Shown piece after piece: positions 1 to 43,455 of a stretch of DNA of 43,455 bases. The position numbers and the translations under genes are program-made. Location: NCBI GenBank assembly GCA_964608055.1, contig CAZSMJ010000004.1:1-43455 (forward strand), in the 5' to 3' direction. Numbering within the stretch: position 1 is the first letter of the stretch; every line of letters starts with the position of its first letter. The notes under the pieces are model-generated. The model saw only the letters and a list, made by a program, of their open reading frames with translations. It had not been told where the DNA came from and ran no database searches. Source of the stretch: an uncultured Acidimicrobiaceae bacterium (GTDB lineage Bacteria; Actinomycetota; Acidimicrobiia; Spongiisociales; ZC4RG35).

Positions 1-1
1 C

Positions 2-508
2 GAGAGACGTGCTCTCGCTTTGGTGGCGATCTGCCAGGACTCGCTCTACAACACCGACACGCCCCAGAGTTCGCCACCAGTCGAGGTGACAGTGACGGTC
101 GATGCCCGAACTGGTGCCGCCAATGGTGATGAGACCGGGGTCGCGGTTCTCGCCGGGCCCCGCATCGGCCCGCGGGCTCTCCATGAGATCTTCTGCAACG
201 GCATCGTCGAGGTTGTGGGCATCGCCGAGGACGGCACTCCACTCAGCCTGGGACGGAGATCGCGCACTGTCAGAGGGAGGCTGCGACGTTTCGTCCTGGC
301 CCGAGATATGGGTTGCACGGCCGAGGGCTGCTCATCTCGATACCGGCTCGAAGTCCACCACTGCAGGCTCTGGTCTCACGGCGGCGCCACCGATGCCGAC
401 AGTCTGGTCACGCTGTGTTGGTTCCATCATCATGTAGCTGTGCATCGAGAGGGCCTCGAGCTCATTCGAATCGGCCAGTCGCGGGTCAGGTTGAAACGAC
501 CTAGCTAG
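2..508 (+). CDS. DUF222/HNH endonuclease-like protein (13E12-repeat type), 5'-truncated by the window edge
   Basis: Frame is open from base 2 (ERRALALVAIC...). C-terminus has RDMGCTAEGC...LEVHH...WSHGGATD..SLVTLCWFHHH, the actinobacterial DUF222-HNH signature. Confidence 0.8.
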   Translation, partial: ERRALALVAICQDSLYNTDTPQSSPPVEVTVTVDARTGAANGDETGVAVLAGPRIGPRALHEIFCNGIVEVVGIAEDGTPLSLGRRSRTVRGRLRRFVLARDMGCTAEGCSSRYRLEVHHCRLWSHGGATDADSLVTLCWFHHHVAVHREGLELIRIGQSRVRLKRPS

Positions 509-926
509 GGGTGGGTTCTTCTCCGCCACCCCGGCCGCTACCCGAGTTCTCCAGGTATTCCTTGGCAAGTCGCTTCGGGGCGCGGTCGAGCCAAGCTTCG
601 ATCATGATTTCTTCGAGCTCATCGACCGAGATCTCCTCGAGACGGATGAGGATTGATGGATACCCGTCGAAATGCGGCGTTGTGAAATACACGCCGGGAT
701 CATCCGTCAGCAACGCTTCCTTTGCACCGAGATCAGGAACCCGGGCAGCCAGGATCGGCCCATCCGGGGCCTCGTCGCCCAACGCCTGGTAGTCCGCGCG
801 TCGTAAAGGCCTTTCCCAGACGAACAACTTGTCCTTGACCTTCCAGTGACTGGCATCTGGCGATGGGTGCTCAGCCGTCCCGGGAAGCTCCAAGGCGATC
901 CTGCGCACATCCTCCCAACTGGCCAA
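501..926 (-). CDS. MmcQ/YjbR family DNA-binding protein
   Basis: SWEDVRRIALELP, WKVKDKLF, YFTTPHFDGYPSILIRL and EAWLDRAPKRL motifs. TTG start lies 1 nt after the upstream stop. Confidence 0.85.
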   Translation of the reverse strand: MASWEDVRRIALELPGTAEHPSPDASHWKVKDKLFVWERPLRRADYQALGDEAPDGPILAARVPDLGAKEALLTDDPGVYFTTPHFDGYPSILIRLEEISVDELEEIMIEAWLDRAPKRLAKEYLENSGSGRGGGEEPTPS

Positions 927-927
927 T

Positions 928-1320
928 TCAGCCCTCGAGGATCCCGGGATCGGCTGGGACGTCCACGGAGTGCTGCCTTAGGACCTCTAGTGGGATGAGC
1001 TCAAGCGCCCGTTCATGAGTCGAAGCCATGATCACCGGGGCCGCCACCCCGTCGTGATGAGCCCGCAGCCAGTTCGCCGCGGTCACACACCATCGGTCGC
1101 CGGGCATCAATCCGGGGAACTGATACCCGGGCATCGGGGTGCTGAGGTCGTTGCCGATGCTGTGTTGATGATCGAGGAACTCTGAGGTCACCACGGCGCA
1201 AATGGTGTGACTGCCGAAGTCCTCCGGACCGGTGGCGCAGGACCCGTCCCGATAAAAGCCGGTGAGCGGATCGATGCCGCAGGGCTCCAGGTCGCCCCCC
1301 AGTACGTTTCGATCACTCAC
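928..1320 (-). CDS. DUF2237 family protein
   Basis: RNVLGGDLEPC..DPLTGFYRDGSC, GNDLSTP, PGDRWCV and STHERAL motifs. Confidence 0.9.
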   Translation of the reverse strand: MSDRNVLGGDLEPCGIDPLTGFYRDGSCATGPEDFGSHTICAVVTSEFLDHQHSIGNDLSTPMPGYQFPGLMPGDRWCVTAANWLRAHHDGVAAPVIMASTHERALELIPLEVLRQHSVDVPADPGILEG

Positions 1321-1358
1321 CGGCTTCAGTATCGCGTTGTGGGGCCTGCGCTGGGTCC

Positions 1359-2399
1359 TTATCTGGTCAGCACGACCTTGAGAGCACCGGTCTCACTGGC
1401 CCGGCCGAAGACGTCGTAGGCCTCTTCGAACTGCTCCATGTTGAACGTGTGCGTCACCAGAGGAGCCGGGTTGATCATCCCGCTCTGAATCAGACGGATC
1501 AGGGTCGGCGTGGAGTAGGTGTCCACCAGCCCGGTGGTGATGGTCACGTTCTTGATCCACAACTCTTCGAGGTGCAATGTGACCGGCTCGCCGTGGACCC
1601 CAATGTTGGCGACCCTGCCCCCAGGGCGAACCAGGGCAGCCGCCATCTCGAACGTGGCGGGCACGCCCACCGCTTCCACCGACACATCGGCGCCGAGGCC
1701 GTCGGTCATCTCCTTGACGATCTTGACCGCGTCCTCGCGTCCGTTGTTGATCGTGATGTCCGCTCCGAACTGCTTGGCGGCCTCGAGTCGGCTGTCGGCC
1801 AGGTCGATCGCGATGATGTGGCTGGGGCTGTAGAGCTTGGCTCCCAGGATGGCGGCGAGCCCGATGGGCCCTGCACCGACCACTGCGACCACATCGCCAG
1901 GTTCGACTTTGCCATTCAGCACGCCCACCTCGTATCCGGTGGGGAGAATGTCGGCCATCATCAGGATGTGCTCATCGCTGACGCCGGCGGGCACCGGGTA
2001 GGTGGAGGTGTCGGCAAACGGGACCCTCACGTATTCGGCTTGGGTGCCGTCGATCTTGTGCCCGAGGATCCACCCTCCGCCGCCGAGGCACTGCCCATAC
2101 CGGCCTTCGCGGCAGTAGCGGCAGGACCCGCAAGCGGTGATGCATGAAATCAGGATCCGGTCTCCTGCTTTCACAGTTTTGACTCCGGTACCCACCTCTT
2201 CGACCGTCCCTACCGCTTCGTGGCCGAGGATGCGGCCGTCGGTGACGGCGGGAACGTCGCCTTTGAGAATGTGGAGGTCGGTGCCACAGATGGTTGCCGC
2301 GTCGACTCGGACGATGGCGTCGGTGTCTTCGATGATGACCGGTTTTGCCACTTCCTCCCAGGACTTCTTGGTGGGACCGTGGTAGACGATGGCCTTCAT
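1359..2399 (-). CDS. Zinc-dependent alcohol dehydrogenase (MDR family)
   Basis: CGTDLH, GHEAVG, structural Zn CGSCRYC..C and GAGPIG. Start trimmed to MKAIVYHG, which follows the SD AAGGAGG. Confidence 0.93.
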   Translation of the reverse strand: MKAIVYHGPTKKSWEEVAKPVIIEDTDAIVRVDAATICGTDLHILKGDVPAVTDGRILGHEAVGTVEEVGTGVKTVKAGDRILISCITACGSCRYCREGRYGQCLGGGGWILGHKIDGTQAEYVRVPFADTSTYPVPAGVSDEHILMMADILPTGYEVGVLNGKVEPGDVVAVVGAGPIGLAAILGAKLYSPSHIIAIDLADSRLEAAKQFGADITINNGREDAVKIVKEMTDGLGADVSVEAVGVPATFEMAAALVRPGGRVANIGVHGEPVTLHLEELWIKNVTITTGLVDTYSTPTLIRLIQSGMINPAPLVTHTFNMEQFEEAYDVFGRASETGALKVVLTR

Positions 2400-2468
2400 G
2401 ATTGCCTCCTTCGAAAGGCTGGCTGTTGCAAGTACCACGACCGTACGTGCCGAACGGGAGACGCTTGT

Positions 2469-2484
2469 AGGGCCGAACGTCCCG
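2469..2484. promoter_or_regulatory. DosR/OsdR-type response-regulator box (putative)
   Basis: AGGGCCGAACGTCCCG fits the GGGNC-N4-GNCCC pattern and lies about 70 nt upstream of the ADH start. Confidence 0.5.
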
Positions 2485-2496
2485 ATCCTGGGTTAT

Positions 2497-3096
2497 TCAG
2501 CCCCTACAGGCGAAGGTGTCCCAGCCGCCACCGTCATACACGGCCCATGCCGCCGCCGCAGTTGATGCAACGGGATCGGTGGGTTGTGCCCCAGGGAACC
2601 CGGCCTCCGAGGCTCGTTCCTCCCAATATTGGGGCAAATGTTGGAAAAGCCCGACGGCCCCGGTCCGCAGATTTGTCGAGTTGGGGTCGAATCTCGACTC
2701 ACACCACGCCACTCGCACCGCCTTGTTGACATCCTCGGCGGCGAAATAGCGGGAAACCAGGGCCCGGACCTGAACTTGGGACAGCCACCCAGATGTCTCA
2801 GAGACCATGGACCCTGTTGACGGCTCTGCCGTAGAGGAATCGCTCAGGTCTGAAGCCTGCTCCGCGTCTTCGGCCTCGGACTGGGCGGTCGCCGAGAGCT
2901 CGGCGGGCTCACCGGCGAGGAGTGCGAAAGTGAGCCCTGCATAAGCCCCGGTGGTGTGACCCAAGCTGGCGGCGGCAGCCTCGGTCTCGAGTTCGTCGAC
3001 GGTCGGATCAGGAGTGTCGAACGCGGCAAAGCCAGCCATCGCCAAAAGGGCCACCGCCGCCCACCCGGCCACGAAAGACAGGCGTCTCAAACGCAT
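2497..3096 (-). CDS. Secreted lytic transglycosylase (SLT/lysozyme-like) domain protein
   Basis: Signal peptide MRLRRLSFVAGWAAVALLAM, a low-complexity linker, then CESRFDPNSTN...GAVGLFQH with the catalytic ES and GLFQ motifs. Confidence 0.8.
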   Translation of the reverse strand: MRLRRLSFVAGWAAVALLAMAGFAAFDTPDPTVDELETEAAAASLGHTTGAYAGLTFALLAGEPAELSATAQSEAEDAEQASDLSDSSTAEPSTGSMVSETSGWLSQVQVRALVSRYFAAEDVNKAVRVAWCESRFDPNSTNLRTGAVGLFQHLPQYWEERASEAGFPGAQPTDPVASTAAAAWAVYDGGGWDTFACRG

Positions 3097-3155
3097 ATGA
3101 AGTGACTCCGCCAGCGGCTTCGAATGCCGCCCAATGAAAGGCAACCCTACCCAGT

Positions 3156-3164
3156 TGTGGATAA
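3156..3164 (-). promoter_or_regulatory. Perfect DnaA box TTATCCACA (function uncertain)
   Basis: TGTGGATAA on the + strand, in the intergenic region upstream of the SLT gene. Confidence 0.35.
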
Positions 3165-3184
3165 GTGCGACAACTCGGATTTGG

Positions 3185-4285
3185 TCAGTTTTCGGCATTT
3201 TCCAAGGCCGCGAAAACCATCGACCAGTGTTCTCGCGTCGGATCCAGCAAATCGAAATGACCGAGAGTGGGAAAGACCTCGAGGCGTGCAGTGTCGGCGA
3301 GGCGGGTGCTCTGAGAAACGGGCACCAGCTCGTCGTCCTCGCCATGCACCAGAAGCGTCGATGGCGGGGCCTCGAGAGTCGGGGGTGCTCCCGAAACAAG
3401 GAGCCGTTTCGCCTCGCTGCTGCCCGGGCCATCGGACGCAGCCAGCGCAGCGAGGTCGGTGACCGCGGCGAGACCGACCTTGAGCCCGACCGTCTCGGTG
3501 GGTGGCCGATTGGCGGCCCACAGCGCGAGATGACCGCCTGCCGAGTGCCCGATCACCGCCGGAGCGACCGTATCCACCTCGGGCGCCTTGCGGATGTAGT
3601 CGACGGCGAGCCTCACGTCTTGCCCCGACCCCGGCCAGCCGCCGCCTCCTCCCAGACGCCGATACTCGATGTTCCAGGTGGCCCAACCTCGCTTGGTCAG
3701 GTCGACAGCCAGCGTCTCCATGGAATCCCTCTCGTACTGCTGCCGCCAGAACCCGCCATGGACCAGGACCGCCAACCCTCGGATCCCCGACGAGGCGAGG
3801 CGGAGATCGCCGACATTGTCAGGGTGGGGCCCGTAGCGAAGCGTCTCGAAGGTCATCGTCGCCCGATTCACCAGATGTCGGATGGCATCCCGATACCCAC
3901 CGGTGCCACGTCCATAGATGGTGCGCACGCAGGCCGGCGCCACGAGTGAGACCGCTCGCCAGGATTCCCTTTCCATGACATTCGAGATGTGCACCTCGAC
4001 CGCGGGGGTGGCAACGGAGTGAAGGGCGTCGCCGAGTGCCCGGGAGGTGTGGGTGAGGGCACCCGCGTTGATGATGATCCCGTCAGCTCCGGCCGCCTGG
4101 TGAATGGCCTCCACTAGTTCACCTTCGTGGTTCGACTGGAGGAAGGAGGCCTCCACGCCGAGAGAACCTGCCCATTCTGAGATCTGGCGCTCCAAGTCCT
4201 CGAGCGTGGTCGACCCGTAGACCTCAGGCTCACGGCTCCCCAGCAGGTTCAGATTGGGGCCGTTGAGGACGACGACTCGCATCAT
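3185..4285 (-). CDS. aroQ: Type II 3-dehydroquinate dehydratase fused to a C-terminal alpha/beta-hydrolase
   Basis: N-terminus: LNGPNLNLLGSREPEVYG, QSNHEGELV, INAGALTHTS, EVHISN. C-terminus: HGGFW, NIEYRR, GHSAGG, HGEDD, GHFD. Confidence 0.88.
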   Translation of the reverse strand: MMRVVVLNGPNLNLLGSREPEVYGSTTLEDLERQISEWAGSLGVEASFLQSNHEGELVEAIHQAAGADGIIINAGALTHTSRALGDALHSVATPAVEVHISNVMERESWRAVSLVAPACVRTIYGRGTGGYRDAIRHLVNRATMTFETLRYGPHPDNVGDLRLASSGIRGLAVLVHGGFWRQQYERDSMETLAVDLTKRGWATWNIEYRRLGGGGGWPGSGQDVRLAVDYIRKAPEVDTVAPAVIGHSAGGHLALWAANRPPTETVGLKVGLAAVTDLAALAASDGPGSSEAKRLLVSGAPPTLEAPPSTLLVHGEDDELVPVSQSTRLADTARLEVFPTLGHFDLLDPTREHWSMVFAALENAEN

Positions 4286-5037
4286 GCGACCATGGGCAGG
4301 TGTTCGGGGATGAGGCTGCGAGCTTCATCGACCACGGTTGGCGGCAATCGCCCAGGCTCGAGGTCGTAGACCCCAGACATGATCTTCACGATCGCCTTGA
4401 TCACCTTGGAGTTGTCGAGGCCAGGGGATCGGTCGGCGAGGGCCCCCGAAGTCCTCGGGTCCCAATCGAGGTGAAGCGCGCGATTCACCGGGATAAGCAC
4501 ATCACGGATGCTCTCCCCGTCGTCGACGACTACGACGCCACCGATGTGGGCGGCGCCCCGAACCAGGCGTTGTCCGACACCCATCACCTTTACCCGGCCG
4601 CCTACGTTCACCGACCACGAGCCGGGGCAGTATTCGCCGGGCACCTCACCGATTCGGGCATCGATGCCGAGTGTCTGAAACGCCTTCACCATGACGGTGG
4701 AGATCATCTCGAATCGGTGGCGAATGCCGGTGCGGGGATCCTGGTCGGGCAGTGCGATCGAGAATGCAAGCGTGGAGCCGTGGAACACTGCGGCCCGCCC
4801 CCCGGCAAGTCGCTCGACCGCGGCAAACTCGTGGGCGTGGGCCGCCCTGACCGCCAGGCGATATCCCGGCTGGACCCGATCGGCGCGGCCGAAGGCGACC
4901 ACCCGTCCCGGGACGTGAAGACGGAACACGCCGCCGATTTCGCCACGAGCCACGGCAGACAATGTCGCATGGCTGACCGCCACATCCATGGCCGGATGGT
5001 TCGGATACGAGTCCTCGACCAGCAGCAGTTCTTGCAC
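4282..5037 (-). CDS. Lipoate-protein ligase A family (BPL/LplA) protein
   Basis: ERLAGGRAAVFH, GEVPGEYCPG and KVMGVGQR motifs. ATGA overlap with aroQ. GTG start sits 7 nt after a TATCCT hexamer. Confidence 0.82.
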   Translation of the reverse strand: MQELLLVEDSYPNHPAMDVAVSHATLSAVARGEIGGVFRLHVPGRVVAFGRADRVQPGYRLAVRAAHAHEFAAVERLAGGRAAVFHGSTLAFSIALPDQDPRTGIRHRFEMISTVMVKAFQTLGIDARIGEVPGEYCPGSWSVNVGGRVKVMGVGQRLVRGAAHIGGVVVVDDGESIRDVLIPVNRALHLDWDPRTSGALADRSPGLDNSKVIKAIVKIMSGVYDLEPGRLPPTVVDEARSLIPEHLPMVA

Positions 5038-5154
5038 ACCCAGGAGGATAAGGAGTCGACTGTTACCGTTTGAGTAACCGCGCCGTATCGGGAACGTCGA
5101 AGGCCGGTTCACCCGTTGATTCTGCGGGTGACGGGGCAATCGAAAGGAGGGTGC

Positions 5155-5916
5155 GTGCGAAAGGCGTCTCGTGTGACTGCGTTGCTCGCAGCGGCCACGA
5201 TGCTGCTCGCGTGCGGGGAAGCCCCCTTTGCCGCCTTGGGTCGTCGCAGCTCCGAATGGATTTCCGAGCCCACGATCATCACCACCACCACTGTGCCGAT
5301 CACGGTTCCATCGGTGGTCGGCTCGGACATCCTGAAATGGTTCAACGACACCATTGTCACCACGGCCCCACTCGACGATCCGGTCGCCGTGGAAGACGAG
5401 ATATTCGATCGCCGGGCGGGCGACCTCTTCATACAGGCCAGCCGCGCCGAGGTCATCTCCCTGTTGCCGGAGCTCAGATTTCCCGCCACCGCGCCATTTC
5501 TCGCGGAATACGTGACCTCACAGGTGGTCTTCGACAACAACGGGGAGCTGTCACACGATCCCGTCGCCACCTTCGGCATCTGGTCTTCGGAGCCATACAC
5601 CCGGTCCCGCACAGTGGCGCAGATGGCGGTGCTGGAGGTGGCTTCCGACCCCGAGGCCTCGGCGGCCCTCGAGCAGCCCGATGCCGATCTCTCTTGCGCC
5701 CGCTTTGCTGATCGCACGACTTTGGTCTGTGAGAGCTTCTCTATCGAAGGCAGGCCGTTCTGGTCTCTCACCGCGGACAACGGAACGACGCTGGTGTGGT
5801 TCGAAGGCATCTATCGGTACGAGCTTTTCGGCCGGACGTTCGTCCCGATGTCCACGCTGCAGGAGATGGCGGTCGCCTCCATCCTTCTCGCCGAGCTAAG
5901 GCCACTCTCGGGATAA
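5155..5916 (+). CDS. Hypothetical lipoprotein
   Basis: SD AAAGGAGG before GTG, lipobox-like LLAC and a Thr-rich linker. No family recognised. Confidence 0.7.
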   Translation: MRKASRVTALLAAATMLLACGEAPFAALGRRSSEWISEPTIITTTTVPITVPSVVGSDILKWFNDTIVTTAPLDDPVAVEDEIFDRRAGDLFIQASRAEVISLLPELRFPATAPFLAEYVTSQVVFDNNGELSHDPVATFGIWSSEPYTRSRTVAQMAVLEVASDPEASAALEQPDADLSCARFADRTTLVCESFSIEGRPFWSLTADNGTTLVWFEGIYRYELFGRTFVPMSTLQEMAVASILLAELRPLSG

Positions 5917-5947
5917 CCTCGAAACTCCTGACCCAGGAGGGCGCAGC

Positions 5948-7840
5948 ATCTTTCATTCCGGTGGCTGGTGGAGCTATCTGCAATATGACGAGGAGCAGGA
6001 CCGTCCCAATATCGATCGGGACCTGCTGCGTCGTGTCTGGACCTATGGGCGTCCCTACCTGCGCGGTCTCATCGGGATCCTGGTCACCATTTTCATCATC
6101 TCCGGTCTTGGGGTCGTCCCGGCCAACTTGATCAGGCTTCTGCTCGACGAGGCCTTACCCAACAAGGACGTCCGTCAATTGACCATCCTCGGTTTGGGGA
6201 TGATCTCGGTCCCCCTGGTCAGTGCCTTGGTGGGAGTGGCCCAGCGCTGGTGGTCGTCACGGGTCGGGGAGGGGATCATCTTCGATCTGAGACGGGAACT
6301 GTTCGCCCATCTGCAGCGGATGTCGCTTCGGTTCTTCACCGCGACCCGCACCGGCGAGTTGATGAACCGGCTCAACAATGATGTAGTCGGTTCCCAACAG
6401 GCGATCACCGGGACTCTGGTGACGATCCTTTCCAACGTGGTCTCTGTGGTCTTCATCCTGGTGGTGATGCTCTTGGCAGAGTGGCGATTGACTTTGCTCG
6501 CGGTGGCGGCCCTCCCCCTCTTTGTGATCCCGGCGCGCCGGGTGGCCAAGGTCCTGCGTCGGATCACCCAACAACAGATGGAACACGAGGCCAAGATGTC
6601 GGGGATCCTCCAGGAGAGCTTCAACGTGAGCGGCGCCCTGCTCGTGCGTTTGTTCGGGCGGTGGGACGAGGAGGCGACGAGGTTCGCTGAGGAGGCGGCC
6701 AAGGTCCGGGACATCGGGGTGAGGCGAGCCATGGTGGGCCGAGGATTCTTCGCCGCGCTCGGATTGGTCTCGGCGGTGGGGACCGCGGCCGTCTTCTGGG
6801 TCGGGGGACTGATGGTGATCAACGGGGAGATCAAGGACGGCGTGCTCGTGATGTTCGCCACGCTGCTCGTTCAGCTTTACGGGCCGCTTTCGGCCATCAC
6901 CAACTCCCGGGTCGAATTCGCCTCCTCTCTGGTGTCGTTCGAGCGGGTGTTCGAGGTTCTGGATCTGGAGACCGACATCCCCGACCCGGCAGAGCCCGAG
7001 CCCCTGCTCCCGGCGACCGGTCGCGTGGAACTTCGAGATGTTTCCTTTCGCTATCAGAGCGATGGTCCGGAGGGTTTGGATGCGGTCAGGAGATTCTGGG
7101 ATCACGGTGAGGAGAGCGAACCGATTCCGGCGTCGGCCTCAACCCGGGAGTGGGCTCTCCGTGATGTCAACTTTGTCGCCGAGCCCGGGACCTTGACCGC
7201 ATTGGTCGGGCCGTCGGGTGCGGGCAAGACCACCATCTCCTATCTGGTGCCCCGGCTCTACGACGTGACCGAGGGCGCGGTCCTCATCGACGACCACGAC
7301 GTTCGAAATGTGGCCTTGCGCGAGCTCGCGGCATCGGTGGGAGTGGTCACCCAGGAGACCTATCTCTTCCACGACACGATCGCCGCCAACCTCAGGTATG
7401 CCAAGCCCCAGGCCAGTCTCGAGGAGCTGATCGAGGCCTGTCGCGCGGCCAACATCCACGACATGATCTCCAAGCTCCCGGCGGGCTACGAGACCGTGGT
7501 GGGAGAGCGCGGGTACCGCCTGTCGGGAGGGGAGAAGCAACGGATCGCGATCGCTCGGGTCCTGCTCGAGGACCCCCGGATCCTGATCCTCGACGAGGCG
7601 ACCTCGCATCTCGACTCCCGGTCCGAGGCCCTGATCCAGGAGGCACTCGAGGTGGCGATGGCGGGGAGAACCTCTCTGGTGATCGCCCACCGTCTGTCGA
7701 CAGTTCGCGCCGCTCATCAGATCCTGGTCCTCGATGATGGCGAGATCGTGGAGCGAGGGGATCACGCCACTCTGGTAGCCCTGGGTGGTCTCTACGCCTC
7801 GCTCTATCGGACCCAGTTCACCGAGCCGGCCTCTGCCTGA
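5948..7840 (+). CDS. ABC transporter ATP-binding/permease (exporter); probable ATC start
   Basis: TM domain plus GPSGAGKT, LSGGEKQR and LILDEAT. The frame is open 60 codons upstream of 6128, back to an ATC at 5948 that lies 7 nt after AGGAGG. Confidence 0.9.
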   Translation: MFHSGGWWSYLQYDEEQDRPNIDRDLLRRVWTYGRPYLRGLIGILVTIFIISGLGVVPANLIRLLLDEALPNKDVRQLTILGLGMISVPLVSALVGVAQRWWSSRVGEGIIFDLRRELFAHLQRMSLRFFTATRTGELMNRLNNDVVGSQQAITGTLVTILSNVVSVVFILVVMLLAEWRLTLLAVAALPLFVIPARRVAKVLRRITQQQMEHEAKMSGILQESFNVSGALLVRLFGRWDEEATRFAEEAAKVRDIGVRRAMVGRGFFAALGLVSAVGTAAVFWVGGLMVINGEIKDGVLVMFATLLVQLYGPLSAITNSRVEFASSLVSFERVFEVLDLETDIPDPAEPEPLLPATGRVELRDVSFRYQSDGPEGLDAVRRFWDHGEESEPIPASASTREWALRDVNFVAEPGTLTALVGPSGAGKTTISYLVPRLYDVTEGAVLIDDHDVRNVALRELAASVGVVTQETYLFHDTIAANLRYAKPQASLEELIEACRAANIHDMISKLPAGYETVVGERGYRLSGGEKQRIAIARVLLEDPRILILDEATSHLDSRSEALIQEALEVAMAGRTSLVIAHRLSTVRAAHQILVLDDGEIVERGDHATLVALGGLYASLYRTQFTEPASA

Positions 7841-7841
7841 A

Positions 7842-8213
7842 TCAGGCGCCTCGGGTCAGGTTGTCGATGAGCAGTTGTTGATTGGTGGCGAGCAGCAACG
7901 TCCGGGAGTCGTGTGACAGCCAGAGACTGGGGCCGACCTTGAGCCACACCTGCTTGGGCAACGCATCGAGGTTGCGACGTTTGCGCGCCGACGGCGCCGC
8001 ATAGACGAGCACAGTGGGGGCGGGTGCCGCCAGGGCGTCGAGATGGTCCACCAGGTCGTAGCTCCCGAACAGATAGGCCATGCCCTCCGCTGGGTCGAGG
8101 GGCCCGGTGTCGGAGAACCACTCCACCCGGCCACAGTCGGCACAGGCCGTCACTGCAACCCGACCGATCCAGACCGGCTGGTGTTCGCACTGCTCGGAAC
8201 GATTCGTCTCCAT
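7842..8213 (-). CDS. Hypothetical protein with CxH...CxxC Zn-ribbon-like N-terminus
   Basis: Fills the gap between converging genes. CEH...CADC motif. ATG lies 7 nt after TAGCTT. Confidence 0.65.
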   Translation of the reverse strand: METNRSEQCEHQPVWIGRVAVTACADCGRVEWFSDTGPLDPAEGMAYLFGSYDLVDHLDALAAPAPTVLVYAAPSARKRRNLDALPKQVWLKVGPSLWLSHDSRTLLLATNQQLLIDNLTRGA

Positions 8214-8220
8214 ATGGGAG

Positions 8221-8243
8221 AAGCTACGAAGCGGGTGTGACAA
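8221..8243 (-). promoter_or_regulatory. PafBC/RecA-NDp-type promoter (TTGTCAC-N10-TAGCTT)
   Basis: Matches the TGTCxx-N10-TANNNT architecture, directly before a leaderless ATG. Confidence 0.55.
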
Positions 8244-8266
8244 GAAATCCGGCAGAGCCGGATTTC
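8244..8266 (-). terminator. Perfect 10-bp hairpin, probable terminator of the usp gene
   Basis: GAAATCCGGC-AGA-GCCGGATTTC, about 40 nt downstream of the usp stop. The U-tract is short. Confidence 0.5.
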
Positions 8267-8303
8267 CGCAGTACGCAATACGTTTTGCGTTCGGCCGGCC
8301 CGA

Positions 8304-8813
8304 TCACAGATCGAGGATCGGCACTTCCTGGGTGTCCTCGATACGGGTGCCGGGCACCAGGAGCACCGGCAGGTGGCATTGGTCGATGACCCGGGCCGAC
8401 ACGCTGCGCCATGCCTCCTCGGTGAACAGTCTTCGGGTGGCTCCCATCATCACCAACTCGGCGCCGACGTCCTCGGCGGTGTTGATGATCGCCTCGGCGG
8501 GATCGTCTCCCTCCACGAACCGGACCTCGGCTGTCATCCCTGCCGCCTGCAGGGCGGCGACGATCGGCTCCACAGCACGCAGCCCGCGTTCCTCCAGATA
8601 GCGGGCGGCTTTGGCTTCGGCGTCGGATGAGTCGATCGGAGAGTCGTCGAGAAAGGATCGGCGAACATCATCATCGAGGGCTTCGAGAAACGACCTGGGG
8701 ACCCGGACCACGGTCATCACCGTGACCTGACCATCCTCGGACCGAAGACGGTCGCATAGATCGGCCACCGGTGCTGAAGGAAGGACCCCGGTCGTGGCGA
8801 TCAGGATGCGCAC
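8304..8813 (-). CDS. Universal stress protein
   Basis: RILIAT N-terminal strand, GDDPAEAII, ELVMMGA and SVSARVI...PVLLVP. Confidence 0.85.
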   Translation of the reverse strand: MRILIATTGVLPSAPVADLCDRLRSEDGQVTVMTVVRVPRSFLEALDDDVRRSFLDDSPIDSSDAEAKAARYLEERGLRAVEPIVAALQAAGMTAEVRFVEGDDPAEAIINTAEDVGAELVMMGATRRLFTEEAWRSVSARVIDQCHLPVLLVPGTRIEDTQEVPILDL

Positions 8814-8860
8814 GTGGCTGAGATTAGGGTGTCGAATCCAGTTGTGTCGTAGCGAGAGTC

Positions 8861-9358
8861 ATGGATCCAGAGCTGCTGAACAAGGTGACGTGGAAGATCC
8901 CCAACGCCCTGGCGCTGATCGGATCGGCCTCCGATGGCGAGTGGAACGGCATGACTGCCTCTTGGATCACCCAGGTTTCCATGGAACCGGTGCTGATCGG
9001 GGTCGGGATCGACAACAAAGCCGTTACCCACCGGTTGATCACCGCCTCCGGGGTGTTCAGTGTCAATCTGTGGTCTCCCGAAGACACCAGGGTCTTCGTG
9101 AAGTTCTCCAAACCTGCTGTCCGCGAGGGTGACACCCTCAACGGTCGTCCGGTCCGTCTCGGCCTCGCCGGCGCACCCATCTTCGAAGAGTCGGTCGCCT
9201 GGATGGAGTGTGAGGTGCGGAATGCCATCGACTTCGGGACCCACACCTTCTTTGCCGGCGAGATCGTGGACGCCGGTGTCATCGACGACGAGGCAAGGGT
9301 GGCTTCGCTCTCGGACACCAGGATGAAATACGGCGGTGTGAAGAGGGGCGGTCACTGA
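8861..9358 (+). CDS. Flavin reductase family protein
   Basis: NGMTASWITQVSMEP, FSVNL, GAPI, WMECEV and GTHTFFAGEIV. Confidence 0.9.
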   Translation: MDPELLNKVTWKIPNALALIGSASDGEWNGMTASWITQVSMEPVLIGVGIDNKAVTHRLITASGVFSVNLWSPEDTRVFVKFSKPAVREGDTLNGRPVRLGLAGAPIFEESVAWMECEVRNAIDFGTHTFFAGEIVDAGVIDDEARVASLSDTRMKYGGVKRGGH

Positions 9359-9361
9359 TCA

Positions 9362-10138
9362 ATGGAGATCTCGGTTGAGGGCAAGGTGGCCCTGGTCACC
9401 GGGGCGAGCCGGGGAATCGGCCTGGCAACTGCGCTCGAGCTTGCCAAGAGCGGGGCAATCGGAGTGACCATCACCTCCCGCAAGCCGGAGAACATCGAAG
9501 CCGCGGCTGCAGAATTGTTCGCGGCGGGTGTGGATCCCGATCGACTTCTCGCCCTGCCCTCGAGATCGGACTCCGAGGAGTCGGCTGACGACGCGGTCAC
9601 GCAGACGGTCGAGCGTTTCGGCTCCTGCGACATCCTGGTCAACAACGCGGGGACCAACCCTTCGGCGGGCCCGTTGATGGAGGTCGACCTCGGCGCCCTC
9701 GACAAGACATGGGCGGTGAATCTGCGGGCGCCTCTGCTCTGGGTGCGAGCTGCCTATCGTGCCTCGATGGCGAAGAACGGGGGGTCGGTTGTGAATGTGG
9801 CCTCGATCGGGGGACTGCGCCCGGGCCCGATCACTGGTGCCTACAACATCTCCAAGGCCGGACTGGTCCACATGACGCGCCAGCTCGCTCTCGAGCTCGC
9901 CCCCGAGATCCGGGTCAATGCCGTCGCCCCGGCGGTGGTCAAGACCAGGCTTTCCGAGATGCTGTGGGCAGACGAGCCGGCCGCGGCCCGTATGCACCCC
10001 CTTGGCCGGCTGGGAACGCCCGAGGACGTGGCCCGGGCCATCGTGTTCCTCGCGTCCGACGCGGCCGATTGGATGACAGGGGTCATTCTCCCGGTTGATG
10101 GGGGTATGACCGAAGCCTCGTCCTCCGGCATAGCCTGA
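9362..10138 (+). CDS. SDR family oxidoreductase
   Basis: TGASRGIG, NNAG, YNISK and RVNAVAP. Confidence 0.93.
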   Translation: MEISVEGKVALVTGASRGIGLATALELAKSGAIGVTITSRKPENIEAAAAELFAAGVDPDRLLALPSRSDSEESADDAVTQTVERFGSCDILVNNAGTNPSAGPLMEVDLGALDKTWAVNLRAPLLWVRAAYRASMAKNGGSVVNVASIGGLRPGPITGAYNISKAGLVHMTRQLALELAPEIRVNAVAPAVVKTRLSEMLWADEPAAARMHPLGRLGTPEDVARAIVFLASDAADWMTGVILPVDGGMTEASSSGIA

Positions 10139-10149
10139 ATTCGATACCC

Positions 10150-11289
10150 GTGAGCCACCCCACCCCCGATCCAGCGCTCGCTCTTCGGTATCTCAGTGGT
10201 GAGATCCCCGATGAGGCCCTTTTCGCTGAGGCCCGCCAGCTTCGCGACCAGGCACACGGGCGAACCATTACCTACAGCCGCAAGGTTTTCATCCCACTGA
10301 CCACCCTGTGTCGGGATCGCTGCACCTATTGCACCTTTGCCAAGCCGCCAGGCGCCGGTGGCATGTACCTGGAGCCCGAGGAGGTGCTCGCGGTGGCTCG
10401 GGCCGGGGATGAGGCCGGGTGCACCGAGGCCCTCTTCACCCTTGGTGACCGGCCGGAGGATCGCTGGCCACAGGCGGTGGAGTTCCTTGCCGGCAAGGGT
10501 CTGGGGACCACCATCGAATACGTGGCCGAGATGTCGGCATTGGTCAGGTCGGAGACTTCGTTGTACCCCCATGCCAACCCCGGTCTGATGGGGGATCCTG
10601 AGATGAGGCTGCTGCGGCCCACCAATCCCTCGATGGGGCTCATGTTGGAAAACATCTCACCACGGCTGATGGAGCCCGGCATGCCCCATCACAACTGCCC
10701 CGACAAGGAACCTGCGCTCCGGGTGGCGACCATCGAGGCAGCCGGGAGGAACAAGGTCCCATTTACCACCGGGATCCTCGTCGGGATCGGTGAAACACCT
10801 CAGGAGATCGTCGACTCTTTGTTTGCGTTGCGTGAGCTCTCAGACCGGACCGGGGCGATTCAGGAAATCATCATCCAGAACTTCAGGGCCAAGGCCGACA
10901 CTCCGATGCGGTGGTCGGCCGAGCCGGTGCCCAGGTGGTTTGCCAGGGTCGTCGCCCTCGCGCGATGGGTCATGGGGGCCGAAGCCAACGTCCAGGTCCC
11001 GCCGAATCTCACCGAGCGATTCGAGATCTACCTCGACGCAGGGATCAACGACTGGGGCGGCGTGTCGCCCCTCACCATCGACTGGGTCAATCCCGAGGCT
11101 CCGTGGCCCCATCTCGACCAATTGCGGGCGCGGACCGAGGCTTCCGGGTTCTCGTTGCGCCCGAGACTTCCTGTCTACCCGGAGTTCATTACACGGGATT
11201 GGATCGATCCCGGCTTGTATGACAACGTTGTTGCCTCGTCCAATGACGACGGCCTAGCCCAAATCCCGGAACACGTCGGAGCGACATGA
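10150..11289 (+). CDS. cofG: FO synthase subunit CofG (radical SAM)
   Basis: ITYSRKVFIPLT, CRDRCTYC, PHANPG, SMGLMLE, PFTTGILVGIGE and AGINDWGGVSP. Confidence 0.93.
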   Translation: MSHPTPDPALALRYLSGEIPDEALFAEARQLRDQAHGRTITYSRKVFIPLTTLCRDRCTYCTFAKPPGAGGMYLEPEEVLAVARAGDEAGCTEALFTLGDRPEDRWPQAVEFLAGKGLGTTIEYVAEMSALVRSETSLYPHANPGLMGDPEMRLLRPTNPSMGLMLENISPRLMEPGMPHHNCPDKEPALRVATIEAAGRNKVPFTTGILVGIGETPQEIVDSLFALRELSDRTGAIQEIIIQNFRAKADTPMRWSAEPVPRWFARVVALARWVMGAEANVQVPPNLTERFEIYLDAGINDWGGVSPLTIDWVNPEAPWPHLDQLRARTEASGFSLRPRLPVYPEFITRDWIDPGLYDNVVASSNDDGLAQIPEHVGAT

Positions 11290-13184
11290 CCATCACCTTT
11301 CTGAGAGTGAGACCATCAGAGACCCTGGCCGCGGCGGCAGCCGAGAGTCGCCGTCGGGAAGGCACCACGACCGTCGAGCTCGTCGACCCGGGCGTCGAGG
11401 ACCTGGCCAATGCGGGTTCTGGAGGGGTGCTGATCACCGCAACCACGATCGGGGAAGTCGAGCCGGCGGCGTGGGTGGTTTCGCCTGACGACGCCTTGAC
11501 CCTTGCTGACCGGGGTGTGCCCGGGTGGCGGTTGAGTGTCACCGGGGACGGTGATCGGGAAGTGGTCCTCAACGGTCTGGCCCGGTCGCGGGCAGCATTC
11601 CTCAGGGCCACGCGCTCCACAGTCGAGGAGATGGCTCAGCTCGTGGCCCTGCCCGGGATCGAAGCCTCGGTGTCGGTGTTCGTCGACGACGTGGTCCAGG
11701 CGGTGAGGATGGTGGATCTGGGGGCAGGCGACCTCTTGTTGCGGGACTGGGACGTCGAGCGGATCGGGCAATTGCGGGATGCGCTCGGCGCTTCCCTGCT
11801 CATCGAGCGGACCGCGTTCCCTCCGGGGCTCGAAATCGACGAAGCGAGGGACCTCCTCCCTGCCGGGATCTTCACCACTTGGTTGAGCCAGGTCGACGGT
11901 TCCGGTGCGGTCCGACCCCGCCACACCTGGGCTCCCGGTAAGGACCAAGAGCCACCGGTCCCGGTGTTTCGGTTTTCCGCGGAGTGGATGGATCGCTCCT
12001 GGGTCACCGGCATCGCCCCGGAGGGGATCTCCGGCGCAGGGAGCCTGGCGCCGATTCTTCAGAGATCGCTCGACGGCCACCGGCCGACCACGTCCGAAGT
12101 TGAGAGCCTCTTTCGAGCCCGCGGCGACCAGGTCGATGCGATCGCCCACGTGGCCGATCGTCTGCGGGAACGAGCGGTGGGGGACACCGTCACCTACGTG
12201 GTCAACCGCAATATCAACTACACCAACCTGTGTTACTTCAAATGCGGGTTCTGCGCCTTCTCCAAAGGGCCGAAGAGCCTCAACCTGCGCGGGGAGCCCT
12301 ATTTGATGGGAATCGAGGAGATCGTCGGCAACGCTCGCGAGGCCTGGGAACGTGGCGCCACAGAGGTGACCCTCCAGGGTGGCATCCATCCCGATTTCAC
12401 GGGGAATTTCTACGTCGACGTCGTGCGATCGATCAAGGCGGAATTGCCCGACATGCACATCCATGGGTTCACCCCACTCGAGGTGTGGCAGGGGGCGCAC
12501 ACTCTTGGCGTCCCGGTTCGCCAGTTCCTCGAAGAATTGCAGCAAGCAGGCTTGGGGACCCTCCCCGGGACCGCCGCCGAGATCCTCGACGACGAGGTGA
12601 GGGCCCATCTCTGCCCGGACAAGATCCGGACCTCGCAATGGGCCGAGGTGATGATCACTGCGCATGAGCTCGGGCTCAGAGCGACCTCGACCATCATGTT
12701 CGGACACATCGACCACCCCCGCTCCTGGGCCAACCATCTCGAAGTCATCGCCCGCATCCAGCAGCGGACCGGCGGTTTCACCGAGATGGTCCCGCTGCCG
12801 TTCGTCCACATGGGCGCTCCCATCTTCCTGAGGGGACGGGCCCGCCCCGGGCCGACGTGGGATGAGGTGGTGCTGATCCATGCCGTCTCCAGAATCGCTC
12901 TCGACGGCCTCGTTCCCAACATCCAAGCCTCGTGGGTGAAGCTCGGGTTGGATGGAGGAGGGCGTTTGCTCGATGCCGGCTGCAACGACCTGGGGGGCAC
13001 CCTCATGGGTGAGATCATCACCAGGGCGGCGGGGGCGCAACATGGCCAAGAGGTGACACCACAGCAATTCCGCGAGGTGATCGAGGCCGCGGGACGCACA
13101 CCCGGTTTGCGCAACACCACCTATGAGATCCTGGAGTTGGAGCGGGGCCGAACTCAGCGCCAACCGAGCGCGGGGGCAACGTAG
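11286..13184 (+). CDS. cofH: FO synthase subunit CofH with ~250-aa N-terminal extension
   Basis: VTYVVNRNINYTN, CYFKCGFC, PGTAAEILDD, NIQASWVKLG and GCNDLGGTLM. ATGA overlap with cofG. Confidence 0.9.
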   Translation: MTITFLRVRPSETLAAAAAESRRREGTTTVELVDPGVEDLANAGSGGVLITATTIGEVEPAAWVVSPDDALTLADRGVPGWRLSVTGDGDREVVLNGLARSRAAFLRATRSTVEEMAQLVALPGIEASVSVFVDDVVQAVRMVDLGAGDLLLRDWDVERIGQLRDALGASLLIERTAFPPGLEIDEARDLLPAGIFTTWLSQVDGSGAVRPRHTWAPGKDQEPPVPVFRFSAEWMDRSWVTGIAPEGISGAGSLAPILQRSLDGHRPTTSEVESLFRARGDQVDAIAHVADRLRERAVGDTVTYVVNRNINYTNLCYFKCGFCAFSKGPKSLNLRGEPYLMGIEEIVGNAREAWERGATEVTLQGGIHPDFTGNFYVDVVRSIKAELPDMHIHGFTPLEVWQGAHTLGVPVRQFLEELQQAGLGTLPGTAAEILDDEVRAHLCPDKIRTSQWAEVMITAHELGLRATSTIMFGHIDHPRSWANHLEVIARIQQRTGGFTEMVPLPFVHMGAPIFLRGRARPGPTWDEVVLIHAVSRIALDGLVPNIQASWVKLGLDGGGRLLDAGCNDLGGTLMGEIITRAAGAQHGQEVTPQQFREVIEAAGRTPGLRNTTYEILELERGRTQRQPSAGAT

Positions 13185-14176
13185 GTGAGAATGCTCTCGA
13201 GGACATGCGCGTTGTAGTCGGCTCCGAGCTGGTTGGGGACGGTGAGCAATAGCGTGTCGGCGGCTGCGATGGCTTCGTCTTGGGCCAGCTGTTCGACGAG
13301 GACCTCGGGCTCGGCTGCGTAGGAGCGGCCAAAGATCGCCCGTGTGCTCGCATCGATGTAGCCGATCTGATCAGTGGTCTGCTGACGGCTCCCGAAGTAG
13401 GCGTGGTCGCGGTCGTCCACCAGCGCGAAGATGCTGCGGCTGACCGACACCCGCGGCTCACGCTGGTGCCCGGCCGTTGTCCACGCCTCGCGATAGGCAT
13501 CGATCTGCTTCCGCTGCTGGACGTGCAAGGGCTCGCCACTCTCGTCGAACTTCAGTGTCGAACTCTGCAGGTTCATCCCCAGGGATGCAGCCCACGCCGA
13601 GGTTGCGTTCGTGGCAGACCCCCACCAGATGCGGTCCCGAAGGCCCGGCGAGTATGGCTCGACTCGGAGGAGGCCCGGTGGGTTGGGAAACATCGGCTGG
13701 GGATTCGGCTCGGCGAACCCTTCACCTCTGAGCAATTCGAGTAGGACCTCGGTGTGGCGTCTGGCCATATCGGCATCGCTCTCGCCCTCAAGCGGCACAT
13801 GCCCGAAATGGCGGAAGCCGTCGATCACCTGCTCTGGCGAACCGCGGCTGATGCCCAATTGGAGTCGGCCACCGGCGATGATGTCGGCGGCACCGGCGTC
13901 TTCCGCCATGTAGTGGGGGTTCTCATATCGCATGTCGATCACGGCGGTGCCGATTTCGATCCGGTTGGTACGAGCCCCGACCGCGGCCAGCAACGGGAAT
14001 GGCGAGCCGAGCTGTTGGGCGAAGTGATGCACGCGGAAGTAGGCACCATCGGCGCCGAGCTCCTCGGCAGCCACGGCCAGCTCGATCGACTGGAGCAGCG
14101 AATCCGCGGCGGTCCGGACCTGCGAGTACGGCGTCGGTGACCAGTGGCCGAACGAAAGGAAGCCGATCCTCTTCAC
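13154..14176 (-). CDS. LLM class flavin-dependent oxidoreductase
   Basis: IGFLSFGHW, AYFRVHHFA, IEIGTAVIDMRYENP and LGISRGSPE. Confidence 0.9.
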   Translation of the reverse strand: MKRIGFLSFGHWSPTPYSQVRTAADSLLQSIELAVAAEELGADGAYFRVHHFAQQLGSPFPLLAAVGARTNRIEIGTAVIDMRYENPHYMAEDAGAADIIAGGRLQLGISRGSPEQVIDGFRHFGHVPLEGESDADMARRHTEVLLELLRGEGFAEPNPQPMFPNPPGLLRVEPYSPGLRDRIWWGSATNATSAWAASLGMNLQSSTLKFDESGEPLHVQQRKQIDAYREAWTTAGHQREPRVSVSRSIFALVDDRDHAYFGSRQQTTDQIGYIDASTRAIFGRSYAAEPEVLVEQLAQDEAIAAADTLLLTVPNQLGADYNAHVLESILTYVAPALGWR

Positions 14177-14218
14177 GCTGAGCCTTTCTGCCGGAGGTGG
14201 AAGGGGTAGGGAGGGACG

Positions 14219-17200
14219 CTACCCCCGGTAACTGAGGCCTTTGACGGCGGTGGTGAACCCCCACTCCGCCAGCGCGGATGCCAGCGGGGAGCTCTGAGCC
14301 GGGCTCCCGTTGACCGTGCTCAACGTGGTCCTTCGATGACGCGCAGCCACGGTTGCCAGCGCCCGACCTACGCCGATGAAATGTGAGGGCTCGGTGGTGA
14401 GAAGGGTGAGGCTCTTCCGCCCCCGCTCCAGGAACCCGACGAGCCCTCCCCCATAGAGGAGCACGTAGGCCCCGGCATCCCGAGCCAGACGCGCGCCTTC
14501 GACGTCGGGCCATCCGAGGGTTGCTCCGTAGGGGTTGGCCGGATCTGTGGCGGCCAGAACCATCAACTCCGGTCTCGCCTCCTGGCGGAGGCGGTCGACT
14601 GCTCCCGGAAGGGCGAACTGTGATCCACCGAGACCCTCCACGAAGTAGCCCCGGCGGATGCGCCCGGTCTCCTCGAGATGGTTGTAGATCGGGTAGATGG
14701 CGCTGAAACCACCGGGAAATCCCTCGGCGAGCACGGTGGTGCGGGTTGCTACCCCATGCCGGTCGAGGATCAACTGCGCCCATGCGGCGCTGCGCTCGGT
14801 CTCCGACGGCGCCGAGCCATGCAGATGCTTCGTTGACGACCAACGACCCCCGGCGTGGGCCGGAAAGCGAGAAGAGATCGAGGGTCGCCCCGAGGATCGG
14901 CCCCGGCGTCTGCCGACAAAAGCCCTGACCGGTTCCAGGGTGTCGTTGGTCACATGCCCTGCCCAGACCAGGTCCCACAACCTGTCGAGGGCGAGCTCAG
15001 GATCACCGCCACCAAGGCCTTCGTAGATGTCTCTGAAGAAGCTCGCTCCACGCCCCTCCAGATGCTCGAGGATCCTGGTGTGTTCGGGGAGATCGGGAAG
15101 TTCGGTGGGACCGGCCCAGAGTAGATCGAGGTTGTCTCTGGGAAACAGCGCCAGCTTTCCGTCCCCGAGACCGGAGCCGCCCATCCCGATCCAGACCAGG
15201 CTGCCGTCGAGGAGAAGCCGGTCCAGACCGGCCGGGGCGTCTTCGACCCTGGCAGCCAACACATCACGCTCCAGGACGGAAGCTGGGATCGGGGTGCCAG
15301 CCAAGCGGCCGACCGCGTCGTTCAAGGCATGTCGGCCACGTGGTGGGTCGAGTGATACCCCCTGCCAGGCGATGGCGAATCTGGCCAGGGCCGCAGGCTC
15401 CACCGGCTCGATCTCACTGCGAAGGGATGCCAGCGAGCGGCGCTTCAGGCGGCGAAGTACGTCGCGGTCGACCCATTCCCTGCCCGCACCACCGGGCCGG
15501 AAGGCGCCAGCATCGACCCGGTTTGCGTCCTGAAGCTGGAGCAGGACGATGTCGACGACCGCTTCCGGCAGCCCGAGGTGGGAGGTGACGTCCCCTGTGG
15601 TGAACGGGCCATGGGTCCGCGCGTATCTTCCGACCAGGTCTCCCAGGGGGTCGGCAACGGCTTCGAGGAACACATGGGCGACTCCGGGTGGCGGAGGGAC
15701 GCCGAGACCATCCCGGAGTCGGGAGATGTCTTCGGCGGCGGCCCATAGAGGCTCGCCATTGATGACTACCCGAACCACCCGCCCGGCGATCTCCAGGTCG
15801 TCGATGGCCGCGCGGACGTCGAAGCCGCTGCTTCGGATCTCGAGGTCTGTGGTCCCCAATGGGCCGAGATCGCGCAACAGGTCATGGACTGCGTCGGGGT
15901 GGGTCGCCCGCCGTCCTTCGGTGAGATGTTGCAGCTCCAGCTCCACGGCCGCCACCACCTCGGGGTCGATCAGCTCTCTCAGCTCCCCCTCGCCCAGGAG
16001 CTCTCGCAACAGGTCTCGGTCGAGGGTGAGGGCGGCGGCCCGCCTTTCCGCCAGAGGGGCGTCTGCCTCGTAGAGGTAGGCGGCGACGAAGGCGAAGAGA
16101 AGCGACGAGGCGAAGGGGCTGGGGCCGTCGGTCTCCACCTCGGCGATGCGAATTCGCCTCGATCGGATGTCGGCCAGGACCGACTGGAGGCCCGAAAGGT
16201 CGAAGTCGTCCTGGAGGATCTCGCGATAGACCTCCAGGATCATGGGGAATGAGCCGAACTGGCGGGCGACACCGAGGAGGTCGGCCGATCGTCTTCTCTG
16301 CAGCCACAACGGGGTCCGCTGATTGGGCCGGCGGCGGGGGAGTAGCAGGGAGCGCCCGGCGGCCTCGCGAAAACGCGCCGCGAACATCGCTGTGTCACCC
16401 AGGTGCTCGATGAGGATCGGCTCGACCTCATCAGGCTCGAGAATCAGGTCGGATGCGTCCGGCAGCTCATCGGAATCGGGGAATCGGAACGCGATGCCGT
16501 CGTCGGACCAGATGACATCGACATCGGTCCCGAAGCGGGCCCGAAACCGATGTCGCAGCGCCATGGCCCAGGGCGCATGGACCCGAGCTCCGAGTGGGGA
16601 GAGCATCACCAGCCGCCAGTCGCCGATCTCGTCCCGGAATCGCTCGAGGACGATGGTTTGATCGGTAGGGAGCAGTCCGGTGGCCTCCTTCTCCTCTGTC
16701 AAGTAGGCGACGAGATTGGCGGCAGCATGGCCATCGAGATGGTGGGTGGTGGCCAACAGGTCCTCGGCGTGCTCGGGATCGAGCATGGCTGTCTCGCGGA
16801 CGAACCGCCCGACGGCTTTTCCGGTTTCCAGCGATCGGCCCAACATGTCCCCGTGCCAGAAGGGCATATGGGCGGTGGCGTCGGCTGGTGCCGGCACCAC
16901 CTGGACCCGGTCGTGGGTGATCTCGGTGATTCGCCACGAGCTGGACCCCAGCAGGAAGGTGTCTCCCTCCCTCGATTCATACACCATCTCCTCGTCGAGA
17001 TCTCCAACTCGGCTCCCGTCCGGCAGGACGACGCGATACAGGCCGCGGTCGGGAATGGTCCCCGGGTTGGTCACTACGAGTTGCCTCGAGCCGGGCCGCG
17101 GGGTGATTTCGCCGGTCACCCGGTCCCAGTTGATCCGGGGACGGAGCTCGGCAAACAGATCGGATGGATAGCGACCCGCCAGCATGTCCAACGTGGCGTC

Positions 17201-18589
17201 GAACACCGCCCGGCTCAGCTCGGAGTAAGGAGCGGCGCGTCGGGTCAGCTCGAACAAATGGTCGGCCGTGGTGTCACCACTGACCACCTCGGCCACGATC
17301 TGCTGGGCGAGGACATCGATGGGGTTGGCCGGGATCCGTGTCGTCTCCACGTTGCGCTTGGTCATCTCCCCGGTGAGGACTGTGGACACGAGAAGGTCCC
17401 CCCGATACTTGGGGAATACGCGAGCCTTGGAGACACCGCCGACCTGATGCCCGGACCTGCCCACGCGCTGCAACCCCGAAGCCACCGAGGTTGGCGCCTC
17501 CACCTGGATCACCAGATCGACCGCCCCCATGTCGATACCCAACTCGAGTGACGAGGTGGCAACCACTGCCTTCAACTCGCCCCGTTTGAGGGCGTCCTCG
17601 ATCTGGAGTCGATGTTCTCTGGCCACCGATCCGTGATGAGCCCTGGCGATCTCCTCGCCGGCGAGGTTGTTGATCTCTGCACAGATCCGCTCGGCCAATC
17701 GTCGGGAGTTGGCGAAGACGATGGTGCTGTTATGAGCCTGGATTGCCTCGAGCAGCTTCGGGTAGACCGCAGGCCATATCGAGCGGGCGGGTGCCTGGTC
17801 GGGGTCGAGGGGGTCCGGTGTTCCCGGCTCTGTCATGTCCTCCACCGGTACCACGATCTCGATGTCGAGCTCGCGGTCGTGGGGGACGTCGATGACAGTC
17901 ACCGGGCGCGGGACCCAGCCGTCTGTCCCACTGGTGCCCCCGCCGAGGAACCGGGCAATCGTCTCCAGGGGCCGTTGGGTCGCGGAGAGCCCGATTCGTT
18001 GCGGGGGACTGGCGGTGATCTCTTCGAGACGCTCCAGGGAAAGGGCGAGGTGGGCTCCGCGCTTGGTCCCGGCAATGGCATGGACCTCGTCGACGATCAC
18101 CCAACGGACTGGTTCGAGAATGACCCGTGCTGCGGAGCTGAGGATGAGGTAGAGGGATTCGGGAGTCGTGATCAGGATGTCCGGCGGCTGGCGCTGCATG
18201 CGTCGACGGTCCTCCGCGGGGGTGTCGCCGGTGCGGAGGAACGTTGTCAGGTCGGGCAACGGGCCGGTGTCGAGCCGCTGTGACGCATGGCGGATGCCGG
18301 CGAGGGGGGCGCGCAGGTTGCGCTCGACGTCGTGAGCCAAGGCTTTGAGGGGGGAGACATACAGGACCCGGCATCGGGCAGCGCGCTCGGGCTGGGGCTC
18401 GGAGAGGAGGCGATCGAGCGTCCAGAGAAATGCCGCCAGCGTCTTCCCCGACCCGGTGGGAGCATGGATCAGGGTGTGGGCGCCGTCAGCGATCGCCGGC
18501 CAACCCAGCTCCTGGGCCGGGGTCGGCTCGGGGAATGAAGCCTCGAACCAGGTGCGGGTCGCCGGGCTGAAGAGGGCGAGTGAGTCCAC
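14219..18589 (-). CDS. lhr: Lhr family ATP-dependent DNA helicase (full length, with C-terminal domain)
   Basis: APTGSGKT, YVSPLKAL, DEVH, LSAT, HHGS, QRVGRSGH, GTIPDRGLY and RRGYFVEGLGGSQFA; 1456 aa. Confidence 0.95.
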   Translation of the reverse strand: MDSLALFSPATRTWFEASFPEPTPAQELGWPAIADGAHTLIHAPTGSGKTLAAFLWTLDRLLSEPQPERAARCRVLYVSPLKALAHDVERNLRAPLAGIRHASQRLDTGPLPDLTTFLRTGDTPAEDRRRMQRQPPDILITTPESLYLILSSAARVILEPVRWVIVDEVHAIAGTKRGAHLALSLERLEEITASPPQRIGLSATQRPLETIARFLGGGTSGTDGWVPRPVTVIDVPHDRELDIEIVVPVEDMTEPGTPDPLDPDQAPARSIWPAVYPKLLEAIQAHNSTIVFANSRRLAERICAEINNLAGEEIARAHHGSVAREHRLQIEDALKRGELKAVVATSSLELGIDMGAVDLVIQVEAPTSVASGLQRVGRSGHQVGGVSKARVFPKYRGDLLVSTVLTGEMTKRNVETTRIPANPIDVLAQQIVAEVVSGDTTADHLFELTRRAAPYSELSRAVFDATLDMLAGRYPSDLFAELRPRINWDRVTGEITPRPGSRQLVVTNPGTIPDRGLYRVVLPDGSRVGDLDEEMVYESREGDTFLLGSSSWRITEITHDRVQVVPAPADATAHMPFWHGDMLGRSLETGKAVGRFVRETAMLDPEHAEDLLATTHHLDGHAAANLVAYLTEEKEATGLLPTDQTIVLERFRDEIGDWRLVMLSPLGARVHAPWAMALRHRFRARFGTDVDVIWSDDGIAFRFPDSDELPDASDLILEPDEVEPILIEHLGDTAMFAARFREAAGRSLLLPRRRPNQRTPLWLQRRRSADLLGVARQFGSFPMILEVYREILQDDFDLSGLQSVLADIRSRRIRIAEVETDGPSPFASSLLFAFVAAYLYEADAPLAERRAAALTLDRDLLRELLGEGELRELIDPEVVAAVELELQHLTEGRRATHPDAVHDLLRDLGPLGTTDLEIRSSGFDVRAAIDDLEIAGRVVRVVINGEPLWAAAEDISRLRDGLGVPPPPGVAHVFLEAVADPLGDLVGRYARTHGPFTTGDVTSHLGLPEAVVDIVLLQLQDANRVDAGAFRPGGAGREWVDRDVLRRLKRRSLASLRSEIEPVEPAALARFAIAWQGVSLDPPRGRHALNDAVGRLAGTPIPASVLERDVLAARVEDAPAGLDRLLLDGSLVWIGMGGSGLGDGKLALFPRDNLDLLWAGPTELPDLPEHTRILEHLEGRGASFFRDIYEGLGGGDPELALDRLWDLVWAGHVTNDTLEPVRAFVGRRRGRSSGRPSISSRFPAHAGGRWSSTKHLHGSAPSETERSAAWAQLILDRHGVATRTTVLAEGFPGGFSAIYPIYNHLEETGRIRRGYFVEGLGGSQFALPGAVDRLRQEARPELMVLAATDPANPYGATLGWPDVEGARLARDAGAYVLLYGGGLVGFLERGRKSLTLLTTEPSHFIGVGRALATVAARHRRTTLSTVNGSPAQSSPLASALAEWGFTTAVKGLSYRG

Positions 18590-18595
18590 CCCCGG

Positions 18596-18618
18596 AAGGT
18601 ATCAGGGGATGGGGACAA
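18596..18618 (-). promoter_or_regulatory. PafBC/RecA-NDp-type leaderless promoter of lhr (TTGTCCC-N10-TACCTT)
   Basis: TGTCCC-N10-TACCTT-N6-GTG start. Confidence 0.65.
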
Positions 18619-18628
18619 GACTGGCCCC

Positions 18629-18676
18629 GAAATTGGGTTGCCCGGGGCCGTATATGACCCCTGTGGCTCCCAATTA
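18629..18676 (+). repeat. 48-bp palindromic dispersed element, copy A
   Basis: GAAATTGGGTT-gccc-GGGGCCGTATATGACCCCT-gtggc-TCCCAATTA. 38/48 identical, without gaps, to 32044-32091 on the - strand. Confidence 0.8.
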
Positions 18677-18696
18677 GGACCAGCCGGCCGGAATAT

Positions 18697-19278
18697 TCAG
18701 GCGCTGAGGACGAGGGGCAGACGTTCCACGGCTGCCAACTCGAGGAAGACCTCGACCACAGTCGGGTCGAATTGGGTCCCGGCGTGCTTGCGGATTTCGT
18801 TCACCGCAAAAGAAACGGGCAACGCCGGTTGGTAGGCCCGGGTTGAGGTCATGGCATCGAAGGCGTCGGAGACGAGCACGATCCGGGACAGGATCGGGAT
18901 CTCCATGCCGACGAGGCCAAAGGGATATCCGTGGCCGTCGAAGCGCTCATGGTGGTAGAGGATGGCTTCGGCCACTTTGGGATCGAGCCGGTTACGGGTC
19001 ATCGCGAATCCCAGCTCGGGGTGACGCTGCATCAACTCTCGTTCGTTTTCGTCGAGAGGCCCGGGCTTGCCGAGGATTCCCGGATCGAGGTGGATCTTGC
19101 CCACATCGTGGAGGATGCCGGCCAGGGCGAGCCGGTCGAGGTCTTCCTCGCCGAGCCCGAGCCCGGTTCCCAGGTCCACCGCGAGGTCTGACACACGGTG
19201 TACGTGGCCATGGAGGTCCTCAATGACGTCTTCCATGACTTTGATCAAGATGTCGTTGGGCAAGTCTCTGAGCATCAC
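18697..19278 (-). CDS. Stand-alone HD-GYP domain protein (cyclic dinucleotide phosphodiesterase-like)
   Basis: HVHRV, LHDVGK, HHERFDGHGYPFGL, DAFDAMTSTRAY and GTQFDP. Confidence 0.92.
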   Translation of the reverse strand: MMLRDLPNDILIKVMEDVIEDLHGHVHRVSDLAVDLGTGLGLGEEDLDRLALAGILHDVGKIHLDPGILGKPGPLDENERELMQRHPELGFAMTRNRLDPKVAEAILYHHERFDGHGYPFGLVGMEIPILSRIVLVSDAFDAMTSTRAYQPALPVSFAVNEIRKHAGTQFDPTVVEVFLELAAVERLPLVLSA

Positions 19279-19391
19279 TCACCAGTCCCGCGTCGTTCGT
19301 TCACCACATGCGAAGTCTGGTCTCACTCGGCCAGACGGCTATGGGTCGACGGGACTAATCCTTTGTGTAGTGCGCTGGACCTATCCCGGAT

Positions 19392-20183
19392 CTAGAGAAG
19401 GCCGTGGTCTGCTGCAGCTTCGACGAAAGCTGCCGCTCTCAGCTGGTCGACACGGTTGGTTGCGTCGTTGTCGACCTTAACTCCCGAACCGACTATCACG
19501 GAATCTGCGAAGTCCATCAGTCGGGCGAGATTGGCCGCGTTCGCCCCCGATCCGACCACGACCCGAGTGCCCTTGGGAACCGCCGCGCGAACCTCTTTGC
19601 CCACATCGACCTCCGGCTCCTCGCCTGTTCCGGGACCGGAAACGATAACCGCGTCGGCGAGCCCGCGTTCGACGGTGTCCAAAGCCGCCTGTCGGGGATC
19701 GAGGCCCGGTGGTGGGGTGGCATGTTTGACCATGACATCGGCCCAGATCTCGATTTCCGGGGCCAATTCTCGGCGGCGACGCAGAAGCCGGGGCGCCCGG
19801 CCCACGATCGGGCCCTGGTCGGTGTACATGACGCCTGTGAGCACATTCACCCTGATGAACCTGGCGCCGGTGACCGCCGCGATCGCCAGGGCGGCCATAG
19901 CGTCATTGCGAAGGACATTGACACCTACGGGCAGGCTGGTGGCATCGATGACGGCTGCGATCGCCACGGTCATCGCCGCGATGGTCTCCGGCTCGACCAT
20001 GTCGGCCTGAAACGGGGCGTCACCGAAGTTCTCGACAAGCAATGCCGGGAAGCCGGCATCCTGGAGAGACCTGGCATCAGAGGCTGCGGCTTCCAGCACC
20101 TCTGCCATCGACCCTTTGAACCGTGGCGCTCCAGGAAGGGGAAGCAGATGGATCATCCCCACCAGGTGGGGAAGGCCACTCAC
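19392..20183 (-). CDS. BtpA/SgcQ family protein
   Basis: GMIHLLPLPGAP, VENFGDAPF, GVNVLRND, FIRVN and ADVMVKHA. GTG start overlaps the upstream TGA. Confidence 0.9.
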   Translation of the reverse strand: MSGLPHLVGMIHLLPLPGAPRFKGSMAEVLEAAASDARSLQDAGFPALLVENFGDAPFQADMVEPETIAAMTVAIAAVIDATSLPVGVNVLRNDAMAALAIAAVTGARFIRVNVLTGVMYTDQGPIVGRAPRLLRRRRELAPEIEIWADVMVKHATPPPGLDPRQAALDTVERGLADAVIVSGPGTGEEPEVDVGKEVRAAVPKGTRVVVGSGANAANLARLMDFADSVIVGSGVKVDNDATNRVDQLRAAAFVEAAADHGLL

Positions 20184-20911
20184 AAATAGGCCTTGGCTAC
20201 CTGGAGGGCTTTTCTGGCGTACTCGCCTTCGTACTTGAGACGGGTGGCTTCTGGTTTTGCTCTTCGGACGGCCACCCGTGCCCAATCCGAGGCTGAGCCT
20301 TTGATCACCTGGTTGGTCTCGGCGGGGCCATAAACCCATTTGGCATAACCGGGCCCGATCACCTCGACCCGGACCGGCTCGTAGTCCTCACCCGCATCCT
20401 TGAAGGCGTGAGGAAGGGTCTTCCATCCCAGCCAACAGACATGGCGAATCCGGGAGGTGTCCTCTACATCGAGGCCGAGAGTGGCGTAGATGTCGAGACC
20501 GTGGGCCCATGTTTCCATCAGGCGGAACGTCGCAAACGTGCGTGCGCTCATATCCCCGTCCATCCATTCGATCCTGGAGTCTGCGCCCATGTGGGACAGC
20601 GGCTCGACGACTTTTGCCCGACCTCCCCGCCACCATTCGATGACGTCCTGAGGTCTCATGCCACGACCCCGCTTGATCGCCTCTTTGCGCAGGCCATTGA
20701 GGTCGGAAGCATTGCGCCAACGTTGGATCATGTTGCCCCCGGCGATGGTGTCGGCGGCCAGTTCCTCGAAATCGGCGAGGTGGGAGATGGTGTCGCGCAC
20801 GGTCCACGGCTTGGAGGGGGTGACCATGTCCCAGATCTTGATCGGGATCCTCTGCAGGGACTGATCCAGGAACTGCTGCTCGGCTACCAGGTCGGAGAGG
20901 ATGTCGCGCAC
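20180..20911 (-). CDS. Mycothiol-dependent maleylpyruvate isomerase family (DinB-fold) metal-binding protein
   Basis: WTVRDTISHLA, RLMETWAHGLDI and RIRHVCWLG. Confidence 0.85.
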   Translation of the reverse strand: MRDILSDLVAEQQFLDQSLQRIPIKIWDMVTPSKPWTVRDTISHLADFEELAADTIAGGNMIQRWRNASDLNGLRKEAIKRGRGMRPQDVIEWWRGGRAKVVEPLSHMGADSRIEWMDGDMSARTFATFRLMETWAHGLDIYATLGLDVEDTSRIRHVCWLGWKTLPHAFKDAGEDYEPVRVEVIGPGYAKWVYGPAETNQVIKGSASDWARVAVRRAKPEATRLKYEGEYARKALQVAKAYL

Positions 20912-20962
20912 ACTGCAATGGTAGTAGCCATGTGCAAGCTATTTCCCAGGCGAAACTACCTC

Positions 20963-22045
20963 TCACCAGGGTCTTTCGGCCTGCTCCTCAGTCATGGGCT
21001 CGGGAAGCTCGAAGGTTTCCGGTGTCGCGACCAAGTCGTTGAGGTGGTCGATCAGCTGGCGGAGACGGCCGAATTGGCGCCGATCGAAGACGAATGAGAT
21101 GCGATCGGTGTCCAACGCGTCGTCGTCGCTGACTTCGGACGCGGCCGGCTCAGCCCTCTCGATCCTTCCCTCGACGACGATGTCGGCAAACTCACGGTTC
21201 AACTCCTCGAGTTGGGCCTCATCGGGGCCCTGAACCAGGCGAAGGATGAGCCGACCCCCCGCGTATCTCTGGGAGTGGTAGTTGGCATAGAAATTCCAGA
21301 TGTGGTCGCAGGCCTCGACAGCATTGGTGGTGTGGAGAAACAGGGCGAGATCGGGGCCAGAGATCAGCCCGCGTTGCAGTTGGTGCTCCTTGATGAAGTC
21401 GATCATCGGAGCCCAATAGTTGGTGTCGGGCGCCTCGAGGAGGACGATCGGGTGCATGTCGCTTTTCCCGGTTTGGATGAGGGTGAGGAGCTCGAAGGCC
21501 TCGTCCAGGGTTCCCCACCCGCCAGGCAGGATGGCGAAGGCGTGTGACTCCTTGACGAAGGCCAGCTTGCGGGTGAAGAAGTACTTGAAATTGACGGTCC
21601 GAGACTCGTCCAGATAGCGGTTGGCGGCGGCTTCGAAGGGCAAGCGGATATTCACCCCGTACGAGTGATCCTTACCAGCGCCACGGGTGCCGGCCTCCAT
21701 GATCCCGGGCCCGGCGCCGGTGATGACTCCCCAACCCCGGGTGACGATTCTCGCTGCGAAAACCTCGGCTATCCGGTAGTTGGGATCTTGCTCGGCGATC
21801 CGGGCGGATCCGTAGATAGTGACCTTGGGCTCGCGGTGCCGGGAGAAGACGAGATTCGAATAACGCATCTCCTTCAAGGCAGTGTTCATCAGTCGGAGGT
21901 CGGCCCTGCTCGCCCCGTCACGATGCAGCTTCAGAACCGTGGTGATCAGTTCGGCGATCAACTCCTGGTTCTCGTGGCTCGACGTCGCCGCGACCAGCTC
22001 CCTCACCTTCTCGTCGAGTTCAGGTTTCCCCAGGTCGTAGGCCAT
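20963..22045 (-). CDS. LOG family (TIGR00730-like) Rossmann-fold nucleotide phosphoribohydrolase
   Basis: VTIYGSAR, TGAGPGIMEA, FKYFFTRK and PGGWGTLDEAFE. Confidence 0.9.
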   Translation of the reverse strand: MAYDLGKPELDEKVRELVAATSSHENQELIAELITTVLKLHRDGASRADLRLMNTALKEMRYSNLVFSRHREPKVTIYGSARIAEQDPNYRIAEVFAARIVTRGWGVITGAGPGIMEAGTRGAGKDHSYGVNIRLPFEAAANRYLDESRTVNFKYFFTRKLAFVKESHAFAILPGGWGTLDEAFELLTLIQTGKSDMHPIVLLEAPDTNYWAPMIDFIKEHQLQRGLISGPDLALFLHTTNAVEACDHIWNFYANYHSQRYAGGRLILRLVQGPDEAQLEELNREFADIVVEGRIERAEPAASEVSDDDALDTDRISFVFDRRQFGRLRQLIDHLNDLVATPETFELPEPMTEEQAERPW

Positions 22046-22095
22046 AGGGCCCCGACGTTATACGGCCTCCCGAGATGGTGGCCCCCCTCCCGGCT

Positions 22096-22148
22096 TCGCT
22101 CCGTTCGCTGGGGGGAGAAATGCTCGCTCCGCTCACTGGGGGGAGAAA
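22096..22148. repeat. Two tandem 25-bp repeats (period 28), REP-like
   Basis: TCGCTCCGTTCGCTGGGGGGAGAAA (22096-22120) and TCGCTCCGCTCACTGGGGGGAGAAA (22124-22148), 23/25 identical. Confidence 0.8.
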
Positions 22149-22151
22149 CGG

Positions 22152-23141
22152 TCAGAATGGGCTGACCGACGGGCCCTTTCTGACCACAGCATTCCACACT
22201 GTCTCGTAGTGGTCCCGGTCGAATTGGTCGACATGAGGGAGCACATACTCCTCCCAGGTGTTTCGCAAGGGGTCCGAGCCATCCCGATAGACGATGAGAC
22301 CGGTGGGAATCCGGTCGAGGATCGAGCGCAGTGAAAGCGGTGTCTCTACCCGCACCCCGGTGTCTTGAGCCTCGAAGGATGCGTTGACTTCGACCGCCAG
22401 CCTGGCGATCGCCTCCACGTATTCCGTCTTCAACTCGGGGTAGCGGCGGGTCAGCATCGCCTCGACCTGCTCACTTCCGGGGAAGCTCTTCTCCCAGATC
22501 ACCCAGCGGTCGGCGAAGGCCTTGTTCAGGGTTTGGGTGCCGGCGTAATCGCGGAGATCTGTGGGGTTCATCGTGCCAAAGATGCGGACATCGTCACGAA
22601 GGGCGACGGTCTCACCATGAGGGAGGTCGAGGGCGGCATAACGGTCGAGAAGCCCGTGCAGCGCAAACAGAGTCTCGGCGCCGGCGGCATTGAGCTCGGA
22701 CAGGTTCAGAAGGGAGGGCCCGCGCAAGGCTCGCGTGATGTCTCCGTCCTCCCAACGACTCTCGGTGCCTCCCTTGCCGTCGCCGTGGAGGCGGGTCGAT
22801 CCGATAAGGGTCACATCGCGGACCTCGCCGGTGAGTGGGATCCGGAAGTAGGGGAGCCCCATCGCGGCCGCGAACTGCTCGATGTCGTGGTCCTTGCCGG
22901 TCCCCATATGGCCGCGGACGGCCACGTGGAGCGGCACCAGCCCGGGCGCACCAGAGCGCCTCGCCTGTTCGATCTGGGCGAACCGATAGAGCATCCCCAG
23001 GTCGACGTAGTAGGGATCGGGCTCGGGGATCTTCCGGATCCGCAGGTCCCGGTCCTCGAGGTTCTTGGGCACCGCGAATCGGGCCAACTCGATAGTTGGG
23101 CCCTCCCCGATTGGATCGTGGAAGATTGCTGTTTCAGGCAA
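22152..23141 (-). CDS. MoxR/CobS-like AAA+ ATPase with non-canonical Walker motifs
   Basis: GHMGTGKD (Walker A), WEDGDITRA, LLNLSELN (Walker B position) and GTMNP...YAGTQTLNKAFADRW (sensor 1 and Arg finger). Confidence 0.88.
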   Translation of the reverse strand: MPETAIFHDPIGEGPTIELARFAVPKNLEDRDLRIRKIPEPDPYYVDLGMLYRFAQIEQARRSGAPGLVPLHVAVRGHMGTGKDHDIEQFAAAMGLPYFRIPLTGEVRDVTLIGSTRLHGDGKGGTESRWEDGDITRALRGPSLLNLSELNAAGAETLFALHGLLDRYAALDLPHGETVALRDDVRIFGTMNPTDLRDYAGTQTLNKAFADRWVIWEKSFPGSEQVEAMLTRRYPELKTEYVEAIARLAVEVNASFEAQDTGVRVETPLSLRSILDRIPTGLIVYRDGSDPLRNTWEEYVLPHVDQFDRDHYETVWNAVVRKGPSVSPF

Positions 23142-25224
23142 TGGATCTCTCCTGTTTGGTTCGGTATTGGGAAGGGCGCAGCCACCAGGTGTCCATGCCC
23201 CACAAGGCGAGACTCCGGCGCAGAGCGCTCCGTGTCCCGTCGATCATGGCCTGGGCCAGGCCCTCGGGCTGTTCCACGACTTCGTGACGGCGATAGGCCA
23301 GGTCGACGGTGTGATCGCCGATTCCCAGCCCGATGACGGTGGTCCCCCCACCCTCGACGGCCGCAACCGACCTGGCGAGAGCTTCGACTGATCCGCGAGT
23401 CATCCCATCGGCCAGCACCATCAAGACCCTGACCTCGGCGCCGAGGCGAGCCATGCGCTCTGCAGCATGGATCACGTTGAATTCGTCCACGTTGGCTGCC
23501 TTCTCGAAGAGCGACACCGGAGGGGAAGTCCTGGGATCACGCCGGGCCAGCGTGGCGGCCGCCCGCGGCTCGGCGGCGGTGTAGAAGAGACCGGCGAGGG
23601 CCGGCTCGGCGTCCCGCCACCGGCGCTCGAAGGGCTTGACCAGATAGTGATTGACCGTCAAGGTGAGCCGGTCGGCGGCGGTGCCGTGGGTCTGCTTGAG
23701 CCCAGCCGCGGCGGACGAGCGTTTGTGGCGGTAGGTGTGCTCGGAGTCGTCGGGAGCGGCGGCGAAGCCACGGTTGAAGAGGGCCACTTCGAAGTCGATC
23801 TGGAGCTCCTCGCAGAGATGGGCCATCGTCCAGGCCCCGAGAAGGGCGGCCGGCATCGCCCAGGACGATTGGGACCCGGGGTTCCGTCTTGGGCTGAGCA
23901 TGGATGCCGAGGCATCGACGAGCAGGGAAACCGCGTACTCGCGTCTGGTTCGCACCGCCCGTCGCTCGTAGAGCCGCTGATAGAGACCGGCGCCGATGAA
24001 GAGGGCGGCATGGGGCGACACGTCTCCCTGGTCATAGCCCGATCTGAGGCCGCGGCGCTGATTGGCGGTGAACAGGGGGAAGAGCTCACCGGACACCCTT
24101 CGTTGCGCGACATTCCATCGTCGCGAGGCGGAGCGAAGCGACGCCAGCCCCTCCTCTGAGAAGCGGGCGAAGCTGGTTGGTATCGGGGTGACCACGACCT
24201 TCCCTCCTTGTCCGGTGGGGAGGAAGACATCGGGTGCCTGGCTCACCCGGAGCAATTGGTCGGTCGAGTCCTCACCGGCGATGTCCGAGGCGCCACGGCG
24301 ATCCGAGAGTGCGGAGCGGGCCTCGGCCGACCGCCTGGTGTCTTGGTATGAATCGGCGTCGGCGAGGATCGGTGTGGTCAACCGCACCGTATCCACTCCG
24401 TCGCGGGCCTTCTCGGCATCGGCCTCGGCGGCGATCTGGCGTTTGGCATGGGTATCGTTGGCCTGGACCTCTTTGATGAGACCGTTTGCCCTGGCGATTG
24501 CCTCCAGCTCCAGGGCGAGCTGGGCGACCTCCCAGGGGTCCCCGGCCTCGGCGGCCATCTCGCAGTGACCCGAACCATCATCGAGGGCCATGGCGGCGTT
24601 GGCCTCGAACCTTTTCTCCAGGACGTCACGCTCCACATAGCCGCCGGTGAGGAGGAAGCACCCGAGCACGAACTGGCTGAGAGCGCCGGAGCGAGAGATC
24701 GCCTGCGCCAGTGAGGACATGTAGAGGTCGGCGAGCACCGAGCGCGCGCCGGGGTAGACCGAGAGCCCCTGACGTTCCTGACGAGCGTCTTCGAGGGAGA
24801 AGAAGAGGACCTCGGCGACGGGGCGGTTGGTCCTCTCCAGCGCGGTGAGAAGGTCGACGGGCCCCTCCGGCGGATTCTCCAGGTCGATCGGCCAGCTCTC
24901 CGGGACCTCACGGGTCTCATCGAGATTCGTGGTCACCAGATGCATGACTTCGTGTAGCGCGGACGCCAGTGCGACCTCGTCGGGAGTCACCGGAGCATTG
25001 CGGGTGTAAGCAGCCTGGAAGATCCGGGGGTCACAAACCACCTCATCATCTGACGCCGCCGCCTCGGAGCCGAGCCGGACCCGGAGATTCGGGTTCTTAG
25101 CCAGCGTTCTGGCGAACCTGGTCACCGCCGGCGCCACTCTCTGATACCGGCTGACGACAGCCTCGATCGCCCGTTCCTCGGGGGCGATCAGATCGGAGAG
25201 AAACGTCTGTTCGCGTCCACGCAT
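23134..25224 (-). CDS. CobT/NorD-like protein: N-terminal HExxH domain plus C-terminal vWA domain
   Basis: LHEVMH...LEDARQE, MIDAS LLVDASASM, ANVDE, LMVLADG and IGLGIG. Overlaps the start of the AAA gene. Confidence 0.85.
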   Translation of the reverse strand: MRGREQTFLSDLIAPEERAIEAVVSRYQRVAPAVTRFARTLAKNPNLRVRLGSEAAASDDEVVCDPRIFQAAYTRNAPVTPDEVALASALHEVMHLVTTNLDETREVPESWPIDLENPPEGPVDLLTALERTNRPVAEVLFFSLEDARQERQGLSVYPGARSVLADLYMSSLAQAISRSGALSQFVLGCFLLTGGYVERDVLEKRFEANAAMALDDGSGHCEMAAEAGDPWEVAQLALELEAIARANGLIKEVQANDTHAKRQIAAEADAEKARDGVDTVRLTTPILADADSYQDTRRSAEARSALSDRRGASDIAGEDSTDQLLRVSQAPDVFLPTGQGGKVVVTPIPTSFARFSEEGLASLRSASRRWNVAQRRVSGELFPLFTANQRRGLRSGYDQGDVSPHAALFIGAGLYQRLYERRAVRTRREYAVSLLVDASASMLSPRRNPGSQSSWAMPAALLGAWTMAHLCEELQIDFEVALFNRGFAAAPDDSEHTYRHKRSSAAAGLKQTHGTAADRLTLTVNHYLVKPFERRWRDAEPALAGLFYTAAEPRAAATLARRDPRTSPPVSLFEKAANVDEFNVIHAAERMARLGAEVRVLMVLADGMTRGSVEALARSVAAVEGGGTTVIGLGIGDHTVDLAYRRHEVVEQPEGLAQAMIDGTRSALRRSLALWGMDTWWLRPSQYRTKQERSIA

Positions 25225-25299
25225 AGCGGGTCATTGTCTCACCAGTGTCAAACCAGCCGGAACGGCGTTGTATGGGCCGAAGGGCCATACACTTCCGGC

Positions 25300-26553
25300 G
25301 TGCACTACGACCTCACCACCCTTCCCAATGGCATCCGCGTCATCACCGAACCCATGCCCTCGCTGCGGTCGATCGCCCTCGGGTGTTGGGTCGACACCGG
25401 GACCCGCGACGAGCTTCCCAATGAGCAAGGGGCGTCGCATTTCCTCGAGCATCTCCTCTTCAAGGGCTCCGAGACCCTCTCGGCCCGTGAGGTTTCTGAG
25501 ATCTTCGACTCGATCGGAGCCGAATCGAACGCCTTCACCTCCAAGGAGAACACCTGTTATTGGACGCGTCTCCTCGACCAAGACCTGGCGACCGGGTTCG
25601 ACGTCCTCTCCGAGATGATCCAGAGACCGGCGTTCCGCCAGAATGAGATCGACGCCGAGCGCCAGGTGGTCATCGAAGAGATCAACATGAACGAGGACGA
25701 TCCCGACGACGTTGCCTTCGAGAATTTCACCAGGGTCGCCTTCGCCGGGCATCCGTTGGAGGCGCCGGTGTTGGGGACCCGCGAGTCCATCCGCGGCATG
25801 TCTCGCGATGACATCGCTGGCTACTGGAAGCGTCGTTACGGGGCGGGTTCGATGGTCGTGGCCGGCGCCGGATCCCTCGAGCACGAGGCCCTGGTGGAAA
25901 TGGTGTCTTCACGCTTTGGTGATTGGTCAGGGGATCGAGTCGATCATGAGTTCGGCCCGAACTCGCCGGTGTCGACCGTTTCCATCACCCGTCGGGACAC
26001 AGAGCAGGCCCACGTCGTGCTGGGAGGAAAGGGCCTCAATCGCTCCGATGAGAGACGCTGGGCGTTCGAGGTGATGAACCACGTGGTCGGCTCGGGCATG
26101 TCGTCCCGTCTGTTTCGTGAGGTGCGTGAGGAGCGAGGGCTCGCCTACGCCATCTACGGGTTCCGGCTGGCCTACGCCGACGCCGGGGCCTGGGGGGTCT
26201 ACGTCGGGACCACGCCGAGTCAGGCCGACACTGCCCTCAATGTGATTCGTGACGAGTTGTCGAAGGTAGTCGCGGAAGGGATCACGTCTGAGGAGTTGGA
26301 GCGGGCCAAGGGGTCGATGCGGGGAGGCCTTGCGCTCTCATTGGAGGATCCGAACAGCAGGATGGTCCGACTCGGGCGTGACGAGCTTTCTGGGATGCCA
26401 CATCTGTCTGTCGGCGAGAGACTGGCCAAACTCGAGGCGGTGACTCTCGAAGATGTCCAAGGGATTGCGACCGATCTCTTCACCGGGGAGCGGATGTTGG
26501 GCGCCGTCGGACCTTTCGACGAGGCCGATCTCGAGCCCTACCTGGTTGCCTGA
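25300..26553 (+). CDS. M16 (pitrilysin) family peptidase
   Basis: LPNGIRV, HFLEHLLFKG, NAFTSKE and SSRLFREVREERGLAY. GTG start lies 6 nt after TACACT. Confidence 0.93.
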   Translation: MHYDLTTLPNGIRVITEPMPSLRSIALGCWVDTGTRDELPNEQGASHFLEHLLFKGSETLSAREVSEIFDSIGAESNAFTSKENTCYWTRLLDQDLATGFDVLSEMIQRPAFRQNEIDAERQVVIEEINMNEDDPDDVAFENFTRVAFAGHPLEAPVLGTRESIRGMSRDDIAGYWKRRYGAGSMVVAGAGSLEHEALVEMVSSRFGDWSGDRVDHEFGPNSPVSTVSITRRDTEQAHVVLGGKGLNRSDERRWAFEVMNHVVGSGMSSRLFREVREERGLAYAIYGFRLAYADAGAWGVYVGTTPSQADTALNVIRDELSKVVAEGITSEELERAKGSMRGGLALSLEDPNSRMVRLGRDELSGMPHLSVGERLAKLEAVTLEDVQGIATDLFTGERMLGAVGPFDEADLEPYLVA

Positions 26554-26897
26554 CCGTCGATCTCGAAGCGGAGGGTCATCGGCTTCTCACCGAAATCGAT
26601 GACACCCGCATCACCATTCGCCGGGCGTTCCATCATCAGCGCTCCGCCCAACTCGTTGGCGCCGGATGTCGAGGGCCAGCCCTGCACGACATGACTGGTG
26701 ACGTTTCCCGAAAGTGACGTCCAAAGGATGTTTTGGCTCCCCTGAAGGATCCGGATCACTTTCTCCGCGCCTCCGGTTGGGGCAAGATCGGCTCCAGGGC
26801 TCGGTGCCCGGAACAAGGCACCGGCGCTCAGCGCCAGCGCGACAGCGGCGACGATCAAGACAAGGGAGGGGGTGCGAACTGTGTTCACTCGTTGCAT
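26538..26897 (-). CDS. Hypothetical secreted protein
   Basis: Hydrophobic signal-like N-terminus; fills an intergenic gap. Start is uncertain (26897 or 26909). Confidence 0.5.
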   Translation of the reverse strand: MQRVNTVRTPSLVLIVAAVALALSAGALFRAPSPGADLAPTGGAEKVIRILQGSQNILWTSLSGNVTSHVVQGWPSTSGANELGGALMMERPANGDAGVIDFGEKPMTLRFEIDGQATR

Positions 26898-26930
26898 CGG
26901 CCCCTTCACGGTAGGTGAAATGGGGGTTTT

Positions 26931-27305
26931 CTAAACGGTCAATTCGACGAACTGCGAAAGGACTAGTCCGTAGATCACGAAGAAAAGCAACACGACCAGG
27001 GCCGATCCCAGTAGGTGTCGACGACGGTTTCCCGCCCAGCGGGCGACCCCGAACCCGAGAATCACCCAGAGTGTGACGTCCAAAGGCCAGGCCACCACCA
27101 CCGTGTCAGTGAAGACCCCGATCAGGGCCGAGGTCGGGCCTCCGGCGTAGAGCAGGCCGAGACCGGCGATCTCACAGACACCGGTGCAGCTGTCGCGGTT
27201 GATCAGAGTCAACCCGATGGCGAACATGACAATGCCAAAACCCAGCAGGAAGCCGGTAGCGATCGCGACGTCACGACACCCTGGTGGTTCGTTGGCTTTG
27301 GGCAC
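26931..27305 (-). CDS. Hypothetical membrane protein
   Basis: Three to four hydrophobic segments and a CTGVC loop. Start trimmed to GTG 27305 so it does not overlap the divergent gene. Confidence 0.6.
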   Translation of the reverse strand: MPKANEPPGCRDVAIATGFLLGFGIVMFAIGLTLINRDSCTGVCEIAGLGLLYAGGPTSALIGVFTDTVVVAWPLDVTLWVILGFGVARWAGNRRRHLLGSALVVLLFFVIYGLVLSQFVELTV

Positions 27306-27381
27306 GGCGCAGGCGATGGTATGCCCCCGCCTGCCCGTGCGAACTCGATAGCTTTGAGACCGGCGACAAAGGAGGACCGAG

Positions 27382-27837
27382 TTGGAAGTACGAGACTTGC
27401 TATTGGTGCTGCACATTGCGGGCGCCGGCACCTGGTTGGGAGCCAACATCGTCCAGGCGGTGGTCCCGTCGTTGGCGTTCAAGCAGGCGGGGGCCGCTGC
27501 TTCGGGCTGGTATCGGATTGCCGGGCGCCTCTCGACTGTCCTCTACATGCCGGCGGCCATCGTCATCGTGCTCACCGGGATCGTCCTCGTGCTTCAGAGC
27601 GAGATCTACAGCTTCGGCACCCTCTTCGTGACCATCGGGTTCGCCACGATCGTGATCGGCGCCTTGCTCGGGATTTTCGTATTCGGCCCGGTCTCGAACA
27701 AGGCGGCCGACGCCATCGACGCCGGTGACGAGGCAGGCACCAAGGCTGCCACCAGCCGGCTGGCCACTTTCGGGGCCATAGACACCTTGCTGGTCCTGAC
27801 AACGATCACCGTGATGGTCCTCAAACTCACCCTCTGA
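27382..27837 (+). CDS. DUF2269-like four-TM membrane protein
   Basis: SD AAGGAGG; LLVLHIAGAGTWLGA, LTGIVLV and C-terminal VMVLK. Confidence 0.75.
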   Translation: MEVRDLLLVLHIAGAGTWLGANIVQAVVPSLAFKQAGAAASGWYRIAGRLSTVLYMPAAIVIVLTGIVLVLQSEIYSFGTLFVTIGFATIVIGALLGIFVFGPVSNKAADAIDAGDEAGTKAATSRLATFGAIDTLLVLTTITVMVLKLTL

Positions 27838-27840
27838 TCC

Positions 27841-29547
27841 CTACTCCGCCCTGCCGGTCCTGACATCGGGTGCCCCCATGCGGGCGGCGTCGGCGGTGTG
27901 ATCGTCAGGTTGTCGTTGAGAGTCGAGCTCCGCCTCGATCCGTGCCAGGTAGTGCTCGATCTCTCGCTCCACCATCTCGTGGTCCCACTCCAGCGGGCCG
28001 GCCATGATCTCGGCAGCGAGGGGGGCGGCGAGAGCGCCCCGGTCGGCGGTCTCGATCGAGATCCGGGTGCGGCGGGTGAGCACGTCGTCGAGATGGAGCG
28101 CACCTTCATGGGTCACCGCGTGGGCGATCTCCGCCCGAAGGTAGGGGGCGCCGTCGATCAGTCGCTCACCCAGGCTGGGGTCGGCCTCGATCGCCTCCAG
28201 CAAATCGAAGATTGAAGAGCCATGACGACTCAAGAGATGCTCGGCGACCTCCACGTCGAGGCCGAGCGTCTCACGCCGATTCCAAATATCCTCATAACCG
28301 GTCGCCCCCACCAGCGGAACCGTCTCGGTCCGTGAGGCTTGGTGCTCTCGGCCCTTGGTGGCGGCGTCGACAGCGTCTCGCGCCATCACCCGATAGGTGG
28401 TGTATTTGCCACCCGCCACCGTGATGAGACCGGTGCCGGACTCGATGACGGCATGTTCCCGGCTCAGCTTGCTGGTTTCGTCGGACTCTCCAACCAGGAG
28501 GGGGCGGAGCCCGGCGTAAACCCCCACCACGTCCTCGGGCCGGATCGGTGAGGCCAACACGGTGTTGACCCAGTGGAGCAGGTACTCGATGTCGCTCCGA
28601 CAAGCGGCGGGGTGCGCTCGTCGCAGCGACCATGGCGTGTCGGTGGTCCCGATGAGCCAGTGCCGGCCCCAGGGGATGACAAAGAGGACGCTGCTCTCGG
28701 TGCGAAGGATCATCCCGGTTTGGGAGTCGATGGCCTCGCGGGGAACGACGAGATGGACTCCTTTGGAGGCACGCACGTCCTGGCCCCGGTCGCCGGCCAT
28801 GGCCTGGATGTCGTCGCTCCAAACACCGCCCGCGGCAATCACCTTGTCGCCGCGGATCTCGAGTTCAGCGCCGCTCTCGAGGTCCTGCGCCCGGACCCCG
28901 GTGACCAACCCGTCCTCGAGTAGAAGACCGGTGGCGCGGGTGCTGGGGGCAAGTGCTGCCCCGTGTTCCTTGGCGGTCCGGGCCAGGGTCATGGTGTGCC
29001 TGGCATCGTCGACGAGGACATCCCAGTAGAGAACGCCACCTGTGAGCGATCCCTCCGCAAGCCCGGGCGCCAACTCGAGAGCCCTCCGGTGAGTGAGGTG
29101 GCGGTGGCGGGGGAGCGGGTTGTCGGTTCTCGAGGCGAGGGTGTCGTAGAGAAAGACCCCGGCGCCCACGTAGAGCCTCTCCCAGATCCGATGCTTCAGG
29201 GGGTAGAGGAAGGACACCGGCGTGCAGAGGTGGGGACAGAGCCGATTCAACATCAGGTTGCGCTCCGCGAGCGCCTCGGTGACCAGGGTGAAGTTGCGGT
29301 GCTCCAGATAGCGCAGACCACCGTGGAACAACTTGCTCGAACGACTCGAGGTGCCCGAGGCGTAGTCCCGCTGCTCGATCAAGGCCACGGACAGACCGCG
29401 GGTGGCCGCATCGACCGCAATGCCGCAACCGGTGACGCCGCCGCCGATCACGACGACGTCGAAGGTCTCGGAGCTCATTCGCCCCAGGTCCAGCGACCGC
29501 TGGGGGGCGTTGAGCTTGGACGATGGGTTGGGCTGACTCATGACCAT
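27841..29547 (-). CDS. glpD: Glycerol-3-phosphate dehydrogenase (FAD-dependent)
   Basis: VIGGGVTG, GTSSRSSKLFHGGLRYLE, SKGVHL, IGTTD, AGLRPL and GGKYTTYR. Confidence 0.93.
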   Translation of the reverse strand: MVMSQPNPSSKLNAPQRSLDLGRMSSETFDVVVIGGGVTGCGIAVDAATRGLSVALIEQRDYASGTSSRSSKLFHGGLRYLEHRNFTLVTEALAERNLMLNRLCPHLCTPVSFLYPLKHRIWERLYVGAGVFLYDTLASRTDNPLPRHRHLTHRRALELAPGLAEGSLTGGVLYWDVLVDDARHTMTLARTAKEHGAALAPSTRATGLLLEDGLVTGVRAQDLESGAELEIRGDKVIAAGGVWSDDIQAMAGDRGQDVRASKGVHLVVPREAIDSQTGMILRTESSVLFVIPWGRHWLIGTTDTPWSLRRAHPAACRSDIEYLLHWVNTVLASPIRPEDVVGVYAGLRPLLVGESDETSKLSREHAVIESGTGLITVAGGKYTTYRVMARDAVDAATKGREHQASRTETVPLVGATGYEDIWNRRETLGLDVEVAEHLLSRHGSSIFDLLEAIEADPSLGERLIDGAPYLRAEIAHAVTHEGALHLDDVLTRRTRISIETADRGALAAPLAAEIMAGPLEWDHEMVEREIEHYLARIEAELDSQRQPDDHTADAARMGAPDVRTGRAE

Positions 29548-29600
29548 GTCAGGTTTAGCCCGCCTGGGCCGCCTAACGGAGAGAGGAGTGGCGTCGTACG

Positions 29601-30515
29601 ATGCCGCCCATGCCAGACAAGCTCAAGGTGGGGGTGCAGCTCCCGGAAGTGGAGAGAGAAATCGGCTGGGTGGAATTGCGCGACGTGGCCCGGACGGCGG
29701 AGGAGGTTGGATTCGACTCGATCTGGCTCGGTGACCATCTCCTCTACCGCGACGAGGTGCAAGGGGTCAGCGGGCCATGGGAGACCTGGTCGTTGTTGGC
29801 CGCGCTCGGGGAGGCGACTGAGACAGTGAGCCTTGGGCCCCTGGTGGCCTCGACCTCCTTCCATGCCCCCGCGATGCTGGCGAAGAAGGCGGCCACAGTC
29901 GACGAGATCTCGGGCGGGCGGCTGATCCTCGGTCTAGGTGCGGGCTGGAACCGAGCCGAATACGAAGGCTTCGGGTTTCCCTTCGATCACCGCGTCGACC
30001 GGTTCGAGGAGGCGTTCACCATCATTCGAACCCTGCTCACCGATGGCCAGATCGACTTCGAGGGCGACTACTACACCGTGAGGGATGCCGAGTTGGCGCC
30101 GCGGGCGCGACCGGGCATTCCGATCCTGATCGGGTCCAATGGGGCACGGATGCTGGCAATCACCCTTCCCCATGTTGCCCTTTGGAACTCGTGGCACTCC
30201 TCGTTCGGCAACGAGGTTGCCGGTTTGCGCCCGCTCCTGGAACGGATCGATGCTGCCTGCGTGGCGGCGGGTCGTGACCCGGGTGAGGTCGAGAAGACGG
30301 CCACTGTCTACATCCAGCTCCCCGGAGGAACAGGTCGGATCACGGGTCATGGCGTCATCGAGTCGGACCGAGCCCAAGCCGGGTCCCGCCAGGATTTGGC
30401 TCAACTCTTGGACGAGTACGCGGACGCCGGGCTGGGCCAGGTCCAACTGGTTCTCGATCCGATCGACGCAAGCACCGTCGAGGAGATGGGCGAAGTGCTG
30501 CGCCTCATCGATTGA
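29601..30515 (+). CDS. LLM class (probably F420-dependent) oxidoreductase
   Basis: GFDSIWLGDHL, LAKKAATVDEISGGRLILGLGAGW and PILIGSNG. Confidence 0.9.
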   Translation: MPPMPDKLKVGVQLPEVEREIGWVELRDVARTAEEVGFDSIWLGDHLLYRDEVQGVSGPWETWSLLAALGEATETVSLGPLVASTSFHAPAMLAKKAATVDEISGGRLILGLGAGWNRAEYEGFGFPFDHRVDRFEEAFTIIRTLLTDGQIDFEGDYYTVRDAELAPRARPGIPILIGSNGARMLAITLPHVALWNSWHSSFGNEVAGLRPLLERIDAACVAAGRDPGEVEKTATVYIQLPGGTGRITGHGVIESDRAQAGSRQDLAQLLDEYADAGLGQVQLVLDPIDASTVEEMGEVLRLID

Positions 30516-30539
30516 GTAGGGTCCGCGATCCGAGGTGCC

Positions 30540-31169
30540 ATGAAGCTGACCACGTCCAGTTTTCGCAATGGTGGTCCGATTCCGGATCGCTACGCATTGG
30601 CCACTCCCGATCTCGACGCCCACTTCACGTTTTCGGAGAACGTCAACCCGGAGTTGAGCTGGGACGAGGTGCCCGAAGGGACTAGGTCCTTCGCGATCAT
30701 CACTCACGACCCCGACGTCCCTTCACGCGGCGACGATGTGAATCAAGCGGGCCGGGAGGTGCCCTACGACCTGCCCCGGGTCGACTTCTTCCATTGGGTG
30801 ACAGTGGAGCTGCCGCCCGAGCTTCGTTCCATCGCCGAGGGTGAGTTTTGCATCGGGGTCATGCCTCACGGGAAGAACGTCGCCCTTGGCCCACGTGGCT
30901 GCCGTCAGGGCCTCAACGATTTCACGGGTTGGTTCGCTGGTGACCCTGACATGGCCGGGAAGTACTTCGGATACGACGGACCGGCGCCGCCCTGGAACGA
31001 CTCGATTCTTCATCACTACATCTTCACGGTTTACGCCCTCGATATCGAGGAGGTGCCGGTGGTGGGTGAGTTCACAGGCCAGCAGGTGAGGGATGCGATC
31101 GCGGGCCATGCCCTCGATCAAGCCTCGGTGACGGGCACTTACACCCAGAACCCCCGTCTCCGCTCCTAG
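30540..31169 (+). CDS. YbhB/YbcL family (PEBP) protein
   Basis: NPELSW, HDPDVP, FFHW, YDGPAPPWND and HHYIFTVYALD. Confidence 0.92.
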   Translation: MKLTTSSFRNGGPIPDRYALATPDLDAHFTFSENVNPELSWDEVPEGTRSFAIITHDPDVPSRGDDVNQAGREVPYDLPRVDFFHWVTVELPPELRSIAEGEFCIGVMPHGKNVALGPRGCRQGLNDFTGWFAGDPDMAGKYFGYDGPAPPWNDSILHHYIFTVYALDIEEVPVVGEFTGQQVRDAIAGHALDQASVTGTYTQNPRLRS

Positions 31170-31176
31170 CCGAGGG

Positions 31177-32010
31177 TCATCGAGCGACCGCAGGCGCTCC
31201 CTGGCCCAGCGACCTGATGGTCAGGACCACGAAGAACAAGACGATCGGGACCACAGCGATGGTGGCCGAGCCCGATGTGTCGGCGTGATAGCTGATCACC
31301 AGGCCAATCGCCACCGAGAGGACTCCGATGGCGGCGGCCGTCATCATCATCGCCGGCACCCGTTTGACCAGCAGAGCCGCGGTTGCCGCCGGTCCCACCA
31401 GAAGCCCGAAGACCAGGAGCGTGCCGACTGTCTGGAACGAACCGACGATCGAGACTGTGGTCAGCCCGAGGAGGGCGAGATGGGCGAGACGCGGATTCAG
31501 GCCGAGCAGCTTCGCCTTGTGCTCGTTGAACGACAAGACCAAGAAGTTCCGGTAGAGGAGCGTGGAGACCACGAGTACCAAACCGGCAACGACCCCGAGC
31601 ACGATCAGATCCTCGGCGGTCACCCCCAACGCATCCCCGAACAGGATTCCGGTGAGACTTCCGGTGTAGGACTCGCTACGCGAGATCAGGATCACTCCGA
31701 GCCCCAGCATTCCCACGAACAACAGGCCGATGCCGGTGTCTTCGGAGAATGTGGTCTGGCGATGTACGAGGTTGATCCCCGCGATCATGACCGTGGCAGC
31801 CAATGCAGCGCCCAGGAGCACGTTGAAGTCGAGGAGGATCGCCAGGGCGATCCCCGGGATCACACCGTGGACCAATGCGTCACCGAGGAAGGTCATACCC
31901 CTGATCACGACCCAGGTGCCAACCACGGCCAGGGCCAGGGCAGCGAGCGCGCCACCGACCAGGGCTCGCTGCTGGAAAGCGAGAGCGAAGGGCTCGGTCA
32001 GCCAATCCAT
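31177..32010 (-). CDS. Zn/Mn ABC transporter permease (AztB/ZnuB-like)
   Basis: RGMTFLGDALVHGVIPG, EDTGIG, ILFGD and VGTLLVFGLL. Confidence 0.92.
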   Translation of the reverse strand: MDWLTEPFALAFQQRALVGGALAALALAVVGTWVVIRGMTFLGDALVHGVIPGIALAILLDFNVLLGAALAATVMIAGINLVHRQTTFSEDTGIGLLFVGMLGLGVILISRSESYTGSLTGILFGDALGVTAEDLIVLGVVAGLVLVVSTLLYRNFLVLSFNEHKAKLLGLNPRLAHLALLGLTTVSIVGSFQTVGTLLVFGLLVGPAATAALLVKRVPAMMMTAAAIGVLSVAIGLVISYHADTSGSATIAVVPIVLFFVVLTIRSLGQGAPAVAR

Positions 32011-32043
32011 TGGTCAACTGAAGGTAGCGGTCGGCCTACCCCG

Positions 32044-32091
32044 TAATTGGGACGGTGAGGGGTCACATACGGCCCTGTAGAACCCAATTTC
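32044..32091 (-). repeat. 48-bp palindromic dispersed element, copy B
   Basis: Minus strand reads GAAATTGGGTT-ctac-AGGGCCGTATGTGACCCCT-caccg-TCCCAATTA and abuts the SBP stop codon. Confidence 0.8.
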
Positions 32092-33016
32092 ATCTGAGAG
32101 CTGCCGCGATTCGCTCCGCGTCGATGCGAAGCATGTCGATGACGGTCTCTGCCCCCGAGCCGGAAGGCCCGAGCGAATCGGTGAAAAGCTCGACTACTTC
32201 GACAGTTCCACCGATTTCGTCCGCTACTGCGACGGCGAGCACAGCTGGATCGATGGTCTCGGCGAAGATGACTCGGACACCCTGTTCCTGCATCACGTCG
32301 ACCAAGGTCGCCAGCTCCGCCGAGCTCGGCTCGGCCAGGGTCGACCCGCCGGGGATGACAACGCCGACCACATCGAACCCGTAACGATCGGCCAAGTAGC
32401 CGAGGGCGTCGTGGTTGGTCACCAATTTGCGGTCGGGCTCGGCGATCGCGCCGAAGAGGGCCTCGATCTCGGAATCGAGAGTTCGCAGCTCCGCGGCGTA
32501 ACCGGAGGATCGAGTCGCCCAGTTGATCGAGGGGTCGACCTCGGCAAGGGCGTCTGCGATCACCTCGGCGGCGGTCGCCACCCGGAGCGGGTCGGTCCAG
32601 AAGTGGGGATCGTCCTGAGCTTCGTCGGGCCCGCTCTCTGCAAACGGGATCGGGTCGACTAGCGGCGCTACCTCGAGCACGTTGGCGCCGTCAGCCTCGG
32701 CGGCCTCGATCACGTCGATCATCCCTTCCTCCAGACCGAGTCCGTTGGCGATCACCAGGTCGGCGTCGTTGATCGAGGCAACCTGTTGTGAGGACGGTTG
32801 GAAATCGTGGGGGTCGGCCCCGGTCGGCATCAGCACCTCGACCACTGCATCATCGCCGGCGACGGCCAAGGCGATATCCCCGAGGATTGTCGTCGTTGCC
32901 ACGACCAGAACCCCCGGTGGTTGGGTGTCTTCAGTGGTGGAGCTTGGGGCGTCCGTGCATCCGGTGAGGAGCGTGGCCATGAAGACCAAGGCGATGGGGA
33001 TTCGACGTGCTTTCAC
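32090..33016 (-). CDS. Zn/Mn ABC transporter substrate-binding lipoprotein (AztC/ZnuA-like)
   Basis: Lipobox LLTGC, GADPHDF, NGLGLE, DPHFW and TNHDALGY. Confidence 0.92.
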   Translation of the reverse strand: MKARRIPIALVFMATLLTGCTDAPSSTTEDTQPPGVLVVATTTILGDIALAVAGDDAVVEVLMPTGADPHDFQPSSQQVASINDADLVIANGLGLEEGMIDVIEAAEADGANVLEVAPLVDPIPFAESGPDEAQDDPHFWTDPLRVATAAEVIADALAEVDPSINWATRSSGYAAELRTLDSEIEALFGAIAEPDRKLVTNHDALGYLADRYGFDVVGVVIPGGSTLAEPSSAELATLVDVMQEQGVRVIFAETIDPAVLAVAVADEIGGTVEVVELFTDSLGPSGSGAETVIDMLRIDAERIAAALR

Positions 33017-33038
33017 GAGCCACTCCAACTATCAAAAC

Positions 33039-33053
33039 TGAGAATCATTATCA
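33039..33053. promoter_or_regulatory. Fur-family (Zur) 7-1-7 operator
   Basis: TGAGAAT-C-ATTATCA, one mismatch from a perfect palindrome, in the AT-rich divergent spacer between the SBP gene and the regulator. Confidence 0.8.
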
Positions 33054-33081
33054 AGATAGTAGCAGTTATGATGTGAACCAA

Positions 33082-33525
33082 ATGACGACTGGCAGCACCA
33101 TCGATCGCGAGATCGAGGCACGTCTCGGCGAAGCGGGAGTGCGCTACACCCGCGCTCGCCGCGCCGTGGTGGGGGCATTGGCCAGGGCCGATGGGCCCCG
33201 ATCCGCCTCCGAGCTTCACGAGGAGATGGAGCAGGGTGTGCCGCTCTCGTCGCTCTATCGGAGTCTGAGTGTCCTCGACGAGGCTGGTGTCCTCGAGCCG
33301 CACAACAGTCTCAAAGGCCTCACCAGGTACGAGCTCGCCGAATGGCTCGCCGGCCATCATCACCATCTGGTGTGTCTGAGCTGCGGGACCGTCGAGGACA
33401 TCCAACTCTCAGCAGAGATCGAGGCTCGTCTCGAGCAACTGGTGGAGACCGTAACCGACGAGATGTCGTTCTCGGCCAGCGGTCACACTCTCGAGGTCCA
33501 TGGGCGTTGCGCCCGGTGTGTGTGA
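33082..33525 (+). CDS. Fur family regulator, probably Zur
   Basis: YTRARRAV, SSLYRSL, HHHHLVCLSCG and C-terminal CARC; sits inside a Zn ABC locus. Confidence 0.9.
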   Translation: MTTGSTIDREIEARLGEAGVRYTRARRAVVGALARADGPRSASELHEEMEQGVPLSSLYRSLSVLDEAGVLEPHNSLKGLTRYELAEWLAGHHHHLVCLSCGTVEDIQLSAEIEARLEQLVETVTDEMSFSASGHTLEVHGRCARCV

Positions 33526-34313
33526 GAGCAGCGGTCACCGCCGACGATCTCATCCTCGCCTACGGGCACAAGATCGCCCTGGACAGCTCTCGGTTCGAGA
33601 TCCCGGTCGGCGGAATCACCGCGTTGATAGGACCCAACGGTTCCGGCAAGTCAACGCTGTTGAACGCCATCGCAGGGCTAATCGAGCCCGCTTCGGGGAC
33701 CATCGAGGTGATGACAGGCGGTGATGGCGCCCGGTCGATCTCGTACGTGCTGCAGACAACCAAGGTCAACGAGGCACTGCCGATAACCGTCCGGGAGGTG
33801 GTGACCATGGGCCGATATGCGACGACCGGTGGTCATCGACGTCTCGATTCCAGCGACGTGGCGGCCGTAGACGAAGCCATCCGTCGAATGGGGATCGCTG
33901 ATCTCGAGGATCGGCATCTGGGCGATCTCTCCGGGGGTCAGCGTCAGCGCGTGTTCGTGGCGCAGGGTTTGGCTCAGGACCACGACATCCTGCTGCTGGA
34001 CGAGCCCCTCACCGGGCTCGACATCACATCGGCTCAGGCGATCGACGACGTGATCCACGACGAGAACACACGGGGCTGCACCATCGTCATGACCACCCAT
34101 GACCTCGCGGAGGCGCATGTGGCCAACCACGTTCTCTTGCTCTCAGGCCGGGTGTTGGCATGGGGCCCGCCCGAAGAGGTGCTCAGTGTGGAGAACCTGA
34201 GCGCGGCCTACGGGGCGAACCTACTCCACGTGGAAGGCCAGCAGTTGTTCATCGACGACCCGGCACACCGGCCGGTGCCCGGCCGGCATGTGCATCGGGA
34301 TCGATCGACTTAG
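33522..34313 (+). CDS. Zn/Mn ABC transporter ATP-binding protein
   Basis: GPNGSGKS, LSGGQRQR, LLLDEP and THDL. GTGA overlap with the regulator. Confidence 0.92.
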   Translation: MRAAVTADDLILAYGHKIALDSSRFEIPVGGITALIGPNGSGKSTLLNAIAGLIEPASGTIEVMTGGDGARSISYVLQTTKVNEALPITVREVVTMGRYATTGGHRRLDSSDVAAVDEAIRRMGIADLEDRHLGDLSGGQRQRVFVAQGLAQDHDILLLDEPLTGLDITSAQAIDDVIHDENTRGCTIVMTTHDLAEAHVANHVLLLSGRVLAWGPPEEVLSVENLSAAYGANLLHVEGQQLFIDDPAHRPVPGRHVHRDRST

Positions 34314-34573
34314 CGTCCCCGGCGGGGGCGCTCTTCGCGGGGGCGGGCCTCGTTGACCTTCAGGGCGCGGCCGTTGTAGTCGTACCCGTCGAGCTCCGAG
34401 ATCGCCTTGGAGCCTTCATCGTTCGGCATCTCGACGAAACCAAAGCCGCGGGAACGGCCGGTCTCCCGGTCGTTGATGATCGCGGCGGATTCGACGGTTC
34501 CGTACTCACCGAAGAGAGTCTCCAGGTCCTGAGCCGTTGCGTTGAACGGCAGGTTTCCCACGTAGATGTTCAT
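34310..34573 (-). CDS. RRM-domain RNA-binding protein
   Basis: RNP2 IYVGNL, RNP1 RGFGFVEM and LKVNEARPR. Confidence 0.95.
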   Translation of the reverse strand: MNIYVGNLPFNATAQDLETLFGEYGTVESAAIINDRETGRSRGFGFVEMPNDEGSKAISELDGYDYNGRALKVNEARPREERPRRGR

Positions 34574-34720
34574 GGTGACTGGTCCTTGTCTATGTGGCCC
34601 TTGCGGGCTTTACGTCGCAATTCGGTACGACCCTTGTCCTCAGCCCAGTCAATTCAGAACGGGGAGATCAGAACGAGTCGCCGCCGAGGCAGCAACAGCG
34701 CCGGGAGGATAACAGAGCGA

Positions 34721-35230
34721 TCAGATTTCTGTCACCGTGACTTTGTTGATGATGACGTCCTCGGTTGGCCTGTCCCGTCGGTCGGTTTCGGTGCATGCGA
34801 TGGAGTCGACAACTTCGAGACCGGAGGTCACCTTTCCGAAGATCGTGTAGGAATGGGGGAGGCCCGCGTCCTTGTGGCAGATGAAGAATTGGGAGCCATT
34901 GGTGCTGGGTCCGGCATTGGCCATAGCCACCGTTCCCCGGGAGTAGTTGCCCTCTCCCTCGAGCTCATCGCGGAACTTGTACCCGGGGCCGCCGGACCCG
35001 GTTCCGGTCGGATCACCGCCCTGAATCATGAAGTCCTCGATGACTCGATGGAAGATCACGCCGTCGTAGTAGCCCTCGCGGCTCAGGAAGACGAAGTTGT
35101 TCACCGCCAACGGTGACCGCACCGCGTCGAACTCGATTTCGATCACGCCTTGATTCGTCTCGAGGGTTGCGGAGTAGGTCTTGTCGAGATCGATGATCAA
35201 GTCGGGGGCGCTCGGATACTGGTTGGCCAT
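34721..35230 (-). CDS. Cyclophilin-type peptidyl-prolyl isomerase
   Basis: FHRVIEDFMIQGGDPTGTGSGGPGY and AMANAGPSTNGSQFFI. Start trimmed to MANQYP. Confidence 0.95.
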   Translation of the reverse strand: MANQYPSAPDLIIDLDKTYSATLETNQGVIEIEFDAVRSPLAVNNFVFLSREGYYDGVIFHRVIEDFMIQGGDPTGTGSGGPGYKFRDELEGEGNYSRGTVAMANAGPSTNGSQFFICHKDAGLPHSYTIFGKVTSGLEVVDSIACTETDRRDRPTEDVIINKVTVTEI

Positions 35231-35262
35231 GATGCTCTGCTTTCTGAAGTTCGAGAGGGATC

Positions 35263-35844
35263 TCAGCTGACGAAGTAGGCGGGAGTGTTTCCGCTGCGCC
35301 ACTTGATCGAGCACCCCATCGACGGGCGCTGGACTTCGCTCACCGGCTCCCCGGTCAGGACCGCGTTGGCTGCGGCGCGGAGATCGTTGCCGGTCACCGG
35401 GATCTCGTTGGAGGGTCGTGCGCTGTCGAACTGACCGCGGTAGACGAGACGCCGGTCGCGGTCGAAGAGGAAGAAGTCAGGGGTGCACATGGCAGTGAAG
35501 GCCGCGGCTGCGGTCTGCTCGCTGTCGAAAAGGTAAGGAAAGGTGTAGCCGTAGGTCTCGGCCTCAACCTTCATGGCCTCGGGGGAATCCTCGGCGTGCT
35601 GTTGCGGGTCGTTGGAGTTGATGGCAACGATCGCCAGCCCACTGTCCTGGTGGTCGCGTCCGAAGCGAGCCAACTCGTCTCGTACATGCTTGACATACGG
35701 GCAGTGATTGCAGATGAACATGACCAGCAGTGCCGGAGCGTCCACGTAATCAGCCAGGGACATCGTCTTTCCGGTGACACTGTCCGGAAGCGAGAAGTCT
35801 GGTGCCTCGGTGCCCAGGGCGAGCATGGTTGAAGTGACAGCCAT
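35263..35844 (-). CDS. Thioredoxin-fold (AhpC/TSA-like) protein
   Basis: APDFSLPD, FICNHCPYV, CTPDFF and PSMGCSIKW. Confidence 0.92.
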   Translation of the reverse strand: MAVTSTMLALGTEAPDFSLPDSVTGKTMSLADYVDAPALLVMFICNHCPYVKHVRDELARFGRDHQDSGLAIVAINSNDPQQHAEDSPEAMKVEAETYGYTFPYLFDSEQTAAAAFTAMCTPDFFLFDRDRRLVYRGQFDSARPSNEIPVTGNDLRAAANAVLTGEPVSEVQRPSMGCSIKWRSGNTPAYFVS

Positions 35845-35881
35845 CGGTTTGGATCCTTCTGTTGAAGTCGGTTCTCGAAGT

Positions 35882-36491
35882 CTACGGCGGGTCGAACCTT
35901 GCGATCACATCAGCGAAAGTCTCCAGGCTTGCTCGCTGTTGGCGAGATTGACTATGGAATGGGTAGCGCCGGCGTGGTGATAGGACTCGAACAGACTCAC
36001 CAGGTCGTCCACTGTGCCTGCGTTGTTGCGCGCTGAGTACTCGTCCGCCGACTGATCGCGTCCCCGAGCCTGGTCGACCCTCTCGGCGAGGTCTTTGCGA
36101 TCACGGCCAACCATCACCGTGAGGAGATGGGTGGCCTCGATCTCTGCGGGGTCACGTCCGACGTCTGAGCAGTGCTGGCGCAAGATCTCCAGCTTGCGGG
36201 ATACGGTTTCGGGTGTGCCGAAGAGACTGCAGGCGTCTGCGCGCCGGCAACGAGCGCGAGGGTCTTGCGCTCTCCGGAGCCGCCGATCGTGATCGGGATC
36301 CGTCGCTCCAGGATGTCGAAGGCGGCCGGACTGGCGCGTTGGTCGTCCTCGCCGCTGCCGACAAGGGCTCGGAGCCGGTCCGAGGAGACGATTTCATCTG
36401 CCCGGAAGTGGTCCTGCGCCCAAGTCGTCTTGCCCGAACCGGACGGTCCGACCAACACGACAAGGCTCGGGGCGGGGAGACGAAGCTCCAT
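35882..36491 (-). pseudogene. Degraded P-loop kinase (AAA_33-like) / LLM oxidoreductase fusion gene
   Basis: LVGPSGSGKT...VSSDRLR joins directly to the LLM C-terminal IPITIGGSGERKTL (large internal deletion near 36300). Frameshift near 36245 (to ADACSLFG) and another near 35930 (to SLETFADVIARFDPP*). Confidence 0.75.
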
Positions 36492-36528
36492 GGGACGGTT
36501 CTAGTCAACCGATCGGTAACCTGTCGAT

Positions 36529-37422
36529 GTGAGCCCTCCGCCCGCGGCCCCTTTCGGGCACGTTGCCACCGCCATGATCACCCCATTCACCGATTCAGGG
36601 GCTGTCGATCACGAGAGAGCATGGCGTCTGGCTCGTCACCTCTCTGACCACGGTTCGCAAGCTCTGGTGGTCACCGGGACCACCGGGGAGTCGCCGACGC
36701 TGAGCGACGCAGAGAAACTCGCTCTATACAAAACCGTGGTCGACGCGGTCAAGGAGAAAGACACTTTCGTGATCGCCGGAACCGGCAGCAACAACACCGC
36801 CGAGTCGATCGAGTTGACCGGGAAGGCCGGCGAAATCGGTTGTGACGGGGTGCTGGCGGTGACTCCCTATTACAACAAGCCAGGCCAGTCCGGGCTGATC
36901 GCCCACTTCATCGCTATCGCGGACGTCGGGTTGCCGGTGATGCTCTACAACATCCCGAGTCGGACCGGCCGGCTGATCGAGGTCGACACCCTGGACCGTC
37001 TCAACGAGCACGACAACATCGTGGCGGTGAAGGATGCAGTCGAGAACGTCGAATTCACCAGCCAGACGGTCAATCGAGTGCCGGACCTCGCGGTGTACTC
37101 GGGCCAGGACTCGCATACGTGGCCGATGATCGCGGTCGGTGCCGTCGGGGTGGTCTCCGTGATCTCTCATCTGGCGGGCCGAACAGTCGCCGCCATGGTG
37201 AAGGCCGCGCTCGCCGGTGACATCTCCGAGGCCCGCCGGCTCCACCACGAGCTCTTGCCACTTTGCGAGGCATGTTTCCTCGAGACCAACCCGACCCCGG
37301 TGAAAGGGGCGATGAATCGGCTATGGGAGCCGGTTGGCGATGTGAGGTTGCCGCTGGTCGCCGCCTCGGAGGAGACCCTGATTGCAGTCGAGAAGGCAGT
37401 GGGGGCCATTCAGGGACTATGA
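36529..37422 (+). CDS. dapA: 4-hydroxy-tetrahydrodipicolinate synthase
   Basis: TAMITPF, GTTGESPTL, TPYYNKP, LYNIPSRT and AVKDA; adjacent to rnj. Confidence 0.95.
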   Translation: MSPPPAAPFGHVATAMITPFTDSGAVDHERAWRLARHLSDHGSQALVVTGTTGESPTLSDAEKLALYKTVVDAVKEKDTFVIAGTGSNNTAESIELTGKAGEIGCDGVLAVTPYYNKPGQSGLIAHFIAIADVGLPVMLYNIPSRTGRLIEVDTLDRLNEHDNIVAVKDAVENVEFTSQTVNRVPDLAVYSGQDSHTWPMIAVGAVGVVSVISHLAGRTVAAMVKAALAGDISEARRLHHELLPLCEACFLETNPTPVKGAMNRLWEPVGDVRLPLVAASEETLIAVEKAVGAIQGL

Positions 37423-39053
37423 GTGTCTCTGTCACGTTCTTGGGGGGCCTGGGCGAGATAGGTCGTAACTGCGCAGCAGTTGAGATAGACGGCAAGATCG
37501 CGTTGATCGACTGCGGGCTGATGTTCCCCGAGGAGGACATGCTCGGGGTCGACCTGGTGTTCCCTGACTGGTCCTGGTTGGTGGAGCGCATCGCTGACGT
37601 GGAATGCGTAATCGTCACCCACGGCCATGAAGACCACGTTGGGGCACTCGCATACTTTCTGAGGGTGATCAACGTGCCCGTCTACGGGACCCGTCTCAGC
37701 ATGGAGCTGGCGCGGGGTCGGATCGATGAGCTCGGGGTCGAGGCCGATTTGCGAGTGGTGGCGGTGAAGAAGTGGATCGACCATGGGCCGTTCAAGTTCC
37801 AGCTGATACCGGTGAGCCACTCGGTGCCCGAGGCCGCCGCGGTCGCTCTCGACACCCCCGAAGGCGTGATCGTCCACTCGGGGGATTTCAAGCTCGACCC
37901 GACTCCGATCGATCAGGTGCCAACCGACCTGCCGGCGTTCGCCTCCTTGGGTCGGCGTGGGGTCCGTCTGCTGCTGAGCGACTCAACGAATGCAGAGAAG
38001 CCGGGCTTCGAGCCCTCCGAGAGCTCGGTGGGACGACCGATCGCCGACATCGTCCGCGACGCGCCGGGCCGGGTGATCGCGGCCTGTTTCTCCTCGCATA
38101 TCCACCGCGTGCAACAGATCGCCGATGCGGGGATTGCCGGCGGGCGCAAGGTCGCCTTCTTCGGCCGGTCGATGCATCGCAATACCACGGTGGCCACGGA
38201 TCTAGGAATTTTGGCCGTTCCCGAAAAGTCCCTGGTCGATATCAGCGAGTTGGGCCAGCTTCCACCTAATCGTCAGCTTCTGATCACGACCGGTAGCCAG
38301 GGCGAGCCCTTTGCTGCCCTTTCTCTGATGTCCCAGGGCCGGCATCGATTCGTCGAGTTGGACGAGAACGACACCGTGTTGATCTCGGCCAAGCCGATCC
38401 CGGGCAACGAGACCGCAGTCTCCAAGGTGATTTCCAACCTGATCCGGCGCGGGGCAACCGTGGTCCACGGCCAGAACGCCAATGTCCACGTTTCCGGTCA
38501 TGCCAACAGCGAAGAGCTCCTCACGTTTCTCAACCTGCTCCGGCCCCGAGCCTTTGTCCCGGTCCACGGCGAGTATCGACACCTCCATGCCCACGCCGAG
38601 TTGGCGCGCCGGATGGGGATCCACTCGGTCGACGTGCTCGAAGACGGTGACAAGGTCATTCTCAACGGGAAGAGGACGCTGGTAGAGCGACGGGCGGTGC
38701 CTGCCGGCTACGTCTACCTCGACGGGTTCTCGGTGGGCGACGTCCAGTCGGCGGTTCTCAGGGACCGCTCCCACCTGGCCGACGAGGGCGTTGTCGTGGT
38801 GACCGTCGGCATCGATCACGACACCGGGCAGATCCTCTACGGGCCGGAGTTGGACAGCCACGGAGTGATGGACGATGCAACGATCGTCCTGGAGAAGGCT
38901 GCCGAAGCGGTGAAGGAGGCGATCAGGGAGCATGCCTCGGGGCGGAGCGACATCGGCGAGTTGCAGAAGACGGTCCGGTCGGCTGCGGGCCGGGTCATCA
39001 AGGCCGAGACGGCGCGCAAACCGGTCATCGTGCCCGTCGTCTTCGAGTTGTGA
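37419..39053 (+). CDS. rnj: Ribonuclease J
   Basis: LGGLGEIGRN, THGHEDHVG, GDFK, SDSTN, GSQGEP, HVSGH and PVHGE. ATGA overlap with dapA. Confidence 0.95.
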   Translation: MSVSVTFLGGLGEIGRNCAAVEIDGKIALIDCGLMFPEEDMLGVDLVFPDWSWLVERIADVECVIVTHGHEDHVGALAYFLRVINVPVYGTRLSMELARGRIDELGVEADLRVVAVKKWIDHGPFKFQLIPVSHSVPEAAAVALDTPEGVIVHSGDFKLDPTPIDQVPTDLPAFASLGRRGVRLLLSDSTNAEKPGFEPSESSVGRPIADIVRDAPGRVIAACFSSHIHRVQQIADAGIAGGRKVAFFGRSMHRNTTVATDLGILAVPEKSLVDISELGQLPPNRQLLITTGSQGEPFAALSLMSQGRHRFVELDENDTVLISAKPIPGNETAVSKVISNLIRRGATVVHGQNANVHVSGHANSEELLTFLNLLRPRAFVPVHGEYRHLHAHAELARRMGIHSVDVLEDGDKVILNGKRTLVERRAVPAGYVYLDGFSVGDVQSAVLRDRSHLADEGVVVVTVGIDHDTGQILYGPELDSHGVMDDATIVLEKAAEAVKEAIREHASGRSDIGELQKTVRSAAGRVIKAETARKPVIVPVVFEL

Positions 39054-39093
39054 TCCGGGCGGCGACGGCCGCCGACCGGCCTTTCCTGGTCGA

Positions 39094-39241
39094 CATGCTG
39101 GTCGCGGCGGACTTTTACTATTGCCGGCGGACTTTGCCCTTCGGTCAGGACACCGATAACCACGGTTAGCCCGACCAAGCGGAACACACCTCGGGCAAAC
39201 AGACGCCGGTCCGCCGGGGCTACCGCCGCGTCACCAGCATG
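39094..39241. ncRNA. Candidate structured ncRNA or inverted-repeat element (~150-nt rod)
   Basis: Nested perfect helices of 9, 8, 9 and 7 bp plus an apical stem, in the rnj-ftsK spacer. Class not recognised. Confidence 0.45.
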
Positions 39242-39281
39242 CCACTAACAAATCCAATCACCATGTAGTGTTTCGGTACAC

Positions 39282-41561
39282 ATGCCAGGTAGGACACCCA
39301 CCCGAAAGGGCTCCACCGGGCGGAGACGGGTGTCACAACCGAGGAAGAGAAAGCCGCAGAAGGGCACGTTTCGTCAAAAGCTGGTGACGTCACGTGAATA
39401 TGTGCGGAACACCCTGGGTCGCCAGACCGATGACGTCTGGGGTCTTGGCCTCATCGTCCTCGCCATCCTGGTGGTTCTGGCATTCCTCGACAAGGCCGGT
39501 CCTGTCGGAGAGGGAATCGAAAGCGGGAGTCTCTTCCTCTTCGGGGTTTGGCGCTTCGCCGTACCGCTCGCCCTGGCTGGGGTCGGGGTGGCCCTCATCG
39601 TCGGAAAACCACGCGAAGGCGCACGTCGTCTCGTCATCGGAAGCATCGCCACGTTTGTCGGTTCACTCGCCCTGTTCCACCTTCTGACCGGGGCGATTGC
39701 CCTGATGCCCAACGTCGAGTTGGTCAAACAACGTGGTGGCGCGGTCGGCGCCCTGCTCGCTTTCCCACTGCGTCGGATCCTCGGGCATTGGGGTGCCTTC
39801 GTGGTCCTGGCGGCGGTGATGGCAATGGGGGTCCTGGTTGCCACCCACACCAGTGTCCGCGAGCTCTTCCTCGGTGTTGTCGAAACGATCAGGTCCGCAC
39901 GCCGCCTGGCCGCCACCACGGCCGTGGGTGGCCCAAATTCGCGCCTCGCCCATGTCGCAACGACCCCGCCCGGCGCGGCAACCCCTCCCCGGGGCAAGCA
40001 CGAGCGACCCAAACGCTCTCGTCCGAAGCCGGAGAAGCCGGTGGAGAGGTCGGCGCCGGCGCTGAAGCCCCCCGCTCCCACTGTGGTCGACCTGACCTCT
40101 ACGGGGTACAAGCTGCCGCCGCTGCGTCTTCTGGATGCGGGAACCGGTGGCGAAGTGAATCGTCGCTCCCTCGAGGAAACGGCACGACAGCTGGAAGAGA
40201 CACTGGTCCAGCACGGTGTGGACGCCACGCTTACCAAGATCGTCCCCGGGCCGACAGTCACCCGCTATGAGATCGAGTTGGCCCCCGGGGTCAAGGTGAA
40301 TCGGGTCTCCAGCCTTTCCCACGACATCGCCTACGCCCTGGCCACGCCCGATGTGCGGATCCTGGTGCCGATCCCGGGCAAGTCGGCGATCGGTGTCGAA
40401 GTCCCCAACAACAAACGGCGTCTCGTGTCCTTGGGGGACATCCTCTCCAGCCCAGAAGCCGCCATACCGGCCCATCCCCTGACCGTCGGACTCGGGATGG
40501 ACATCTCCGGTGACTCCAGGATGCTCAATCTCTCCGAGCTTCCGCACGTGTTGATTGCGGGGGCGACCGGGGCCGGGAAGTCGTCCTGCATCAACTCGAT
40601 CGTCACCTCATTGCTGATGCGGACTCACCCCGACGACGTGCGGCTGATCATGGTCGATCCCAAGCGGGTCGAGCTCGGCCAGTACAACGGCGTCCCTCAC
40701 CTTCTCACCAGGGTCATCACCAACCCCAAGAAGGCCAATGACGCTCTGAAATGGGCAGTCGCCGAGATGGATCGCCGTTATGACCTTCTTGCCGACGCCA
40801 AAGTGCGCGACATCGAGGGCTACCGGGAGAAATGGGAGGCGGGAGGCCTCGATCGTGATGGTTTCGACCGGTTCCCGTACATCGTGATTCTCATCGACGA
40901 GCTCAACGACTTGATGATGGTTTCCGGCCGCGAGGTTGAAGAATCGATCGTGCGCATCGCCCAGATGGCGCGGGCTGTCGGGATCCATCTCGTCATCGCC
41001 ACCCAGCGGCCGTCTGTCGATGTGATCACCGGTGTGATCAAGGCCAACGTGCCGAGCCGGCTCGCATTCAGTGTCGCCTCCCAGACCGACAGCCGGGTGA
41101 TCCTCGATGGCTCCGGCGCCGAGAAGCTGGTGGGGATGGGCGACATGCTGGTGGTCACCGCCAAGGAGCCCCGTGCCCAGCGGATCCAGGGTGCTTGGGT
41201 CCGTGAGAGCGAGATCCAGGCAGTGGTCGATTGGGTCAGGTTGCAGAGAGAGGCCGTCTACCAGGACCAGGAGGTGCTGGAGGTGGTGGCCGCCGCAGCG
41301 GTGGCCCAGGCCGAGGACGAAGGCGACGAGGACATGGTCCTGGCCCGGGAGGCCATGGAGATGGTCGTCCGCAGCCAGCTCGGGTCGACCTCCATGCTGC
41401 AACGCAAGCTCCGGATCGGGTTTGCCCGAGCGGGGAGGGTGATGGACATCCTGGAGCGAAGAGGTGTCGTCGGGCCCTCACAGGGGAGCAAGGCTCGCGA
41501 AGTGTTGATGACGGTCGAGGAGCTCGAAGACATGCTCGCGCGCGAGGCGGTCGAGGTCTGA
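39282..41561 (+). CDS. ftsK: DNA translocase FtsK
   Basis: N-terminal TM segments, GPTVTRYE, GATGAGKS, DPKRVEL, LIDELNDL, ATQRPSVDV and gamma domain STSMLQRKLRIGFARAGR. Confidence 0.96.
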   Translation: MPGRTPTRKGSTGRRRVSQPRKRKPQKGTFRQKLVTSREYVRNTLGRQTDDVWGLGLIVLAILVVLAFLDKAGPVGEGIESGSLFLFGVWRFAVPLALAGVGVALIVGKPREGARRLVIGSIATFVGSLALFHLLTGAIALMPNVELVKQRGGAVGALLAFPLRRILGHWGAFVVLAAVMAMGVLVATHTSVRELFLGVVETIRSARRLAATTAVGGPNSRLAHVATTPPGAATPPRGKHERPKRSRPKPEKPVERSAPALKPPAPTVVDLTSTGYKLPPLRLLDAGTGGEVNRRSLEETARQLEETLVQHGVDATLTKIVPGPTVTRYEIELAPGVKVNRVSSLSHDIAYALATPDVRILVPIPGKSAIGVEVPNNKRRLVSLGDILSSPEAAIPAHPLTVGLGMDISGDSRMLNLSELPHVLIAGATGAGKSSCINSIVTSLLMRTHPDDVRLIMVDPKRVELGQYNGVPHLLTRVITNPKKANDALKWAVAEMDRRYDLLADAKVRDIEGYREKWEAGGLDRDGFDRFPYIVILIDELNDLMMVSGREVEESIVRIAQMARAVGIHLVIATQRPSVDVITGVIKANVPSRLAFSVASQTDSRVILDGSGAEKLVGMGDMLVVTAKEPRAQRIQGAWVRESEIQAVVDWVRLQREAVYQDQEVLEVVAAAAVAQAEDEGDEDMVLAREAMEMVVRSQLGSTSMLQRKLRIGFARAGRVMDILERRGVVGPSQGSKAREVLMTVEELEDMLAREAVEV

Positions 41562-41635
41562 TTGTCTGACGTTGTGCGAACGGTAGAGCCAGGAGCCTGT
41601 GGTAGGTTTGGCCCCGGTTCAGCGACGAGCGAGAT

Positions 41636-42433
41636 TTGGAAGGGCCAGAGAACTTGGTTTTTGCACTTGGTGTGATCATCGCCCTGGCCGCGGCTGCCCG
41701 ATCCACCTGGTCCCCTTGTGGCCTCTCCATGCTCTCGACGATCACCCCGGTCACCGAGCAGGGACGGGGCCGTCGTTACGCCGCAACTGTCCCCTGGTAC
41801 CTGTTAGGCGCCCTCGCCGGGGGCGCCACCCTCGGTGGTGTCGCCGCCCTGGCCTCGATCCCGGTTCGGGCGGCCGACATCCCCGAAATGACGGTGTTGG
41901 CGATCATCGGCCTGTTTGCGGTAGTGAGCATCTTCTCCGACCTCGGAGTCGGCGGTTTCCAACTTCCCCGTCACAAACGCCAGGTCGAACGGCTCTGGCT
42001 CGATCATTACAGATCCTGGGTCTACGGCACCGGGTTCGGTTGGCAGATCGGTGTCGGGCTCGCCACCTACATCGTGACCACCGCGGTGTATCTGACGGTG
42101 ATAATCGCAATCCTCACCGGTTCACCCATCCAGGCGCTCACGATCGGTTTCCTGTTCGGCGGGCTACGCGGTCTGGCCATCTTCTTAGGCGCCGGCGCCA
42201 CCACCCTCGACAACCTGCACGGGCTGCACCGGAGACTCACCAGGTTTGAGCCGCAGTCGCGAGGTGTCATGTTCGCGATTCAGACGGCGGTCGCCACGTT
42301 GGCGATCGGTGAGGCCTGGGGGAGCCCGGCCGGCGGCGTGACAGGGGCATTGGTGATCGTTGTTTGTCTCTACACGATCCGGAGCGGGAAGACACCTGCA
42401 ATGGTGCCGGACCGGACCCTCACTCCCACCTGA
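41636..42433 (+). CDS. Multi-pass membrane protein, CcdA/MauF-like (WSPCG motif)
   Basis: RSTWSPCGLSMLSTITP, P.HKRQV and GFGWQIGVG, with 6-7 hydrophobic segments. Start uncertain. Confidence 0.65.
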   Translation: MEGPENLVFALGVIIALAAAARSTWSPCGLSMLSTITPVTEQGRGRRYAATVPWYLLGALAGGATLGGVAALASIPVRAADIPEMTVLAIIGLFAVVSIFSDLGVGGFQLPRHKRQVERLWLDHYRSWVYGTGFGWQIGVGLATYIVTTAVYLTVIIAILTGSPIQALTIGFLFGGLRGLAIFLGAGATTLDNLHGLHRRLTRFEPQSRGVMFAIQTAVATLAIGEAWGSPAGGVTGALVIVVCLYTIRSGKTPAMVPDRTLTPT

Positions 42434-42485
42434 CCGAAGCCCTCATTCTTCAGGTTTTCCGATCCCCATCTAGGCTCGCCGCCGA

Positions 42486-43455
42486 ATGTTCAGCCTGATA
42501 AATCCGGACGGGTCGGTCCGGGATCGCCTGCCGGTGACCCTCGAGGAGATGCGCGCCCTTTATGCCGACATGGTCGAGGCGCGCACCTATGACCAGAAGT
42601 GCATGGCCATGCAGCGTCAGGGGCGTTTGGCGACGTATGCGCCCTTCGAGGGCCAGGAGGCAGCACAAATTGGCGCCGCGGCTGCGCTCCGCTCCGACGA
42701 TTGGGTCGCAGGCACCTATCGCGACGCTGCGCTCATGTGGCGCGCCGGGTATCCGTGGGATCTGCTCATCGCCGGGCGCACCGGTGATGAGCGTGGAGGC
42801 AAGGCTCCGGAAGGCGTAAACGTGCTGCCACCGTCGATCACGGTTGGCGGCCACATGATCCATGCCGTGGGTTTGGCGTGGGGAGAGCGCCTCCAAGGCT
42901 CCGACCGCGTCGCGCTCACTTCCTTCGGCGATGGCGCGACTTCTGAGGGTGATTTCCACGAGGCGATGAACTTCGCTGCCGTCTTCAAGACACCGACTGT
43001 CTTCCTCTGCCAGAACAACCAGTTTGCGATCTCCTACCCGAGGTCGGAGCAGACCATGGCCACCTCGATCGCCGACAAGGCTGACGGTTACGGCATGCCC
43101 GGTGTGGAGGTCGACGGCAACGATGTCGCCGCGGTGTTGGTTGCCGTTCGTGAGGCGGCCGAGTCCGCCCGCAATGGCGACGGGCCGGCCCTCATCGAGG
43201 CAGTGACCTACCGTTTGGGGCCTCACACCACGTCGGATGACCCCGGTCGATACCGGGACGAGACCGTCGCCGACGCATGGCGGGAGAAGGATCCTTTGAT
43301 CAGGATCCGGATCCTCCTCGAGAAAGCCGGTGGTTGGACGCCGGAGTGGCAGGAGGAGTTGGAGACCCGGGCATCTGCGGCCATCGAGGCGGCGGTGGCG
43401 ACCGCGGAAGCCCTGCCTCTGCCCACCGTCGATGAGATGTTCGAGCGCATGTTCG
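42486..43455 (+). CDS. pdhA: 2-oxoacid (pyruvate or branched-chain) dehydrogenase E1 alpha subunit, 3'-truncated by the window edge
   Basis: Not in the ORF track; translated by hand. MQRQGRLATYAPFEGQEAAQIG, TYRD, ThDP motif FGDGATSEGDFHEAMNFA...CQNNQFAIS and TYRLGPHTTSDDP. Confidence 0.9.
   Translation, partial: MFSLINPDGSVRDRLPVTLEEMRALYADMVEARTYDQKCMAMQRQGRLATYAPFEGQEAAQIGAAAALRSDDWVAGTYRDAALMWRAGYPWDLLIAGRTGDERGGKAPEGVNVLPPSITVGGHMIHAVGLAWGERLQGSDRVALTSFGDGATSEGDFHEAMNFAAVFKTPTVFLCQNNQFAISYPRSEQTMATSIADKADGYGMPGVEVDGNDVAAVLVAVREAAESARNGDGPALIEAVTYRLGPHTTSDDPGRYRDETVADAWREKDPLIRIRILLEKAGGWTPEWQEELETRASAAIEAAVATAEALPLPTVDEMFERMF

Follow-up and report, generated by a model that had tools for sequence, protein, structure and literature searches.

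The described systems closest to the locus studied here are AAA+ motors accompanied by an adaptor with a vWA domain. CobS/CobT (PDB 9ujv series) and the phage CobS-like proteins of phrog_249 share with our AAA+ protein the AAA_5 family and inserts in helix 2 and before sensor 1; CobS/CobT also has an adjacent vWA partner with a MIDAS, whose N-terminal domain sits on the small AAA+ domain, an arrangement likewise predicted for the pair studied here. The available portions of two reports describe such docking on the motor lid for CobT (bioRxiv 10.64898/2026.10.09.757910) and for NorD (PMC13036017), the latter also giving a turnover of 13 per min per hexamer for NorQ. CbbQ/CbbO and NorQ/NorD (PDB 6l1q and 9qh4-9qh9) are the best structural matches, and the vWA partner of our protein folds like NorD. 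However, our protein is ~20% identical to CbbQ and NorQ and differs from both in the exchange of two Walker residues that is the subject of this work.

The two residues are the Ser/Thr that follows the Walker A lysine (position K+1) and the Walker B Asp, and the reason for their near-invariance is still argued. The accessible part of one recent paper describes the pair as strictly conserved, and proposes that the Ser/Thr forms an alkoxide base with the Asp as proton trap; the variants given there, with Gly or Asn at K+1 or with Glu, Asn or Thr in Walker B, are natural losses of one member of the pair, and none of those seen in that part moves the carboxylate to K+1 (PMC9599734). The enhancer-binding protein PspF, an active AAA+ protein with an acidic K+1 residue, is a precedent: in the part of that study available, it has Glu at K+1, described as contacting the next subunit, and requires a normal Walker B Asp, and its E43D form retains ~56% of Vmax (22.3 versus 39.5 per min; PMC3419264). 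An AAA+ protein can thus still catalyse with Asp at K+1, as the roughly half-maximal activity of E43D shows. A sequence-only reading of our locus had called the Ser/Thr-Asp pair near-universal in P-loop NTPases, which goes too far, as the Walker B of PspF is normal although its K+1 residue is Glu. The protein described here differs from PspF in turn, having Asp at K+1 and no Walker B Asp.

The AAA+ gene lies on the minus strand at 22152-23141 of the window (the whole stretch of DNA analysed, 43,455 nucleotides). Its translation is free of stop codons, starts at TTG, runs to 329 residues and overlaps the upstream gene by 8 bases. The product matches Pfam AAA_5 (E=1e-12) and belongs to the MoxR clade (clade 7), where it is CobS/CbbQ/NorQ-like; a sequence comparison with the PDB gave matches to midasin, CobS, NorQ and CbbQ. 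The predicted model (pLDDT 91.5) has CbbQ 6l1q as its best fold match (Z 24.4, rmsd 2.4, 263 aligned residues) with NorQ also found, the CbbQ and NorQ matches together covering Z 21-24 over 227-263 residues and the next family Z 17; CobS structures were missing from both fold result lists, which is no evidence of a difference in fold. The clade 7 core is present in the model as a helix-2 insert (residues 114-132) and a pre-sensor-1 hairpin (residues 170-180). The former, at 22746-22802 (minus strand), is a highly conserved beta-hairpin with modelled strands at 114-120 and 126-132. The protein is predicted to form a homo-hexamer.

The canonical P-loop pair is absent from this protein. Walker A reads GHMGTGKD (G77-D84; 22890-22913, minus strand), with Asp84 in place of Ser/Thr at K+1, and Walker B reads LLNLSE (L144-E149; 22695-22712, minus strand), with Ser148 in place of Asp, the catalytic Glu149 retained and Asn146 at a normally hydrophobic place. 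The codons reported by the earlier reading are there on the minus strand, i.e. GGC AAG GAC at 22898-22890 and TCC GAG at 22700-22695, and its statement that Lys83, Glu149, the sensor-1 Asn (GTMNP) and the arginine finger (ADRW) are intact also held; the sensor-2 Arg272 (SLR) is intact as well. These five residues are invariant in 121/121 coding sequences. In addition, Asn192 (22566-22568) and Arg212 (22506-22508) are invariant in the relatives as well as in the family, and Arg272 (22326-22328), all three on the minus strand, is matched by Arg in 77/80 viral relatives. The register is secured by the alignment of K83/D84 and S148/E149 with the GK[TS] and DE of the midasin modules and of 149 canonical relatives.

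Both exchanged motifs are found together in all 121 of the top homologues, the co-occurrence that had been proposed as a check: GKD and NLSE are jointly fixed in 121 distinct coding sequences of 57-100% identity, with Asp84 encoded by GAC in 100 and GAT in 21, and Ser148 by TCN in 120 and AGC in one. In a second study, one contig extends over 22152-23133 and differs from our sequence at nine places, none of them within the Asp84 or Ser148 codons. Sequencing error and a pseudogene are ruled out by this contig, by the 121/121 homologues and by the synonymous codon variation. The swapped feature is real and conserved.

We found the AAA+ gene in 284/301 genomes of the order and in 211/213 of those of high quality, tallies in which one unpublished genome (G411) counts as a single row. 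A pattern search recovered the two motifs jointly in 280/284 gene-positive genomes, the other four being weak and probably partial hits. In a sample of the class, the gene was present in 62/62 genomes of the order, in 54/60 of one family with ~1.1-Mb genomes and in 0/129 others. The motor is conserved in these two lineages, both of them uncultured actinobacteria. It is a core, essentially single-copy gene, and with dN/dS of 0.03-0.06 (four pairs) it is under purifying selection. The loci taken from the ~1.1-Mb-genome family have 31-34% GC, and identity there is 57-61% for the ATPase and 26-28% for the adaptor. Retention of the motor-adaptor pair in such small genomes points to a client of basic importance, and the swapped feature is probably functional. 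A total of 120/329 positions are invariant in the family, so that invariance by itself discriminates weakly.

The relatives do not carry the exchange. Among 74 bacterial relatives the residues at K+1 and in Walker B are T/EE in 59, T/DE in 10, S/EE in two and T/EQ in one, with two incomplete, and the best 80 of 116 viral relatives all have GKT and DE; the phage CobS-like proteins are thus unswapped. One related AAA+ family (L023:1288-2253, L024:1240-2202; P0272-P0329), some members of which carry the label Thermoleophilia in their source records, shows EE in Walker B and Gly for the sensor-2 Arg (STG); an ORF near the first of these loci resembles, judged by eye, a methylcobamide methyltransferase.

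On a quick tree the swapped family forms one clade with support of 100 and a stem of 2.29 substitutions per column, along which none of the other five catalytic residues has departed from its canonical type; on this tree the swap is a single event within the family. No fewer than 11 further changes restricted to the family, located close to the motifs or in the lid, accompany the swap. Residues fixed solely in the family, i.e. in 49/49 family rows and 0/149 relatives, include M79, D86, P102, R108, D109, T111 and N146, and further K207, K218, N253 and L271. Pro102 (22836-22838, minus strand) stands at what we take to be the glutamate-switch position, which is Asn in 139/149 relatives. Asp86 (K+3; 22884-22886, minus strand), mostly Leu in relatives, may pair with the family-only Lys218 (22488-22490). 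The suggestion that the two Walker changes are a compensatory inversion rather than decay is therefore borne out as far as decay is concerned, by the core status of the gene, the purifying selection and the invariant catalytic residues; however, a single swap on a long branch with nearby changes means that the AAA+ family alone cannot prove compensation.

For compensation, strong support came from phage terminases, which belong to the ASCE division according to the part of a study available (bioRxiv 10.1101/2020.12.01.406595). Terminases matching Terminase_6N and phrog_2 are likewise ASCE P-loop ATPases and carry this exchange at the two equivalent positions, but they are packaging ATPases with a nuclease, their origin is independent and the range of residues is wider. 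We scanned viral loci with one Walker A context, which we took to be that of these terminases, allowing K+1 to be D, T, E or S, the last restricted to TCN codons. At least 325 loci were obtained, of which 320 were in frame and 230 reached Walker B, giving 221 distinct sequences among the matches listed. In these, the swapped pairs were D/SE (73), D/TE (1), E/SE (52), E/TE (17) and E/AE (5), and the canonical pairs T/DE (67) and S/DE (6). An acidic K+1 residue was accompanied by Walker B Ser, Thr or Ala in 148/148 cases and a Ser/Thr K+1 residue by Asp in 73/73, so that exactly one carboxylate was present in the pair in 221/221 of the terminases listed, and no mixed state was found among them. 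The register agrees with that of the solved P74-26 terminase (4zni).

The GK[DE]/[STA]E group comprises viral loci L390-L469 and L605-L684 together with isolated phages (L583:1543-2904, L584-L589, L591 and L592). GKD with SE was present in 9/10 isolated phages chosen from the top hits, namely ZP6, phiAX1, BUCT708, ZCVPP1, BUCT555, RHph_I3_18, Mx9, ppBjS10J-1 and Vibrio 1.257.O, the tenth, HTVC010P, having GKT and DE. In Alteromonas phage ZP6, a single large terminase is annotated in a set of 47 genes, located between the small terminase and the portal. DNA packaging requires ATP hydrolysis, so terminases in the swapped state very probably are capable of catalysis.

Three coupled changes were required on all of the terminase trees, and these could be one gain followed by two reversions. 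A single swapped clade was not rejected (AU p 0.37, with 54/141 rows swapped), so the independent terminase events may number one, and one apparent revertant sits at a long-branch join. At K+1, D and E interchange often on the tree. A second terminase family of 610 residues (L280:78-1901 and related loci; P0343-P0462), which matches phrog_2 only and has no Pfam hit, carries GKD with NE in 119/120 homologues, and three isolated relatives of it have [GA]KS and DE, in a register that we set by eye (VWFNE against IYIDE) since the aligner was offset by one column. This family surfaced by accident in two viral scans for a Lon-like swapped protein, in which 108 loci were obtained and none of 50 in-frame matches was Lon-like; these scans neither confirm nor refute a swap of the Lon type.

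Taken with the terminases, the AAA+ protein is quite probably an active ATPase in which the carboxylate has been relocated from Walker B to Walker A. The rule of the pair looks, from the residue combinations, like one carboxylate rather than a strict reciprocal hydrogen bond, since the five E/AE terminases indicate that a Walker B hydroxyl is not strictly needed; PspF keeps two carboxylates (GKE and DE), so the rule is not general. In the swapped site, Asp84 would take over from the Ser/Thr hydroxyl as a direct Mg2+ ligand, and Ser148 would make room for it and hydrogen-bond either Asp84 or a metal-bound water. The net charge of the residue pair would be unchanged by the swap, Glu149 would remain the catalytic base, and the pair could be seen as a module with a single carboxylate, whose two states can replace each other.

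One alternative is that the protein binds nucleotide and hydrolyses it very slowly or never, its role towards the adaptor being that of a switch or a scaffold. Very low activity is reported for Torsin A and DnaC, which have Asn at K+1, in the accessible part of PMC9599734, and in that of PMC3419264 PspF is inactivated when its Walker B Asp is removed (D107A, 0.23 per min); the loss of the usual Asn at position 102 points in the same direction. However, Glu149, Asn192, Arg212 and Arg272 are all invariant, the same swapped state occurs in the packaging motors of isolated phages, and no close canonical paralogue that could power a mixed ring was found, the 12 other parseable AAA+ loci of the same genome having GKT and DE. 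We regard a slow or dead switch as unlikely.

Next in plausibility, and also improbable, is an active enzyme in which the two changes do not compensate each other, i.e. Asp84 is tolerated by itself and the lost Walker B Asp is covered by Asn146, Asp109, Asp86 and Pro102. This would account for the broad remodelling of the site and its single origin, and it finds precedents in the tolerated E43D change of PspF (PMC3419264), in MglA, which borrows an Asp from a neighbouring strand (PMC9599734; both sources in the part available), and in relatives that already vary at Walker B (T/EE in 59/74). Against it, mixed states are strictly excluded in the 221 terminases listed, and GKD with [DE]E is absent among the 74 bacterial and the best 80 of 116 viral relatives; one metagenome scan for this combination, which had no positive control, returned a single chance match riddled with stops and no intact sequence. 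That the rewiring alters the choice of cofactor or substrate (Mn2+, Co2+, Ca2+ or GTP), or makes a metal-bound water dispensable, is very improbable: a carboxylate as direct ligand could shift metal affinity, and the relatives include metal-inserting motors, but the altered metal or nucleotide preference suggested by the earlier reading found no support, the terminase parallel and the D/E interchange fit a neutral alternative state better and CobN was not found in the five genomes searched.

Returning to the active ATPase with a relocated carboxylate, we lean slightly towards the wider proposal that the Mg site of ASCE P-loop ATPases exists in a second design that works fully, with a carboxylate at K+1 and Ser, Thr, Ala or Asn in Walker B. 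This design would have arisen independently in the AAA+ family and in two or more groups of terminases, may be open to reversal, and would rule out the Ser/Thr alkoxide as a universal base. An Asp at K+1 cannot form such an alkoxide, and in terminases with the Glu/Ala combination neither residue of the pair carries a hydroxyl. If the swapped enzymes are active, the pair would be needed for charge and metal geometry and not for an alkoxide relay. The AAA+ family and the terminases thus offer a natural test of the role of two near-universal residues. Annotation based on motifs would call the swapped proteins dead, including the packaging motors of isolated phages. We found no description of the swap in the AAA+ family or in terminases in the literature covered; a 2020 survey of Walker B motifs and a 2004 paper, which is said to deal with deviant Walker A motifs of terminases, were outside that scope, and a prior description, above all in terminases, is not excluded.

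The upstream gene (23134-25224, minus strand) encodes a CobT/NorD-like adaptor of 696 residues, with a helical N-terminal domain that contains an HExxH motif and a C-terminal vWA domain, so that the AAA+/adaptor pair shows the adjacent vWA partner with a MIDAS that is taken as a criterion for MoxR systems. It was found upstream of the AAA+ gene in 96/99 loci, with the three misses at contig ends. The MIDAS motif DxSxS (D437-S441; 23902-23916, minus strand) is retained in 89/89 sequences, as is the distal Asp606, at 23407-23409. The HExxH (H91-H95; 24940-24954, minus strand) is likewise retained in 89/89, and distinguishes this adaptor from that of CobS/CobT. The modelled fold resembles the MIDAS domain of MDN1 (midasin) and the vWA domain of NorD; the sequence gave weak hits to CobT-type PHROGs, and no match in Pfam or NCBIfam.

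Complex prediction placed the N-terminal domain of the adaptor on the AAA+ lid with a score of 0.88, against 0.00 for the best control. The mark used for this score is reached by 116/157 solved pairs and 2/215 mismatched pairs. Predicted contacts involve residues 29-45, 82-90 and 156-163 of the adaptor and 247-264 and 310-322 of the AAA+ lid; at least 98% of the contacts are shared between runs, and the pLDDT of the partner is 89. However, complexes of CobT and NorD dock alike and are solved, so passing the mark may reflect likeness to them. The motor would bind and hydrolyse Mg-ATP and work through the neighbouring vWA adaptor, whose N-terminal domain is predicted to dock on the lid as in CobST and NorQD and whose vWA domain is predicted to be turned within the pore of the motor.

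The HExxH of the adaptor does not vary even where overall identity falls to 27%, and it adjoins the predicted docking surface at residues 82-90. With regard to the third zinc ligand that a zincin-like metalloprotease would have, a downstream EDARxE motif is present in 80/89 sequences, and E150 is its only invariant residue.

A role as the motor of a cobalt chelatase was ruled out, the protein scoring 46.3 bits with TIGR01650 against a cut-off of 558.55 and CobN not being found. The search for CobN was negative in 5/5 genomes that are 87-99% complete, with a control that matched in 5/14 reference genomes; the part of PMC12008989 available reports cobS among the genes of some sponge-associated members. 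With respect to CbbQ and NorQ, no rubisco or nitric oxide reductase gene was found among the 51 ORFs of the window scanned with Pfam.

Recurring neighbours of the pair are an M16 peptidase, a LOG family protein, a BtpA family protein and an HD domain protein. The LOG gene was rejected as an obligate third part, as it is present in 87/99 loci but in 0/8 small-genome loci. A BtpA/SgcQ-family gene, at 19392-20339 of the window (minus strand), lies ~2.5-5.7 kb downstream in 77/99 loci, among them 8/8 small-genome loci, and on this co-occurrence is a weak candidate for a functional link. In the small-genome loci (L148-L155) dapA lies 2.8 kb and ftsK 3.7 kb from the pair, and both genes are retained in the window at a distance of ~13-16 kb, which makes the chromosomal neighbourhood an old one.

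Three further features of the window lie outside the pair. At 3185-4285 (minus strand) a type II dehydroquinase is fused in frame with an alpha/beta hydrolase domain. A short AAA_33 kinase-like ORF at 36114-36491 (minus strand), in which the family match stops at residue 64, looks truncated or frameshifted. Finally, 10150-13184 (plus strand) contains two CofG/CofH-type radical SAM genes, the second of which has an additional N-terminal region of ~280 residues without a Pfam hit.
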